Shown here piece by piece: positions 1 to 64,000 of a stretch of 64,000 bases of DNA. Numbering within the stretch: position 1 is the stretch's first letter; each line of letters starts with the position of its first letter. The DNA is from an uncultured virus (IMG/VR IMGVR_UViG_3300027732_000002) (taxonomy: Duplodnaviria > Heunggongvirae > Uroviricota > Caudoviricetes). The notes under the pieces were generated by a model that had not been told where the DNA came from, made no database searches, and saw nothing but the letters and a program-made list of their open reading frames with translations. The position numbers and the translations under genes are program-made. The DNA lies in IMG/VR virus record IMGVR_UViG_3300027732_000002; one strand, written 5' to 3'.

Positions 1-1
1 C

Positions 2-445
2 CCCGCGGAACCTCTCCAAATTTCTCCGGAAGCCCTCGAAGTGGCTAACAGCTATCTCACAAGCCAATCTCACCAAAAAGTGGCTGAAGACCTAGACTTG
101 CCCGAGACCGTAGTGCTGGGCTACCTAGACCGTCCCGAGGTAAAACGGTACATTGATCAGGTGTTCTTCGATCAAGGGTTCAACAACCGGTTTATGCTAC
201 GCAAGGCAATGGATACCCTCATTAGCCGCAAGTTTCAAGAACTGGACGATGCAGACGTTGGATCCTCAAAAGACATTGCTGATCTCCTAGCTCTTAGCCA
301 CAAAATGACTATGGAACAACTAGACCGGCAGATTCAGTTGGAGAAACTAAAAGACAAAACACCCACAACCCAAACAAACATTCAAATAAACGATCTCTCA
401 AACCACCAACGGTTGTTAGAACGACTACTCCAAAACAAACTATGA
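2..445 (+). CDS. terS: Terminase small subunit, T5-like (5' partial)
   Basis: Frame is open from base 2 (PAEPLQISPEALEVANSYL...). Motifs EVKRYIDQVFFDQGFNNR, RKFQELDD..VGSSKDI and TQTNIQIN resemble T5 TerS; lies upstream of terL. Confidence 0.8.
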   Translation, partial: PAEPLQISPEALEVANSYLTSQSHQKVAEDLDLPETVVLGYLDRPEVKRYIDQVFFDQGFNNRFMLRKAMDTLISRKFQELDDADVGSSKDIADLLALSHKMTMEQLDRQIQLEKLKDKTPTTQTNIQINDLSNHQRLLERLLQNKL

Positions 446-1632
446 ATTATTACAATCGAGGGGTTGGTTATCTAGAAAAAGCCAACTACGCAAAAGCCCT
501 GACATTCTTTAAAAAAGAACGTCATATATTCAAAGAACTCTACCTAAACATGGGTAGTTGCTACAAGTACTTAGGCGATGATAACAAAGCTTATTACCAC
601 TACCTAAAGTCCACAGAGTCTTCAATACCTTTTTCCGATGGGACTTATGGAACCTATGACCTAGCTTTAAATAATCTGGGCCTAATGAACTACATGGCAG
701 AGTCAGATGACGTAGCCATTAACTATTACCTAGAGGCCCTAAAGACAACCCCAGACTTTCACTCTTGTCGTTGGCACCTAGGAATCGCACAGTACCGTAA
801 GTACCTATCCGGTGATATCACTTACCGTGACGAAGCTGTTGTGAACTACGACTTTAGGTTTTACCAAAAGTCGAATTATACTGCAATTGATAGCACACTA
901 CCACGTTGGGATGGTGTTAGTAGGGGCGAGTCCGTAGTGGTCCTAGCGGAACAGGGTTTGGGAGATAAGTTTCAGTGGTTGCGTTATGCTAAGTTGTTGG
1001 AGGGTTACTTTGATAAAGTATGGATTCAAATCCCTGAGTGTTTGCACGAGCTTTATGTTGATTACAGGGTATGTACAAAGGTTTCTGACACTGACGCTAC
1101 GTGTTGTGTTCCACTATGCTCACTAACTCGTTACTTTGATATTGATGCAGCACCACACAACTACTTAATCAAACCAGAACCCCACAACTTTGACACTAGT
1201 AACTTTCGTATTGGTATTGTTAATACCGGATCTACCGGTCATATTAATGATGTAAACCGATCTTGCAGTATTCACCACTTTTTAGGACTCGCCCGACCGG
1301 GGGTCTCACTATACAACCTTAGTCCTGGTGCTCGGGAGGTTAAGGGAATCACTAATCTAAATCCTGCCTCATGGACCGAGACTGCTAGATACTTACGGGG
1401 ACTAGACCTGGTAATTAGTGTAGATACCTCGGTTGTGCACCTAGCAGGTATACTAGACGTACCGTGTTGGGTTTTAATGCCTAAAAAGGACACTGACTTC
1501 CGTTGGGGGACTTCTGAGCTTGGCGATTCCAACGTGTGGTATCCCACGGTAAAGGTATTTAGAAACCCCGGTGATTGGGATCGTGTATTTAAGGTTGTAA
1601 AGGAGCTGTTAAAAAATGTTAAAAACAATTGA
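442..1632 (+). CDS. TPR-repeat protein with C-terminal GT-B (GT9-like) glycosyltransferase domain
   Basis: N-terminal TPR-like helices (LYLNMGSCY, ALNNLGLMNY); AEQGLGDKFQWLRY and DLVISVDTSVVHLAGILDVPCW..DFRW motifs typical of TPR-GT9-like proteins. Confidence 0.85.
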   Translation: MNYYNRGVGYLEKANYAKALTFFKKERHIFKELYLNMGSCYKYLGDDNKAYYHYLKSTESSIPFSDGTYGTYDLALNNLGLMNYMAESDDVAINYYLEALKTTPDFHSCRWHLGIAQYRKYLSGDITYRDEAVVNYDFRFYQKSNYTAIDSTLPRWDGVSRGESVVVLAEQGLGDKFQWLRYAKLLEGYFDKVWIQIPECLHELYVDYRVCTKVSDTDATCCVPLCSLTRYFDIDAAPHNYLIKPEPHNFDTSNFRIGIVNTGSTGHINDVNRSCSIHHFLGLARPGVSLYNLSPGAREVKGITNLNPASWTETARYLRGLDLVISVDTSVVHLAGILDVPCWVLMPKKDTDFRWGTSELGDSNVWYPTVKVFRNPGDWDRVFKVVKELLKNVKNN

Positions 1633-2323
1633 TAGTCGTTGGGGTGAAACAACCTTTTTCTTAAAAGACGAGTACGTTGGTCGTTCGCTCTGGTACTACG
1701 GCGAGTACAACCCAGACGAAACAGAAAAGATTATCGAGCTTGCTGGTTCGACTACCGGCATCTGCTTAGACATTGGTTCAAATATTGGTGTTATTAGCCA
1801 AGCACTGACGCACTCCGGCCACACAGTTCATGCTTGGGAGCCCCAACCAGAAGTGTTTAAGTTGCTGAGACGTAACGCTCCTAGTGCTACGGTTTATAAT
1901 GCAGCTGTTGGTAATCTGGAGGGTGTAGTACAAATGCCAAAGGTCCACTATTCCGAAAAGGGCAACTTTGGTGGGCTTAGCATTGGTACTCGCGGTAAAC
2001 TTGGTGTTTATGATGTGCCCCTAGTCACTATTGATAGCTATAACCTGCCGAAAGTAGGATTTATTAAGCTAGATGTAGAAGGTTATGAGACCCTAGCACT
2101 GAAAGGGGCTGTTGAAACTATTCGTCGCGATCGGCCCATTCTTTACGTTGAAGACGATCGAGCTGACCGTAGTGTGGAACTACGTAAGTTTATTAGTTCA
2201 CTGGGCTATTCGATAACAGAACATCGTCCACACCTATTTCGTGCTAAAAACTTTTTTAACTGCAGCAAGAATTGCTGGGATCGGTTATACGCCTCCCACA
2301 ATCTAATCTGCCATCCACTATGA
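1616..2323 (+). CDS. FkbM-family SAM-dependent methyltransferase
   Basis: LDIGSNIG SAM-binding motif, WEPQPE and FIKLDVEGYE motifs. Confidence 0.9.
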   Translation: MLKTIDSRWGETTFFLKDEYVGRSLWYYGEYNPDETEKIIELAGSTTGICLDIGSNIGVISQALTHSGHTVHAWEPQPEVFKLLRRNAPSATVYNAAVGNLEGVVQMPKVHYSEKGNFGGLSIGTRGKLGVYDVPLVTIDSYNLPKVGFIKLDVEGYETLALKGAVETIRRDRPILYVEDDRADRSVELRKFISSLGYSITEHRPHLFRAKNFFNCSKNCWDRLYASHNLICHPL

Positions 2324-3633
2324 CGCTAGTAGTATCCCGCGACAACATTTCTCGTACGGAAATTCAGCTGTTTGATCCTGTAGACCGTTTTATTAAACTA
2401 CCAGTTGAAAACTATCTAAAGTTACTAGACTTTGGGGGTACTAATGTTTGGGAGAATTTAAACCGACCACAGATAGCACTAATCAATGCTGTTAATTCAC
2501 CAGACTACCGCTTCATTACTGCTGCACTATCTCGCCGCCTAGGCAAAACGTTTATTGCTAATGTAATTGGACAGTTGGTAGTTCTAGTGCCTAACTGTAA
2601 TGTCTTAATCATGAGTCCTAATTTTAGCTTGTCTAGCATTAGTTTTGAACTACAACGCAAGCTGATAAAGACGTTTGATATTGAGGTGGCTAAGGACAAT
2701 CTAAAAGATAAGGTGATCGAGCTTACAAATGGCAGTTCTGTGCGTATGGGATCGCTGTCTACAGTGGATTCGTGTGTTGGTCGTTCGTATAACCTAATCA
2801 TCTTTGACGAGGCTGCGCTAGGGTCAGATGCCGAAGCAGCATTTAACGTTTCACTACGCCCGACCCTAGATCGTCCGGGATCAAAAGCAATCTTTATTTC
2901 AACGCCTCGCGGTAAGAACAATTGGTTTTCTCGTTTCTACGATCGTGGCTTTTCTAGTGCTTACCCAGAATGGTGCTCACTACAAGCCGACTACACTGAA
3001 AATGAGCGTATGTCGGATAAAGACGTGAAGGAAGCTCGGGCATCGATGACAAAAGCAGAGTTTGAGCAAGAATACCTAGCGTCCTTCACAGTATTCGCTG
3101 GTCAGATCTTTGAGTTTGATGCTGCGGAACACGTTGTAGAGTTTGACCGCAATACTCACAGTAAAGTAGAAGTTATCGGAGGACTAGATCCTGGATATAG
3201 AGATCCTACTGCTTTTGTTGTTGTAGCGTATATTGCTGAGGAAGACATATTCCATATCGTGGATGAGTACCAAGCTTCGGAAGCAACAACATCACAGCAT
3301 GCTCAGGCTATCACAGATCTTAATACCCTATGGGGAATTGAAACCATATTTATTGATAGTGCAGCAGCACAGTTTGCTGGTGACTTAGCTTATACTTACA
3401 ATATTGCTACTATTAAAGCTAAAAAGCAGGTATTAGAAGGTATCGCGTATTTACAGACCATTATTAGTCAGGGTCGATTACGGGTGGCTCCACATTGTAG
3501 TAATACTCTGCTGATGCTAGACCAATATCAGTGGGACACTAGTAATACACTGAACCGAGAGCGGCCAGTTCATGACCATACTAGCCACATTGCAGATGCC
3601 TTACGCTACGCACTTTATACGTATACAATATGA
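2320..3633 (+). CDS. terL: Terminase large subunit, T5-like
   Basis: SRRLGKT Walker A variant, LIIFDEAAL Walker B, ISTPRG, GLDPGYRD nuclease motif, HIADALRYA. The ATG at 2320 overlaps the upstream stop (ATGA). Confidence 0.95.
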   Translation: MTLVVSRDNISRTEIQLFDPVDRFIKLPVENYLKLLDFGGTNVWENLNRPQIALINAVNSPDYRFITAALSRRLGKTFIANVIGQLVVLVPNCNVLIMSPNFSLSSISFELQRKLIKTFDIEVAKDNLKDKVIELTNGSSVRMGSLSTVDSCVGRSYNLIIFDEAALGSDAEAAFNVSLRPTLDRPGSKAIFISTPRGKNNWFSRFYDRGFSSAYPEWCSLQADYTENERMSDKDVKEARASMTKAEFEQEYLASFTVFAGQIFEFDAAEHVVEFDRNTHSKVEVIGGLDPGYRDPTAFVVVAYIAEEDIFHIVDEYQASEATTSQHAQAITDLNTLWGIETIFIDSAAAQFAGDLAYTYNIATIKAKKQVLEGIAYLQTIISQGRLRVAPHCSNTLLMLDQYQWDTSNTLNRERPVHDHTSHIADALRYALYTYTI

Positions 3634-4205
3634 TAACAGGAATCTATAAGCTAACCTTTCCATCAGGAATGTTTTATATTGGAAAGTCTAACGACATAAA
3701 AAACCGTTGGCGTCAACATTACGATAACCTTGTAAAGGGTAAAGGCTCTAGTCGTATGCAGGCTGAGTTCAATCGTTACAAGGACTACACACAAGAAGTT
3801 CTACTAGAGTGCCACCACGACCACATCGACATAATGGAAACCTACTTTATTAACTACAGTAATAAAGGCATGATGCTTAACACCATCTTTGCCCAACCTC
3901 TGCCCCCAGAACAGTACGATCCTATTCTGCAAAATATGGGATTGTTACGTTACAGCACTTCACAGCACGTAAAAGCCCTAGCAGAACAGACTGTAACAAT
4001 AAAAAATCTACAGGCCGAACTAGCCCGTGAACGCGCTAAGCCTGCTATAGTAATTAAAGAGTATGGAGACAGTACTGTTTACGTACAAGAACTTCAAGCT
4101 GAGATTGACGAACTAGAAATAGAAAATGAATACTTACTAAGTCGTTTACAACTAATAAAAGGCGATGTAAAAAAGTCCAGCTGGTTTAAACGTATTTTTG
4201 GTTAA
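3630..4205 (+). CDS. GIY-YIG endonuclease with coiled-coil C-terminus
   Basis: GIYKL...FYIGKS..IKNRWRQH motif; free-standing after terL. Confidence 0.8.
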   Translation: MITGIYKLTFPSGMFYIGKSNDIKNRWRQHYDNLVKGKGSSRMQAEFNRYKDYTQEVLLECHHDHIDIMETYFINYSNKGMMLNTIFAQPLPPEQYDPILQNMGLLRYSTSQHVKALAEQTVTIKNLQAELARERAKPAIVIKEYGDSTVYVQELQAEIDELEIENEYLLSRLQLIKGDVKKSSWFKRIFG

Positions 4206-4206
4206 T

Positions 4207-4243
4207 AAAAACCCTGATAGTATAACAACTATCAGGGTTTTTT
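4207..4243 (+). terminator. Intrinsic terminator
   Basis: AAAAACCCTGATAGT-ataaca-ACTATCAGGGTTTTT hairpin with T tract. Confidence 0.85.
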
Positions 4244-4270
4244 GTTTTGGTAGGTAGCAAAATTTTATTG

Positions 4271-4299
4271 TTGACTTTGATTCCCTGTAATGATATAAT
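4271..4299 (+). promoter_or_regulatory. Sigma70/T5-type promoter for head genes
   Basis: TTGACT-17 bp-TATAAT with upstream AAAATTTT. Confidence 0.85.
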
Positions 4300-4328
4300 A
4301 AGTGAGTTGAAAAAATTTGGTGATAAAA

Positions 4329-4763
4329 ATGGCAAAGAATACGGATAACAAACGTATTGCAGTAAAGCACGTTAGAGACAAGGCTAAGTCAGCATACGAA
4401 AAGAGTGACCACTGTTGCATTTGTGATGGGCGTGAAGATCTAGAACTTCATCATACGCATAGTATTACTATACTGTTAAATGATTGGGCTCACAAAAAGG
4501 GTTACGACATTAGCACTGATGCGGGCATCTTGGAAGTACGCGACGAGTTCATTGAGACCCACCACAAACAAATTTACGAAGACGTTTACACCCTGTGTAA
4601 TCGTCACCATGTCAAGCTGCACAGCATTTATGGAAAAGCACCTGCAACGCACAGTGCTCCAAAACAAACCCTGTGGATACAAAAACAAAGAGAAAAATTC
4701 CTAGGGGGCGAAACAGGTATTAAAACTGTAGCCACTGCCGGAACTTTTGCTCAGTTTTACTAA
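4329..4763 (+). CDS. HNH nicking endonuclease, T5-like
   Basis: CCIC..EDLELHH...TLCNRHHVKLHSIYG; lies between terL and portal as in T5. Confidence 0.8.
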   Translation: MAKNTDNKRIAVKHVRDKAKSAYEKSDHCCICDGREDLELHHTHSITILLNDWAHKKGYDISTDAGILEVRDEFIETHHKQIYEDVYTLCNRHHVKLHSIYGKAPATHSAPKQTLWIQKQREKFLGGETGIKTVATAGTFAQFY

Positions 4764-4771
4764 GGAAAAAT

Positions 4772-6001
4772 ATGGCTTGGTATAATCCCAAGGATTGGTT
4801 TAAAGACAACACAGAAAAGTTAAATCCTGCCCAAGAAATTATTGCACGGCATGAAGGCAGCTTTATTGGTAGTAGCTATCATATTAGCTACTCAAGTGCT
4901 TTTAATGCTTTAGAGTCTGTAAACCGTGGTACTAATTTAATTGTTAGTGCGTGCAGTAGCATGGATTACGACATTAAAGATAAGAAAATTGAAGGTGTAG
5001 CTGCTAGCGGTATTCGTCAAAAAACGTTAAATACTCTGTTAAATTATACCCCCAACCCTTTTCAAAGTACGCAAGAATTCAGGAATAATATCTTCACAGA
5101 CTTCTTGTTAGAAGGTAATATATTTATCTATTACGATGGTGTGCATCTGTATCACCTACCTTCTTCAAAAGTAATCATTGAAACAGACCCTAAAACTTTT
5201 GTTAGCGGTTATAGATACAACGCTGAAACATTGTTTAAGCCGTCAGAAATTATTCATATAAAAGATTTAAATAGTACGTCTATTTATAGAGGTACTAGTA
5301 GACTATCTTCCGCAGATAGAAATATTAAGATTCTATACAAGATGCAAGCTTTTCAGGAGCAGTTCTTTGAAAATGGAGCAGTTACCGGTTTAATATTTAC
5401 TTCAGATAATACACTTAGTCAAACAGCCAAAGATAAAACTATGGCTTACTGGTCTCAGCGATATAGTCCAAAAAATGGAGCTAGAAAGCCCATGATTTTA
5501 GACTCAGGACTGAAGCCTGTTTTTAACTTATCAGAATCCTTTAAAGAAATGGATTTTGATATTAGTATTAAAACTCACGACACAAAGATTCTTAAGTCCC
5601 TTGGTGTGCCACCGATTCTTCTAGACGGCGGTAATAACGCGAATATTTCCCCTAACCTACGGTTGTTTTATCTAGAGACCGTAATGCCTATAGTTACAAA
5701 GTATGTAAGCGCCTTGGAGCGTTACTTTGGTTATGACGTCCAAGCAATTACTAGTACAGTAAGTGCCCTACAGCCAGAATTAAAGGATGTAGCTTCCTAC
5801 CATAGTACTCTAGTTAATGCTGGAATTATTTCACCAAACGAGGCTCGAGAGGAACTACGTTATACCTCAAAAGCAGGAAGTGATGACTTACGAATCCCAG
5901 CTAATATAGCTGGATCCGCATCAAATCCAAGTGTAGGTGGGGCTCCTAAACAAACAAACGAACCGCCTAGTTCTGCTAGTAGTAAGGACACAAATGAATA
6001 A
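4772..6001 (+). CDS. Portal protein (HK97/T5 pb7-like)
   Basis: EKLNPAQ, LNYTPNPFQ, EIIHIKD, LGVPPILLDGGNNANISPN and GIISPNEARE motifs. Confidence 0.93.
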   Translation: MAWYNPKDWFKDNTEKLNPAQEIIARHEGSFIGSSYHISYSSAFNALESVNRGTNLIVSACSSMDYDIKDKKIEGVAASGIRQKTLNTLLNYTPNPFQSTQEFRNNIFTDFLLEGNIFIYYDGVHLYHLPSSKVIIETDPKTFVSGYRYNAETLFKPSEIIHIKDLNSTSIYRGTSRLSSADRNIKILYKMQAFQEQFFENGAVTGLIFTSDNTLSQTAKDKTMAYWSQRYSPKNGARKPMILDSGLKPVFNLSESFKEMDFDISIKTHDTKILKSLGVPPILLDGGNNANISPNLRLFYLETVMPIVTKYVSALERYFGYDVQAITSTVSALQPELKDVASYHSTLVNAGIISPNEAREELRYTSKAGSDDLRIPANIAGSASNPSVGGAPKQTNEPPSSASSKDTNE

Positions 6002-7949
6002 AAATAAAGTACTATATGTAAATAGTGCTTTACCCTTAAACCTAAAAGATAGTTTACCAGGTAATACTATCGATTCCATCTATATCGAAGGATACGCAAG
6101 TACTTGCGATGTAGATAGAACCGGTGATATTGTTAGTGCCGCAGCTTGGAAAGCAGGACTAACAAACTATCTTAAAAACCCTATTATTCTAGCGTTCCAC
6201 GATCATGACGATCCAGTGGGTAGAATGGTGGAACACAGGGTAGATAGTAAAGGTTTATGGATTAAAGCAAGAATCTCCGCAGCAGCTGAAATATTTAACC
6301 TTGTAAAAGACAATGTTTTAACTGCATTTTCGATTGGCTTTAAGGTCATGGATGCGGAATACGATTCCGAATCTGAGATATTTATGATAAAGGAAATCGA
6401 GCTGGTTGAAATCTCAATCGTTTCAGTTCCTTGTAACCAAAACACACTTTTCAGTTTAGCTAAAGCGTTTGATAACGCAGAAGACTATACGGTATTTAAA
6501 AAGCAATTTGCTAAGAATGTTGGGACTGTCCCACAGATCGAAGTAAAAAGCACAACTCCAAAGGAATGGATTATGTCTCCAGAAGAAATCAAACAAATGC
6601 TCGAAGCCGCAACAAAGCAGGCCGCTGAGCAAGCTACACAAGCCCTACTAACAAAGCAAGCTGCTGAAGCTGCTGCGTTAAAGCAAAAAGAAGCTGCTGA
6701 AGCTGAACTAAATGCTAAGGTAGCCGCTGCTGTTGCCACCTCAATCAAGTCAGGCGAGTCAGGTGCTGAGCGTCTACTAGCCGACATTACAAAGCGTTTC
6801 GAAGACCAATCAACAGCTTCACTAGCTGGTCTAGAAGCCGTAATCAAGGAAAAGGTTAGCGAACTAGCTAAGCTACAAACCTCAAAGATGAGCTTTGCCG
6901 ATACCGGTGCTCCCCAGTCAAGCTACGCCGACCGTGAAAAAGCTGTTCTACTAAGCAAGATCATGGGCAAGTCAATCGAAGATACACGCTTCGGTCGTCA
7001 AGTAATGGAAAAGTCTGGCGCTCACATTCCTACTGGCTTTACTGTTGGTAACGTAACCGGTACTTCAGTTTGGGAAACAGAAGTTTCCACAAACATGGAA
7101 ATGGAAATTCGTCGTCGCTTAGTAGTTGCTCCTACACTACGTCAAATCGCCATGACCACAAACGTTATGGCTATTCCAGTTAATCCAGAAGCTTCTTCAG
7201 CTACTTGGATGGCTAATACTAGCTTCGGTGCTGCTGCTTCAGCTGGTGCTACCCTAACACATGCATTAAAAGAGATCCAACTCAATGCATATAAGGTTGC
7301 TACAAACGAGTACATGGCCTACGAAGAAGAAGAAGATTCACTAATCGTTCTACTTCCTATCATCCGTGATGGCATGGTTCGCCGTGTTGCTCGTGCAGTT
7401 GACAAGGCTTTCCTACGTGGCGCTGGTTCAGGTGCTGATCCTGTTAAGGGTCTTTCACTATATGATGCTACATCAGCCGTAACAGTTACAAATACTGGTA
7501 AGGTTACTGTTGCTGATCTACGTCTACTACGCCGTGACCTAGGACCTTGGGGCCTTGATCCAGCTGAGTTGATCTATCTTGTTTCCACAGAAACATACTA
7601 CGATCTACTAGACGACACAACCTTCCAGACCATGAACCAAGTTGGCCCACAGGCTACACTACTAACTGGTCAAATCGGTCAAATCGGTAACACTCCAGTT
7701 CTAGTATCTGGTGAGTTCGATGCCCGCATTGGTGGTTCAAGCTCTACAAACACCAACATCGGTGCTATCTGCTTTGCTCCAGCTAACTTCTTAGGTGGTA
7801 ATCAGCGCGGTCTACGTGTTGACACACAAGAACTAGTTGAAACACAGCGTCGTGTTCTAGTTGCTTCACTACGTACTGGTCTAACACAGATCTCTAACGT
7901 TGTAGGCGGTGTCACCCAACAAGGTGTCTCCACACTACGTCATACTTGA
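5994..7949 (+). CDS. Prohead protease fused in frame to HK97-fold major capsid protein (likely internal MCP start at 6573)
   Basis: IEGYAST..VDRTGD, NPIILAFHDH, AFSIGF and EISIVSVPCN protease motifs, then an Ala/Glu-rich scaffold and capsid domain with no stop between. AAGGA SD before ATG 5994 and before ATG 6573. Confidence 0.9.
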   Translation: MNKNKVLYVNSALPLNLKDSLPGNTIDSIYIEGYASTCDVDRTGDIVSAAAWKAGLTNYLKNPIILAFHDHDDPVGRMVEHRVDSKGLWIKARISAAAEIFNLVKDNVLTAFSIGFKVMDAEYDSESEIFMIKEIELVEISIVSVPCNQNTLFSLAKAFDNAEDYTVFKKQFAKNVGTVPQIEVKSTTPKEWIMSPEEIKQMLEAATKQAAEQATQALLTKQAAEAAALKQKEAAEAELNAKVAAAVATSIKSGESGAERLLADITKRFEDQSTASLAGLEAVIKEKVSELAKLQTSKMSFADTGAPQSSYADREKAVLLSKIMGKSIEDTRFGRQVMEKSGAHIPTGFTVGNVTGTSVWETEVSTNMEMEIRRRLVVAPTLRQIAMTTNVMAIPVNPEASSATWMANTSFGAAASAGATLTHALKEIQLNAYKVATNEYMAYEEEEDSLIVLLPIIRDGMVRRVARAVDKAFLRGAGSGADPVKGLSLYDATSAVTVTNTGKVTVADLRLLRRDLGPWGLDPAELIYLVSTETYYDLLDDTTFQTMNQVGPQATLLTGQIGQIGNTPVLVSGEFDARIGGSSSTNTNIGAICFAPANFLGGNQRGLRVDTQELVETQRRVLVASLRTGLTQISNVVGGVTQQGVSTLRHT

Positions 7950-7963
7950 TTCTTAATTGAGTT

Positions 7964-7995
7964 AAAGATAAGGGCTTCGGCCCTTATCTTTTATT
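7964..7995 (+). terminator. Intrinsic terminator after capsid gene
   Basis: AAAGATAAGGGC-ttcg-GCCCTTATCTTT hairpin followed by T-rich tract. Confidence 0.85.
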
Positions 7996-8036
7996 AGTAC
8001 ATTCAGTGTACTAATAAAAGATACAAAGGAATAATA

Positions 8037-8612
8037 ATGGCAACAAACTTAGTAACACGTGCAGAATACAAAACCTACGTAGGTATTACTAGTACTACGT
8101 CAGATGCCGAAATCGATCTACTAATCACAAACGTGTCTGCACTAATAAAAGCCTATTGCCGACAAACATTTGTTGACTATGTTGATGATCCCAAAACCGA
8201 GCGTTTTAATGGCGGTAACTTTGACAGTTACTACCTAAAAGAATATCCAGTCATTGCTATAAACTCCGTGGAGTATAGCAGCGACTATGGTGCTACTTAT
8301 ACTGCACTAACTCAGTACACAGACTGGGTTTACGATCCTTCAATTATAGCTATTCGCTCGCTAGCGTATACTGGATTTTCTAATGCTATCAACGGCTATA
8401 AGGTAACCTACAACTGCGGCTACGAAACTATTCCAGTTGACTTAAAAATGGCTGTTATGGATCTAGTCACCTACTACCGCAAAAACGACTCAGCTGTTCA
8501 TGCGCAAAGGTCTGCCAACCCTAATTCAATGCAGGTTGAATATATTTCTAGTAGCACTTTCCCTGCACATATTCAGCGTATACTAGATCTCTACACTGCG
8601 GACTTTACATGA
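8037..8612 (+). CDS. Head-tail connector / head completion protein (T5 p144-like)
   Basis: EYKTYVGI..., VTYNCGYETIPVDLKMA, FPAHIQRILDLY; follows the capsid gene. Confidence 0.85.
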   Translation: MATNLVTRAEYKTYVGITSTTSDAEIDLLITNVSALIKAYCRQTFVDYVDDPKTERFNGGNFDSYYLKEYPVIAINSVEYSSDYGATYTALTQYTDWVYDPSIIAIRSLAYTGFSNAINGYKVTYNCGYETIPVDLKMAVMDLVTYYRKNDSAVHAQRSANPNSMQVEYISSSTFPAHIQRILDLYTADFT

Positions 8613-10216
8613 GCGCTTCAGAGCTTAGTGATACTCTTAAAAGACATATATTTGACTTATTTAAATCAGATAAGATTAATGTACAAAACTTTGAAAATGC
8701 TAGCAGAGCTACCGTTTTTACTAAGTACAAAGATTCCAAAGCTCTACGTTCAGCATATAACTCAGCAAAATCTGGTCAAACATCTATAGTATCAGTAGAT
8801 TCTACTAGACTACTATTTAATCAAATTATTGCTGCTGCTAAAAAAGAAAGTATGGAAGATGCAGCAAAAGAAATATTAAATGCACCCGGACTTATTGAAG
8901 GTTTTATTGCAAAGTTAAAGGTAGATTTTGCTAGTAGTATAGAAAACGTAGGACTGTCACAAAATGACTTAGCAATACGTATTAGAAATATACCAATAAA
9001 AACAGTACGTGATGAGTTTATATTTTATTTAGAGACTAATAGCCAAATAAATCCTGCTTTGCTTAATATTATAGCTTCTGAAATACAAACCGGCCACTTG
9101 GCAGGGGTATTTACATATAAAATTGTTTTAGCTCTTGGTGCAAATATCTCTATAGGTGCAACATATAGAGATATTACTATCTCTTTTAAAGATAAAGAAG
9201 TTACTGAGGCCAATCGAGGTTATACTAATCTAATAACGCAAATGACAAAACTTCTGCTAGATGCAGACTATGTAACTAGCGGTTTAACTAATAGATTAGA
9301 TATTTTTACTACCGCTACTAAAGAAACATTTGATCCTATTAGTAATAATTTTACTTCCGTATTGCAGTTTACAGGCGATAACGGGGATGCTGGTATAGCA
9401 GTATTGGAAGCAGGCGAGAAATTAAATAAATTAATTTCAATATACTCCAATAAGAATCAATTGAGCAATGCTGATTTAGACAGACATTTTACTGATTTAA
9501 TTAAATCAATGCAACCTGTAGTTGATTTGATTATTGAAAAAGCTAAATCAGTAACCGATATGCCAACTGCTACTGATTTAAAAGGAGATATCCTTAAAGA
9601 TACAGCTAGTTTTAAAAATGTAATCGATATTTTAGTAAAATCTAAGGGTTCTGCTTCTATGTATGAAGCCCCTGTTCTGCATATACTAAGTATACTTAGA
9701 ACAGGTTTAGACCCAAAAGCTGAAAAAACAGTAGTAAAAGCAAGTAAGAAAATAGTAGGTAAAGACTCAGATGGTAAACAAATAAGCAAAGTTATAAAAG
9801 GGGCTATTACTCAACTTGATAAAGCTAAAAAGCTTATAAAAAAGCAACAGCAGCAAATTAGAATTAAAAATACAGCTGCAAAAACTACCAACTTAGTCAA
9901 CCTGCAAAACATAATCAATCAAGGATTGGCCAAACAGATTCAGAGTAACATGGGTACAGGTAGCGCCACAAAAGTACTTAACTACCGTACTGGTCGTTTA
10001 GCAGAGTCGGCCAAGGTGGAGACCATGTCAGAGTCTCGTCAAGGTATGATTACTGCTTTTTACTCCTACATGCGTAATCCTTATCAATATGCCTTCGGTG
10101 AAGGCGGTAGCCAAGAATTTCCCACATCCCGAAACCCTAAGTTGTTGATTGCACAATCAATTAGACAATTAGCAGGCACACAAGTTGCAAACAGAATGAG
10201 AGCTGTGTTAGTATGA
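8609..10216 (+). CDS. Tail completion/neck protein (T5 p143-like C-terminus) with long N-terminal extension
   Basis: C-terminal LNYRTGRLAESA..YSYMRNPY..F..RNPKLLIAQSIRQLA motif; synteny. Confidence 0.7.
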   Translation: MSASELSDTLKRHIFDLFKSDKINVQNFENASRATVFTKYKDSKALRSAYNSAKSGQTSIVSVDSTRLLFNQIIAAAKKESMEDAAKEILNAPGLIEGFIAKLKVDFASSIENVGLSQNDLAIRIRNIPIKTVRDEFIFYLETNSQINPALLNIIASEIQTGHLAGVFTYKIVLALGANISIGATYRDITISFKDKEVTEANRGYTNLITQMTKLLLDADYVTSGLTNRLDIFTTATKETFDPISNNFTSVLQFTGDNGDAGIAVLEAGEKLNKLISIYSNKNQLSNADLDRHFTDLIKSMQPVVDLIIEKAKSVTDMPTATDLKGDILKDTASFKNVIDILVKSKGSASMYEAPVLHILSILRTGLDPKAEKTVVKASKKIVGKDSDGKQISKVIKGAITQLDKAKKLIKKQQQQIRIKNTAAKTTNLVNLQNIINQGLAKQIQSNMGTGSATKVLNYRTGRLAESAKVETMSESRQGMITAFYSYMRNPYQYAFGEGGSQEFPTSRNPKLLIAQSIRQLAGTQVANRMRAVLV

Positions 10217-10650
10217 CTAAGCGTACTTCGATTACAAAAGCTTTAGTAGAAAAGCTAAAGACAAACCTAAATGGTACAACCTATACTAGCAATATCTTCA
10301 ATAATGCTTACCCTAAAATCAAGTTTTGGGATGAGGTTGAAGATTTTCCTTGTATTTATGCAACACCAGGCTCAGAAGCCCGAGAATATATGCCCGGTGA
10401 TTTCACTTGGGGGTTCTTAGGAATTAGTATGAAACTATACTGCCATGGCGAGTTTGCTCAAGAACAGCTAGAACAGTTGTTACAGGATGTTGAAGACGTC
10501 ATTGACGCAAATAGGGTGTTGGTATACGATGATACCAACAACTACGAAACAACCGAAATTTTATTAACCTCAATAACCACAGATGAAGGCCTCTTAGCGC
10601 CTTACGCAATCGGAGAGATAAATCTTCAGGTGCGTTATGTAATAATGTAA
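10213..10650 (+). CDS. Tail terminator protein (T5 p142-like)
   Basis: RTSITKALV, FWDEVEDFP, EAREYMP and SITTDEGLLAPYAIGEI motifs. Confidence 0.85.
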   Translation: MTKRTSITKALVEKLKTNLNGTTYTSNIFNNAYPKIKFWDEVEDFPCIYATPGSEAREYMPGDFTWGFLGISMKLYCHGEFAQEQLEQLLQDVEDVIDANRVLVYDDTNNYETTEILLTSITTDEGLLAPYAIGEINLQVRYVIM

Positions 10651-10705
10651 GATTTTTCAACATATGTTTTTGTTGTTAACAAAGCATACAAACTAAGGAA
10701 TAATA

Positions 10706-12175
10706 ATGGCTGGTTTTAATCTAATCAGGAACGCTAGAGCGTTCTTTACAACAAATGTAAGTGCCACAGATGGCACAGTCACCGCCACTGGCGCCCTACC
10801 TGCAAATACTTTCGAACTCCAACTAATGAATGGGTTCAGTTTTAGTCAAAATACAACTAACCAAGTAGTAACAGTTAGTGAAGCAGGTACTGCTCCCGCA
10901 CGTAGTCAACGTAGTTTTAATACTGCTCTAGAGCCCGTAGATTTTACTTTTTCTACATATATGCGCCCTACAGGTACTACTACTGTTAACTGCGAAGAAC
11001 GCGTTCTTTGGAATGCCTTACTAAGCAACAAGGCTATTGATACAACAGGTACTTCACTTGCTTCAGTAGCTTCATTTACTCGTACAGCTAGTAGCAATAC
11101 TGTTTCATTTACATGTACAGCATTTGACCTTGCAACAGCTGGATTTGCTGTGAACGACGTTATCACAATCAGCAGCATCTTAGGTACAGATGCCAACGAA
11201 TGGAATACCCCTGCTACAATTACTGCAATTGCAGGAACAACAGCAGCTTGTACTGGCCTAACTATTGCATATCTAACAGCTCCTGCAGGCGCAGGTGTAT
11301 CACCTGTAACAGTACCAACAACTCTCAAGATTCACAAAGGTGCTATTACTCAAAACCTTGCAGCAGGCACCGAAGCTTCTTACTTACTAGCTCACTGTGG
11401 TGGCTCTAATAAGAATCAATTACAAGTTTTTGGTATGGTAATTGTTATTGACACAGTTACTTACTTCATTGATAACTGTGTACTAGATCAAGCCTCTATT
11501 GAATTTGGACTAGACGGTATTGCAATGATTGCTTGGACTGGTAAGGCCAGTGCCCTACGTCAAGTAGCTCAAACTACCGATACTGCAGGTACACTAGCTG
11601 GTGGTTATGCAGGTACCTATCTAGCTAAAGTAACAACTGCTAAGTTCATCACAAATAAGCTTAGTACAGTAACACTAAAGAGTACATTCCGCGGAGCAGG
11701 TACTTCACCGGTTAGTTATGTTGTAGCACTAACAGGCGGTACTTTAACTATTGCTAATAATGTTACCTATATTACTCCTGAAATTATGGGTACGGTTAAT
11801 AAGCCTACTACATACTTTACCGGAACACGTAGTATTACTGGTAGTTTAAATGCTTATCTAAAGTCTGGTAGCACAAACACTGGTGGTCTACTATCACAGC
11901 TATTAACAGAAGCTAGCACAATTACTGAACCTAAGTACTATACTGAGATTCATGTTGGTGGTTCTGCTAATACAGTTAGAGTCGAGCTAGAAATGCCTGC
12001 CGTTTCTCTACAGATTCCTACTATTGACGCAGGAGCTGATGTTCTTTCTACAGTAATTAACTTTACTGCTCAAGGTTTCGATGGTGCTCTATCAACAGCA
12101 GCAGGGCTCGCCGCCGCAGCTTACGATGTAGAAGGATCAAACGATCTACTAGTTCGTTACTACTCAGCAGCTTAA
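10706..12175 (+). CDS. Major tail tube protein (T5 pb6-like)
   Basis: NLIRNARAFF, VSEAGTAPARSQRSFNTALEPVDFTFSTY, GGTLTIANNVTYITPE and FTGTRSITGSLNAYL resemble pb6. Confidence 0.88.
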   Translation: MAGFNLIRNARAFFTTNVSATDGTVTATGALPANTFELQLMNGFSFSQNTTNQVVTVSEAGTAPARSQRSFNTALEPVDFTFSTYMRPTGTTTVNCEERVLWNALLSNKAIDTTGTSLASVASFTRTASSNTVSFTCTAFDLATAGFAVNDVITISSILGTDANEWNTPATITAIAGTTAACTGLTIAYLTAPAGAGVSPVTVPTTLKIHKGAITQNLAAGTEASYLLAHCGGSNKNQLQVFGMVIVIDTVTYFIDNCVLDQASIEFGLDGIAMIAWTGKASALRQVAQTTDTAGTLAGGYAGTYLAKVTTAKFITNKLSTVTLKSTFRGAGTSPVSYVVALTGGTLTIANNVTYITPEIMGTVNKPTTYFTGTRSITGSLNAYLKSGSTNTGGLLSQLLTEASTITEPKYYTEIHVGGSANTVRVELEMPAVSLQIPTIDAGADVLSTVINFTAQGFDGALSTAAGLAAAAYDVEGSNDLLVRYYSAA

Positions 12176-12184
12176 CGTTTCCAT

Positions 12185-12220
12185 AGAGAGCAGCTTGATC
12201 ACTGCTCTCTCTTTTTGTTT
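12185..12220 (+). terminator. Intrinsic terminator after tail tube gene
   Basis: AGAGAGCAG-cttgatca-CTGCTCTCT followed by CTTTTTGTTT. Confidence 0.7.
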
Positions 12221-12246
12221 AATATAATAATCAGGATAATAATCCC

Positions 12247-12681
12247 ATGTCAACTGACAAAATTTCTACTCTTTCACTAAAGTCACTACTAGTCCCAAGT
12301 AAGTCTATTGAAATGGACTTCCCAGGATTTAATGGTTTTAAGGTAAATCTTAGTTTCCTAAGTCGTGAGACTCTAGTAGCTATTCGCAAGAAAGCAACAA
12401 AGATCACCTTTAAAAATCGACAGCCAACAGAAGAACTAAATGATGATCTTTTCCTAGAACTTTATGTTCAAGCATCTGTAAAAGGATGGTCTGGTTTCAA
12501 ACTTACCTATCTAGAACAACTAGCCCCAGTAGATCTAAGTAAGCAGGATCTAGAATCTGAGTTAGAATTTAGTGATGAAAATGCTCTATTCCTAATGAAG
12601 TCTAGTTCAAACTTTGACTCATGGGTAAGTGAACAGGTCACAGACTTGGGAAACTTTCAGAAGAACAGCGCGAACAAATAA
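12247..12681 (+). CDS. Tail assembly chaperone (gpG-like)
   Basis: Between tail tube and tape measure; VKGWSG and FDSWVSE motifs; ends just past a slippery GGGAAAC. Confidence 0.8.
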   Translation: MSTDKISTLSLKSLLVPSKSIEMDFPGFNGFKVNLSFLSRETLVAIRKKATKITFKNRQPTEELNDDLFLELYVQASVKGWSGFKLTYLEQLAPVDLSKQDLESELEFSDENALFLMKSSSNFDSWVSEQVTDLGNFQKNSANK

Positions 12682-13028
12682 GTAATCAGCTGCAGTCTTA
12701 CTACCAAAATGCTGCGGTAGGGATGACAAAAGATAGTTACTTTGAAATGTGTGAGGCGTTAGGATCGGAACCTATAGAGACCGAAATACCCGTAGAGTAC
12801 GATGACTTTCCTGTAGAAGTACAGGAAGCCATTAGAATTTACAATAATCTTCAGGACAACTGGGATTACATGGGTGGCAACTATATAGGTAAAAATCTTA
12901 ATGGCTTTAAAGATATTCTAAGTATTTTTGAAGTAGACCCTCAAGATTATCGTGCTGTTTATGAACTGATTATGCGAATTGATCGGATCCGAGCAAAAAG
13001 CATACAAGATAGTAAACCAAAAACCTAA
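12648..13028 (+). CDS. Tail assembly chaperone -1 frameshift extension (gpGT-like)
   Basis: The -1 frame is open from G GGA AAC (12648-12654) through ATG 12723 to 13028. Confidence 0.8.
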   Translation, partial: GKLSEEQREQISNQLQSYYQNAAVGMTKDSYFEMCEALGSEPIETEIPVEYDDFPVEVQEAIRIYNNLQDNWDYMGGNYIGKNLNGFKDILSIFEVDPQDYRAVYELIMRIDRIRAKSIQDSKPKT

Positions 13029-13052
13029 AAGCCCCTTTCGAGGGGCTTTTTT
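13027..13052 (+). terminator. Intrinsic terminator
   Basis: AAAAGCCCCT-ttcg-AGGGGCTTTTTT. Confidence 0.9.
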
Positions 13053-13081
13053 ACGTTTGTACCACCAGAAAAAATAACAAA

Positions 13082-13110
13082 TTGACTTTTGAAGCCCTTA
13101 GTGGTATAAT
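13082..13110 (+). promoter_or_regulatory. Sigma70/T5-type promoter for tape measure and tail tip operon
   Basis: TTGACT-17 bp-TATAAT. Confidence 0.85.
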
Positions 13111-13164
13111 TGTTGGTTAGGTATAAACACCTCAAAAAATTTACATTTGCATCACGGAGTGTTC

Positions 13165-16100
13165 ATGGCAAATAATACAGTAAGTATTGGTATTGACGTA
13201 TCAGACAACGGTTCAACTGTTAATCTGATTAAGAAAGTAAAGAATTTAAAAGACCTACTAACTCAAACTGCCAGTATTGCCTCTAGTATTAGTGTAGGGG
13301 GCACAGGGGGTGGATCCAGTCGTACTGGTGGTACTGGTGGTACTGGTGGTACTGGTGGTACTGGTGGTGGACGACCACGTTCAGGCCCACCACCCTCTGG
13401 CGGGGCAGCAGGACCTGCTAACCCTAGCGGTGGAGGCACTTACGGCCAGGCTCGTGCTACAATGGGCACTGGAGCGGAAGCTCGCGACTTTGCTAAGCAG
13501 TCAGAGGGGCTTGGGGGACTAGTTCGACTTTATGCCACTTACGCTGCAAACATTTATGCTGCTGGAGCTGCGTTCCGCGCTCTTTCAGAAGCCGCAAGTA
13601 CTGCAAACATTATACAAGGCTTAAATCAACTTGGAGCCACTAGTGGAGTAGCTCTAGGCACTCTGTCTAAACAGTTTGCTCTAGCAAGTGGTGGGGCAAT
13701 TTCTCTAAGAGAAGCAATGCAGGCTACTGCACAGGCTACTTCAGCTGGATTAACTAGTAAACAGTTTCTACAGCTAGGTGAGGTAGCCAAAAAAGCCTCA
13801 CAGGCTTTAGGTGTTAACATGAGCGACGCAGTAAGTCGCCTTACTCGCGGCATTACTAAGTTAGAGCCAGAATTACTAGATGAACTTGGTATATTTACTA
13901 AGATAGGTCCTGCGACTGAAAACTATGCTAAGTCTATAGGTAAAACAGCCGCCTCCCTAACAGACTTTGAAAGACGTCAAGCATTTGCTAACGCAGTTTT
14001 AAAAGAAGGGGCAGATAAATTCTCTGATATTAACATTCCTACTAATCCTTACGACAAGTTATCGGCTAGTTTAGCTAATTTGAGCTATGAGTCTCTATCA
14101 GTAGTTAATAAGGCACTGTTACCTTTAGTAGATGCTTTATCTAAAAGCCCGGGAACACTACTAGCCATTATTACTACTCTTGCAGTTGTAATGGCTAAAC
14201 AAGCAATACCTGCTTTAACTCAATTCAGAGCAAGTCTCGCAGCTAGTGCTTTAGCCTCACAAGCTCAGGCAAACGAAACAAATAATGTTATTGCAGGACT
14301 ACGTGCACAAGGTGCTGCCCTAACTACTCACGAATTAGTAATGCAAAGAGTTGCAGCCAGTGCTACAAGATCCGCTGCTGCTTATAATATATTATCAAAT
14401 GCTATAGAAAATACCCGTATCAGCGGAGCTACTGGTGCTTTTAGACTGCTGCGTGCTGAGTTAGCATTAAATACAGCCGGGTTTGGATTTTTTGCTAAAT
14501 CTGTTCTACTTGCTAGAGGTGCTCTAGCAATAATATTTACAGGTATAGGAGCTTTAGTATCAGCATTTAGTGGTGTACTAGTAGTAATTACTTTGTTAGC
14601 AACAGCTTTTCAATTTCTAGGCGAATATATGTCCGAGAATAGAGAAGAAGTAGGCAAATTTAATGAAGCTATAAAATCCCAAGACGAATACACACAGGCT
14701 CTTACCCGCACAACAGAAAAATATGCTGGTACTCTAACGACTCAATCCGTAATAGCACAAGCAACTGCATTTGGTAATTTATCCGATGGTATTGCTACTT
14801 CTATTCAGGCTCTACAAAAAGCAGAAATAGCAAGCGGTACATTTAGCGGTTTAATGGACGATATTAGGTCTTGGTGGGGCGGTGATTTAAGATCTGTATT
14901 TGCTGAGAGTACTACCACTAGTATAGTTGAAGGCTTAAAAGCAATTGACAACGAGAAAATACGTAAAGAAGCCGAGGAATCGATTGCTAAGGCCTTAAAT
15001 ATTCAACAATTAACAGAACCAGCAATGAAAGCGGCTCTAGAAGGACTTAACCCTTCAGACCTGAAAGCGTTTGAACAATTATGGGAAACTCTTAAAAATA
15101 AAACTATAGCAGCAACCGGTCCTTTACAAGACGTTTCAGAGGGATTTAAAGAAGTAAATAAAGAGTTCCAAGCCCTTTCAAATAGCCTAATCAATAATGA
15201 TCCCCTATCAAAATTTGGGGCGGCACTAATAAAACAATCCCATATATTAGCTTTAGCATTTAAAGAACCAACTAATGCCCTAGCTACTTTAAATACTATA
15301 ATGAAGGATACTTCAAGTATCGCAGCTTTTCCTCCAGAAAGCCAAAAAGCTATATTAGAAGTAGCAAAAAACTATGGTGCAGTATCTGCGGAGCTAAAGA
15401 AGTACCAAAAAGAACTCGCAGTAATTCAAGCTAACCAAGCAAAGGCTGCTATAGAGCAAGCTGCGGGCACTGCAGGATTTGTTTCTATGGGAGGACCAAA
15501 GCCTATTAAGGCTATGGACCAAGCAACCGGAGGCCCCCGAGCCAGTGACGAATCACGAATAAAGTGGTTATCCGATCAAATCTTACAAAAGCAAAAAGAT
15601 TTAGATGATAAGTTAGTAAAATCTTTAGCACTTGCGACTAAAGAAGGTTTTAGATTAATTGAAGGCCCGCTTACTCGCGCTATCAGTCAAGCAGGTATCG
15701 ATAGTCAGAAAACTCTATTGGGATATCTACCAAAAACTAAAGAAACAGTTGGCACGGCTGCTGACTTAGAAATTCAATCTATTGAATTAAAGAAAGAAGA
15801 GCTGATAGAAACACGTAGATTAACTGATGCTATCAATCTAAGTAGATTATCCGAAGAAAAACGAGAGTTAAAAGCTAAAGAACTAGATCCAACTGGAAAA
15901 GGTCTGACTAAAGAAATTGCTATAAGGCTTAATGAAATAAAAGTTGAAGAACAAGCCATTAAAGATCCTAGTAAGATAAAAGTAGGTACCGCCACTCCTG
16001 GTGTTAGTGCTATATACCAACAAAATGTTGGATATCAGGCAAAGTTAAAAGAACTAGAATCGCAAGAAACTCAGGTTAGAATCAAAAAAGCTGTTGATGT

Positions 16101-17610
16101 TGCTATAGCAGATATAGATGATTTAGTAAGTAAAAGTCAAGATAAGCTAGATGATTTAGCTAAAAGCAATGTAAACTACTTTAAGAGTGCAGCTTTTACT
16201 AGAATGAGTGATGTAGCACAGTTAGATGAAAAAACCAGAAGTGCTAAAGAAGAGCAAGAACAATCAGATGCTATTGCACGAGATAAAGCTTCTAAAGATA
16301 CACGTAGAGCCGAAATAGTAGCAAAACTAGCCACTACCCCTGCAGTACAAGAAGATGCAAAAAAAGCAGTTGAATACGCTAAGGGTCGTGAAACAGCACT
16401 AAAAAGTCAGCAAGATGCAAGTAGGGAACTAGTAGCCACTGCTGCTGAAAATGCTAGGACTCAATTAATAATCACTAAAAGTCTAGACGATCAACTAGCA
16501 CTACTAGAAGATAATTCTAAGCTAGCAGATATTAAATCACAGCGCGACAGTCAAGAACTGGACTCAACAGCTCAAAAGTTAGATTTTGAAATGTCTCTAG
16601 GTAAACTATCAGACGACCAATATAGAATCCAAAAGCGTATTAATGACTTAAAAAGCTTAGAACTAGATACTACTAATCAACTACGCAAAGCAACTGAAAA
16701 CTACAACAAAGAACAACTAGAAATAGAGAAAAAGCTAGCAGATAAAACTTCTGCACCTATTGGTTCCGATAAAGAACTAGAACTCGTCAATCAAAAAATT
16801 GCTAGTAAAGAGCTTTATGCATCAGGTACTGAGGCAATTAAAGCAGCTGCTGCTCTAAAATCCGAATCAATAAACCTACTTGCTAGTGTTGATTCACGCA
16901 CAAAAACCTATTCAGATGCTTTTAATGGTACAGTTAATAGTATGAGTGATGCTCTAGTTGACTTTGCAATGACTGGCAAAGCAAGTTTTGGTGATATGAT
17001 TGAGTCTATGATACTAGACCTAATCAAGTTTGAACAGCGTCAAATGATGATGGCAGCTTATCAAGGTATGGGTGGTTCTGGTGGTGTTCTAGGGGCTCTT
17101 GGTAGTATAGCGGGTAGTGTAGGTGCATCCTTATTTGGACCGTCAACTGCAACGGCCTCAGAACTTGCTAATAACGGTGGTTGGGGAGATGCTGGTGGTA
17201 GTATGAGAGTACCTAAAGCATTAGGTGGTGCTTACGATCAAGGCATAGAAACATTTGCTAAAGGCGGCGCTTTTAGCAATACAATCGTCACCAGACCAAC
17301 TACTTTTGCCTTTGCAAAGGGCACAGGTCTAATGGGCGAATCTGGTCCTGAGGCCATCATGCCCCTAAAGCGTGGTGCTAATGGTTCACTAGGTATCCAA
17401 GGCGGTGGTGGTGGTAATGTTGATGTTGTGGTTAATAACTACGGCTCTGAAAAAGCACAAACCAAAGAAAGCACAGATGCTCGAGGCAATCGTAAGATAG
17501 AAGTTATTATTGGCGAAATGACGGCAGCAGAAATGAATCGTCCAAACTCGCCAGTTCAATCAAGCATGAGGAATACCTTTGGTCTTGCTCCAAGCTTAAC
17601 AAGGAGATAA
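13165..17610 (+). CDS. Tape measure protein
   Basis: About 1480 aa, helical and Ala-rich, with central hydrophobic segments. RLTRGITKLEPELLDELGI is T5 pb2-like; C-terminal FAKGG..MGESGPEAIMPLKR is lambdoid-type. GGAG SD before ATG 13165. Confidence 0.92.
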   Translation: MANNTVSIGIDVSDNGSTVNLIKKVKNLKDLLTQTASIASSISVGGTGGGSSRTGGTGGTGGTGGTGGGRPRSGPPPSGGAAGPANPSGGGTYGQARATMGTGAEARDFAKQSEGLGGLVRLYATYAANIYAAGAAFRALSEAASTANIIQGLNQLGATSGVALGTLSKQFALASGGAISLREAMQATAQATSAGLTSKQFLQLGEVAKKASQALGVNMSDAVSRLTRGITKLEPELLDELGIFTKIGPATENYAKSIGKTAASLTDFERRQAFANAVLKEGADKFSDINIPTNPYDKLSASLANLSYESLSVVNKALLPLVDALSKSPGTLLAIITTLAVVMAKQAIPALTQFRASLAASALASQAQANETNNVIAGLRAQGAALTTHELVMQRVAASATRSAAAYNILSNAIENTRISGATGAFRLLRAELALNTAGFGFFAKSVLLARGALAIIFTGIGALVSAFSGVLVVITLLATAFQFLGEYMSENREEVGKFNEAIKSQDEYTQALTRTTEKYAGTLTTQSVIAQATAFGNLSDGIATSIQALQKAEIASGTFSGLMDDIRSWWGGDLRSVFAESTTTSIVEGLKAIDNEKIRKEAEESIAKALNIQQLTEPAMKAALEGLNPSDLKAFEQLWETLKNKTIAATGPLQDVSEGFKEVNKEFQALSNSLINNDPLSKFGAALIKQSHILALAFKEPTNALATLNTIMKDTSSIAAFPPESQKAILEVAKNYGAVSAELKKYQKELAVIQANQAKAAIEQAAGTAGFVSMGGPKPIKAMDQATGGPRASDESRIKWLSDQILQKQKDLDDKLVKSLALATKEGFRLIEGPLTRAISQAGIDSQKTLLGYLPKTKETVGTAADLEIQSIELKKEELIETRRLTDAINLSRLSEEKRELKAKELDPTGKGLTKEIAIRLNEIKVEEQAIKDPSKIKVGTATPGVSAIYQQNVGYQAKLKELESQETQVRIKKAVDVAIADIDDLVSKSQDKLDDLAKSNVNYFKSAAFTRMSDVAQLDEKTRSAKEEQEQSDAIARDKASKDTRRAEIVAKLATTPAVQEDAKKAVEYAKGRETALKSQQDASRELVATAAENARTQLIITKSLDDQLALLEDNSKLADIKSQRDSQELDSTAQKLDFEMSLGKLSDDQYRIQKRINDLKSLELDTTNQLRKATENYNKEQLEIEKKLADKTSAPIGSDKELELVNQKIASKELYASGTEAIKAAAALKSESINLLASVDSRTKTYSDAFNGTVNSMSDALVDFAMTGKASFGDMIESMILDLIKFEQRQMMMAAYQGMGGSGGVLGALGSIAGSVGASLFGPSTATASELANNGGWGDAGGSMRVPKALGGAYDQGIETFAKGGAFSNTIVTRPTTFAFAKGTGLMGESGPEAIMPLKRGANGSLGIQGGGGGNVDVVVNNYGSEKAQTKESTDARGNRKIEVIIGEMTAAEMNRPNSPVQSSMRNTFGLAPSLTRR
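13324..13368 (+). repeat. Perfect 9-bp tandem repeat (ACTGGTGGT)x5 encoding (TGG)5
   Basis: Read directly in the tape measure N-terminal linker. Confidence 0.9.
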
Positions 17611-17616
17611 AAGTAA

Positions 17617-17997
17617 ATGGCATATTCATATACGTGGCCCGCAGGGCTGCCCCAGGTTCCACAAAAAGGCTATACGGAAGACAAAGGATTTATCCTTATT
17701 AAAACTCCTATGGACTCAGGACCTGCTAAAATACGTAAGCGCGGCAAGCGACCAGACGTTTTGAATGTGTCGTTTATTATGACAAACGATCAGGTAGCAA
17801 TACTGCAGAACTTTGTGGAGTACACTATTCTAGGTACTGCTCGTTTTGCTTTCCCACATCCTAGGCTTAGTACTACATTAGCACCTAGTATTGCTGAGGT
17901 TAGAATTGCTCCGCAGGGTGAGGGTGTGATGTATACCATGTCATACCTTGCTCCTGATTATTACACCGTTACACTCCAACTAGAAATAATGCCATGA
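17617..17997 (+). CDS. Distal tail (Dit)/minor tail protein
   Basis: WPAGLPQ..TPMDSGPAKIRKR..GTARFAFPHP; directly follows the tape measure gene. Confidence 0.7.
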   Translation: MAYSYTWPAGLPQVPQKGYTEDKGFILIKTPMDSGPAKIRKRGKRPDVLNVSFIMTNDQVAILQNFVEYTILGTARFAFPHPRLSTTLAPSIAEVRIAPQGEGVMYTMSYLAPDYYTVTLQLEIMP

Positions 17998-18575
17998 GTA
18001 GATTAGCGAGTCTATCACCAGCAGCAATAAAGGCAATGTTTTCAACTGAAAGCGATGCCACACTAATGACACTAATCACAATCTACGACCCAACAAGTAC
18101 TAATGTTAATACTGTAGCAGCACGACTTTGTGATAACTACTTACAACGGCTAGATACTAACAGTATTATTGGATTAGTAGGCTATCCTGCTAGTGATCAA
18201 ACCGTAGTAACTGATGGTAATGACCTAGTATACGGAGTTGTAAGTCGTAGCAATAACTATATATTTTTACCTGTTGAGATCAGTCTGCCCACTGAGGAGG
18301 ACAACTCAGCACCAAAATGTAGCCTAGTAATTCGCGATGTTACTCGCTACTTAACACCTCTTATTCGAAACATTCAATCACCTCCTAGAGTGTTAATCGA
18401 ACTAGTACTTACATCTACTCCTGATGTAGTAGAAGCTAGTTTTTCTAGTTTTTATATTACAAATATTACTTATAATGCTGATACCGTAACCTGCGAGTTG
18501 GCAATGACAGATTTTGCGGTAGAGCCTTTTCCCTGCTTTACTTTTACTCCTCAATTCTTTCCAGGAATATTCTAA
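17994..18575 (+). CDS. DUF1833-like tail tip protein (gpL-like position)
   Basis: FLPVEISLP..APKCSLVI, IELVL.STPDVVE, EPFP..FTPQFFPGIF. Confidence 0.7.
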   Translation: MSRLASLSPAAIKAMFSTESDATLMTLITIYDPTSTNVNTVAARLCDNYLQRLDTNSIIGLVGYPASDQTVVTDGNDLVYGVVSRSNNYIFLPVEISLPTEEDNSAPKCSLVIRDVTRYLTPLIRNIQSPPRVLIELVLTSTPDVVEASFSSFYITNITYNADTVTCELAMTDFAVEPFPCFTFTPQFFPGIF

Positions 18576-21500
18576 TGTGGTATAATGATTACGTGGGTAT
18601 ACCCTTTCTACAAAAAGGGCGCGAAAAGACTGGAGTAGACTGCTGGGGACTAGTACGCCTAGTGTACAAAGAAGAATTTGACATAGATCTACCAAGTTTT
18701 GCTGATGATTATGAATATGAAGATACGGAACGTATTGAACAGCTAACTGCGCAATATAAAGAAGGCTGGGAAGAAACAACCACCCCAAAACCTGGTAGTG
18801 TTATACTATTTAAGGTACTAGGTCACCTAAGTCACATAGGTATCTACATTGGTGGCAACAAGTTTTTACACTGCCTTGAGAATCACAGCAGTGTAATTGA
18901 AAACCTAGAGAGCATCAACTGGAACAAACGTTTTGCTGGATTTTTTAACTATGTTGAAAAGTCTTCGGCAGTTTTAAATGCTGTACCACACCCACTGCGC
19001 ACTGAGCGTTGGACAGTGCCTGTAAGGCCCGGTACAACAATAGAACAGTTATCACACTGGGTGTTAGAAAAGTTTGAAATATCTGGCGAAATATCTTCAC
19101 AAGTAACTATTATTAGAAATGGTGTAGTAGTATCAAAAGATGCGTATAGCACTACTATTATTCTAGATAAGGATACTATTGAGTACAGAGCAGTACCCGG
19201 AAAAAGCCTTATTAGAATAGCACTAATAATTGCTGTTGCTTACATTGCATATGCATCTGGTCAGTATTACCTAGCAGGTGCTGTTGCTCCAGGTGCTGCA
19301 GCTACCGCAGGTCAATTAGGAACCGCAGCTCTTATTTCAGCATCTGTTTCAACTATAGGCAATCTACTAATTGGTTACCTAATGCCAATCAGGCCACCAT
19401 CTCAGCCAAAAGATCCAGGCTCATCCGAGTCACAACTGCTATTAAGTGGTGGAAGCAACCAAGTAAGTAAATATGCAGCTATACCAGTTGTACTAGGTAA
19501 AGTACGTATGACACCACTATTAGGTGGTGAAAACTACGTTGATTCCAATACGGACAACAGTTACTTAAATATGTTGTTAGTATGGGGTTTTGGCCCCCTA
19601 AAACTTGACAAATCAACACTAAGGATTGGTTTAAATCCCTTTAGTCAGTATCAAAATGGTGCGGGTATTCCGATTGAACACTATCACCTAAACGACACTC
19701 AAACAGCAGACGATGCAAACGACATAATTAATTTTAATGCTATTTACGGATCAGATCGACAACAAGTTTATGTTGGTACTACTCTAGTAATGCAGACCAC
19801 TCCTACTAATGTAAATGTAGATGAAGGTGATGGACAAGGTGCTGTAGGTCCTTTTATTGGAGCTTCTTTAGGCCAGTCTAACACAGTACGTATTGACGTT
19901 AACCTACACTTTCCACAAGGCCTACGTCAACTGCGCGTTAAGGGCAAGCATTCCGGCGATATTTATGAACTAGGAGCAAAATTTCAGGTTCAAGTTGCGG
20001 CATTTACTGTAGGCGGAGTAGCTATTGGTGGCTGGGGAAGTGGCACTAACGCAACTATTCCTGCTACAACAGTAATTGCTGATGCTACTTACAATACTGC
20101 AGGTACCGCAAAGTATCGCTGGACTAGAATTGGTATTGGTTCTACAGGTATTCAAGTAAAAGTTGGTCCGCGTTGTGATGCTATTAATTCCGCCTATGGT
20201 ATTGGTGGAAGTTTTGACCTTTCACAGATTTCGATTTACTTAGCTGCTATGAGTGGTAATACTACTACTAATACTAGTGCTGGTGATGCCGGGGTAAGAC
20301 TGCCTGCATGGCCTGCAGACGTTACACCTCTGTACGATATATGTATGTACGGTCCCAACATAGCAGGAAGCACAGACTATGGCACAAGCCTAAGAGATAG
20401 ACGAACAATTACTGGAATGACCGTAACTACCGGGGAAATTGCCTCAGTCAATTATAGTACTGCAAGCTGGGCCAATCCAACTGCCGGAGCAAACACAGGC
20501 GATAAGCTAGTTAATATTGCACAAGGAACTATCTACCGAGCCACAAATGCTATTATTACTTTAGGTACTTCCGCCTCCGGTAAGTTCGTAAAAAGAAAAG
20601 ACGCATTTTCTTATACAGTGTCTATGCCTGTAGCAAAATTGCCTGATGATGGGTTTTACAGAGTAAGAGTTCGTCGTTTAACGGACGATAACGAAGACGA
20701 CAAACCAGATCCAGATAACAAGCTAATGCATGTAATAGTTTTTCAAAGTGCAACCGCAACCGCAACTAATAAACCTATAGTAGAAGGTACTAATTGGAGA
20801 CTTACTAAGTCCGCGATTAGAATTAAAGCAAACGACCAACTCAATAGTCGTATTGAGGGGGTAAATGGTATTGTAACAACTATTTGTAAAGATTGGAATA
20901 GTACTACTAGCAAGTGGGCCATTAATGATCAGGGTAGTAATAACCCTGCTAGTTTATTCTTATATATCCTAGAACACCCTGCAAATGCTTATCGTGTAGA
21001 ACCAGCAGATCTTAATGCAAAGATCAATATGGACGCGCTGGGTGCTTGGTGGACATTTTGTAACTCTAGGGGTTTCACCTTTAATTCTGTAGTAAGTTCA
21101 CAAGTTAGCGTATTAGATATTCTAAAAGATATTGCTGCTGCAGGCCGCGCAAGTCCAGCAATGGTAGACGGTAGATGGACTGTGGTTATTGACACAGACA
21201 AACCAGATATTATTCAGCACTTTACACCACACAATAGTTGGGGATTTGAATCTAGTAAGAGGCTCCCTAGGCAGCCACATGCTCTGCGTGTTTCATACTT
21301 AAATGAACAAGCAGACTACCAAGAAGAAGAGTCAATTATCTACAATCAGGGATACGCTGCTACAGCCTCTGGAACGGACAAAGCAGCAGAAATTTTTGAG
21401 CAGATCAATCTGCCCGGAATAACCAGTGAAAAAAATATCAAAGCACACGCTCGTTGGCACTTGGCTCAAGCTGCCCTACGTCCAGAAATTTACACAATCA

Positions 21501-24500
21501 ACACAGACCTAGAGTACCTAGTATGTAATCGCGGTGACCGAGTAAAAGTAGTACACGACGTACCCCTGTGGGGTATTGGTAGTGGTAGAATTGGTGATAG
21601 AATTGTTACTAGTACTCCTACCAGTATTTCATCTACTCTTATTTCTGGAAGTAGTTATGATGTTACTGCTCAGGTTGTAAATCAAATCTACCCAATCTAT
21701 AATGTAGGCGACACAATAACAGTATCCGGTTCACCAATTGTTGGGTACAACGGTACAAAAACAGTTACTGGCTGTACCGCTACAACTGTTAGGTGGACAG
21801 ATACTTCTGTAACTGGTACGGCTACTATTAGTAACACTGCTACACTGAACACAACTGGTATCACAGTAAATACTGGCACAGATATAGCAACAGCAACTTT
21901 TGTAAACCAAGGGTACATTCCGTTTGCAGTTGGTTCTAGAATTTATATTGCAGGGGCTATTCCCGCTACCTATAATGGTACAAGACTAGTTACTGCTTGC
22001 ACTGCTAGTGAAGTACAGTGGGCAGATGATGTAACAACAATTACTGCTACTACACAAGGAACAGTAAAAGGAACTATTGTTCCTAGTATTGTTGGAACTG
22101 AGTGCAGCGTATTTAAACTAGACGAAGACGTTCCATTAGAGGCTACTAAAGTTTATACTGTTCGTGTAAGGTCCAAAACTGGGGGCAGCTACTTGTGGAA
22201 TGTAGCCGCAGTATCAGTAGACGGATACTACAATACTATTAAAATATCTAGATTGGCTACAGACGGCGTTAGCACCCCTATTGCTGATAAAATTGATGTT
22301 AATGATTTATTCTTATTTGCACTACAAACTTACGAAGCACAAGACTTACTAGTATTAGCTATTGAACCTTTTGGCAATCAAAATGCTAAAATCACACTAG
22401 TAGACTATGCAGAAAAGCTATTTTTAGGCGTTGCTGGTGGTGGTGTTGACTTTACTAATGCATTTAAAACTCCTGCCTATACAAGTAAAATAACTCTACC
22501 GCCCAAGAACCTAGTACAAACCATTATCTATAAACCTATAGTTACTAGTATTATTAGTGACGAAACGGTAATGGAACAGATTTCAGCCGGTAACTTTAAG
22601 ATCAACATAAAGATTGGATTTACTAATCCTCCGCAACTACCAACAGACATTGAGTATGTACAAGCAGAAATTGACGATCTTGGTGATAGCTTAGATAACT
22701 GGCATACTTCAGTTGCGGTACTGGCCAACAAACAAACAATTACTATTACGGGAGTTGATGAGTTAAATACTTACAGAATCCGTTTGCGCTATCAAAGCAA
22801 GGACGGTAGAAACGGTCCTTGGACTACTGCAGCACTATCACCAGTTAGTAGTACTGCTTGGAGTTCTGGCACTTTAACAATCAACACAGTAAGTCGCCAC
22901 AGCTTTAGCGTTGGTGCACAAGTATACTTATACAATGCTCAGGGTACTAGCTTAAATAACATTTATACTGTGGATGCAATACCCAGTAAAACAAGTTTAA
23001 GTTGCGCTATTACTAAACCTACTATCTCAATTACTACTGCTGCAACAACCGCTAGAGCTGGTTACGCTACAGCGGCTTATACAGATAGAAATTATACACC
23101 TTACATAGTTGGTTCACAAATTATAGTAGCCGGAGCAGTTCCTGCTACTTATAATGGTGTGTCTAATGTTACAGCTTGTGATTCCGCCGGAGTAAGCTGG
23201 TCTACTGGTAATCTGCTAACTTATACTGAGAACATGACAACATGGTCTCAGGCTGTTGATGCGGATACTACTGTAACATACGAAACAGCCGTAGCAAACT
23301 CACAGGGCGTTAATGGTGTTTCAAAGATACAACTAGCTACTACCGCCAGCGCTCAAAGACAAATCTCTCAAGCATCTACTTTACTAGCAGCTAATACTGT
23401 AATTACTATAAGCGTAGACGCCAAAGCAGCAGAACTCTCTACACTAAGATTATACCTAGGTACAAAAATACCAGACTACCCCTCTGTTACTTTTGATTTA
23501 GCTACAGGTACAATAAGTACTGTTACTAACGCAGCAGGTACTTCTGTGCTAAATTATGGCATGATAAATCTTAGCACCGGATGGTATCGTTGCTGGCTAT
23601 CTGCTAGTGTTGGCTCAGGAGCAGGTACACCTGCTATAATTATTCAAATACCTAATACTGCAGGAACTGTTGGTCAAGGTTTTTATGTGTCTAGAGCACA
23701 AATGAATCTTGGTGAGTACCCAGGCCAGTACATTCCAGTTTTAGCTGCTACAGCTAACGTACTACCTATCACAGCAACAACTCAGGGTACCATAACACCT
23801 TGTGTTATTACAACCTCAATTACACAAACTGGCGGCGTAGCAACTGCTACATTTGACGCCCAAAAGCACTTATCACTCGCACCCGGAAGCAGTATTACTA
23901 TTTCTGGAGCTACACCTGCTGGATTTAATGGTACTTTTGTTATTACTAGTTCTACAGCAACTACTATAACTTGGGCGTCTGCAATAACAGGACCCGCAAC
24001 TAGACAAGGTACAATAGTTCGTACAACTGGAGTAGGTAGTTGGGTTACCTCCACAGCCAACCAAGCCAATCAAGATCTAGTAACAGGTCAGGGACTGGTT
24101 TCTGCCTATAATAATCTTGAAAATGCGTTTATACCAGACAAATTAATACACCAAGTAATAGGTAAAACATCTCCGCCAAGCACAGTAACAAATTTTACAG
24201 CAGTGCCCCTGTACGGCCAAGGCATATTAAGCCTTAACTGGACAGCCAACTCAGAAATTGACGTACAGTACTACGAAGTACGTACTGATACACTCTGGGG
24301 CTCAGAAACAAATCGTGTGTTTTATGGTGCTGGTGTTTCCTGTACTGCGGTACCTGCAGCACTTGGTGTAGCAAAAACATACTACATAAAAGCAATTGAT
24401 TACTCACTTAACTACGGCTTAACTTCCGCTACTTTTACATATACAGTAGTAGTTCCACCTACTATTACTGCTAGTCCTATAGCCACTTTCTTATATAACA

Positions 24501-27500
24501 CCACATCCTTATCAGATACTAATGTTATATTTAATTGGGCAATGCCTGCTAGCAGTAATTTCTTAATTGACCGTTATGAACTAACACTAGTCAAACCCGG
24601 TGTTGATACTTTAGTACAAGAAGTTACGGGTACAACTTGGACTACACCAGCTAACTGGGTAGGTGTTGCAACTCTAACTATTAAAACTATTGACATTCTT
24701 GGTAATAAGTCTGTTGCTTCCGCAAGCTTAGCAGTTACTAAAAATTTACCAGCATCTGTTTCAGGAGCTAGTATTACTACAACTCCTGTAGGTACTGGTC
24801 TAGCAATATACTGGGCAGAAGTAGCTCCACTATCAACTGGTATGGCTGTTGCGGGATACGAAATTCGTACGACCGACAGCAACTGGGGCACTGCTCTAGG
24901 AACCATGCTTTACTCCGGGTCTGCAAATAGTACTACTGTTGATATTAAGGGCACTACATCAGGAACCACACTAACTTACTACATTAAAGCATACGATGCT
25001 GATAACAGATACAGCAGTGCGGCTACTAGTTTTACTTACCTAGTGGCAGCACCTGTAGATACAAGCTGGAGTAACGTTCCTTTCGTTTTTGGTGAAAACA
25101 GCCTAACCGCTGCTACTATCACACTAACATGGAATCCTGCTAGTCCTGTGTTTGGACTGTACGGTTATGAACTTTCTTATACTACTACTGGTGGGGTATT
25201 AACAACCAGAATCTTAAATACTACAAGTATTGTTCTAAATGCTAGTACTGTTTGGAATGTTGTTGGAACTGGAACTGTTACATTTACTGTTAAAGTAATT
25301 GATAACCTAAACGTTAACAACAAATCTGTTGGTGCTACTATAGCACAAACAACAGTAACAAAATCTGCTCCAAGTCCAGTTAGTAACTATACCTCAAAAG
25401 TAATTGATAATAACGTGTTGTTATCCTGGACTCCTCCAGCAAAAACATCACTACCTATTGATCACATTACTGTATATAAGGGTGACACCTACGCAACGGC
25501 TGCAAATATCGGCGACAAAACTGGTACTTTCACTACTGTGTTTGAACAAACTGGTGGTACTTTTACTTACTGGGTAGTTGTCGTAGATACTGATAATCAG
25601 GTAAGCACACCTGTTAGCTTAACAGCCTTAGTAGCTTCTCCGCCAGACTATGTCTTCAATGCCGCATACAGTTCAATATTTGCTAATGTAAGTACTACAG
25701 TAACTAACACTACAAACCTTTCTGCGAATGTAACAGTTGGTTCTACGGAAGGCATGTACGCAGGCATGCAAATAATCTTAAGTGGAACCGCTTTTGGTGG
25801 ACTTACTGCTGGTTATTGGTATGTTGTTTCTATACTAGACAGCACAACAATTAATATTAGTAGCAGTTCGGCACTAACGCCTATATTTACAGGTACTAGT
25901 ACTGCTTCTGGTACTATGACCCTAACAGATGCTACTGGTGCTGAAGGTATTAATAGTAATACACTATATGATAACCAGGGTATAGTAATGCCAGTAGATA
26001 CTACTGCAACATTTACTAAACACTTTGATAGTGGTACAGGTAGAACATGGACAGGACCAAGTGATCAGAACGTTTACTTTCCTATCTTTATTCAACCAGG
26101 TAAATCTTCAGGATACTATGAAGAAGTGTACAACTACACCAAGCCTCTAGCAAGTAGTCAAATTACTATGAGCTATACAGGTACTGCTTTTAATGCTCCT
26201 GCAATAACTCCTATGATTGGTACAGCTGCTTCAGTTGCAGGTACAACACTTGCAGGCGGAACAGGAAGTGCAGTAACAGTTACAAATGCAGCAAATAGTA
26301 CTACATTAACTAGTTCAGAAGCTAGTGTTGGTTTAGTAATAGGTAACTTTATTACTGTGCCTGCGGGTACAGGTCAAACGGTACGAGTTATTTCTGTGGT
26401 TGGTAATTTAGTAACTGTTACTCCAGCTATTGTTGCTGCTAACACTACTGCTTCTTGGAGTTATGCAGGAGCATTTACTAACTATACTGGTACAACCGCA
26501 CTAGGAACAGCGTTTCAATATGTAAAAGCTAAAATCCATGTGGCCCAGGCCACTAGAAGTGCCGGAGCTGGAACAGGTATTAGTGCTCCAGGCGCTGTAG
26601 GACCTTCACTAGATTTAAACTTTGTGTCCAGCGATACACTAGATCCTAGAATTACATTTACTCGTAATTCAATTGGTACACACTTTGATTCAACTGGTAT
26701 TATGAGGGCAGTTACTGCTAATGTACCACGTTTTGATTATGATCCTGTTACTTTAGCTCCCAAAGGCTTGTTGATTGAGGAAGCTAGAACAAATCTAGTA
26801 TTTCAATCAGCAGCTATCGGTGTTACAAGTTGGTCAGCTATAGGTATAACTGCGACTGCTAATAGTATAGTCGCTCCAGACGGCACTTTAAACGGTACAA
26901 AGTTAGTATCTATAGCTGCAGATAGTGTTGCTGGTGCTACAAATATGACAGCTACAGCTACAACAACATATACTGCCTCTGTATACCTTAAAGCCGATGT
27001 AGCAACAACCGTTAGTATATTTATAGTAGATGCTACTGGCGGATCGGGTAATACACAAACTGTATGTAATGTTACAACAAGCTGGCAACGATTTACAGTA
27101 ACTCGTACTACTAGTGCTCTAACTACTGCTATTAATATGCAAATAGGTGGAGCAAATACATTTAGTACTGGTGAAACTGTTTATGCTTGGGGTGCTCAGG
27201 TAGAATTAGGTGCCTTCGCAACAAGTTATATTCCTACTGTTGCGACAACAGTACTTCGTGCCGCTGAGCTTGCCGTAATGACAGGAACTAACTTTAGTAG
27301 TTGGTATAATGCAACAGAAGGTACTTTTGCAGTACAATCTGGATATACTTTAAATGCCGCTAATGGTCCTAGCGGAGATTACTACTTTTCAGCTTCTGAT
27401 AATACTACTGCTAATTTTATATTATTAGCAGATGTTACAGGTACTAAAGGTCAAGTAACAGCTACTAGTACAAATACCTATAATTCAACAGTAGGTACTA

Positions 27501-28453
27501 GAGCTACTAGCACAACAACTAAAGTACATACCTTAGCGTATAAATTAAATGACACAAATCAATCTTCAGGCGGTACAACTGGAACTACGGATATAACAGT
27601 AACTATTCCAACAGTAAGTAGATTAAATATTGGTATTAATTATACGGGCTCTACAGGATACTTAAATGCTTATATTCAAAGGCTTACTTATTTTCCACGT
27701 AGAGTTATAGATGCAGATTTAACGCTACTAAGCAACACAGGTCAAGTTACTGTAACCGGAGTTGGTAGTGCCTTTACTAAGACATTTAAGGCTGGTGATA
27801 CAATTACTATTCCTAATACTGCTGTAGGTGTAGACTATAACGTCACAAGCGTTACTAGTGATACCCTACTAGGTGTTATGGTTCCAGTTGGTTTAACAAT
27901 GCCAGTTCATAGCGCAGGAACTAGTTATGCTTTCAAAGGTACTGACCTTTATAAGCTACAATCTCTAGGGGTTAAGCTAGACGCTAAGCAAAAATCAGAA
28001 AGTGGTATGGTTGTAGTAACATCTACAGATAGTGGTGGATCTATAGTTAACTTTAGTAGTACATTTATTGATGTTGCTAGTATTAATTTAGCTTCACAAG
28101 GTACTACAGCAGTTACTTGTGTCTATAACTTTTTGGATACTAATCCTACTGGAACGTATACAGTAAGTGGTACAACCACTTGCACTGTTAATATTACAGC
28201 ACATGGTTTAGTAAGCAATACAATTAATCAGTTAGCGTACTTAACTTTCACTAGTGGTACAGCCCCTAGTGGCAGATACCCAGTAACATATGTAAATGCT
28301 AATCAGTTTACTATTACACTACCAGCAGCACTAACAACAAGTGGTTCAGTTAGTATGTACCCTAATAGCATGACAGTATACGCATTTAACGATGCTGGTA
28401 CAAGAATAAGTATCCCTAGCCCTGGCGTTAGTTGGACAGTTCGTGGATTTTAA
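18575..28453 (+). CDS. Giant tail tip/central fibre: NlpC/P60 + gpI-like + gpJ-like hub + FN3 and carbohydrate-binding-like modules
   Basis: GVDCWGLV..HIGIY (NlpC/P60), IPVVLGK, NNPASLF, FN3-like repeats and PRFDYDP..GLLIEEARTN; 3292 aa, very Thr-rich. Confidence 0.85.
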   Translation: MWYNDYVGIPFLQKGREKTGVDCWGLVRLVYKEEFDIDLPSFADDYEYEDTERIEQLTAQYKEGWEETTTPKPGSVILFKVLGHLSHIGIYIGGNKFLHCLENHSSVIENLESINWNKRFAGFFNYVEKSSAVLNAVPHPLRTERWTVPVRPGTTIEQLSHWVLEKFEISGEISSQVTIIRNGVVVSKDAYSTTIILDKDTIEYRAVPGKSLIRIALIIAVAYIAYASGQYYLAGAVAPGAAATAGQLGTAALISASVSTIGNLLIGYLMPIRPPSQPKDPGSSESQLLLSGGSNQVSKYAAIPVVLGKVRMTPLLGGENYVDSNTDNSYLNMLLVWGFGPLKLDKSTLRIGLNPFSQYQNGAGIPIEHYHLNDTQTADDANDIINFNAIYGSDRQQVYVGTTLVMQTTPTNVNVDEGDGQGAVGPFIGASLGQSNTVRIDVNLHFPQGLRQLRVKGKHSGDIYELGAKFQVQVAAFTVGGVAIGGWGSGTNATIPATTVIADATYNTAGTAKYRWTRIGIGSTGIQVKVGPRCDAINSAYGIGGSFDLSQISIYLAAMSGNTTTNTSAGDAGVRLPAWPADVTPLYDICMYGPNIAGSTDYGTSLRDRRTITGMTVTTGEIASVNYSTASWANPTAGANTGDKLVNIAQGTIYRATNAIITLGTSASGKFVKRKDAFSYTVSMPVAKLPDDGFYRVRVRRLTDDNEDDKPDPDNKLMHVIVFQSATATATNKPIVEGTNWRLTKSAIRIKANDQLNSRIEGVNGIVTTICKDWNSTTSKWAINDQGSNNPASLFLYILEHPANAYRVEPADLNAKINMDALGAWWTFCNSRGFTFNSVVSSQVSVLDILKDIAAAGRASPAMVDGRWTVVIDTDKPDIIQHFTPHNSWGFESSKRLPRQPHALRVSYLNEQADYQEEESIIYNQGYAATASGTDKAAEIFEQINLPGITSEKNIKAHARWHLAQAALRPEIYTINTDLEYLVCNRGDRVKVVHDVPLWGIGSGRIGDRIVTSTPTSISSTLISGSSYDVTAQVVNQIYPIYNVGDTITVSGSPIVGYNGTKTVTGCTATTVRWTDTSVTGTATISNTATLNTTGITVNTGTDIATATFVNQGYIPFAVGSRIYIAGAIPATYNGTRLVTACTASEVQWADDVTTITATTQGTVKGTIVPSIVGTECSVFKLDEDVPLEATKVYTVRVRSKTGGSYLWNVAAVSVDGYYNTIKISRLATDGVSTPIADKIDVNDLFLFALQTYEAQDLLVLAIEPFGNQNAKITLVDYAEKLFLGVAGGGVDFTNAFKTPAYTSKITLPPKNLVQTIIYKPIVTSIISDETVMEQISAGNFKINIKIGFTNPPQLPTDIEYVQAEIDDLGDSLDNWHTSVAVLANKQTITITGVDELNTYRIRLRYQSKDGRNGPWTTAALSPVSSTAWSSGTLTINTVSRHSFSVGAQVYLYNAQGTSLNNIYTVDAIPSKTSLSCAITKPTISITTAATTARAGYATAAYTDRNYTPYIVGSQIIVAGAVPATYNGVSNVTACDSAGVSWSTGNLLTYTENMTTWSQAVDADTTVTYETAVANSQGVNGVSKIQLATTASAQRQISQASTLLAANTVITISVDAKAAELSTLRLYLGTKIPDYPSVTFDLATGTISTVTNAAGTSVLNYGMINLSTGWYRCWLSASVGSGAGTPAIIIQIPNTAGTVGQGFYVSRAQMNLGEYPGQYIPVLAATANVLPITATTQGTITPCVITTSITQTGGVATATFDAQKHLSLAPGSSITISGATPAGFNGTFVITSSTATTITWASAITGPATRQGTIVRTTGVGSWVTSTANQANQDLVTGQGLVSAYNNLENAFIPDKLIHQVIGKTSPPSTVTNFTAVPLYGQGILSLNWTANSEIDVQYYEVRTDTLWGSETNRVFYGAGVSCTAVPAALGVAKTYYIKAIDYSLNYGLTSATFTYTVVVPPTITASPIATFLYNTTSLSDTNVIFNWAMPASSNFLIDRYELTLVKPGVDTLVQEVTGTTWTTPANWVGVATLTIKTIDILGNKSVASASLAVTKNLPASVSGASITTTPVGTGLAIYWAEVAPLSTGMAVAGYEIRTTDSNWGTALGTMLYSGSANSTTVDIKGTTSGTTLTYYIKAYDADNRYSSAATSFTYLVAAPVDTSWSNVPFVFGENSLTAATITLTWNPASPVFGLYGYELSYTTTGGVLTTRILNTTSIVLNASTVWNVVGTGTVTFTVKVIDNLNVNNKSVGATIAQTTVTKSAPSPVSNYTSKVIDNNVLLSWTPPAKTSLPIDHITVYKGDTYATAANIGDKTGTFTTVFEQTGGTFTYWVVVVDTDNQVSTPVSLTALVASPPDYVFNAAYSSIFANVSTTVTNTTNLSANVTVGSTEGMYAGMQIILSGTAFGGLTAGYWYVVSILDSTTINISSSSALTPIFTGTSTASGTMTLTDATGAEGINSNTLYDNQGIVMPVDTTATFTKHFDSGTGRTWTGPSDQNVYFPIFIQPGKSSGYYEEVYNYTKPLASSQITMSYTGTAFNAPAITPMIGTAASVAGTTLAGGTGSAVTVTNAANSTTLTSSEASVGLVIGNFITVPAGTGQTVRVISVVGNLVTVTPAIVAANTTASWSYAGAFTNYTGTTALGTAFQYVKAKIHVAQATRSAGAGTGISAPGAVGPSLDLNFVSSDTLDPRITFTRNSIGTHFDSTGIMRAVTANVPRFDYDPVTLAPKGLLIEEARTNLVFQSAAIGVTSWSAIGITATANSIVAPDGTLNGTKLVSIAADSVAGATNMTATATTTYTASVYLKADVATTVSIFIVDATGGSGNTQTVCNVTTSWQRFTVTRTTSALTTAINMQIGGANTFSTGETVYAWGAQVELGAFATSYIPTVATTVLRAAELAVMTGTNFSSWYNATEGTFAVQSGYTLNAANGPSGDYYFSASDNTTANFILLADVTGTKGQVTATSTNTYNSTVGTRATSTTTKVHTLAYKLNDTNQSSGGTTGTTDITVTIPTVSRLNIGINYTGSTGYLNAYIQRLTYFPRRVIDADLTLLSNTGQVTVTGVGSAFTKTFKAGDTITIPNTAVGVDYNVTSVTSDTLLGVMVPVGLTMPVHSAGTSYAFKGTDLYKLQSLGVKLDAKQKSESGMVVVTSTDSGGSIVNFSSTFIDVASINLASQGTTAVTCVYNFLDTNPTGTYTVSGTTTCTVNITAHGLVSNTINQLAYLTFTSGTAPSGRYPVTYVNANQFTITLPAALTTSGSVSMYPNSMTVYAFNDAGTRISIPSPGVSWTVRGF

Positions 28454-28469
28454 TTAAGGATAATATAAA

Positions 28470-29954
28470 ATGGCAAATCACTTAGTGCCGGCAATTACAG
28501 ATACGTATACAGTTTATACTAGTAATTTAATGGCTAGAGTAGACGATGCGGTAAAGATGAACAGTTCAACTCTTACCACTGCAACCAATCTTCCAACGGG
28601 CTCTGTCCGTTGGAATCCTACTAATCTGTACTGGGAGCGAAACACAGGAACAGCAGGAACGCCCGTATGGGCGGTTCATGCTGCGTCCTACTCAATAGCT
28701 ATCAACGGTACTGTGGGCGCAACCTCTGCTAATACTGGAGCTTTTACCACTCTAAGTGCCTCAACCACTGTGAGTGGTACTGGTTTTTCAACCTATCTAG
28801 CAAGTTCTCCTGCTATTGGCGGTACTGCTGCCTGTCCTGCAGGTACTTTTACAGCACTAACTGTTAATACTACTTGTACCCTACCAGCCGCCGCTACACT
28901 AGCTGTTGGGGGTACAATTGTAGGAACCACAGCAACACAAACTCTTACAAACAAAACACTAACAAGTCCAGTTATTGGTACCATTGTTAATACTGGTACC
29001 CTAACACTACCAACTGCAACAACTACCCTAGTAGGTACTAACACAACCGATACCTTAAGTAACAAAACCCTAACAGCCCCTAGATTTGTTACTGCTGGAC
29101 GTATTGATGATGAAAACGGTAATGAACAGATCGGGTTCACTACTACAGCTTCCGCAGTAAACTTTGTAAATTTTACAAATGCGGCAACTGGTCTAGCTCC
29201 TTCAATTGGAGCAGCTGGTGAAGCTAATACTTCACTAAATCTAACTTCCGTGGGTACGGGTACTGTGCAGGCTAATGGTATTACACTAGCAGACCTAAGT
29301 AGCACACAAACCCTAACAAACAAAACTATTAACACCAGCGCATTTAATGGTACTATTGGAGCCACAACTCCTAGTACTATTACTTGCACAACCCTAACGG
29401 TTAATACCAGCGTATCAGGATCTGGTTTTAGTACGCTATTTGCTTCTCCAGGAGCTATTGGAAACACTACTGCTTCATCGGGTGCTTTTACAACTCTAAG
29501 CGCTTCAACTTCAGTTGTTTGGCCGGGTGGTGGATCTGCAGGTGTTACATCCGCAGGAGACGTTTACACTCGTCGTGCAGCAGCACCTACTACTGGTGTT
29601 TATTACTTTGTTGATGCCACTCATTATCTATTCTGGAACGCTACTAACTTTGCACTAACTGACTCCCTAGTAGTAACAGGCAACGTTACTGCTTACTCAG
29701 ATCGTCGCCTAAAGAAAGACTTTGAGATAATTCCAGATGCCTTAGCGAAAGTTAATGCCCTAACCGGATATAATTTTACTCGACTAGATTCAGGCGAGCG
29801 CCACACCGGACTAATAGCTCAAGATGTACAAGCCGTACTACCAGAAGCTGTAATTGAGAACGACGGCCACTTAGCACTAGCTTATGGTAACTTGGTAGGT
29901 CTACTGGTAGAAGCAATCAAAGAACTAAAACGCGAAGTTGATAGGTTAAAATAA
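28470..29954 (+). CDS. Tail fibre with C-terminal intramolecular chaperone (peptidase S74)
   Basis: YSDRRLKK..GLIAQDVQAVLPEAV..YGNLVGLLVEAIKEL; TQTLTNKT and GAFTTLSAS fibre repeats. Confidence 0.88.
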   Translation: MANHLVPAITDTYTVYTSNLMARVDDAVKMNSSTLTTATNLPTGSVRWNPTNLYWERNTGTAGTPVWAVHAASYSIAINGTVGATSANTGAFTTLSASTTVSGTGFSTYLASSPAIGGTAACPAGTFTALTVNTTCTLPAAATLAVGGTIVGTTATQTLTNKTLTSPVIGTIVNTGTLTLPTATTTLVGTNTTDTLSNKTLTAPRFVTAGRIDDENGNEQIGFTTTASAVNFVNFTNAATGLAPSIGAAGEANTSLNLTSVGTGTVQANGITLADLSSTQTLTNKTINTSAFNGTIGATTPSTITCTTLTVNTSVSGSGFSTLFASPGAIGNTTASSGAFTTLSASTSVVWPGGGSAGVTSAGDVYTRRAAAPTTGVYYFVDATHYLFWNATNFALTDSLVVTGNVTAYSDRRLKKDFEIIPDALAKVNALTGYNFTRLDSGERHTGLIAQDVQAVLPEAVIENDGHLALAYGNLVGLLVEAIKELKREVDRLK

Positions 29955-30442
29955 TGGGATATGCGTTTATTACTCCAGACGGGACCATCCGTCAAACCTT
30001 TAGAAAGTTGTCACCGTTTGATAAAGTACCAGACGGCGACAATATCGTTATGTACAACCCACCTGACTATGACCCAGAAATTGAGGACTTGGTACTAACC
30101 GAGCCTGTTACAACTGAAGAAGTTGCTTGTGCAGTAGTAGCTAAACCACGTGAGGTAACTGATTTGGTCTGGCAAACCAGAAAAACAGATGTTATTATGA
30201 AGCACCTTGATGCAACTGCACAAGGCTACGGATATACTAACATCTTTACTGCAACAACATACGCAACTTCAGCATCACCACGATTTGGTCCAGAAGGCAT
30301 TGCCTTTCGAGACTGGCGGGATGCCGTATGGACTTATGGTTACCAAATCATTGACGACGTAAAAAATGACCTGCGCCCAATGCCCAGTGACCAAGATCTA
30401 TTGTTAGAACTACCACCATTCCCAGGTGTTGACTACCCATAA
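29954..30442 (+). CDS. Putative tail fibre assembly protein
   Basis: LDATAQGYGY..EGIAFRDWRDAVW..ELP motif typical of genes next to fibre genes. Confidence 0.6.
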   Translation: MGYAFITPDGTIRQTFRKLSPFDKVPDGDNIVMYNPPDYDPEIEDLVLTEPVTTEEVACAVVAKPREVTDLVWQTRKTDVIMKHLDATAQGYGYTNIFTATTYATSASPRFGPEGIAFRDWRDAVWTYGYQIIDDVKNDLRPMPSDQDLLLELPPFPGVDYP

Positions 30443-30454
30443 TAAGGAGATAAA

Positions 30455-31498
30455 ATGACACTACCTGCTTCAGGTACTATAGCCTTTACTAACCTAAATA
30501 CAGAATTAGGTAGAACTAGTACTGCTGCTGGTACTAACCTAAACGAAACTGTAGTACGTACACTATTTGTAAAACCTACGGCACTAAGTACTATTGCCCT
30601 ATCAGATGGATATGGCAAAACTTATAGAAAAACGCTAACTTTCACTTTTACAACAAGTATTGGTAACTACGCATTAAACTTAAATGCTATTAGTGGTTAT
30701 TCAGCAGGTTTATCGGACATTACTATTGTTGTTAATAGTGGTGTGTACATCTATGCTGATAGCACGGCCGGTGCTGCACTTGTTATTACAGGTGGCAACT
30801 CTGGCGATACCCTAAAAATTATAAACAACGGTTACATAATGGGCAAGGGTGGTCAGGGAGGTGGAAAACTTACTGGTACACCAACATACCAAGTATCCTC
30901 TCCTGGAGGCCCCGCACTTAGTACTACTTTTAGAATTACCCAAATAACCGGTACTGGTTATATTGGTGGTGGTGGGGGTGGTGCTGCCGGTCAAAATAAT
31001 GGTTCTGGGGGTGGAGGTGCTGGTGGTGGTGTTGGCGGGCCTAGTTGGCAAACTAATGTAGTTGCTGGGGGTGCCGGTGGGGGACTCGGATCTCCAGGAG
31101 CTAATGGTGGAGTTAGTAGTGGTATAGTAACCGGCGGGGGTGGGGGTGGAGGTAGGCAGATGCCAGGAAGTGGTGGTACTGGTATCACTGGGAGCACTGG
31201 TGGCGGTGGCGGAGGTGCTGGTGGTGGCGGTACTGGATTCCTTTATGCATCTCAAAGTAATGGAGGAGGTGGTGGCGGCTGGGGTGCTGCTGGTGGAAAT
31301 TATTATAGTACTAACGGTATTGCCAAGACTGGTGAATCCGGCAATAATAATGGAGGTGCTGGCGGTGCTGGTGGTGGGTCGCTAATACCTACTCCAACTA
31401 ATATAGGAATTGCAGGTTCTCCAGGCGGTCCTGCAATACAAAAAAATGGTACCACAGCACCCACTGTTAGCTGCACAATATACGGAGCAATAGTATGA
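30455..31498 (+). CDS. Glycine-rich adhesin (T-even gp38-like receptor-binding protein)
   Basis: MTLPASGTI..LNTELG N-terminus; IINNGYIMGKGG..GGPAL..IGGGGGG and many poly-Gly tracts. Confidence 0.7.
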   Translation: MTLPASGTIAFTNLNTELGRTSTAAGTNLNETVVRTLFVKPTALSTIALSDGYGKTYRKTLTFTFTTSIGNYALNLNAISGYSAGLSDITIVVNSGVYIYADSTAGAALVITGGNSGDTLKIINNGYIMGKGGQGGGKLTGTPTYQVSSPGGPALSTTFRITQITGTGYIGGGGGGAAGQNNGSGGGGAGGGVGGPSWQTNVVAGGAGGGLGSPGANGGVSSGIVTGGGGGGGRQMPGSGGTGITGSTGGGGGGAGGGGTGFLYASQSNGGGGGGWGAAGGNYYSTNGIAKTGESGNNNGGAGGAGGGSLIPTPTNIGIAGSPGGPAIQKNGTTAPTVSCTIYGAIV

Positions 31499-32217
31499 TT
31501 ATTACTAGAGAACTTGTCGCTGAGACTACCTGTCAAGAATTTATTGACTGGGTTAACGCACACCCACAGTATTACGGACTTAAACGAAAGCAGTTTAATA
31601 AAGCTATTAGAGATGAAATAAACGCAGGTCAGTCCGCACAGCCGTGGTGGGCGGATTGGTTAGACGAAAACTATTTTAAGGGCGATGCTATTGCAAAATC
31701 TGGTAAAGTAAAACGATTAGGAATATATAGAACAATGGCACCCGGTTTAGACGCTCAAGAATTTGATAATATTGATGATGCTGTTGCAATACTAGAAACT
31801 GCTAAAAATGCTCAATTAGAGGCAGAAGCACTATATTTTCATATTCAAGTTCGTCAACGACATGGTGCCAGCGGTTACGATATACTTAGTGTTTGTGACA
31901 CAACCCAAGATACTTGCGTAGCACCAACTGCTAGCGCCTACTTTAGCACTTTTAATATTAATACGGGTGCATACGAAGACTTTCTAACATACGGCCAAGC
32001 AAAAAATCGTATGATTGAGTTGCGCAATGCTAGGCGTGATCTTGTTGCAAATAGTTTTATGATTGAAGAAAAAGTACAAGAAATAGGTGACGCAGATGCT
32101 GCACCTGCAGATTTTGTTATTGTAGAAACTATTACTGGCAAAAAAACGCACTACAAAGATAGACTCGATCGCGTAGAGCGCAGACCAGACCGTAAACCGA
32201 AAAAGCCAAAGCCATGA
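31495..32217 (+). CDS. Hypothetical protein
   Basis: 240-aa ORF coupled by ATGA overlaps on both sides. Confidence 0.7.
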   Translation: MIITRELVAETTCQEFIDWVNAHPQYYGLKRKQFNKAIRDEINAGQSAQPWWADWLDENYFKGDAIAKSGKVKRLGIYRTMAPGLDAQEFDNIDDAVAILETAKNAQLEAEALYFHIQVRQRHGASGYDILSVCDTTQDTCVAPTASAYFSTFNINTGAYEDFLTYGQAKNRMIELRNARRDLVANSFMIEEKVQEIGDADAAPADFVIVETITGKKTHYKDRLDRVERRPDRKPKKPKP

Positions 32218-32627
32218 TTATAACTCAAGAAATTTTAACAACCCTAAATAAGGTAGGTCTGTTATGTGACGAAGGATTTAAGTACTTATCCACAGATAAT
32301 TATTTGAACAAAACTCGCACACAGTTCATAGAAAGAATGAAGCAAGACGCTAGTTCTGGTGATTGCCCTGCCGACTACCCGGCTTGGGCTGTAAAGGTGC
32401 TGATTAGATCAGAGTTGATGAAACACCACCCCGACTTTATTCCTACTGGTAAGCTTAGGGTGTTAGGCCTTCAAGAACCGTTCTACAATATCCACGCAGC
32501 TCGAATAGCACTGCAGTCTCTAAAGAACCAAAATCCTAACACAAGTTATTTGTATTGTATCGAGGAAGAGACCCTAGACACCAGCGATCCCCTCGACCCA
32601 CAAATATCCTGGCGTCAACACCACTAA
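32214..32627 (+). CDS. Hypothetical protein, possible paralog of the preceding gene
   Basis: Shares MIIT.E..C.E..R.QF N-terminal pattern with 31495..32217. Confidence 0.65.
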   Translation: MIITQEILTTLNKVGLLCDEGFKYLSTDNYLNKTRTQFIERMKQDASSGDCPADYPAWAVKVLIRSELMKHHPDFIPTGKLRVLGLQEPFYNIHAARIALQSLKNQNPNTSYLYCIEEETLDTSDPLDPQISWRQHH

Positions 32628-32629
32628 AC

Positions 32630-32665
32630 AAAAAACATCTGTTCCTTAGGGGCAGATGTTTTTTT
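32630..32665 (+). terminator. Intrinsic terminator ending the tail operon
   Basis: AAAAAACATCTG...CAGATGTTTTTTT. Confidence 0.85.
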
Positions 32666-32668
32666 CGC

Positions 32669-32697
32669 TTGAATTGTTAAACCAAAAGTGCTATAAT
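32669..32697 (+). promoter_or_regulatory. Sigma70-type promoter of the accessory structural operon
   Basis: TTGAAT-17 bp-TATAAT. Confidence 0.75.
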
Positions 32698-32756
32698 AAA
32701 ACAAATCTTCCAGTCACCAAAAATTTTTTGTGACGTATTTTTACAAGGCAAAAACA

Positions 32757-33344
32757 ATGACTGCACCTACAAAATTAAATTTTAAAATGTATCAAGGCAG
32801 CACCTTTAGAGAAGTAATCCGTTGGGAGAGTTCGACAAAAGCCTACAAGACTATTACTGGCATCACAAAGGCCGCACCGGTAGTAATTACGTCAACTACA
32901 CATGGAATTCCGGTAGGTTGGCGCACGAAAATCACAAACGTGGTTGGAATGACTGCGATCAATTCTGCGGACACCTACCATCAAGTAACTGCTACCACAA
33001 CGGACAGCATTACTATTAATGCCCTTAATACTTTAGGGTTTACGGATTATACTAGTGGTGGCGTGCTAGAGTACAATGTTCCAATGGATTTGACTTCCAT
33101 GACTGCACGTATGCAGATTCGTCCTAGTCTGACCAGCAGTACTGTACTTGATACTTACACTACTGAGTTAGGTACTATTACTGTAGATAATACTGCAAAA
33201 ACTATTACTATAAATGTACCTGCTACTACAACAGCTGGTTACACATTTTCAACAGGGGTGTACAGCCTAGAACTCATTTCAGGGTCTACAGTATACCAAA
33301 TCATAACTGGGAACATTTCTTTGATTCAAGAAATCACCCGATAA
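32757..33344 (+). CDS. Putative virion structural/adaptor protein
   Basis: YQGSTF..DLTSMTARMQIR..GVYSLEL (BppU-like pattern) with an inserted ITGITKAAPVVITSTTHG beta module. Confidence 0.6.
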   Translation: MTAPTKLNFKMYQGSTFREVIRWESSTKAYKTITGITKAAPVVITSTTHGIPVGWRTKITNVVGMTAINSADTYHQVTATTTDSITINALNTLGFTDYTSGGVLEYNVPMDLTSMTARMQIRPSLTSSTVLDTYTTELGTITVDNTAKTITINVPATTTAGYTFSTGVYSLELISGSTVYQIITGNISLIQEITR

Positions 33345-33357
33345 AGGAATATAAAAA

Positions 33358-33771
33358 ATGGCAAATACCCTATACCCAAAGTGGAAAGAAGGCGTAATTC
33401 AAGCCTCCGCTAACACAGCGCTTACTGGTACTGTTAAAGCTGTGCTAGTAGATACTGGTGCTTACACCTACTCAACAGCACACCAGTTTTTTAGCTCAGT
33501 AACTGGTACTGCGGGCACACCCCAGACTATTGCTACAAAAACTTACGTAGCTGGATTATTTGACGGTGACAACGTTACCTTTACAGCCGTACCAACCGGA
33601 TCCTCAACTGGATCTCTGTTAGAAGCTATTGTAATTTACGTTGATACTGGTACCGCTGCAACTTCACCACTAGTAGCTTTCTTTGACACTGGCGTTACTG
33701 GTCTGCCTGTAACACCTAACGGTGGTGATATTACTATTAGCTGGAACGCCAGCGGCATTTTCCAGCTGTAA
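33358..33771 (+). CDS. Putative virion structural protein
   Basis: Strong AAGGA SD; beta-rich; LPVTPNGGDITISWNASGIF C-terminus. Confidence 0.6.
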   Translation: MANTLYPKWKEGVIQASANTALTGTVKAVLVDTGAYTYSTAHQFFSSVTGTAGTPQTIATKTYVAGLFDGDNVTFTAVPTGSSTGSLLEAIVIYVDTGTAATSPLVAFFDTGVTGLPVTPNGGDITISWNASGIFQL

Positions 33772-33774
33772 ACC

Positions 33775-34068
33775 ATGGCTTCAGGAACTGGTAGTTTATT
33801 CATTGATTTCGGTGCTCACCCCGGTTCCAACGAAGCTTCCGTTGCAGTAACCGGCCAGACTGGTATCAGTAACACATCAAAAGCATCAGCGTTTGTTATG
33901 GCCGGAGATAGTTCCGCAAACCATACTCCAGCCGACCATAAGTACCTACCCGTGTTTGCTGCACTAACGTGTAGCACTCCTGTATCGGGAACAGGCTTTA
34001 CTATTTATGGTACTTCAACTCAAAAATTAACTGGACAATGGGCTGTACGCTTTGTTTGGTCCGACTAA
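33775..34068 (+). CDS. Small putative structural protein
   Basis: 97-aa ORF tightly packed in the operon. Confidence 0.6.
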   Translation: MASGTGSLFIDFGAHPGSNEASVAVTGQTGISNTSKASAFVMAGDSSANHTPADHKYLPVFAALTCSTPVSGTGFTIYGTSTQKLTGQWAVRFVWSD

Positions 34069-34077
34069 GGATAAAAA

Positions 34078-35547
34078 ATGGCATTAGATGCAAATATTCG
34101 TGGCTCAACGTCTGGCTTAGGAGCCGAAGTTAATGCCTCCAATCAACTAAAAGTCACACTAGAAACGGATGCCGCGACAAACCCAGGTAATGTGGGTGGT
34201 GTGCGGATGTTTTCCGAGAATGATGTAGGCACCTATACAGGCTCAGCAGCTCTAGCATCACCAGAAACGTCTTCCGACTTCCGTCTCCGCGTTGGTATGG
34301 ACACGCTGCTGTTCAATGACACCTTTGGTGCTCTTGCGCAGAATAGTAGCCAGTGGGCATATAGTTTAGCCACACTTACTGCTACACAACCCGGTGCTGG
34401 TACTGTTAACTTTGGTACAGTTCAGGGAACCGCTGCCACTCATGGTGCGTTTATGCGTACCTGGCAATACTTTGGTATGGTTAAGTCTGCTCCCCTAGTA
34501 GCTGAGTTTGATGTGGGTCAGTTTAATTCAGCACTAATAGCTAACGAAGTTTTCTTGATGGGGTTTGGCCTGCCCACAGGTGCTGGTGCTGCTCCAACTG
34601 ATGGCGTTTGGCTTCAGTTTAGTAGTGGTGGAGTTGTAGGTGTTGCTAACTATTCTGGTGCCACCCTTCAAACAGGCGTAATGCTGCCAATTGAGTCTAT
34701 TGTAGTAGGCGAACTAGCTCACTGGATTATTGTTTGCGGCGAGGATGAAGTCCAGTTTTGGTTTGAACAAGAACTAGTAGGTAGTCTAGCTATTCCTTCT
34801 TCTAACGGTCAACCTTTCCAGAGTACTACACTACCCTTCTTTATGCAGAAGTTGTGCACAGGTACAGTAGCTAATACAAACACAATGCGTGTTTCTGGTG
34901 TTTCTGTTTCACTACAAGACATGCAGACCTCAAAAGCCTGGGCACACCAAATGGCCGTATCTGGTCAACAAGGATACGTTGCTCAAAATGGTCACGCTAC
35001 TCAGGGCAAGACTGCTATTTGGGGAAATAACGTCGCACCTACTGCTATAGCATTAACTAACACTGCTGCGGCTTTCGTTGGACTGGCCGGTATTGCGGCA
35101 ATTCTTCCAACGCTAACGGCAAACACTGACGGTATTATTTTCAGTTATCAAAATCCCGCAGGCACAGTAAACATTCCGGGTAGAAATCTGATCATTACCG
35201 GCGTAAAAGTACAGGGAGTTACTACTGTAGCACTTACGGGTGGACCAGTTATTTACGCTTACGCACTGGCATTTGGCCATACCGCAGTTTCTTTAGCCAC
35301 AGCTGAAACCGGATCTTTTGCTAACAACACTACACACGCACCTCGTATTCTACCAATTGGTATTGAAGCATGGGTCGCAGCAGCTCCTGTAGCTACTCAA
35401 GGAAACGGAACAGCAATTATTTCTTTTGATGCTCCTGTTGTAGTACGCCCTGGCGAGTTTGTTCAAATTACTGGTAGAAATATGGGTGTAGTAACAACTG
35501 CTGGTGCAATTACTCTTATTGGTTCAATTCATAGTTACTGGGAATAA
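34078..35547 (+). CDS. Putative structural protein, beta-sandwich/lectin-like
   Basis: AAGGA SD; 489 aa, Gly/Ala/Thr-rich with beta-strand patterning. Confidence 0.55.
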   Translation: MALDANIRGSTSGLGAEVNASNQLKVTLETDAATNPGNVGGVRMFSENDVGTYTGSAALASPETSSDFRLRVGMDTLLFNDTFGALAQNSSQWAYSLATLTATQPGAGTVNFGTVQGTAATHGAFMRTWQYFGMVKSAPLVAEFDVGQFNSALIANEVFLMGFGLPTGAGAAPTDGVWLQFSSGGVVGVANYSGATLQTGVMLPIESIVVGELAHWIIVCGEDEVQFWFEQELVGSLAIPSSNGQPFQSTTLPFFMQKLCTGTVANTNTMRVSGVSVSLQDMQTSKAWAHQMAVSGQQGYVAQNGHATQGKTAIWGNNVAPTAIALTNTAAAFVGLAGIAAILPTLTANTDGIIFSYQNPAGTVNIPGRNLIITGVKVQGVTTVALTGGPVIYAYALAFGHTAVSLATAETGSFANNTTHAPRILPIGIEAWVAAAPVATQGNGTAIISFDAPVVVRPGEFVQITGRNMGVVTTAGAITLIGSIHSYWE

Positions 35548-35550
35548 CAA

Positions 35551-35814
35551 ATGCCTATTACAAGATCAACTGCAGCAGTGTACACACTGCTAAACGCAAC
35601 CGTAACGGGAAATGGTTGTTTAGACTGTACTTTTGCAGTGGTGGTGGATAACATCTCCAGCTTTACTCAAACACTGGTAGTTCCTGAAGTCCAAACGGCT
35701 GCAATACTTGGTGCTACAATCACTGATGGTAGTAGTATTCGTAATACTCTAACAAGTAAGATCTGCGAGCACTTTATCGCAACTGGCGAGATTGTTGGTA
35801 CTATTACTGCGTAA
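35551..35814 (+). CDS. Hypothetical protein
   Basis: 87-aa ORF in the operon. Confidence 0.55.
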   Translation: MPITRSTAAVYTLLNATVTGNGCLDCTFAVVVDNISSFTQTLVVPEVQTAAILGATITDGSSIRNTLTSKICEHFIATGEIVGTITA

Positions 35815-35834
35815 TTAAAATAAGGGTGTAAACA

Positions 35835-38800
35835 ATGTCATTACTACTAGCACTGTTAGGACCAACTAGTAGTCAAACAGTTGGTGCGCCCTTACTTGCA
35901 AGCACAAATTATTTTCCTGAACAGATTGTCCAGTTAGAGGCCGCCACACCACCGTATACCTTTGAAGGTTATGAGATAGGAACTGTTGTTGCAAACGCAA
36001 TAACAGTTACTTACGAGACCGGTGAAACTGTATTTGTTGTAGTAAATCCTCAAAGCGCCACTAGGCCAACCGCTGTTTCAGACGGAACAAATACTTATAC
36101 TTATGTAGGCGGCAATACTGCTGGTAACTACTCCATTGCAGTATTTAAAGCCGATAATGTTGTAGGTGGCACGTATACACTTACTAGTGCTAATAACACT
36201 GGTAATATTACTTACTACCGTTACCGTAATATCAAAGCGGGTCCTGCTCAGGCAGTAATTACCGGTGAGATCACTAATCCTGGTGCTACGTTTACTAACA
36301 ACGTAGTACTTCCTGGGATAACGCCAACGGAAGCACCAGCAATGGTGTTTATTGCTGGCGGAGACCAAAATGCTGGTGGGCTGTACGTTGATACTGAGTT
36401 TATCAGCCGTGACGGTGGTAATATACAGACGGTAGCGGGTGATCGTAGAGTTACTACTACAGACACAATTACTCCAAAGTTTACTGGTACTGGATTTGAG
36501 TGGACTGATTACGTAGTTGCTGTATTTTCAGAAGCACTAATAGTTTCTGATTGGTTGTACCCTAGTACGATACAAAGCACCAACGCTTTCTTTGACCCAA
36601 TAGTTGCGGCTGAGGGCGGGGGTCAAACCTTAGATGTTGGTCTGTACAGCAATAGTGTTGTTTACTATGCACCTACAATCACTACAGGTGGTGTAACATT
36701 ACTAGATCCGCTATATACTAATACAAACTCACTATATACACCTACAATTACTAGGGGTGTAGTAAGCTTAACACCTAGTCTGTACAGCAATAGTGTTGTT
36801 TACTATGCACCTACAATCACTACAGGTGGTGTAACACTACTAGATCCACTATATACCAATACTAACAGCTTTTTTACTCCTAGTATTACCACAGGTATTG
36901 TTAGTGTAACACCGGGTCTGTATACTAATACTAGCACACTATACAATGCTACGGTTACTACAGGTGTTGTTGCCATAACACCGGGCCTGTATACTAATAA
37001 TAACACTTATTACACACCGACAGTAACAGTAGGAACTGTAACACTATCTCCAAGTCTATATACTAATACCAATAGTTACTATAATAGCACAGTTACTACA
37101 GGCGGTGTAACACTATTAGATCCGTTATACACTAATACTAGCACTTACTATAGTCCTAGTATTACTACAGGTGTTGTAACACTAACACCAAGCCTGTATA
37201 CCAACAGTACCACTTTCTACACACCCACAATCCCGGTAACAGGTGTTAATCAAACACTTACAGCTACTTTACTAACAAATAGCAATACTAGCTATATACC
37301 TACTATTATTGTAGGTACTACATTAGTAACTGAGTCGTGGGCAGGCTCTGGTACCGTTGATGGTAAAACCCCAACAACTGGTGGAGGTACTTGGCAGATT
37401 GATAGTGGTGGCAGTGGGGTATCGTATAGTTCAGGTACCGCTACCCCTGATGGTGATTATGCTAGTGCGTATCACTCAGCAACATACCAAAATGCACAGT
37501 TTAGTACTGTTGTATACCCTGCGGACATTGTAGGATCACCGCTCCCTTGCAGTATTATAGGTAGAGCTACTACTCTGTCTTCTAGTACTACATGCTATCT
37601 TGCCGAGTTTGATTCTATCAACTCAACTGTAAAACTTAAAAAGTTTATAGCAGGAACACCTACTGATTTAGCAACGGTATCTATAAACCCATCAGGTGCT
37701 TCGGCTTCCTTAGTAATTAGTGGGTCTATACTAAAAGTAATATTAAACGGTTCCGAGATAATATCTGTTAGTGATACTTCTATTACTGCTGCAGGATACT
37801 GGGGATTTGCTGTACGTTTTGGCGGAGTTGGTGAAGACTTAGCCAATTCGTCCATAGGCCCTGTTAGTATTAAGAGTGCTGTAATCGCAGTGCCCGTAAG
37901 TTTACTAGCTGGTCTATATACTAATACTAGTGCCTACTATAATAGCACAGTTACTACAGGTGGTGTAACACTACTAGATCCGCTATATACTAATACTAAT
38001 AGTTTCTTTACTCCTAGTATTATTAGAGGTGTTATTACACTAACACCAAGCCTGTACAGCAATAGTGTTACATTGTATAACCCTACAATTGCTGTAAGTG
38101 CTGTAACACTAACACCTAGTCTGTATAGTAATAGCAATACGCTATATAACCCTACGATCACTAGAGGTGCTGTTACCCTAGCACCGGGTCTGTACAGTAA
38201 TAGTAACACGCTGTATAATCCTACGATCACTGTAGGTGCTGTAACCCTAACACCGGGCCTATACAGCAATAGCAACATACTATACGCGCCTAGTAGTAGT
38301 TTATTACAACTACTAACAGCACCGCTACTAACTAATACTAGCAGCTATTATAATCCTACAGCTACTGTAGGCGTAGCAATAGTTGCTCCAGCACTTCACA
38401 CTAATACTAACACTTTCTATAGTCCAACTATTGCTGTAGGTGCCGTAACAGTAACAACACCACTACTAACTAATACTAGTACTGTACTAGTTCCAACAGT
38501 ATTACCTGGTACAATTACACTAGCACCGCCTGTTTTAGCTAGCAGCAACGTATACTACTTACCAACCATTACAAAAGGTTCAGTAACAGTATCACCAACA
38601 TTATTTACTAATAGTACTACCTACTACATACCAAGTATTGTACCTGGTGCTGTTGGTGTACAGTTACCCGCAATTGCTAGTAATTCTGCTACATATGCTC
38701 CTACAGTATTTGTAGCAGATACTAAAATAGCTCCCGGCAATATTGTTGTTGACGTACCTAGCGCCAATATCGCTAGTTATACCGAGATAACCAACTGGGT

Positions 38801-38942
38801 ACCAACCCTAGTAGTTAATAACGTAGTTACCTTCCTAGAAGTACCACACTACTTAGTAAATGTTGACGGACAACATGCTATACAATATAGCGATTCTTTG
38901 GACTATATCCTAGATAAACCATCAGGATCCGTTTCCAGTTAA
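35835..38942 (+). CDS. Thr-rich repeat protein (23-aa repeats) with interspersed globular domains
   Basis: About 20 copies of G.VTLTP.LY(T/S)N(T/S)N..Y.PTIT. in two blocks flanking a lectin-like domain. Confidence 0.75.
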   Translation: MSLLLALLGPTSSQTVGAPLLASTNYFPEQIVQLEAATPPYTFEGYEIGTVVANAITVTYETGETVFVVVNPQSATRPTAVSDGTNTYTYVGGNTAGNYSIAVFKADNVVGGTYTLTSANNTGNITYYRYRNIKAGPAQAVITGEITNPGATFTNNVVLPGITPTEAPAMVFIAGGDQNAGGLYVDTEFISRDGGNIQTVAGDRRVTTTDTITPKFTGTGFEWTDYVVAVFSEALIVSDWLYPSTIQSTNAFFDPIVAAEGGGQTLDVGLYSNSVVYYAPTITTGGVTLLDPLYTNTNSLYTPTITRGVVSLTPSLYSNSVVYYAPTITTGGVTLLDPLYTNTNSFFTPSITTGIVSVTPGLYTNTSTLYNATVTTGVVAITPGLYTNNNTYYTPTVTVGTVTLSPSLYTNTNSYYNSTVTTGGVTLLDPLYTNTSTYYSPSITTGVVTLTPSLYTNSTTFYTPTIPVTGVNQTLTATLLTNSNTSYIPTIIVGTTLVTESWAGSGTVDGKTPTTGGGTWQIDSGGSGVSYSSGTATPDGDYASAYHSATYQNAQFSTVVYPADIVGSPLPCSIIGRATTLSSSTTCYLAEFDSINSTVKLKKFIAGTPTDLATVSINPSGASASLVISGSILKVILNGSEIISVSDTSITAAGYWGFAVRFGGVGEDLANSSIGPVSIKSAVIAVPVSLLAGLYTNTSAYYNSTVTTGGVTLLDPLYTNTNSFFTPSIIRGVITLTPSLYSNSVTLYNPTIAVSAVTLTPSLYSNSNTLYNPTITRGAVTLAPGLYSNSNTLYNPTITVGAVTLTPGLYSNSNILYAPSSSLLQLLTAPLLTNTSSYYNPTATVGVAIVAPALHTNTNTFYSPTIAVGAVTVTTPLLTNTSTVLVPTVLPGTITLAPPVLASSNVYYLPTITKGSVTVSPTLFTNSTTYYIPSIVPGAVGVQLPAIASNSATYAPTVFVADTKIAPGNIVVDVPSANIASYTEITNWVPTLVVNNVVTFLEVPHYLVNVDGQHAIQYSDSLDYILDKPSGSVSS
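36630..37320 (+). repeat. 69-bp-period coding tandem repeat, block 1
   Basis: CTGTACAGCAATAGTGTTGTTTACTATGCACCTACAATCACTACAGGTGGTGTAACA recurs at about 36642 and 36780 (2x69 bp apart). Confidence 0.85.
37895..38720 (+). repeat. 69-bp-period coding tandem repeat, block 2 (degenerating toward the 3' end)
   Basis: Repeated LYSNSNTLYNPTIT units. Confidence 0.8.
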
Positions 38943-38952
38943 TAAACAACAA

Positions 38953-38986
38953 GGGCTATGGTTCATCAACCATAGCCCCTACTTTT
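38953..38986 (+). terminator. Hairpin, probable weak terminator or processing site
   Basis: GGGCTATGGTT-catc-AACCATAGCCC then CTACTTTT. Confidence 0.55.
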
Positions 38987-38996
38987 AAGGAATACA

Positions 38997-39452
38997 ATGA
39001 GTATTTTAAGTACAGAAATCACTACGGATCCTGCTGGTCTAGGTTATGGGTCCTGGCTACCAGACTCGCCCGGAACAGTAGCAGCACTAATCAATGCTAA
39101 AACCTTTACAATGCCAAAAACCTACATGGTATCAGAAATCGACGTGGTTGGTTTGTACCCAGATGGGCCTGTAGCAGGCGACGCCGTGCTAGCGAAACTA
39201 GAGGCTTTTGCTGCAGCAGCCCAGCCGCTGTCTAACCTAGTAAATCGTGCACTAAAAGCTGTGTACCAGCCTCAAGGTTTAAACATCGGCTCAGTTCAAG
39301 TACAAGACATGCTTACAATGCTTGGAACCGAAGGTGTCTTAACTACTGACGAGTCCACAAAACTAAAGTCCATTGCTAACCAACCGGCCAGCAGAGCAGA
39401 CGTACTAGGTATCGAACAAGTATCTGTTGAACAAGTAATCGGAGAAATTTAA
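38997..39452 (+). CDS. Hypothetical phage protein
   Basis: AAGGA SD; EITTDPAGLGY..PASRADVLG. Confidence 0.65.
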   Translation: MSILSTEITTDPAGLGYGSWLPDSPGTVAALINAKTFTMPKTYMVSEIDVVGLYPDGPVAGDAVLAKLEAFAAAAQPLSNLVNRALKAVYQPQGLNIGSVQVQDMLTMLGTEGVLTTDESTKLKSIANQPASRADVLGIEQVSVEQVIGEI

Positions 39453-39928
39453 TGGCAATTCAATATGGTGCGTCTACCGCAATCACAATTACTGCAGGCA
39501 GCTTAGCCTCAGCAGCCAACCGTTCTTCGGCCGCAGTAACTTCAGCACTTACAAACAACACAACTGACTACTTAGTATCAGTTAATGCGCTAACTACCGC
39601 TACCGCTCCAACTGGCAACAAACAAATTGTTGTTTACGGTTACATGTCTGAAGACGGTACTACCTATACTGGGAACAGTACCACAACAGACAACGTTGAC
39701 GGTACGGACAAAGCCTTAACTGCTATTGGTTCACCCACTGCGCTATTCTTCATGGGTACTATACAGCTAAACCAAGGTGCTGTTGCAGTCACTGCTCGCG
39801 AACAGTTTTCAGTTGCTACCACATTTGGTGTGATCCCTCCAAAGTGGGGAATCGTGCTTTACAACGACGCAGGAACTGCACTAGGTGCTACTGTTACCGC
39901 CACATTCCGCGAAGTTTACTACAGTTAA
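39452..39928 (+). CDS. Putative structural protein
   Basis: TAATG overlap; Thr/Ala-rich beta protein (FGVIPPKWGIVLYN). Confidence 0.6.
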   Translation: MAIQYGASTAITITAGSLASAANRSSAAVTSALTNNTTDYLVSVNALTTATAPTGNKQIVVYGYMSEDGTTYTGNSTTTDNVDGTDKALTAIGSPTALFFMGTIQLNQGAVAVTAREQFSVATTFGVIPPKWGIVLYNDAGTALGATVTATFREVYYS

Positions 39929-39942
39929 TCAGGAGTTATTAA

Positions 39943-40899
39943 ATGAGCTTAGCCGGACCCGCTTTTAAACAGCATTTAGTAGAATTTATTACAGGCACAG
40001 GTGTTATCACGGACGGCGTGACTGATGCAACAAACATTACAAGTACTTTTACTTGGACTGTACCTGTTGGTGTTGTCAACTTATTGATTTCTGGTTGCGG
40101 AGGAGGCGGCGGGGGTGGCGGTGGCTATGGTTTAACTACATCAAGATCAGGTGGTAGCGGTGCAGCTAGTGGTTTATCATTTTGTAACTATCCAGCAACA
40201 GTTATTCCAGGCTCAACACTTACTATTACTTTAGGCACAGGGGGCACTTTGGGTGCTGTAGGCGTTAACGGTGGTGATGGGGGCAATACTACCGTAACAA
40301 ACCTTGCACCTAGATCGTGGGCTACTTTGCTAATGTCTGGAATTACTCCAACTGCAGGAAAATTGACTATTAAATCTGGTGGTGGTGGTAGCGCGGGGCA
40401 AGTTTCTTCTGGTGCTGGTGGTACTGGTAATGCTTCAGGTACCACATTGGGGTGGTCAAATTCCAGCGGTGGAGCTGGCACTGCGGTAGCTGCGAGTCCT
40501 GGTAGTGGTGGTATTGGTGGCGAAACAAATACTTTTCATCCGGCTTTTGGTTGTATTGTTTATGGCCACGGAGGCAGCGGGGGTGGTGGTGCTAGTACCA
40601 GTGCAACTACTAATGGTGGTGGCGGTGGATCGTGGCGGGGATCTGGTGGTCGCACCATGAATGCAGAGTGGCAGTTTACAGGTGCTAGACTCGGATCTAA
40701 CGACGGAACCAACAGTTATGGTGGTGGCGGAGACGGCGGACCCAGTGCTTATGGTTATCCAGGTGCTGGTGGAACAGGCAATACAGCAGCTGGTACAGGA
40801 ACTGGTTTTGGTTTTGGTGGTAGTGGCGGTGGCGGAAATGCTGCTGGTTCTGCAGGTGGACCGGGCTATTTAGCCATTACATACTGGAGCGCAGAATAA
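39943..40899 (+). CDS. Glycine-rich domain protein (fibre/adhesin-like)
   Basis: TFTWTVPVGV..GCGGGGGGGG..TITLGTGG..GGPGYLAITY pattern. Confidence 0.7.
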   Translation: MSLAGPAFKQHLVEFITGTGVITDGVTDATNITSTFTWTVPVGVVNLLISGCGGGGGGGGGYGLTTSRSGGSGAASGLSFCNYPATVIPGSTLTITLGTGGTLGAVGVNGGDGGNTTVTNLAPRSWATLLMSGITPTAGKLTIKSGGGGSAGQVSSGAGGTGNASGTTLGWSNSSGGAGTAVAASPGSGGIGGETNTFHPAFGCIVYGHGGSGGGGASTSATTNGGGGGSWRGSGGRTMNAEWQFTGARLGSNDGTNSYGGGGDGGPSAYGYPGAGGTGNTAAGTGTGFGFGGSGGGGNAAGSAGGPGYLAITYWSAE

Positions 40900-41252
40900 T
40901 GGCTATTGCAGAAATCTACAACAACTCAGCCACAATTGGAACAACTGAGTACGACTTACCCACCAACTCTACTTCCGCAGTGTCGTCCCAGACTGCCCAC
41001 GGTATTTACCAACTATTTTTAGATCTTAGCGCACTTACTGCAACTGAGGAATACAGACTACGCATCTACGAAAAAGTTCGGACTACAAGCACGCAACGTG
41101 TAGTCGAAGAAATCATTATTTCCGGCTCACAAAGCCCCCAACCAGTGCTGGTTACACCAGCGCTACTGCTAAAAAATGGTTGGTCGTACACACTTAAAAA
41201 GAACCAGGGAACTGATCGCACCATTGAGTGGTCAATAAGACAGGTGGCATAA
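40899..41252 (+). CDS. Putative structural protein
   Basis: 117-aa ORF with TAATG overlap. Confidence 0.6.
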   Translation: MAIAEIYNNSATIGTTEYDLPTNSTSAVSSQTAHGIYQLFLDLSALTATEEYRLRIYEKVRTTSTQRVVEEIIISGSQSPQPVLVTPALLLKNGWSYTLKKNQGTDRTIEWSIRQVA

Positions 41253-44200
41253 ATGTTTTTTACACCACTACTACAGGGTGGGGTTAGTAGTGGTAACACT
41301 AGAACTCTAGTCTGTGTTAATAATATAGCAAAACGCACAACACAACCCCAAACTACTCCTCAAATTTCTAACTACTGGAAGTCACGTGGGTTTAAGTGGG
41401 TAGTCAACGGCACAGAACCACGCGAATTGGTTTCTGGTATTACACTAGACCCTACTGCTGGCGCTACTACAGAAGTAAATCACTCCGGCAAAGCACTAGC
41501 CAACAGGTCAACTGGTGTTGGCTGGACAAAGTCCATTACATCATCGCCTGCAAAGGAAGCGACCTTAGTTTGGTTTGGTGATTTTTATGCGTCCACTATT
41601 GGCAACCCATTTGTGGCTGGAGTTTTACCAAATCTTACAGATGGTGGCCCCTACTCAAATGTAGCTCTTATTAGAAACAGGACTGGCGCGGGTACCGGAT
41701 CAATCGGTTATTTTTATGCTGATACACCGGGCAATGTTACTTTTGTATCGTCACCATATTCTGACTATAACGAAGCAAAAAATCTAGGCATAGTAGCAAA
41801 AATAAAAGACGGAAGCCAAAAACTATTTACTAATAAAAGAGGTTTAGAGTTAACAACTACTACCGCACTAGTCGGTGGTGGACTGTACACTGCAACTCCG
41901 ATTCTTACCATAGGTTCCGGCAATCCCACAAGAACTGCAGATGCTTCTTGCTCGTTCTTTGCTGTATCCGACCAGTTCCTGACGGATGCCGAGTGTTTAT
42001 CCCTAGCAAAAAACCCTTGGCAAATCTTTAAACCCGCCACAAAACCAATCTATGTTGCAGCTAAAAGCCTAACAAGACGTTCAGTTCCAGTACTACGCCG
42101 CATAAGAAAAACACAACCACAAACCCCCACAAAGATCAACTGGTCAAATCCCCTTACACAGGGCTTAGTGGTCGCAATCAATCCAGCTGCGCCAGACCCT
42201 CAACTGATACGTGTTGGTACTCCGACATATCTACCAACTCCCTACGGTGTTGCACTTAAAAATCCAAACGACACCACGGTCAATGGTCTAACAAAAACAG
42301 TCAAAACGATGGGCAGCGCAGCCACGATTGTTGCCTACTGTACTATTCCAGAAAACGCTACTACTGCATTTTTGGTTGGTGGTTTTGGTACAAATGGTGC
42401 TGGCAATCAGCTATTTGCTTTCCAAGGAAGTCTACCAACTGGCGGGGTTGGTGCACAAGTACGCGCTGTTATCAGAACAGTAGATGGTGGCGGTCTTAGT
42501 AGTGCTGAAGCTGGTACATACCAACCCATATGGGGTACTGAACTCGCAGTTTGGATTGGTGTCTATGATGGAACTGGCGCTCTTACTATTTACAGAAATG
42601 GTGTAGATATTACTGCCAGTAGATTCACTGGATCTGCTTCTGGATCAATATCTACTCTAGACAACTTTTCTCTAGGTTTTATCAATCGCGGTACTGATGC
42701 CAGCAGTGGCCCAAATACCCAAAACTTGCTAGGGTTAGGATTTAATCGCGCACTAAGTCCACAAGAAGTTTATGCACTATCAAAAAATCCGTGGCAAATC
42801 TTTAAATCAGTTGACAAACCAATCTACTTGTCCTCCGTACCCCGCCCACGAAGTTTTGTGAGGGTAAAAACCAAGCCACAAATAAAACAACCTCAAAAAT
42901 CAACAAAGATTAATTGGTCCAATCCGATCACTAAAGGGTTAGTAAAAGCCGTTAATGCTGCTGTATCAGACCCTACAGTTACGCTTCTTGGCACTAGTCC
43001 TACACCCCTCAAAGTAACTTCACCAGTTGGCATTGGTTACAGTGCAAACGGTGCTACATCATACTGGCAAGCATCACCAACTGCTTTAGCTTCACTAAAC
43101 CCTACTTGGACTATACTAGCAATAGTTAGTAATTTTACTGGAATTACTAATGGTGGTGGTTATGGTCTATACGTAGAACGCCCTAATAGCACACAAATTG
43201 TAAAAATTGTAGCAGGCCAAAATGAAAGTTTTAGTACTGCTGAGTTTACTTGCAGAGACTTAACTGGCAACTTAATACAAATGCGTCCTAGTTATGGTTC
43301 TGGTGGCGGACCTAATGTTGCAGACGGTAAGCCACACGTTATGGTATTTACCCGTAGGGCTTCTAATAACCACCGTGGCTGGATTGATGGTGTAGAGCGG
43401 GTATTTAACACTACCACTAATATTAATGGTGCTTTTGGGGCTACAAATGCTACTATTGGTCGAGATCCTTTTGATTCAGTAACTTTTAACGGTTCCATAC
43501 CTCTAGTAATGGTTTGGAATCGCAGTCTGTCAGATAAAGAACTACTAAGTATTAGTCAAAATCCTTGGCAGGTTTTCAAAGCACCAAATGACGCACTTTA
43601 CTTAGAGCAGCCCCCCTCCACTATTGTGTCCAACGGCCTAGTAATTCATTTAGATGCTGCTAATCCTAACAGTTATTCTGGAACTGGAACAACCTGGAGT
43701 GATTTAAGTGGTAGTGGTAATATAGGAACACTAACAAACGGACCGAGCTATACTGCTGATAACTCTGGAGCTGTTGTTTTTGATGGGATTGATGATCATG
43801 TTCAAATAACAGGTAATGCTTCAAACACTCCGGCATCAATGACTTTGTTTTGTTTTATCTATCCACAAAATACAAGACCCGAAGAAATTATAGCAACTCA
43901 AAATTTTGGTAATGGTTATAGATTAATGACCAAAATCTATAGTGGAGATAATCCTAGCAACCGTTGGGGATTTCGTCCAAGTTCAGGTGGTACGGAATAC
44001 CAATCGCCAACATTGTTATCAAATAATAACTGGTATTGTTTAGCAGTAACCTATACACCGTCATCTGTTTCAGGATACGTTAATGGTGTTCTAGATTGGA
44101 CTGTAGCAAATCCAGATGCTTTAGTGCATGGTGGTAATATACACCTAGGGGACGGAATAGGCGGAGCGCAACGTCATTTTCAGGGAAAACTCCCTGTGTT

Positions 44201-44750
44201 TATGATGTACAACAGAGCACTCTCTGCACAAGAAGTACTACAAAACTACAATGCACTAGCTCCACGGTACGCTACAACAACACAAACCACACTAACCACA
44301 CTACTTGCCCCACTCTTTGCGGGTGTGAACAATTTATACAACCACACAGTTAGTTCATTTAGAGTGCTACTAGCTAGTCTATATACTAACACCAGCACCT
44401 TATATAACGGATCAGTTAGTTCGATCAGAGTGCTGCTAGCAAGTCTATATAGCAATAGCAGTAGTTTATATAACCACACAGTAGATATCTGGCAAAATAG
44501 TGTTATTAACTACTTAAGTAACTTACGTACTAAGGTAGTTACTGCTACAACTAAAGCAATAACTGCTGTTAGTACGACAAGAACTAAGGTTATTGAAGCG
44601 GGCATAAAAACTTTGTCAGTATTAAGTGCTACTAGAACAAAGTTATTTAGTCCAACAGCCAAGTCGGTTTCACTTGTTTCAGACTCAAGAACCAAGTTAT
44701 TTACACCTGAAACCAAGAGCAAGACTTTTACCACCACAACGAGAGGATAA
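41253..44750 (+). CDS. Multi-LamG/ConA-like domain protein
   Basis: Three modules ending LS..E...L.KNPWQ.FK, a fourth NGLVIHLDAANPNSYSG..YNRALSAQEV LamG module, then LYTN and RTK repeats. Confidence 0.8.
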   Translation: MFFTPLLQGGVSSGNTRTLVCVNNIAKRTTQPQTTPQISNYWKSRGFKWVVNGTEPRELVSGITLDPTAGATTEVNHSGKALANRSTGVGWTKSITSSPAKEATLVWFGDFYASTIGNPFVAGVLPNLTDGGPYSNVALIRNRTGAGTGSIGYFYADTPGNVTFVSSPYSDYNEAKNLGIVAKIKDGSQKLFTNKRGLELTTTTALVGGGLYTATPILTIGSGNPTRTADASCSFFAVSDQFLTDAECLSLAKNPWQIFKPATKPIYVAAKSLTRRSVPVLRRIRKTQPQTPTKINWSNPLTQGLVVAINPAAPDPQLIRVGTPTYLPTPYGVALKNPNDTTVNGLTKTVKTMGSAATIVAYCTIPENATTAFLVGGFGTNGAGNQLFAFQGSLPTGGVGAQVRAVIRTVDGGGLSSAEAGTYQPIWGTELAVWIGVYDGTGALTIYRNGVDITASRFTGSASGSISTLDNFSLGFINRGTDASSGPNTQNLLGLGFNRALSPQEVYALSKNPWQIFKSVDKPIYLSSVPRPRSFVRVKTKPQIKQPQKSTKINWSNPITKGLVKAVNAAVSDPTVTLLGTSPTPLKVTSPVGIGYSANGATSYWQASPTALASLNPTWTILAIVSNFTGITNGGGYGLYVERPNSTQIVKIVAGQNESFSTAEFTCRDLTGNLIQMRPSYGSGGGPNVADGKPHVMVFTRRASNNHRGWIDGVERVFNTTTNINGAFGATNATIGRDPFDSVTFNGSIPLVMVWNRSLSDKELLSISQNPWQVFKAPNDALYLEQPPSTIVSNGLVIHLDAANPNSYSGTGTTWSDLSGSGNIGTLTNGPSYTADNSGAVVFDGIDDHVQITGNASNTPASMTLFCFIYPQNTRPEEIIATQNFGNGYRLMTKIYSGDNPSNRWGFRPSSGGTEYQSPTLLSNNNWYCLAVTYTPSSVSGYVNGVLDWTVANPDALVHGGNIHLGDGIGGAQRHFQGKLPVFMMYNRALSAQEVLQNYNALAPRYATTTQTTLTTLLAPLFAGVNNLYNHTVSSFRVLLASLYTNTSTLYNGSVSSIRVLLASLYSNSSSLYNHTVDIWQNSVINYLSNLRTKVVTATTKAITAVSTTRTKVIEAGIKTLSVLSATRTKLFSPTAKSVSLVSDSRTKLFTPETKSKTFTTTTRG

Positions 44751-44751
44751 T

Positions 44752-45057
44752 ATGGCAATCTTAGGATCCATGATAAAACAACCTAATGAAATTCTAGATT
44801 TCGATATTGACTATACTACTGTTTTAGCTGGTAGAGTGGACACTCTTACTACCCCCTCAGTAACTATTAGTGTTGTAACAGGTACCAACACTACCCCACT
44901 AACTGCACCAACTCCCACTATTAGTGGTAACTTGGTGAAAGTAGTAGTTTCTGCAGGAACTGATGGTGTTACTTACAAAGCAACAGTAGTTGTAAATACA
45001 ACACCCGCAGGTCTGCGATATGAAGATGAAGTAACTCTAGTCGTACAGGATACATAA
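44752..45057 (+). CDS. Putative fibre adaptor protein
   Basis: GAGGA SD; KQPNEILDFDIDY..GTDGVTYK pattern. Confidence 0.6.
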   Translation: MAILGSMIKQPNEILDFDIDYTTVLAGRVDTLTTPSVTISVVTGTNTTPLTAPTPTISGNLVKVVVSAGTDGVTYKATVVVNTTPAGLRYEDEVTLVVQDT

Positions 45058-45377
45058 TGCCAACAGTTCAAATTAAACCTGCGGGGTCGGTACTACCACG
45101 TGTGGAAAAGTACGCAAAAGAAACCATTGTTTATCGCCTAGACTGTGCTGCACTACTAGAACCAATGGAGCTAGTAGGAAGCGCTGCACCAATTAATGTT
45201 CCTGAAGGCGTTGTGGTGGTCAAATGTCGTGCTAAGGACGGTAATGCCATTGAAGTTACTATTAGCAATACCGACCTTGAAGTACAGGTCTACCAAGACT
45301 TCATCATTAACATTGCCTACGAAACTACTGCAGGCAATACGCGTGTAGCTAGCTTTCAGCTACGAGTACACCGCTAA
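45057..45377 (+). CDS. Hypothetical protein, possible second adaptor paralog
   Basis: KYAKETIVYRLD..TTAGNTR resembles the preceding ORF. Confidence 0.5.
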   Translation: MPTVQIKPAGSVLPRVEKYAKETIVYRLDCAALLEPMELVGSAAPINVPEGVVVVKCRAKDGNAIEVTISNTDLEVQVYQDFIINIAYETTAGNTRVASFQLRVHR

Positions 45378-45733
45378 TGTTTAATAAGTACATTATTCAA
45401 CTAGTAATTGTTGGAGCAGTATTAGGGTTTCTAGGGTTGGCCTACAGCTGGGTCTATAACCGTGGATACGTAACCGCCAACCTAGAATGTGATCAAAAGT
45501 TTCAGGCTTATGAGTCCAAGCTAAACAATCAGCTTGATGTTTTAGAGGCTAACCTCCAGACCATTAACACGGACTTAGTACAAAAGCAGTCTGAGCTGGT
45601 TGTGGACGTACAGACCATCCTACAAAAAGTAAAGTCAAAGCCTACGATTATTGTAAAAGAAGGTCGTTGTACCCTACAGCCAGAATTTGTGGATAGCATC
45701 AACCAAGCAATTCAAAGAGTAAACCAAGAATGA
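45377..45733 (+). CDS. Putative inner-membrane spanin (Rz-like)
   Basis: Single N-terminal TM segment plus coiled coil with Cys; next to a lipoprotein and a lysin. Confidence 0.7.
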   Translation: MFNKYIIQLVIVGAVLGFLGLAYSWVYNRGYVTANLECDQKFQAYESKLNNQLDVLEANLQTINTDLVQKQSELVVDVQTILQKVKSKPTIIVKEGRCTLQPEFVDSINQAIQRVNQE

Positions 45734-46011
45734 AAAAACTACATTTATTCTGCATTTTGCTTGCTACAATGTTGATCGGCTGTAGTTCAGTTCCAGAAAA
45801 TCCAAAACAAGTAATCCAACAAAAACAGATTTACGTTGACAGTAACTTGTTAAGGCTGTGTGAACCACTACCGCTGTACGACGCTGCAAAGCCAATGGAA
45901 ACCTATCTACTGGAGCACTATATCACCACTATTCAAATGTACGGTGTTTGTGCTCAACAACAGCGTAAAAGTGTTTTAACAATAAAACACCTAACCAACG
46001 TGAAAGATTAA
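45730..46011 (+). CDS. Putative outer-membrane spanin lipoprotein (Rz1-like)
   Basis: Lipobox MLIG-C; LLRLCEPLP..YGVCA motif. Confidence 0.75.
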   Translation: MKKLHLFCILLATMLIGCSSVPENPKQVIQQKQIYVDSNLLRLCEPLPLYDAAKPMETYLLEHYITTIQMYGVCAQQQRKSVLTIKHLTNVKD

Positions 46012-46012
46012 C

Positions 46013-46414
46013 ATGAAAATTCCTCGTTTTAGAAACTTATTTTTAATTGGTGGTAGCCTTATTATTGTGTTATACTTGGTCCTAAGCGATCCAAATGGTG
46101 GCAATCTTACTCTACCATTTTTAGCTAAACTGGCTACTCCTGTTATTGCAGTGTGGTTTGCTCACCTAGCACGCAAAGCACTATTTGATTACATCGACAT
46201 GGCTAGGCTTTACCAGCTATCAAAAGAAACACCAGTAGGTGCTGGCCTATCTTTCTTAGGAATGTGCGTAGTTATTTTTGGGTTACTAGGGCTATTTGGC
46301 AGCCAGGTTTATGCTCAAGTGCCACAAAATGCTCAAAAGTATGTTCCAACCTTAGTACAAGAACAACAGGCTCACTGGTCCACACACCCAAAGCAGCAGC
46401 CCTTGGTAGTTTAA
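46013..46414 (+). CDS. Holin-like 3-TM protein; N-terminal part of a frameshifted lysin
   Basis: Three hydrophobic segments, then VYA-QVPQNAQKY; ends shortly after C CCA AAG (46387-46393). Confidence 0.65.
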   Translation: MKIPRFRNLFLIGGSLIIVLYLVLSDPNGGNLTLPFLAKLATPVIAVWFAHLARKALFDYIDMARLYQLSKETPVGAGLSFLGMCVVIFGLLGLFGSQVYAQVPQNAQKYVPTLVQEQQAHWSTHPKQQPLVV

Positions 46415-46950
46415 TAGAACACGAGTCTTGTATTTCCTTAACACACTCACGCTGTTGGAGTCCTACGTCTAGGCTTAAATCAGCTCGCGAGGAAGGAGCA
46501 GGGCTTGGTCAACTAACAAGGGCATGGCGTAGCGATGGAACCCTAAGATTTGATGCACTAAAAGAAATTAGGTTCCTACACAAAAAAGAACTAAGCGAAC
46601 TGAGCTGGGACAACATCTATACACGCCCAGATCTACAGATTAGAGCAGTGGTCTTAAAGTCTCGAGACAACTACAACTACTACAGGCCCTACAGCCACAG
46701 CGATCTAGAGGCTCTAGCATTTGCAGATGCTGCTTACAATGGCGGTGTGGGCGGGCTAGACTCAGAACGTAGAGCTTGTAAACTAGCACCTGGTTGTGAC
46801 CATACAAAATGGTTTAACAACGTAGAACTATATTGTTTGAAAAGTAAGGCAGCACTATATGGAAATCGTAGTGCTTGTGACATTAATAGACACCACGTAA
46901 AGGACGTTTTATTGACCAGAATAAGCAAGTACACACTATTTTTTGAATGA
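46387..46950 (+). CDS. Lytic transglycosylase (SLT-like) endolysin domain in the -1 frame
   Basis: IEHESC (catalytic Glu), GAGLGQLT and AAYNGG motifs; no convincing own start. Confidence 0.8.
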   Translation, partial: PKAAALGSLIEHESCISLTHSRCWSPTSRLKSAREEGAGLGQLTRAWRSDGTLRFDALKEIRFLHKKELSELSWDNIYTRPDLQIRAVVLKSRDNYNYYRPYSHSDLEALAFADAAYNGGVGGLDSERRACKLAPGCDHTKWFNNVELYCLKSKAALYGNRSACDINRHHVKDVLLTRISKYTLFFE

Positions 46951-46967
46951 CCTTAGGAGCCTACACT

Positions 46968-47675
46968 ATGGCCAGAAGTACCGGTAAAAGAGCTAGACGT
47001 GATCAACAGTTTGATAGTATTACTAAACCAACCAGCTCACACGGAGTAAAAACTTCGATACAATCAGTAAAACCACTCAACTTTATTCAGGGTGCATATT
47101 TAGATGCTATTAAATCAAATGATATTATCTTTGGCATTGGTTCAGCAGGTACAGGCAAAACCTTTATTGCTGCTACTTATGCAGCAGAGCAGCTGTTTTA
47201 TAAAAAGGTTGACAAAATCATCCTTACGCGCCCAAACATCGAAACGGGTCGTGGACTAGGCTTCCTACCAGGCACACTAGAGGAGAAGTACGCTCCCTAC
47301 TTGTTACCTTTTGACGCCATCTTCAGTCACGCACTAGGTCGTGGGTTTTATGAGTATGCCCTAAAGTCTAAAACAATTGAGCCTACTCCATTAGGATTCC
47401 TACGTGGTACTACCTTTGAAGACTGTATTGTGCTAGTAGACGAAGCACAAAACTGTACTCGTGAGGAAATGAAGATGTTACTTAGCCGCATCGGTCGCAA
47501 CTGCAAAATGATTTTTTCTGGAGATACTGAGCAGGCTGATATTCCTAACTCGGGCCTAGACGATGCCTGCGATAGGCTGGAAAACATCAAGGGCGTGGAA
47601 GTCATCGAGTTCTTAGACGAAGACATTGTACGTAGTGAGATGTGTAAACAAATCATTATGGCGTACAGAAAGTAA
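46968..47675 (+). CDS. phoH: PhoH-family ATPase
   Basis: GSAGTGKT, LGFLPG, FLRGTTF, VDEAQN, SGD and DIVRS motifs; AGGAG SD. Confidence 0.95.
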   Translation: MARSTGKRARRDQQFDSITKPTSSHGVKTSIQSVKPLNFIQGAYLDAIKSNDIIFGIGSAGTGKTFIAATYAAEQLFYKKVDKIILTRPNIETGRGLGFLPGTLEEKYAPYLLPFDAIFSHALGRGFYEYALKSKTIEPTPLGFLRGTTFEDCIVLVDEAQNCTREEMKMLLSRIGRNCKMIFSGDTEQADIPNSGLDDACDRLENIKGVEVIEFLDEDIVRSEMCKQIIMAYRK

Positions 47676-47684
47676 AATTTGTAC

Positions 47685-47718
47685 TTGCACTATTATACAC
47701 AATGTTGTATAATAGTGC
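47685..47718 (+). promoter_or_regulatory. Promoter overlapped by a 12-bp inverted repeat
   Basis: TTGCAC-17 bp-TATAAT; GCACTATTATAC-N8-GTATAATAGTGC. Confidence 0.7.
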
Positions 47719-47743
47719 TTTAGTCAAAACCAAAAGGTAAATT

Positions 47744-48493
47744 ATGGATAATAGCTGTCCGATTGCAACACAGTTTAAGTATATTAATCTAGCTAGCCAC
47801 CTAGTAACTATCAAAGAAGCTAACCTAGGTCCTGCAGATCCACGTGAACCCTCGAACTCTTACTGGGCGGCAAAGTCTGCACTATGGGAAGTACCCGAAG
47901 GTGTAGCACGCACTCGTCTTTGTATGAACTGTGCTCACTACGATAATGCTCCTGAAACCCTAACCTGCCTAGCCACTGGTGAGGGCGGTACCCTAAAAGC
48001 TTCTGACTTACCTGTAACACCTGCTTGGGCGGACATTGAAGGTATGCCAGGTGCAGTATGCACTGTCTGGAATATTAGTTGTTCAGCACTACGTACTTGT
48101 GATAGCTGGGAAGACCCCCGTACAGATCCAGACAATGCTAACGTTGATTTTGGTGAAACCGAAAAAGCCGTGAAGATGTACAAGCCCACAGAGGGAATGG
48201 CTGTAGCAGCCCGACGTGCTCTAGACTGGCGTAAAGAAGGCCATCGTGGTGGTACACTAGTAGGTCTGGCTAGAGCAAATCAACTAGTAAATCGCGAGAA
48301 CTTGTCTGAGTCCACCGTGTTAAGAATGTACAGTTTCTTCTCCAGACACGAAGTCGACAAACAAGCCACTGGTTTTAGTTCTGGTGAAGAAGGCTATCCA
48401 AGCCCAGGCCGCGTTGCTTGGGACCTATGGGGTGGCGATGGTGGTTATACGTGGTCTAAGGGCCATCGTGATACTATCATGAATAATAGATAA
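47744..48493 (+). CDS. Two-domain hypothetical protein (Cys-rich N-domain, basic helical C-domain)
   Basis: CMNC..C..C..CSALRTCDSW, then ARRAL..GGTLVGLARANQL..RMYSFFSRH..AWDLWGG. Confidence 0.7.
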   Translation: MDNSCPIATQFKYINLASHLVTIKEANLGPADPREPSNSYWAAKSALWEVPEGVARTRLCMNCAHYDNAPETLTCLATGEGGTLKASDLPVTPAWADIEGMPGAVCTVWNISCSALRTCDSWEDPRTDPDNANVDFGETEKAVKMYKPTEGMAVAARRALDWRKEGHRGGTLVGLARANQLVNRENLSESTVLRMYSFFSRHEVDKQATGFSSGEEGYPSPGRVAWDLWGGDGGYTWSKGHRDTIMNNR

Positions 48494-48499
48494 TAAAAT

Positions 48500-48536
48500 A
48501 AAGCCCACTAAGGTTGATGACCTAGTGGGCTTTTTT
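48500..48536 (+). terminator. Intrinsic terminator
   Basis: AAAGCCCACT...AGTGGGCTTTTTT. Confidence 0.85.
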
Positions 48537-48568
48537 ACGTCCGGAAATTCAAGTATATAATTTTGGTA

Positions 48569-48597
48569 TTGACTTATATACCCATAAAGTATATAAT
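48569..48597 (+). promoter_or_regulatory. Sigma70-type promoter of the collagen cassette
   Basis: TTGACT-17 bp-TATAAT. Confidence 0.8.
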
Positions 48598-48640
48598 GGG
48601 TATATTGACTTTGGTACCAAAATTTTTAATAAGGACAACC

Positions 48641-49165
48641 ATGTTTTCACCCTTTAATCCGTTTATGCAAACTCAGTCCTTGTTTCCACTTAGCCAGTCT
48701 CAAGGATTTTTCCTATTTGAACCCAGCCCACTAGTAAGTATTGGTGGATGCGGAGACGATATTATTAACATTGGAGGTTCTGTAATACCGGGACCACCAG
48801 GACCACCAGGACCACCAGGACCACCAGGACCACCAGGACCACCAGGACCACCAGGACCACCGGGCCCTCCCGGCCCACCGGGTACTCCGGGCCTAGTTCC
48901 TGTTACTGATATTATTGACAACTATACCGCACTATCAACGGACTACTTTTTATGCGTTTTAACTATAGCACCTGTAACTATCACTCTGCCTGTAGGCATA
49001 CTAGGTACAGTTTATATAATAAAAGATTGTAGTGGAAATGCGGGTACTGAGAATATTACTATTCAAGGAACAGGGCAGACTGTGGACGCTGGTATTGCTA
49101 CTATTAATGTTCCCTATGGCAGTGTAACAGTAGTATTTAATGGTTATAGTTGGAGCATAGTATGA
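48641..49165 (+). CDS. Collagen-like protein, (GPP)10 plus C-terminal beta domain
   Basis: AAGGA SD at ATG 48641; ten GPP triplets followed by GTP. Confidence 0.8.
48791..48889 (+). repeat. (GGACCACCA)x7 plus degenerate copies encoding Gly-Pro-Pro
   Basis: Read directly. Confidence 0.9.
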
Positions 49166-49713
49166 GTTACAAATCGCCGATAACAACAGCAGCTGATTTT
49201 GGTGTCTTGAAAGTCGGAACGGGCCTATCAGTAACAGATGGTGTAGTAAGTGCTAGCACAGGGCTATTAAACTACGGGTTTTTTAGTAATGGCACGCAAA
49301 CCAATCCAGTAGCAAATGCTGTTAATATAGCTACTTATAGTAATTCTGGACCTACTAATGGTATAAGCATAACAGGAGGTAATGCACTAACTGTTGACAA
49401 TGCTGGTGTGTACACTTTAATGTTTACTGTTTTAGTGGGTAAAACTTCTGGTGGTACAGATACTGTTAGTTTTTGGTTGAGATATAATGGTGTTGATGTA
49501 CCACTGTCCGCACAGGACTTACAGCTCACTAATAACTTAGCACAGGTTTTTGCTTCTGGTAACTTTACGCTCTATATGGCTACCAGTAGCAATATTCAAT
49601 TATGTTGGAGCAGTGCAGATACTACTACTGCTTTAACTGCACTACCAGCAAGAGTCACACCTACTAGACCAACCGGTGCTAGTACAAAAATCACTTTAAC
49701 AAGGATAAGTTAA
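49162..49713 (+). CDS. C1q/BclA-C-like beta-sandwich protein
   Basis: [11 protein letters not shown] linker; [25 protein letters not shown] pattern. Confidence 0.55.
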
Positions 49714-49714
49714 T

Positions 49715-50113
49715 ATGTCATATACAAATCTCCCAACCGGAATTTTAGCCGGCACAGGTATTACAGTAACTCCCACATTAGGAACAGGCAGCAATACTAT
49801 TACTATTTCTGCTAGTGGTATAATTACATCAGCAATCCGTAATGCGATTGTTTCACCCGTAGTACTAAATGGTACAGATGAAGTTGTTTCAGTACAAGTA
49901 CCTGGCCCCGTTGCTGTTGCAGTAACACTACCTGTAGGCGTTACTGGTAGAACCTATGTTATTAAAGACGGCTTAGGTTTAGCGGCTCCCGCAACACCAA
50001 TTACTATTACACCAACTGCAGGTACCATTGATGGTGCAGTTGCAGCAGTAATTAATGTACCTTATGGTTCCTTAACAGTAGTGTACAATGGAACTCAGTG
50101 GTTAATTCTATAA
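49715..50113 (+). CDS. Paralog of the collagen protein C-terminal domain
   Basis: TLPVG..G..Y.IKD..G.A..ITI..INVPYGS.TVV.NG..W.I is shared with 48641..49165. Confidence 0.7.
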   Translation: MSYTNLPTGILAGTGITVTPTLGTGSNTITISASGIITSAIRNAIVSPVVLNGTDEVVSVQVPGPVAVAVTLPVGVTGRTYVIKDGLGLAAPATPITITPTAGTIDGAVAAVINVPYGSLTVVYNGTQWLIL

Positions 50114-50153
50114 TCGACTATCACCCCACAAGTTTTAGCGTATAATTTTGGTA

Positions 50154-50182
50154 TTGACTTATGTTGGTATATGTTATATAAT
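50154..50182 (+). promoter_or_regulatory. Sigma70-type promoter
   Basis: TTGACT-17 bp-TATAAT; the upstream 22 bp are identical to those of the 48569 promoter. Confidence 0.8.
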
Positions 50183-50264
50183 AGATTCATAAACTTTGGT
50201 ATACAAAGTTTTGTGGGTATAAAAAATTATACATACTTTCAACCACTTCAACTAAAGGGCTACA

Positions 50265-51416
50265 ATGTGGGCAATAGAACGCACGGTATCCGGTTGTACT
50301 AATAAATTTACTATTGTTACTGAAGGAAAAGTAAATGTTACCTTTCCTCCGGGCGTAAGAGTAAAAGCATTCGTTAACGAGGTACAAACTCCTGTAGACA
50401 TGTTAGATGTTAAGCCAGGGGACATAGTTTATTTTAAACTAAAAAATACGACTACAGAACCCCAAATGGTTAATGTAGAACATTTAGGTACTACCAGTAC
50501 CATAGAACTTGCTGCACACTCAGCAGCATCATCAACTTACGAGGAAGACACAATGTCACCAACAGATACACTTAATTTATTCGCCGGTACAGGCATGGGC
50601 AACAACCAAGGCGGAGCCATGGGAGCCGGTCTTGGAGCTGGTTTAGTTGGCGGTCTACTAGGAACCGCACTATTTGGCCGCAATGGTCTTAACGGTCTTG
50701 GGAACGATGCCGTCGTCGGAGCTCCTGCAACGCTTCAGGGTGTTGAATCGATTGTTAACAATTCTGCGATTATGCAGAGTCTAGGCGATATTAAAGCAGC
50801 CGTTCCACTAGCCGAAGGTCAACTTCAACTAGCACTAGCCGGTGCTCAGATGGACATTAATAATCGTACTACAGCAAGTACAGGTTCAGTTATCGGTGCT
50901 ATCTCATCATTTGAGAGCAACATCATGGCTAACCTAAATATGCAAACCCAGATGAATCAAAAAGGATTCTCTGATAATGCAGCTACTACTGTAGCACAAG
51001 GTACTGCTAATCTTCTAGCTACTAAAGACGCATCAGTACAAGCAGAACGTAATTCTTGGTTACTAAACCAAGCTATTACTAATGATGGCGATAAGACACG
51101 TGCACTAATCCAGTCAATCGACAAGACTAATGACAGCCGCCTAATTACTAGCCTAGCCAATGAAATTAGCGAACTACGTAACGAAGGCCGTCTACGCGGC
51201 GTTGAGGGTAACATCACCATTAGCAATACAAACACTGCTAATGCTGTTGCTCAACAGCAGCAGGCTCAGCAACAGCAACAGCAACTAGCTGTTCTTGGCG
51301 CTCAGCTAAATGCTCTATGGAGTCAAAACCAGCACATTCAGCAAGGTGTTCTAAACATCGGTAGCGGTACTGTGTCAGGTAATTCACAAACTGCAGCTAA
51401 CACACGAGTAAGCTGA
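50265..51416 (+). CDS. Hypothetical Gly-zipper/Gln-Asn-rich coiled-coil protein (alternative start at 50553)
   Basis: GAGLGAGLVGGLLG segment, DGDKTRALI and poly-Q; GAGGA SD before ATG 50553. Confidence 0.7.
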   Translation: MWAIERTVSGCTNKFTIVTEGKVNVTFPPGVRVKAFVNEVQTPVDMLDVKPGDIVYFKLKNTTTEPQMVNVEHLGTTSTIELAAHSAASSTYEEDTMSPTDTLNLFAGTGMGNNQGGAMGAGLGAGLVGGLLGTALFGRNGLNGLGNDAVVGAPATLQGVESIVNNSAIMQSLGDIKAAVPLAEGQLQLALAGAQMDINNRTTASTGSVIGAISSFESNIMANLNMQTQMNQKGFSDNAATTVAQGTANLLATKDASVQAERNSWLLNQAITNDGDKTRALIQSIDKTNDSRLITSLANEISELRNEGRLRGVEGNITISNTNTANAVAQQQQAQQQQQQLAVLGAQLNALWSQNQHIQQGVLNIGSGTVSGNSQTAANTRVS

Positions 51417-51425
51417 GATTGACAT

Positions 51426-51677
51426 ATGCTTGCTGACTTGCTTAACGTTATTACTCCTGACGCGTTATTTTTTGCTATAAAGAATAATCCTGCTGTAGTC
51501 CAAATGGCACTACAAAAGTTCGAGGCTTGTAGAAGTTTCGGCCAGGCACTATCTCAAGAGCAACAAGTAACGATAAGTAATAATCTACATCGTGTCAATG
51601 AATACTTTAAGTCAGACGATGGAAAAGATTTAATTAGTATTTTAGCAGATGACTTCGTAAAGTTCACAAAAACTTGA
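51426..51677 (+). CDS. Hypothetical protein
   Basis: 83-aa ORF ending before the terminator. Confidence 0.6.
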   Translation: MLADLLNVITPDALFFAIKNNPAVVQMALQKFEACRSFGQALSQEQQVTISNNLHRVNEYFKSDDGKDLISILADDFVKFTKT

Positions 51678-51681
51678 CAGT

Positions 51682-51719
51682 AAAAAAGCCCCCTAAACCA
51701 AAAGTTTAGGGGGCTTTTT
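51682..51719. terminator. Bidirectional terminator at the convergence of late and replication blocks
   Basis: AAAAAAGCCCCCTAAAC-caaaa-GTTTAGGGGGCTTTTT. Confidence 0.9.
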
Positions 51720-51728
51720 CTTTGTTTA

Positions 51729-51896
51729 CTATTTTACAACTTCTACTGCGTCAGCAGCAGGTTGTTGAGAGTTAAACTGGCTAAGTATTTCTTGAATTAA
51801 ATCATTACTTATTTTAAAAGGCAGTTCGCCTAGTGCAGACATGATTGTATTTAATTGTTGCACAGTTAGTTTTAGTGTAAAAATTTTGTTTTCCAT
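51729..51896 (-). CDS. Small hypothetical protein
   Basis: ATG immediately after the nrdJ stop; LKLTVQQLNTIMSALGELPF. Confidence 0.6.
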   Translation of the reverse strand: MENKIFTLKLTVQQLNTIMSALGELPFKISNDLIQEILSQFNSQQPAADAVEVVK

Positions 51897-51897
51897 A

Positions 51898-53859
51898 TTA
51901 TTTAATTGGGCAAGCGCCTGTAGCACATTCTTCACCTACAATCTCATCAAAGCCGGCTAGCGCTTCAATACTTACTGGTAGTAGTTGAGCAACATACTTA
52001 CGATAAGTGGGCTCATCAACAACTTCTTGGGGTAGGTATAGATAACCTAAGTCTTTCGCTGTTTTAGTTGGATCTGCGCGATAGATGAAAGACACACCTA
52101 CGTAACAATCCCAGTTTGCTAGTAACCAGTCTACAATGCTAGGAACCTCATGTGGTTCATAACTAATTGTTACAGAAGTATTTTGCTGAGTCCAACTAGT
52201 CTGGATCAATTTATACTTTTCTAGCTGGTCAATTGCTGTATCTAAGTTTACTTCTTTTCCGTCCTGAATATGGAAAGGAACGTCCTTCCATTCTACTGGA
52301 AAAGTAACCAGTACACCAGATTCGTCAGTAGGATGATTAAAAATATTATAGTTAGCATTTCTGAGAATTTCGACTACCGGATCGTGTTTTGAGAACTGAA
52401 CATTGTTGAAAATATACTTACCTAGTGGCTTGTGTACCCCTTCGGTAGTATCCATGATCTTACTAAGCGTACCCGAAGGCTTAACGCAAGTAACGTTCTT
52501 TGGCATTGGTAGGTCAAGCTCCTCAGCCATGCCGATGGCTGCTGACGTAGCAGTACGCTTTAAGTACTCGTAATCATAGCCAGTCATGTCAGGACGCTTA
52601 GCAATGCCAGTAAGTCCTACACCACAAAGACGCAGGAAGTAGTTGTTGATATGCCAAGCTTCTTGTAGAATACCGTCTTTTAGATTGACGCAGGTTTGGC
52701 GATAGTTAGCTCTAGCAGCAAGGCGGATTGCTTCATGAAGGCCTGCTGTATCTCCTTTGAACTTACCAATATCGGTTTCAGTAAGGTTGCAGAAACTTTT
52801 GTTTCCCAATAGAATTTCAACACAAGGATTACACCCATTGAACCAAGGAGCACGACGAAGTGCTTCTTGAGCGTTAATAAAACCGGGCTCAGAACCCCCG
52901 GCTGCTTCCATAGTAGCAAAAAGCTTAGTTAGTTCTACGTGACTTGGCTTTTTACGAAATACTAGACTATTATTTGACTGTTGGCGGTGTGCGTTATTAT
53001 ACAACCACCAGTCCTTTTTAGCTACTGCGAACTCTTCCCATTCCGGTTGGTCGTATTCAAACAGTGCAATTTCAGCGCTGCGGCGGCTGCTAAGAATAGT
53101 CCCCAGCCAATTAACGATATCGAGAATATCCATACGAGTAAGGAGACTATCGGCTCGACCATTAAGAATGTTAGCGATTGCAACATAAGCTGTTGAGATA
53201 GCTCCATCGCCTGAACTAATCCATCCATATCCTTTTAACCTTTCGCCCGCAGGCCTTAGCTGTGAAAAATCTAGAACAAGTGTATCGGCGGTATACTTAC
53301 CCGCCATTAGTTTACCAACTGATTTAGCCCATGCCTCGGCTGAATCTCCAACTTGAATTGTCCAAGTGCGTGTTAGTTGGTCATAAGTTTCTACGTTATG
53401 TTCTAGACCGCCCTTTTCAGTGCGGGTTGAGTGCACAACCTTAATATTACGAATAGGTTTTGAGAACCCATTTAGTGTGCCAACAATTGGCTTGAATCCA
53501 ACGCCACAACCTTGTAACAACAGCCATAAGCAATCTACAATGTCGTAAATAGTTTCTACATTTGTAAAACTACAGTTAAACTGGGATGCTTCGCGAGTCT
53601 TAGCAACCGTAGTACCACCTAGCCAGAGTGTTCGTCCAGACATTGATACTTTACGATCTAACATTAGCTGTTCTAGATCGTAGAGTTCTGCGTATTCAAA
53701 GTCGTCTAGTTCTCGATCAGCGGCCCGTTCCCATAGCCACTGTTGGTGGTCAATAACTCGTGCTACTGTTTCTGCCCAAGTTTCGAATACTGTACCAGCA
53801 TCATTGACTGGTCGATTGTATGTTCTGCGTGTAATTACGTGTGCTCTTGTACTTGTCAT
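51898..53859 (-). CDS. nrdJ: Class II (adenosylcobalamin-dependent) ribonucleotide reductase, monomeric RTPR type
   Basis: SQFNC, GCNPCVEI, TCVKPSGT and C-terminal CATGACPIK; no small subunit gene nearby. Confidence 0.9.
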   Translation of the reverse strand: MTSTRAHVITRRTYNRPVNDAGTVFETWAETVARVIDHQQWLWERAADRELDDFEYAELYDLEQLMLDRKVSMSGRTLWLGGTTVAKTREASQFNCSFTNVETIYDIVDCLWLLLQGCGVGFKPIVGTLNGFSKPIRNIKVVHSTRTEKGGLEHNVETYDQLTRTWTIQVGDSAEAWAKSVGKLMAGKYTADTLVLDFSQLRPAGERLKGYGWISSGDGAISTAYVAIANILNGRADSLLTRMDILDIVNWLGTILSSRRSAEIALFEYDQPEWEEFAVAKKDWWLYNNAHRQQSNNSLVFRKKPSHVELTKLFATMEAAGGSEPGFINAQEALRRAPWFNGCNPCVEILLGNKSFCNLTETDIGKFKGDTAGLHEAIRLAARANYRQTCVNLKDGILQEAWHINNYFLRLCGVGLTGIAKRPDMTGYDYEYLKRTATSAAIGMAEELDLPMPKNVTCVKPSGTLSKIMDTTEGVHKPLGKYIFNNVQFSKHDPVVEILRNANYNIFNHPTDESGVLVTFPVEWKDVPFHIQDGKEVNLDTAIDQLEKYKLIQTSWTQQNTSVTISYEPHEVPSIVDWLLANWDCYVGVSFIYRADPTKTAKDLGYLYLPQEVVDEPTYRKYVAQLLPVSIEALAGFDEIVGEECATGACPIK

Positions 53860-54302
53860 TAGGCTTTTCCTGTGCTACCAAAACCACCCGTTCCACGGGC
53901 CGTATTTAACCATTCTTCATCATCTTCATCTACTATTTGTACTTCTGGTAGTACAATAGGCACAATAACTAGCTGAGCAATACGCTCACCTCTATTAATA
54001 AAAATATCGCGATCGTTATCTACGTTACAGATTAGAGAAACTTTGATATTACCGCGGTAGTCGCTGTCGATTACACCAACAGAGTTAGTTAGCGTGATAC
54101 CGTGTTTTGCTAGTCCTGATCGAGAAAACACTAGGCCTACATGGTTTTTAGGAATCTGAACTGAGACTCCAGTATCAATAAGTGTCGGTGTAGCAGACCG
54201 GATTAGTTTGGATTCGGCAGCACGCAAATCTAAACCTGCATCGTTTGGGTTTGCTCTAGTTGGCATCAGATCTTTTTCTGTTAGTCTGATTTTAAGATTC
54301 AT
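53859..54302 (-). CDS. dut: dUTPase (trimeric)
   Basis: AGLDL, RSG, GVIDSDYRG, RIAQLV and RGTGGFGSTG motifs. Confidence 0.96.
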   Translation of the reverse strand: MNLKIRLTEKDLMPTRANPNDAGLDLRAAESKLIRSATPTLIDTGVSVQIPKNHVGLVFSRSGLAKHGITLTNSVGVIDSDYRGNIKVSLICNVDNDRDIFINRGERIAQLVIVPIVLPEVQIVDEDDEEWLNTARGTGGFGSTGKA

Positions 54303-55149
54303 TTAGGTACTCCTCTAAGGTGTTATTAATGGTGTCAATGTTTTCAACACCGATTGCTTCTTCACAAAACTCTAGCAAATCCATTAGTTGATAGTTTAGG
54401 ATCAAACGATCACCACCGAAGTCATTTAAGTTTTGTATGTACTTGTATTTACTGTTGATTGGCAGGCTAGCAATAATATCGTAAGTTGTTTCGTATTGCT
54501 GTATTAGTGCCATTGCTTTCTTTGGCCCTATGCCTGGAACACCGGGCACGTTATCACCCGCGTCACCCTGTAAACACTTGATTGAAATGTATTGTTCAGG
54601 TGTCCATTCATAATGCTCATGGTAGTTATCCCACGTGACTTCTTTTCGCGTTACGTAGGAAAAGCGCATAACGTCAGGTGCTACTAGCAGATCCCAGTCT
54701 CGGTCACTGGAGACTAGTACTACATTGTCTATATTAAAGTCTCTACGATGTTTGACAATGTAGGCTGCTACGTCGTCTGCCTCGACCTTGTCAAAACGAA
54801 AAACTGGATAGTTAGTGGTTTCTGCAAAGTTGTCAATTACTCTCATAAATTCCTCAAAGAATCGCTCAAAAGCGGCTTGTTCTTCTGGGGTTGACAGGGC
54901 TTGTTTATCTTTGCGGTTTTGCTTGTAGTCGTCATAAATACGTTTGCGATAACTACTCGATCCCTTATCACAAGCAATAATTACTTTGCCACAGTTGTAG
55001 GACTTACGCAGACTTTCTACTGTTTTAATGTAGGCTTCTAGAAAGTCTGTTTCACCACTGTGCTTCCAGCGAAAAGCAAGATTTAGTGAGTCTAGTATCA
55101 TTACTGTGCGTGGATCAGTGGACGCTAGTTTTTGGAATGTTTTGGCCAT
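54292..55149 (-). CDS. D15: 5'-3' flap endonuclease (T5 D15-like)
   Basis: DSLNLAFRW, VEADD, SSDRDW and GDAGDNVPGVPGIGPKKA motifs. Confidence 0.92.
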   Translation of the reverse strand: MAKTFQKLASTDPRTVMILDSLNLAFRWKHSGETDFLEAYIKTVESLRKSYNCGKVIIACDKGSSSYRKRIYDDYKQNRKDKQALSTPEEQAAFERFFEEFMRVIDNFAETTNYPVFRFDKVEADDVAAYIVKHRRDFNIDNVVLVSSDRDWDLLVAPDVMRFSYVTRKEVTWDNYHEHYEWTPEQYISIKCLQGDAGDNVPGVPGIGPKKAMALIQQYETTYDIIASLPINSKYKYIQNLNDFGGDRLILNYQLMDLLEFCEEAIGVENIDTINNTLEEYLNES

Positions 55150-55171
55150 GTTGTACTTAAGTTGACTTTCT

Positions 55172-55200
55172 ATTATATCACGATCGACTAGTAAAGTCAA
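55172..55200 (-). promoter_or_regulatory. Promoter for D15-dut-nrdJ
   Basis: Minus strand TTGACT-17 bp-TATAAT with upstream AAAATTT. Confidence 0.8.
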
Positions 55201-55652
55201 GCTATAAATTTTGGTTTCTCAAATTTAATGTAATCTTCCAAGGTGGAAACATAAAACTCATGTTCCTCAGTATTTACAAAAAAGTATCGGTAGTTTGTGG
55301 TTGGCATGTCTATGTACGCAACAAAGGTCTTGCTGCGATCATGCTTAAAAATTAGGATTGGTTTCTTACTAACCTGAATACCTTGACGTATAGCCTGAGA
55401 CCACCACGCAATAAGCTGAGGCGACTTCGAAGTAAGTACTTGGCTGGTCATATGGTCTTCTGCGTAGTGCTTAGCCTCTACGGCATAAAGGTTCTTTTCG
55501 TTTGGTACGTAAAGGTCTCCTTTTAAACCATGCTTTTCATCTAGTGCTCCAGAACCCGGTACTCGTTCCCACTTGAGACCCGTAAGTTTTCTTAACTGGT
55601 CTCTTATTACTGTTTCTGCTCTAGCACCTTTGGCTCTGGAGTCTACTACCAT
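55197..55652 (-). CDS. D14: T5 D14-like PD-(D/E)xK nuclease / putative resolvase
   Basis: DSRAKGARAE..WERVPGSGA..KGDLY..VEAKHY. Confidence 0.85.
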   Translation of the reverse strand: MVVDSRAKGARAETVIRDQLRKLTGLKWERVPGSGALDEKHGLKGDLYVPNEKNLYAVEAKHYAEDHMTSQVLTSKSPQLIAWWSQAIRQGIQVSKKPILIFKHDRSKTFVAYIDMPTTNYRYFFVNTEEHEFYVSTLEDYIKFEKPKFIA

Positions 55653-57454
55653 TATTCTATCCTAGATATGTTGGAAACCTTGCTAACCTGAATTTTCTCT
55701 AGTAACGGATGTTGAAATCCATGAGAAATAATAAAGGTGTTTAGATAGGTTTCATTGATTAAGCACTCTATTAACTTTTCTTTGCCATCTAGATCTAGGC
55801 TTTCAATGGTCTCGTCTAGTACTAACAGATTAATTGTGGAGTTGCTTAGGCTTTGTAGCAATCGCCTAATACCAAATAGTGTTGCACAGTTGATACGTGC
55901 TCGTTCGCCACCTGATAGTGCTAAAATGTCTATGTCTACGCCGTTGTCGGCTACAACCACATTTAGTTTGTCACCAGTAACAATCTTAAAGTAAACCTGA
56001 AAGCGACCAGAACTAAGTTCTGTTAGGTAGTGGTTGATTGAAGACTCTAGATCCTTGATTAAGCACTCAATCTTGTAAGCTACTAATCCAGTATTACTAA
56101 AAGTTTTTACTAGGACTGCTAGCGTGGAAGCTCTAGTATTTAGCACGGTAAGTTTAGCTTCTAGAACATCTAGAGACTCTCTTGCTTCTTTTATATTTTC
56201 CCTGATTACTTCGATTTTAGCATTGTGTGCAGCACACTTTAAGTTATGAGATTGTGCGTCTTCAATACTCTGTAGGGCATATCCAATCTCTAAGTCAATC
56301 GCTTCTTTTTCTGACTCTAGTGTTGCTTTGTCTAGCAGGATATCTGGTAGATCTGGATCGTACATTTCATAATACTTATCGTAGTAGTCATTGTTCATCC
56401 GTTGATTAGTATAAGCATTATACTCTGCTGTGGCTAGTGCAAGTTCTGCATCAATAGCCTCTAGCTGTTCAGCAGTAATGCTCCGTAAGGTTTCCTGATC
56501 TTTTACAATGCTAAGATTTTTACTGTTGTCAATTGCTTGAGAGCAAGTAGGGCAGTGAGTAGCTAACTTCTTTGTTTTCTTGATGAAGTTATCACATTGA
56601 GTAATTATAGAGCTCAACTCAGTTTGTGTTTTTGTTAGTGCCTCTACACTGCTAACAGGTTTTACAATGTTACGATTAACTTTTGCGCAATACTTCTGCA
56701 TGCTTGACTTAGCATTATTATTAGCAGTAATATCTTTGTTGATAGAAACAATGTTTTTCAGCTCTACAGCAATAACCTTAGACCTGTCTTCTAGTTCAGT
56801 AGGTTGAACGGGCACTATAGCCGTAACCATAGGCTCTAGCGAAGTATTTTTGTACTTCTTTATGACGTCGTTGGCGCTGCTGATTTTTGCGGTGGTGGTA
56901 GTGACTTCTGTGTCTACTAACTTTGACTCGGACTTAAAAACATCGCCGTACTCTGTGTAGCCGCTCAAGTCTAGTAAGTCAATTAAGAACTTCTTACGGT
57001 TGCTGTCTGTAGCAGTAAGAAACTCTAGGCTGTTACTGCTGCTTTGATAAACAATTTGTGCAAAAGCTTTGTGATCGTAACCAATTAGCTCTTCAATTGT
57101 TTTGTAAGTGCTTGTAGTAGTATGGCTACTAATGTCTTCGCCGTCGCGGATCAGTGTTACTGACGTAGTAGAACCGCGAATAGTCTTGATGGTATAGTTG
57201 TTTACACCATTAGTAAAGGTCAAGTCAATTGAGTACGACTTTTTACCAGTATTACGGTTGATAATGTCTGACCGCTTAATACCCTTGCTATTTTTATTGT
57301 ATAGAACTTCTTCTAGGATTAGTGCAATAGAAGACTTACCATGGCCATTTAATCCTACGATCTGAGTAATTGGATTACAACTAAAGTCTATGGTATTGTT
57401 ATCACCATAACTAAAGATGTTACTCCAGTTCATTGTTTGTAGAGTTATTTTCAT
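55652..57454 (-). CDS. D13: SbcC/Rad50-like recombination ATPase (T5 D13)
   Basis: GLNGHGKSS, CPTCSQ zinc hook, LSGGE, LVLDE, ISH. Confidence 0.92.
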   Translation of the reverse strand: MKITLQTMNWSNIFSYGDNNTIDFSCNPITQIVGLNGHGKSSIALILEEVLYNKNSKGIKRSDIINRNTGKKSYSIDLTFTNGVNNYTIKTIRGSTTSVTLIRDGEDISSHTTTSTYKTIEELIGYDHKAFAQIVYQSSSNSLEFLTATDSNRKKFLIDLLDLSGYTEYGDVFKSESKLVDTEVTTTTAKISSANDVIKKYKNTSLEPMVTAIVPVQPTELEDRSKVIAVELKNIVSINKDITANNNAKSSMQKYCAKVNRNIVKPVSSVEALTKTQTELSSIITQCDNFIKKTKKLATHCPTCSQAIDNSKNLSIVKDQETLRSITAEQLEAIDAELALATAEYNAYTNQRMNNDYYDKYYEMYDPDLPDILLDKATLESEKEAIDLEIGYALQSIEDAQSHNLKCAAHNAKIEVIRENIKEARESLDVLEAKLTVLNTRASTLAVLVKTFSNTGLVAYKIECLIKDLESSINHYLTELSSGRFQVYFKIVTGDKLNVVVADNGVDIDILALSGGERARINCATLFGIRRLLQSLSNSTINLLVLDETIESLDLDGKEKLIECLINETYLNTFIISHGFQHPLLEKIQVSKVSNISRIE

Positions 57455-57702
57455 TGTATCTTTAGGAACTTCTTTAGTGTGGGCAGTGTACCAATCTTAT
57501 GATTATTTAGAATAATCTGTGGTATCGACCTAGCATCCGGAAAGTCCTGCATTAGTTGCTTTTTTGTGGCGTTACCGTCAACACCTAGCGTTCTAACTTC
57601 GACTACATAGCCCAACTGTTCTAGTAGATCTTTTGCTTCTACGCATGCTTGGCAACCTGATTGGCTGTAAACAACGGCATTTTTATTAAAGTCGTACTGC
57701 AT
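57451..57702 (-). CDS. Glutaredoxin-like protein
   Basis: YSQSGCQAC..RSIPQI..IG. Confidence 0.85.
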   Translation of the reverse strand: MQYDFNKNAVVYSQSGCQACVEAKDLLEQLGYVVEVRTLGVDGNATKKQLMQDFPDARSIPQIILNNHKIGTLPTLKKFLKIQ

Positions 57703-58630
57703 GGTCTAGCTCCTCTAAAATTGTGTCAATCTGTGCTTCGGGTAGCTCTAACACATAACTTAGGTACTCTTGTACTTCTTGTCTAAGTGTCATGGCAGGA
57801 TCTAGAATAAGTTGGGTATCAGTACTACGCTTTACGATCTTTTTGTCTAGTAGTTCGGACGATACCATATCACCTAGCTGAGTCATATCGCCTTCTACTT
57901 CATAAATTGTATGGTGGTAGTCCGTGGGTGTCATTGGTTCACCCGCCTGGATAGTCTTACGAATTAGCTGCGGTAGTTGCAGCTCTACCCAATCGTGGTG
58001 ATGTGTGTTTGTATCCAAAAAGATAACACCGCTACTAACCAAGTTGCGATGGAAACTAGTAGTAACAGGCGAACCCGGATAAAGGATATTACGTTGGGAA
58101 TTTTCATAACTGTGTAAGTCTCCGGCTAGAACGGTTTTCCAGCGTGTGAATAGGTCTAGGTTGACTTCGGGCTTTACGTGAGGAGGAATTTCGCCCCTTA
58201 CGTGGGTACATAAAACATTTTCATCAAATGTGTAGATAGTATTTTCAAGTTCTTTTAGTCTATTATATGGAACGAAATCAACCCCTTTGAACGTATAAAA
58301 GTCGTCTATGATTCTGACTAAGGGATTGACTTTTGTCGTCACATTTTTCAAATTTGTCAACCACGTTGTGTTCTTCTTTGCAGCCTCGTGATTGCCAGCA
58401 TAAATGACGGTGTCAACAATAATTGTATCTAGAAACTGAAAGTACACTTCCAGTTCGTCCATTGTTGCTAGTCGGTCAAAAATGTCGCCTCCTACAACAA
58501 ATAGATCACATTGGGTCTGTAACACCTTTAGTTGACTAAAGAGCTCTGTGTATCGTGAACGCGCCCAGTCTGTAGGAACGTTCTTTTGGCCTAGCTTAAT
58601 GTGTAGGTCCGCGGTAAATAGAATTCTCAT
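57686..58630 (-). CDS. D12: SbcD/Mre11-like nuclease (T5 D12)
   Basis: ADLH, GGDIFD, GNHE, GDLH and YPGSP motifs. Confidence 0.92.
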   Translation of the reverse strand: MRILFTADLHIKLGQKNVPTDWARSRYTELFSQLKVLQTQCDLFVVGGDIFDRLATMDELEVYFQFLDTIIVDTVIYAGNHEAAKKNTTWLTNLKNVTTKVNPLVRIIDDFYTFKGVDFVPYNRLKELENTIYTFDENVLCTHVRGEIPPHVKPEVNLDLFTRWKTVLAGDLHSYENSQRNILYPGSPVTTSFHRNLVSSGVIFLDTNTHHHDWVELQLPQLIRKTIQAGEPMTPTDYHHTIYEVEGDMTQLGDMVSSELLDKKIVKRSTDTQLILDPAMTLRQEVQEYLSYVLELPEAQIDTILEELDHAVRL

Positions 58631-58643
58631 TGTTTATCCGATG

Positions 58644-58678
58644 AAAATGCCCCTATGATTGGTTAACCATAGGGGCAT
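58644..58678 (-). terminator. Intrinsic terminator after D11
   Basis: ATGCCCCTATG...CATAGGGGCAT hairpin with a minus-strand T tract. Confidence 0.7.
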
Positions 58679-58682
58679 CATA

Positions 58683-59327
58683 TTAACCTAGTTCCCTAGC
58701 AGCTTCTGCTTCTGCGGAGTCATCTTCTGCAGCTTCTTCAGTAGCACCATTAACAATCTTTTCTAGAGTAGCCTTGACTTCTTCAGCAGTAGGACGAACA
58801 AACTTGCTGTCAATGTCTTCAGCCTTAGCAACTGTGGCTAGGTCATCTTCTGACAATGCTGATCGCTTGCACTTTAGGACTTGAAGGGTATACTCAACAT
58901 TGAAAGGCAGGGGGCCAGTTTTTTGCTTCTTAAACACGATATTCCATCCAGTAACTGGGTCAGTAGGGTCGCCTAGATCTTCGGCAGCAGTCATGATCTG
59001 CTCAAACAGCTTCTTCTTTAGATTAAGAGCTTTTGCCTTACCGTCTCGTGGGTCAATGCAGTTGATTGAGTATGACCAGGAGCACTTCTTGTCTGGGAAG
59101 AATGTGGGAACGTGATCGATCTCAGTATTTGTAAACTTTTCCTTTTCGCGATCAAAGGCTAAACACTCGATTGGAATGTCTTTGTTGTTAGTGCCCTTTA
59201 CCCAGTACACGTACCGGGGTAGAACACCGCCGAACAACCGCACGACGTTATCGCCGTCTTTGTACTCATAAGATTCAACTGACTTCTTTGCAGCCTTGCC
59301 TTTGGTAGAATTAAATGCTAATGCCAT
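58683..59327 (-). CDS. D11: T5 D11-like ssDNA-binding protein
   Basis: VLPRYVYW, ECLAFDREKE, LKKKLFEQI, KTGPLPFNVEY and an acidic tail. Confidence 0.85.
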   Translation of the reverse strand: MALAFNSTKGKAAKKSVESYEYKDGDNVVRLFGGVLPRYVYWVKGTNNKDIPIECLAFDREKEKFTNTEIDHVPTFFPDKKCSWSYSINCIDPRDGKAKALNLKKKLFEQIMTAAEDLGDPTDPVTGWNIVFKKQKTGPLPFNVEYTLQVLKCKRSALSEDDLATVAKAEDIDSKFVRPTAEEVKATLEKIVNGATEEAAEDDSAEAEAARELG

Positions 59328-59329
59328 GA

Positions 59330-59710
59330 TTAGATTTCCTCGTATTTGAAATAAATTAGATTGTTAGTGATTTTTAATAACGGATTGGTTTTTATATTTT
59401 CTAGGTTTAGGTCTGGAAACAGACTGCGATCTAGTGTTTTGATTCCATAAAACTTATAAAAGGAATAACTACGTCTAGCGGCTAACTTTATGTATTGAAC
59501 TATGTAATTGTTGTCTATGTTTAGTTCGAATAGTCGTTCTGGTTTTAACAACCAGCTAGTACCGTTTAGATTATATTTACTAGGCTTATACTTAACACGA
59601 GAACTTTTAGGAATGGACTTAGTATGGTGGTAGTACAATAACCACAAAAACTTTTCTGAATCCGATCCAGCTTCTAGTTCGAGTATTTTTAGATCAAAAA
59701 AGCAAATCAT
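59330..59710 (-). CDS. Conserved T5-like hypothetical protein upstream of D11
   Basis: GTSWLL..QYIKLAARRSY..NPLL..FKYEE; synteny. Confidence 0.65.
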   Translation of the reverse strand: MICFFDLKILELEAGSDSEKFLWLLYYHHTKSIPKSSRVKYKPSKYNLNGTSWLLKPERLFELNIDNNYIVQYIKLAARRSYSFYKFYGIKTLDRSLFPDLNLENIKTNPLLKITNNLIYFKYEEI

Positions 59711-59730
59711 TATAACCCTCAACAATATCT

Positions 59731-59759
59731 ATTATAGCAGGTTTGATGTTACAGATCAA
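59731..59759 (-). promoter_or_regulatory. Promoter for the D11 block
   Basis: Minus strand TTGATC-17 bp-TATAAT with upstream AAAAAATT. Confidence 0.7.
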
Positions 59760-59783
59760 GATCAATTTTTTATCGCTGTTTTA

Positions 59784-60377
59784 CTAATCGATGTTGCCGT
59801 GTATTAGCATAAATCCTAGTCTATCTCCTGCAGGACTAGCATAAAACTGGTCATTCCACACAGGCACAATCGTAGTAGCATTGTGGTTTTGAAAGTCGTC
59901 GTTATACCTAAAATGTACTTCAATTACTTTAGTGCCTATTACTTCTATATTAAACCATTCATACTTGTTAGCAATCGCCTGTAACACATCTGGTAGTACA
60001 AACTTATCGTCTACACGTTTCCAATGACTAAATCTATCTAAACGGGATTGGTCGCTTCTAAATCCTTCGACGCCCAATGTTTGTTTACCCCAGTTATAGT
60101 CAAAACTAAGGTGGCGACCGGTAAAGATCTCACACCAAAAGTAGCCGTCTGGAATTGAATCCGAGTCTAAGTATTGTATTGTGGTGCCAACACACATCGA
60201 TTTCAGATTTACAATAGGCCTCACTACATACATCCCAGGAACTGGTGGTGGTATGCCTGCAGGTGCACACACATAACCTAATTTCTTTGATAGTATTAGT
60301 TTGTCTATGCACCAAAGATCGTCTAGGGCTATACTATCGAACACATCTACATCGTCTACTTGTGGCATATCAAACAT
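59784..60377 (-). CDS. Hypothetical protein, ATP-grasp-like
   Basis: YVVRP..NL..WCEIFTG.HLSFDY..NIEVIG..VIEVHFR. Confidence 0.5.
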   Translation of the reverse strand: MFDMPQVDDVDVFDSIALDDLWCIDKLILSKKLGYVCAPAGIPPPVPGMYVVRPIVNLKSMCVGTTIQYLDSDSIPDGYFWCEIFTGRHLSFDYNWGKQTLGVEGFRSDQSRLDRFSHWKRVDDKFVLPDVLQAIANKYEWFNIEVIGTKVIEVHFRYNDDFQNHNATTIVPVWNDQFYASPAGDRLGFMLIHGNID

Positions 60378-60380
60378 TAT

Positions 60381-61682
60381 TCATACCTTAACAACTTTCC
60401 AGCCTTTTGATAAATAAAATCCTTGTCGTGTGTTATTCTGACGCTTTTCAGGCCCACTGCTAAATTGTAGATCTAGTACTACAGGGTCTAGTTTATCAGG
60501 ATGTTGACGCATGATGCGGCCAATGATCTGTTCTAGTGAGATAGGATTAGACGTTGGCACGGCTAGTATAACACAACTTAGCCGATTTATTGAGATTCCT
60601 TCGGAAAAGATTTGTCGGGAACCAGCAACGCACATAGCTTCGCCGGATTCGACGGTTGCAATAAGGGACTTACGAGTGTCGTAGTCTGTTTCGCCTGTAA
60701 TAAGTACGCAATTTGCACCAATCAACTCCTTTACGTTATTTAGGAACTCCACTCTGTCTGCTACGATTAGCACTGAGTGGCCGTTTAGTATCTGTGTTAT
60801 TGCTAAGCTGGCAACAAATTGTTGATAGTCTTCGTCGTATAGCAGCTTGTTTATCTTTTGTGCCCAACCTAGTTGCGTTGGTAGGCTAATACCCGTAGGT
60901 ATTAACTTTACTACAGGATTCATGGTGTCAGAAGCAGGGGGTTGTATTAGTGTGGGGCCAAAGTAGTCTTTAAAGATTACATGCTTACCATCAGTTCGTA
61001 GCATCGTACCAGACAAAGCAATACGATATCGGGCGTAAATACCATCAATAATACTGGAAAAGGTAGTGGCTGGGACATGGTGGGCTTCATCTAGTATTAC
61101 TGTTCCAAACTCTTTTTGGATCTTATCTAGTACCTTTGTTACAGTTTGTACGTTACCAATTACTATAGCATGATCTTCAATATCAAACTTCCCCGATCCA
61201 ATGATACCAGGTTCCATGCCAAATAGGTTTCGAACCTCATCACGCCACTGATCACGAAGCATTGCTGTATGTGTGATGATTAGGGTTTTTTGACCTAATT
61301 TGCGGGCAATATTTAGTGCTGTGAATGTTTTGCCCCAACCTACCTTAGCGTTAATAAAGCAAGAGTCTGTGACCTGATCAAACACCGGAACCTGCGCAGC
61401 ACGAAGTGCTATGCGCGGGAGTGGAAAGGGTACTGGATTTAATACCCGCTTATCTACAATCTCGTGGTCTTCTGGTATTAGATCCATACGACCTTGCGGA
61501 ATCGAAATAATACCACCTGGCATGATCTTGTAGTTCTTAATAACCTCAATGGTTTTGTACTTGCCCTTTTGACCAGTTTTTAGTTCAATGCGGTAAGTTA
61601 GTTCATTAATGATTTGCTTTTGATGTTCTTCGGACTCTGGCCTAAAGTATAGTCGATTACTTACAACTACTTTTTGTGTCAT
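60381..61682 (-). CDS. D10: SF2 DNA helicase (T5 D10-like)
   Basis: GWGKT, DEAHH, SGT and QIIGRIMR motifs. Confidence 0.92.
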   Translation of the reverse strand: MTQKVVVSNRLYFRPESEEHQKQIINELTYRIELKTGQKGKYKTIEVIKNYKIMPGGIISIPQGRMDLIPEDHEIVDKRVLNPVPFPLPRIALRAAQVPVFDQVTDSCFINAKVGWGKTFTALNIARKLGQKTLIITHTAMLRDQWRDEVRNLFGMEPGIIGSGKFDIEDHAIVIGNVQTVTKVLDKIQKEFGTVILDEAHHVPATTFSSIIDGIYARYRIALSGTMLRTDGKHVIFKDYFGPTLIQPPASDTMNPVVKLIPTGISLPTQLGWAQKINKLLYDEDYQQFVASLAITQILNGHSVLIVADRVEFLNNVKELIGANCVLITGETDYDTRKSLIATVESGEAMCVAGSRQIFSEGISINRLSCVILAVPTSNPISLEQIIGRIMRQHPDKLDPVVLDLQFSSGPEKRQNNTRQGFYLSKGWKVVKV

Positions 61683-62221
61683 ATCATTCTGTTAGTGTTT
61701 TTGTATAGTTTGTCGTAAAAACCGTATAGTACGTGCGAGTGGTTGTCTTGCAACAATCCTACATAAGGAGTGCTACTTAGTTCTGGCGTCCTATAGCTCT
61801 TAAATCGTTCAGACAGCCCTTCTACTTCTACTATACAACCACCAGTAGCAATAGGTATAATCTTTGCAATCTTTTTGTAGACTAGAGCAACTCTCCGAGT
61901 TTTAGTGTATTGAAATAGTGTACCCACTGAGTCAATAAACCATACATTTGGTTGTGCTAATTTGATTAAGTCTGACAAGAAAAATATAGCAGTCTTTAGT
62001 TTGAAAAGGTTGTTGCCCGCAGACTCTAGAACCAGTCTGCGAGCACCTAGAGATTGATTTTTTATATTGCGATCATCTAAGAATAAAATCTTGTAAGATA
62101 AAGCATCTGTTTCTGTTGGTTTAGCAAATAGAAAGTAAGATACTTTATCGTCTACAATTGGTTTTGATCGACCAATGCGATAGATTGGCCAATATAAGTT
62201 GGCCAGCCCTATCTCATTCAT
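61679..62221 (-). CDS. Conserved T5-like hypothetical protein between polymerase and helicase
   Basis: WPIYRI..LDDRN..RRL..FIDSVG..YTKT; synteny. Confidence 0.65.
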   Translation of the reverse strand: MNEIGLANLYWPIYRIGRSKPIVDDKVSYFLFAKPTETDALSYKILFLDDRNIKNQSLGARRLVLESAGNNLFKLKTAIFFLSDLIKLAQPNVWFIDSVGTLFQYTKTRRVALVYKKIAKIIPIATGGCIVEVEGLSERFKSYRTPELSSTPYVGLLQDNHSHVLYGFYDKLYKNTNRMI

Positions 62222-63998
62222 CTTTCTTTACTAGGATATTACCTTCTAGACCGTACCTGCCGTCAAACTTATCAAAACTATAGTCTTGACCCACATCTTG
62301 GTCTGTGCCGATTGGACTTCCCATAATGCTACAACCACGATCTAGTTGGGTATATTGCTTTAACACTTTGCAATACTCATCAACGTGTTCGTCTTTTACG
62401 ATAGCAACAATAGAGTCATGTACTAGCATAAATATTCTTGCATCCAGACCCAATTTTGCCACAGCATCAGCCGTGTCCATAGCTCCCAACAGATTAACAT
62501 CAGAAGCAATACTTTGAACTTCTGCATTGATTCCTGATCGTACTTCATGTGCTGCAATTCCTTTATCTGCACTAAATACATTTGTTAAACGACGCTTGCG
62601 ACCAAAGAAACTGTAGGTATAACCATTAGTCTCAATGAACTTCTTGCGAGAGTCCAACCAGCCCTTTAGTTTACTAAACTTGGTAAAGTAAGATTTAATG
62701 TCTTCTTTAGCACGATCAATGCCGTAATACTCACCTGTTGCTTTTGTAACTGTATCAGATACCTTCTGTGGGCCACTTCCGTACAAAATTCCAAACGAGA
62801 TAGCTTTTGCACTTTGGCGCATGCTGCCATACAGCTTTTTAACGTCTTCTACTGGGCAGGGCAGATCAAATACCATCTTTGCAATTGTGCTATGAAAGTC
62901 ACCGCCACTGCTAAAGACTGCTTGGAGGTTCTTGTCGCCACTTAACACCGCGGCATAGTACATCTCGGCTGTTGCCAAGTCTTGAGATACTATCTTATAG
63001 CCCTCCGGGGCCGCAATACAGCCTTTAATAATCGGGTCGTCTCGGGGAATTTGCTGCGCATTAAACTTCCCAGAACTAGACAAACGTCCAGAAGTAGTAA
63101 ATATAAGATTAAAGTTGGTACGTATCCTACAATCTTTGTCAAGCTCGGGTAGAATCTTTGAAACATAGCTGCTCTGAATCTTTCCTAGTTGTCGAACCTT
63201 TAGGATGGCTTGTGGAAGTGGATGCTGATCGCTTAGTTCCTCTAAAACCTCGGCATCCGTTGAAAGTGCACCTGTTTTAGTTAGTTTGCCTGTCGGGGTT
63301 AACTTGCAGTAATCGAATAGCACCACTCGTAGTTGCTGTACTGAGTTAGGGTTGAAAATCTTTCCAGTGTCCTTCTCAAAGGCTTGTACTTGTGGAAAAG
63401 CATAAACTTCTTGTTTAGCTTCTAGAATCCACTTTTCAAGATAATTACCAGCACCTACTAATCGCGGCTTATGAATAGGGATGCCTACTTCTTCCATGTC
63501 CATTAGGAATAGTGTGCCGCGTACTAACAGATTTTTATAAACCCACATTAGCTTGTCGTTCGCTGAAACAATAGGCCAGAACTTTTCAAATAGTTCTAGT
63601 GTTACCGCGGTGTCAATAGCAGCGTACTTGCCGATTACGTCTAGAGGAATTAGATCGTAGGTAAAGTCTTCTTGTAGTACATTGTTCTTTGAACAGTAGT
63701 CCTTCTTAAAGTCGTCCAGTTCCGAGTCATAATCACCATAGTCTGTGTACTTTAGTGCTAGTGGTTTTAGACCATGGCTATCAGTTTCATCGAGCACATA
63801 GTGCATAACCATTGTGTCGTGCACTGCTAGCCGGTTAAACTTAATACCTAGGTGGTAGTTAAACCACTTGTAGTCAAACTTCATGTTGTGAAACACGATT
63901 GTGTAGCGATCACAGATTTGCTGTAACACGGCTAGATGCTCATCACCTAGAATGTCGGTGATAATATAGCGTCCGTGTTTCTTTTTGTAGCTGATTGA
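62214..63998 (-). CDS. Family A DNA polymerase (5' partial)
   Basis: FHNMKFD and YAAID exonuclease motifs; TSGRLSSS, DLATAE, RQSAKAISFGILYG, VHDS. The frame is open to the window end. Confidence 0.95.
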   Translation of the reverse strand, partial: SISYKKKHGRYIITDILGDEHLAVLQQICDRYTIVFHNMKFDYKWFNYHLGIKFNRLAVHDTMVMHYVLDETDSHGLKPLALKYTDYGDYDSELDDFKKDYCSKNNVLQEDFTYDLIPLDVIGKYAAIDTAVTLELFEKFWPIVSANDKLMWVYKNLLVRGTLFLMDMEEVGIPIHKPRLVGAGNYLEKWILEAKQEVYAFPQVQAFEKDTGKIFNPNSVQQLRVVLFDYCKLTPTGKLTKTGALSTDAEVLEELSDQHPLPQAILKVRQLGKIQSSYVSKILPELDKDCRIRTNFNLIFTTSGRLSSSGKFNAQQIPRDDPIIKGCIAAPEGYKIVSQDLATAEMYYAAVLSGDKNLQAVFSSGGDFHSTIAKMVFDLPCPVEDVKKLYGSMRQSAKAISFGILYGSGPQKVSDTVTKATGEYYGIDRAKEDIKSYFTKFSKLKGWLDSRKKFIETNGYTYSFFGRKRRLTNVFSADKGIAAHEVRSGINAEVQSIASDVNLLGAMDTADAVAKLGLDARIFMLVHDSIVAIVKDEHVDEYCKVLKQYTQLDRGCSIMGSPIGTDQDVGQDYSFDKFDGRYGLEGNILVKKDE

Positions 63999-64000
63999 CA

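Follow-up and report, generated by a model that had tools for sequence, protein, structure and literature searches.

Lysis cassettes of the type found in Stenotrophomonas phage Sonora, Pseudomonas phage YuA and Bordetella phages comprise, in this order, an i-spanin, an o-spanin, a three-transmembrane (3-TM) 'holin' and an endolysin; the last two are encoded separately in a simple arrangement, and the enzyme carries its own signal. Among tailed phages, the familiar cases of programmed -1 ribosomal frameshifting are those of the tail assembly chaperones and of a few capsid and replication genes. The tail chaperone frameshift of phage lambda has an efficiency of a few per cent, and some bacterial and phage -1 frameshift sites lack a stimulatory element. 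The heptamer CCCAAAG is used in the frameshift of the copA gene. In a study in Escherichia coli, C_CC.A_AA.G ranked among the top three -1 motifs, with about 0.3% shifting without a stimulator and 54% with the IS3 pseudoknot, and the most efficient heptamer classes are V_VV.A_AA.R and H_HH.U_UU.Y (PMC4066793). The same motif is described as highly shift-prone in a recoding review (PMC5009743).

The DNA analysed here, a 64-kb stretch from an uncultured virus (hereafter the window), contains a lysis cassette followed by a phoH gene at 45377-47675, on the + strand as are all coordinates of the locus given below. PHROGs identified a major tail protein, a tape measure protein and a 3292-aa J-like giant tail protein, assigning the window to a long-tailed phage; an N4-like phage, guessed from the 3292-aa ORF, was rejected. 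A nucleotide similarity search of phage isolate genomes gave no match. The cassette begins with an i-spanin-like gene (45377..45733), encoding an N-terminal membrane helix and a coiled periplasmic part and matching the Rz-like spanin PHROG families 8821/1403/4297 (E 1.5e-4 to 3.6e-4). It is followed by an o-spanin-like lipoprotein gene (45730..46011; PHROG 456 Rz-like spanin, E 1.6e-4; phrog_2425), the lipobox of which we read as LIGC. The next gene slot is occupied by a membrane ORF and an enzyme in two different frames, and the stop of the enzyme is overlapped by the start of the PhoH-like gene (46947..47675; Pfam PF02562, E 2.6e-66).

Standard decoding of 46013..46414 yields a 133-aa product with three hydrophobic segments, starting at residues 6, 34 and 73 and corresponding to three helices, then a VYA/Q motif resembling a signal-peptidase site (residues 99-102) and helix 1 of a transglycosylase. 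Codons 46385-46393 read CAC CCA AAG, so CCCAAAG at 46387-46393 is an X XXY YYZ heptamer, C CCA AAG, in phase with the membrane ORF and the proposed site of the -1 shift. In the zero frame, it is followed by six sense codons (QQPLVV) and a TAA. From CCC AAA the -1 frame reads PKAAALGSLIEHESC...AYNGG... and is stop-free to 46950; these 187 codons (46387..46950) encode the remainder of a family-1 lytic-transglycosylase-like endolysin with an IEHES motif. The predicted trans-frame product of about 312 aa would comprise residues 1-127 of the membrane ORF and 185 more. Upstream of the heptamer, the only ATG, GTG or TTG in the -1 frame of the window is a GTG at 46264, 41 codons away and inside the membrane ORF, and the codon four codons before the heptamer is CTG. 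The initial annotation of this DNA, which set programmed frameshifting against a 1-bp deletion, had described a 3-TM ORF that reads cac CCA AAG and stops 7 codons later, an enzyme frame without a good start that is open past the heptamer, and an in-phase heptamer at a seamless junction. Direct reading of 46013-46414 and of the -1 frame agrees with this description at each point, and the comparisons with related loci given below extend it. Judging from sequence comparison, this lysis cassette very probably contains a -1 programmed ribosomal frameshift that is conserved among related phages.

Conservation was analysed in a set of 160 loci, 80 from viral contigs and 80 from metagenome contigs, in each of which the position homologous to the heptamer was located. 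Subtraction of 26 duplicates and 7 loci with too little upstream sequence left 127 analysable loci. The frame break occurs as in the window in 48 of these, namely in 47 loci and in one that is a 100% match to the window (L001); the remaining 79 have the enzyme in one frame. The enzyme stretch used as a query also has a 100% match on a 98.5-kb contig (L083). The ORF overlap, taken from the last -1-frame stop to the zero-frame stop, contains an in-phase X XXY YYZ heptamer in all split loci but one (47 of 48): CCCAAAG in 28 loci, CCCAAAA in 13, CCCTTTT in four, and CCCTTTC and CCCAAAC in one each. All but one of these 47 heptamers (46/47) fall into the efficient E. coli classes named in PMC4066793. 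The shortest overlap is 16 nt, in L018 and L019, where a -1-frame TGA stands one codon before CCC, and many split loci have -1-frame stops one to five codons upstream of the heptamer. The upstream ORF ends 4-17 codons past the heptamer, mostly 8 or 5, and in the 25 viral split loci it encodes 133-155 aa with two or three hydrophobic segments. Two loci (L093 and L095) have CCCTTTT moved 6 nt downstream, and the former position, T CCT CGC, is not slippery any more. The single exception among the 48, L116, contains only the tetramer-type site A CCT TTT, and its enzyme motif is altered to IEKES. The recoding signal thus appears to have been both retained and remodelled throughout the split lineage. 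Related genomes therefore keep both the break and the heptamer, which rules out that all homologues are in-frame fusions, the outcome that would have spoken against the first interpretation of the locus.

The identity of the enzyme was addressed by sequence and by structure. Neither ORF matched a Pfam family at E <= 0.1. The -1-frame enzyme matched PHROG 669 'endolysin' (E 2.9e-8), and homologues with less than 60% identity were found in 76 phage isolates, where the listed annotations are mostly endolysin, lysin or transglycosylase and include Pseudomonas phage YuA gp62 and the 'SAR endolysin transglycosylase' of Stenotrophomonas phage Sonora. The enzymes of Sonora, YuA and Bordetella phages share 42-46% identity with it (E 1e-38 to 8e-44). 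Searches by sequence (phmmer and profile) found no solved transglycosylase, and a single-sequence search against the PDB gave a chance match only. The fold was examined in an AlphaFold2 model of an in-frame homologue, L036 (317 aa, 17-sequence alignment). With a mean pLDDT of 83.8, and of 97 over residues 111-140, this model consists of three long membrane helices and a short connecting helix, a low-confidence linker at residues 94-102, and a compact domain. VIA-align on Foldseek candidates aligned 173 residues of the model (range 98-317) with MltF at Z 18.8 and rmsd 2.9, followed by MltC (Z 17.3), Slt70 (Z 16.2) and MltE (Z 16.2); Foldseek itself gave a probability of 1.00 with an E-value of only 2e-3. 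A goose-lysozyme/SLT fold is thus predicted for L036. The residues H-E-S, with a candidate catalytic Glu, are invariant in 17 in-frame relatives (H140 E141 S142 in L036), and IEHES is kept in most split loci. The assignment as an endolysin is based on PHROG 669, the annotated isolate homologues and the fold of the in-frame homologue. The 'SLT domain' proposed earlier from the window alone finds support in the same three lines of evidence, but not in Pfam.

The position of the shift site relative to this fold bears on how the enzyme is translated. The junction, HPK in the window, corresponds to residues 128-130 of L036, and the fold aligns from residue 98, so that about 30 residues of the fold, including the helix at 114-124, lie upstream of the shift site in the model. 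Because the enzyme domain spans the site, no functional enzyme would be possible without a shift.

The main rival to frameshifting is independent initiation, in which the membrane protein and the enzyme are two ordinary overlapping genes, translation of the enzyme starts at an NTG four codons before the heptamer or by termination-reinitiation past the stop of the membrane ORF, and a holin releases a cytoplasmic enzyme. We consider this improbable. An ATG, GTG or TTG is indeed present four codons before the heptamer in 25 of 47 split loci, and gene callers start proteins of about 191 aa there: among the best 120 protein clusters, 81 consist of such calls, truncated 'hypothetical proteins' beginning at this NTG. 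The NTG, however, is a by-product of a conserved zero-frame Trp codon, TGG; the window has CTG instead, and in the other 22 of the 47 loci the open -1 frame contains no ATG, GTG or TTG up to and including the heptamer. Since about 30 residues of the fold are encoded upstream of the site, any protein started in the -1 frame would miss them, helix 1 among them, as judged from the in-frame homologue. Such a protein would also lack a means of export, unlike the one-frame relatives, all of which possess membrane helices or a signal peptide, and neither the invariance of the heptamer nor its replacement by other slippery heptamers would be explained. The calls of about 191 aa appear to use a spurious start, though initiation may occur there in the 25 loci that have such an NTG; these database entries would then truncate the enzyme, and annotation is affected accordingly.

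Selection on the two reading frames was assessed by aligning 23 distinct split sequences without gaps; CACCCAAA is invariant among them, and flanking synonymous sites vary. Upstream of the heptamer, column entropy peaks at the zero-frame third position (1.16 vs 0.92 and 0.40 bits); downstream of it, the peak is at the -1-frame third position (1.07 vs 0.49 and 0.37), and the switch of phase falls in the alignment windows containing the heptamer. Both halves are under purifying selection, each in its own frame. The zero-frame residues up to ...W..HPK followed by the -1-frame residues align without gaps to in-frame relatives, which read through the junction as HWRDHPRPAVLAALVEHES in P0113 and THPKPQYLASLIEHES in P0025; the junction is seamless in this respect as well.

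In a tree of the enzyme part for the viral set, a single clade (100/99) unites the 22 distinct split rows and adjoins eight rows of the two-gene type (96/92). A quick tree with the metagenome loci added, made from an alignment that omitted the shift region, explains all 47 split rows by one change, on a weakly supported branch (SH-aLRT 59). The relatives come in three architectures. In the two-gene form, an enzyme of about 235-260 aa with a signal peptide comes after a free-standing three-helix protein of about 100-110 aa; the second form is an in-frame fusion of the three-helix part and the enzyme, of about 310-355 aa; and the third is the split form. All three have homologous membrane parts. 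Among the 80 viral loci and the window taken together, 77 have a homologue of the N-terminal 100 aa of the membrane ORF upstream of the enzyme or fused to it at E <= 10, and 68 of these 77 matches have E < 0.01. Gene order around the split module is likewise conserved. Among the 25 viral split loci, the i-spanin is kept in place in 24, with 25-38% identity in the 23 other than the window's twin, and the o-spanin is retained in 22; the order i-spanin, o-spanin, split module is found in 22, and outside the window's twin the spanins are 25-40% identical. A PhoH homologue lies downstream in 23 of the 25; its distance from the junction is at most about 630 nt in 21 of them and exceeds 2 kb in the other two (L002 and L025). 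Because the spanins of split loci are only 25-40% identical, the split lineage must be old.

These results also bear on the possibility that the break reflects faulty sequencing or assembly, or a 1-bp deletion that recently inactivated what is truly a single fusion gene and left a pseudogene. In-frame fusions of the same two parts do exist, with 79 loci having the enzyme in one frame and 21 such loci of the viral set being 3TM-enzyme fusions. In addition, the heptamer is bridged by the contig of one run only (X1, depth 61, no indel), which is possibly the source of the window itself; the contigs of X5 break off at 46388 and restart at 46401, and those from the RNA libraries X4 and X6 cover only the flanks. 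However, the same break is common to 47 other distinct loci from many assemblies, both halves are under purifying selection in their own frames, the heptamer is retained or swapped for another slippery one, and the age of the lineage is such that its spanins now share only 25-40% identity. An error or pseudogene is thereby all but ruled out, and of the two explanations set side by side in the initial annotation it is the frameshift site that is upheld, with the break in 48 of 127 loci and a slippery heptamer in 47 of those 48.

The membrane ORF follows the spanins and precedes the enzyme, and its counterpart has a gene to itself in those two-gene relatives that were inspected. It is the only small multi-TM ORF filling a gene slot in the window, which makes it the sole holin candidate there. 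The membrane part may act as the holin, as suggested by its topology, its position after the spanins and its occurrence as a free-standing gene before the endolysin in some two-gene relatives. No described holin family was matched in Pfam or PHROG, the Sonora holin has no detectable similarity to the membrane ORF of the window (E 0.32), and neighbours of the membrane part in the ESM Atlas are unnamed viral clusters only, with scores below 0.8. A tblastn search of isolates with the membrane part returned only AgentSmith (E 1e-10, annotated as a transglycosylase) and a weak match to phiR1-37. For the membrane part, a profile search of the PDB gave only weak matches, with diacylglycerol kinase and ATP synthase c (E 0.11-0.48), and these were attributed to chance.

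The basic N-terminus and the charges of the loops suggest an N-in, C-out topology with the enzyme in the periplasm. In a SAR (signal-anchor-release) endolysin, a weakly hydrophobic, Gly/Ala-rich helix at the N-terminus leaves the membrane uncleaved. Helix 3 is Gly-rich but internal, standing after two other helices and before a conserved A-x-A-like motif, and it may be either cleaved off or released. A [V/A]-x-[A/G] motif just past helix 3 is found in all 48 split loci and resembles the signal-peptide cleavage sites of the two-gene relatives and of Sonora, so that signal peptidase may free the enzyme; release at VYA/Q, as first supposed for the window, may take place and is consistent with this motif. 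The mature N-terminus of the enzyme (A-x-A / QDV.TY.P...W...P) is shared with the Sonora, YuA and Bordetella type, as is the order of the lysis genes. The topology is also relevant to a further alternative, that of a split enzyme, in which a -1-frame fragment translated on its own would be complemented in trans by helix 1 in the tail of the membrane protein. It is true that the conserved first helix forms the end of the zero-frame product, yet the -1 fragment has neither a conserved start nor an export signal and would consequently be across the membrane from the periplasmic tail, and this arrangement is scarcely tenable.

Under the proposed frameshift mechanism, most ribosomes translating the three-helix ORF would stop at 46414 and produce the 133-aa membrane protein. 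A minority would slip one base back on C CCA AAG, with tRNA-Pro moving from CCA to CCC and tRNA-Lys from AAG to AAA, and would go on to 46950, giving the fusion of about 312 aa in which the same membrane part is joined to the lytic-transglycosylase endolysin. Helix 3 would place the C-terminal part in the periplasm, where the V/A-x-A motif would let signal peptidase release the enzyme, and the membrane part would serve as the holin. A high ratio of membrane protein to enzyme would be fixed by the efficiency of the shift; in-frame fusions (1:1) and two-gene relatives would set this ratio otherwise. Restoration of the frame in some mRNAs by RNA polymerase slippage at the C3A3 run would give the same protein, and the RNA contigs X4 and X6 do not bridge 46387-46393, but the runs are of only three or four identical bases, the known transcriptional slippage sites to our knowledge need much longer homopolymers, and the conserved feature is a phase-specific X XXY YYZ that matters for tRNA re-pairing and not for the polymerase, which makes slippage of this kind highly implausible.

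The ribosomal frameshift is probably of low efficiency, and the 133-aa protein is likely to be in large excess over the fusion of about 312 aa, which would fit the efficiencies published for heptamers alone in E. coli. RNAalifold on 23 sequences detected no conserved RNA structure (-1.07 kcal/mol, zero compensatory pairs). The 100 nt downstream of the site in the window had an MFE z of 0.09, and the 70 nt downstream in 47 loci had a mean z of -0.43 vs -0.34 for a control stretch. An upstream SD-like 4-mer was present in only 18 of 47 loci. None of these analyses revealed a stimulator signal exceeding the control. It counts against the frameshift that the heptamer-only value of about 0.3% in E. 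coli (PMC4066793) is low for an essential enzyme.

A wider reading of these data, tentative and on balance doubtful, is that the whole module is a frameshift-timed lysis device. Both products would then share one membrane part, with helix 3 as an internal signal sequence, and the choice of heptamer (AAG, AAA, UUU, UUC, AAC or the relocated site) would tune the efficiency and so hard-wire the holin:endolysin stoichiometry. In that case, until depolarisation of the membrane, the rare long form may be an enzyme kept tethered and inactive, or may act as a partner similar to an antiholin. If true, such a device would be the recoding counterpart of a dual-start holin/antiholin and would represent an intermediate stage in evolution between lysis modules with two genes and fused ones.

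The significance of the conserved frameshift itself is that it lies inside a lysis enzyme and ties this enzyme to the presumed holin. The split loci appear to define a group of uncultured freshwater phages in which the endolysin would be made only when a ribosome slips, and the comparative support for this seems unusually good. If confirmed, the arrangement would constitute a new functional class of recoding and a third way to set the ratio of membrane protein to endolysin, besides separate genes and in-frame fusions. No description of a frameshift joining a holin-like gene to an endolysin was found in the openly searchable full-text literature. The work of Shearman et al. is said to concern overlapping holin and lysin genes rather than recoding. 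It is this work (Shearman et al. 1994) that PMC10885494 cites when naming 'lysins' among genes 'known to contain a frameshift'. Holin and endolysin are not mentioned in the portion covered of the 2016 recoding review (PMC5009743).

Compared with known systems, the lysis site has parallels in three groups of translational control elements. Lambda S105/S107 and the MS2 lysis gene resemble it in that the ratio or level at which one message yields lysis proteins is determined by a special mode of translation. The lambda holin/antiholin pair S105/S107 arises from two start codons, with no recoding. Expression of the MS2 lysis gene depends on frameshifting in the coat gene (cited in PMC10885494); there, unlike in the split loci, rare frameshifting only brings ribosomes to a separate start and yields no trans-frame fusion. 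The E. coli dnaX and copA frameshifts and those of the IS911/IS3 transposases belong to the same X XXA AAG heptamer class, and copA, too, is a membrane-protein gene from which a short and a long product arise (PMC5009743). The lysis site differs from dnaX and copA, of which the shifted product is the truncated one and the sites have stimulators (SD, hairpin or pseudoknot), none of which was detected here.

The third parallel is the tail assembly chaperone G/GT of the lambda type, and the window itself contains a chaperone pair (12247..13028, +), with the major tail protein on one side and the tape measure protein on the other. An in-phase -1 heptamer, G GGA AAC, is located in this pair at 12648-12654, and the -1 frame is open to 13028; this is likely to be a second -1 frameshift in the same phage, outside the lysis module. 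As in G/GT, the shift in the lysis module occurs at a heptamer near the end of the short ORF, and it would give much of a short product and little of one extended at the C-terminus. It is likewise kept in diverged phages despite heptamer turnover and would not need a strong stimulator. In contrast to G/GT, an entire enzyme domain makes up the extension here and includes the shift site, and the gene belongs to a lysis cassette. The novelty would reside not in the mechanism, a standard -1 frameshift, but in its new functional setting.

Database entries for the transglycosylase enzyme encoded across the proposed shift site (protein-collection matches P0002-P0120) are mostly truncated gene calls, starting at a Trp-derived NTG or at xIEHES, IEHES being a motif of the enzyme. 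The start lies about 4 residues before the PK of the junction in 81 of the 120 best enzyme clusters. Since most of the entries are truncated in this way, the frameshift of this enzyme is systematically overlooked in public annotation.

Among the related loci with a split gene, the full heptamer is missing only in L116, where the junction reads A CCT TTT and the enzyme motif is IEKES instead of IEHES; this locus is either a decaying copy or a user of a tetramer-type site. At the junction of two other split loci, L105 and L107, the shift site is longer, C CCA AAA AAA TTT G, and thus provides three overlapping in-phase slippery heptamers, which may make shifting more efficient or more diffuse. 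In the one-frame relative L122, an in-frame fusion, the frame of the enzyme itself runs through the junction as CAT CCC AAA GCC (HPKA), and the same bases as in the slippery site are present, but out of slippery phase. This junction possibly gives a picture of the ancestral state.

An apparently interrupted homologous transglycosylase gene was found in phage AgentSmith (MW749006.1, 1199-3280; locus L082), where a 111-aa N-terminal transglycosylase fragment, stopping just past the EEGAGLG motif, is followed by an 'endonuclease' gene and then by a complete 308-aa copy. Such an arrangement suggests either that a homing endonuclease has inserted or that the gene was duplicated. The same record contains elsewhere an additional gene combining three helices with a transglycosylase (H41).

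Downstream of the lysis cassette, the window contains an ORF (48563-49165) in which about 11 collagen-like GPP triplets stand in a row ahead of a C-terminal part rich in beta structure. Among the tail genes, a 3292-aa ORF (18575-28453) has PHROG matches to central tail fibre J and tail-protein; a tail tip protein of this size is unusual in a siphophage, where such proteins are generally smaller. A 144-aa ORF, flanked by the major tail protein on one side and the tape measure on the other, carries in phase the heptamer G GGA AAC (12648-12654), from which the -1 frame is open into the next ORF, up to 13028. The region 12247-13028 likely encodes a tail assembly chaperone pair expressed through a G/GT-type -1 frameshift.
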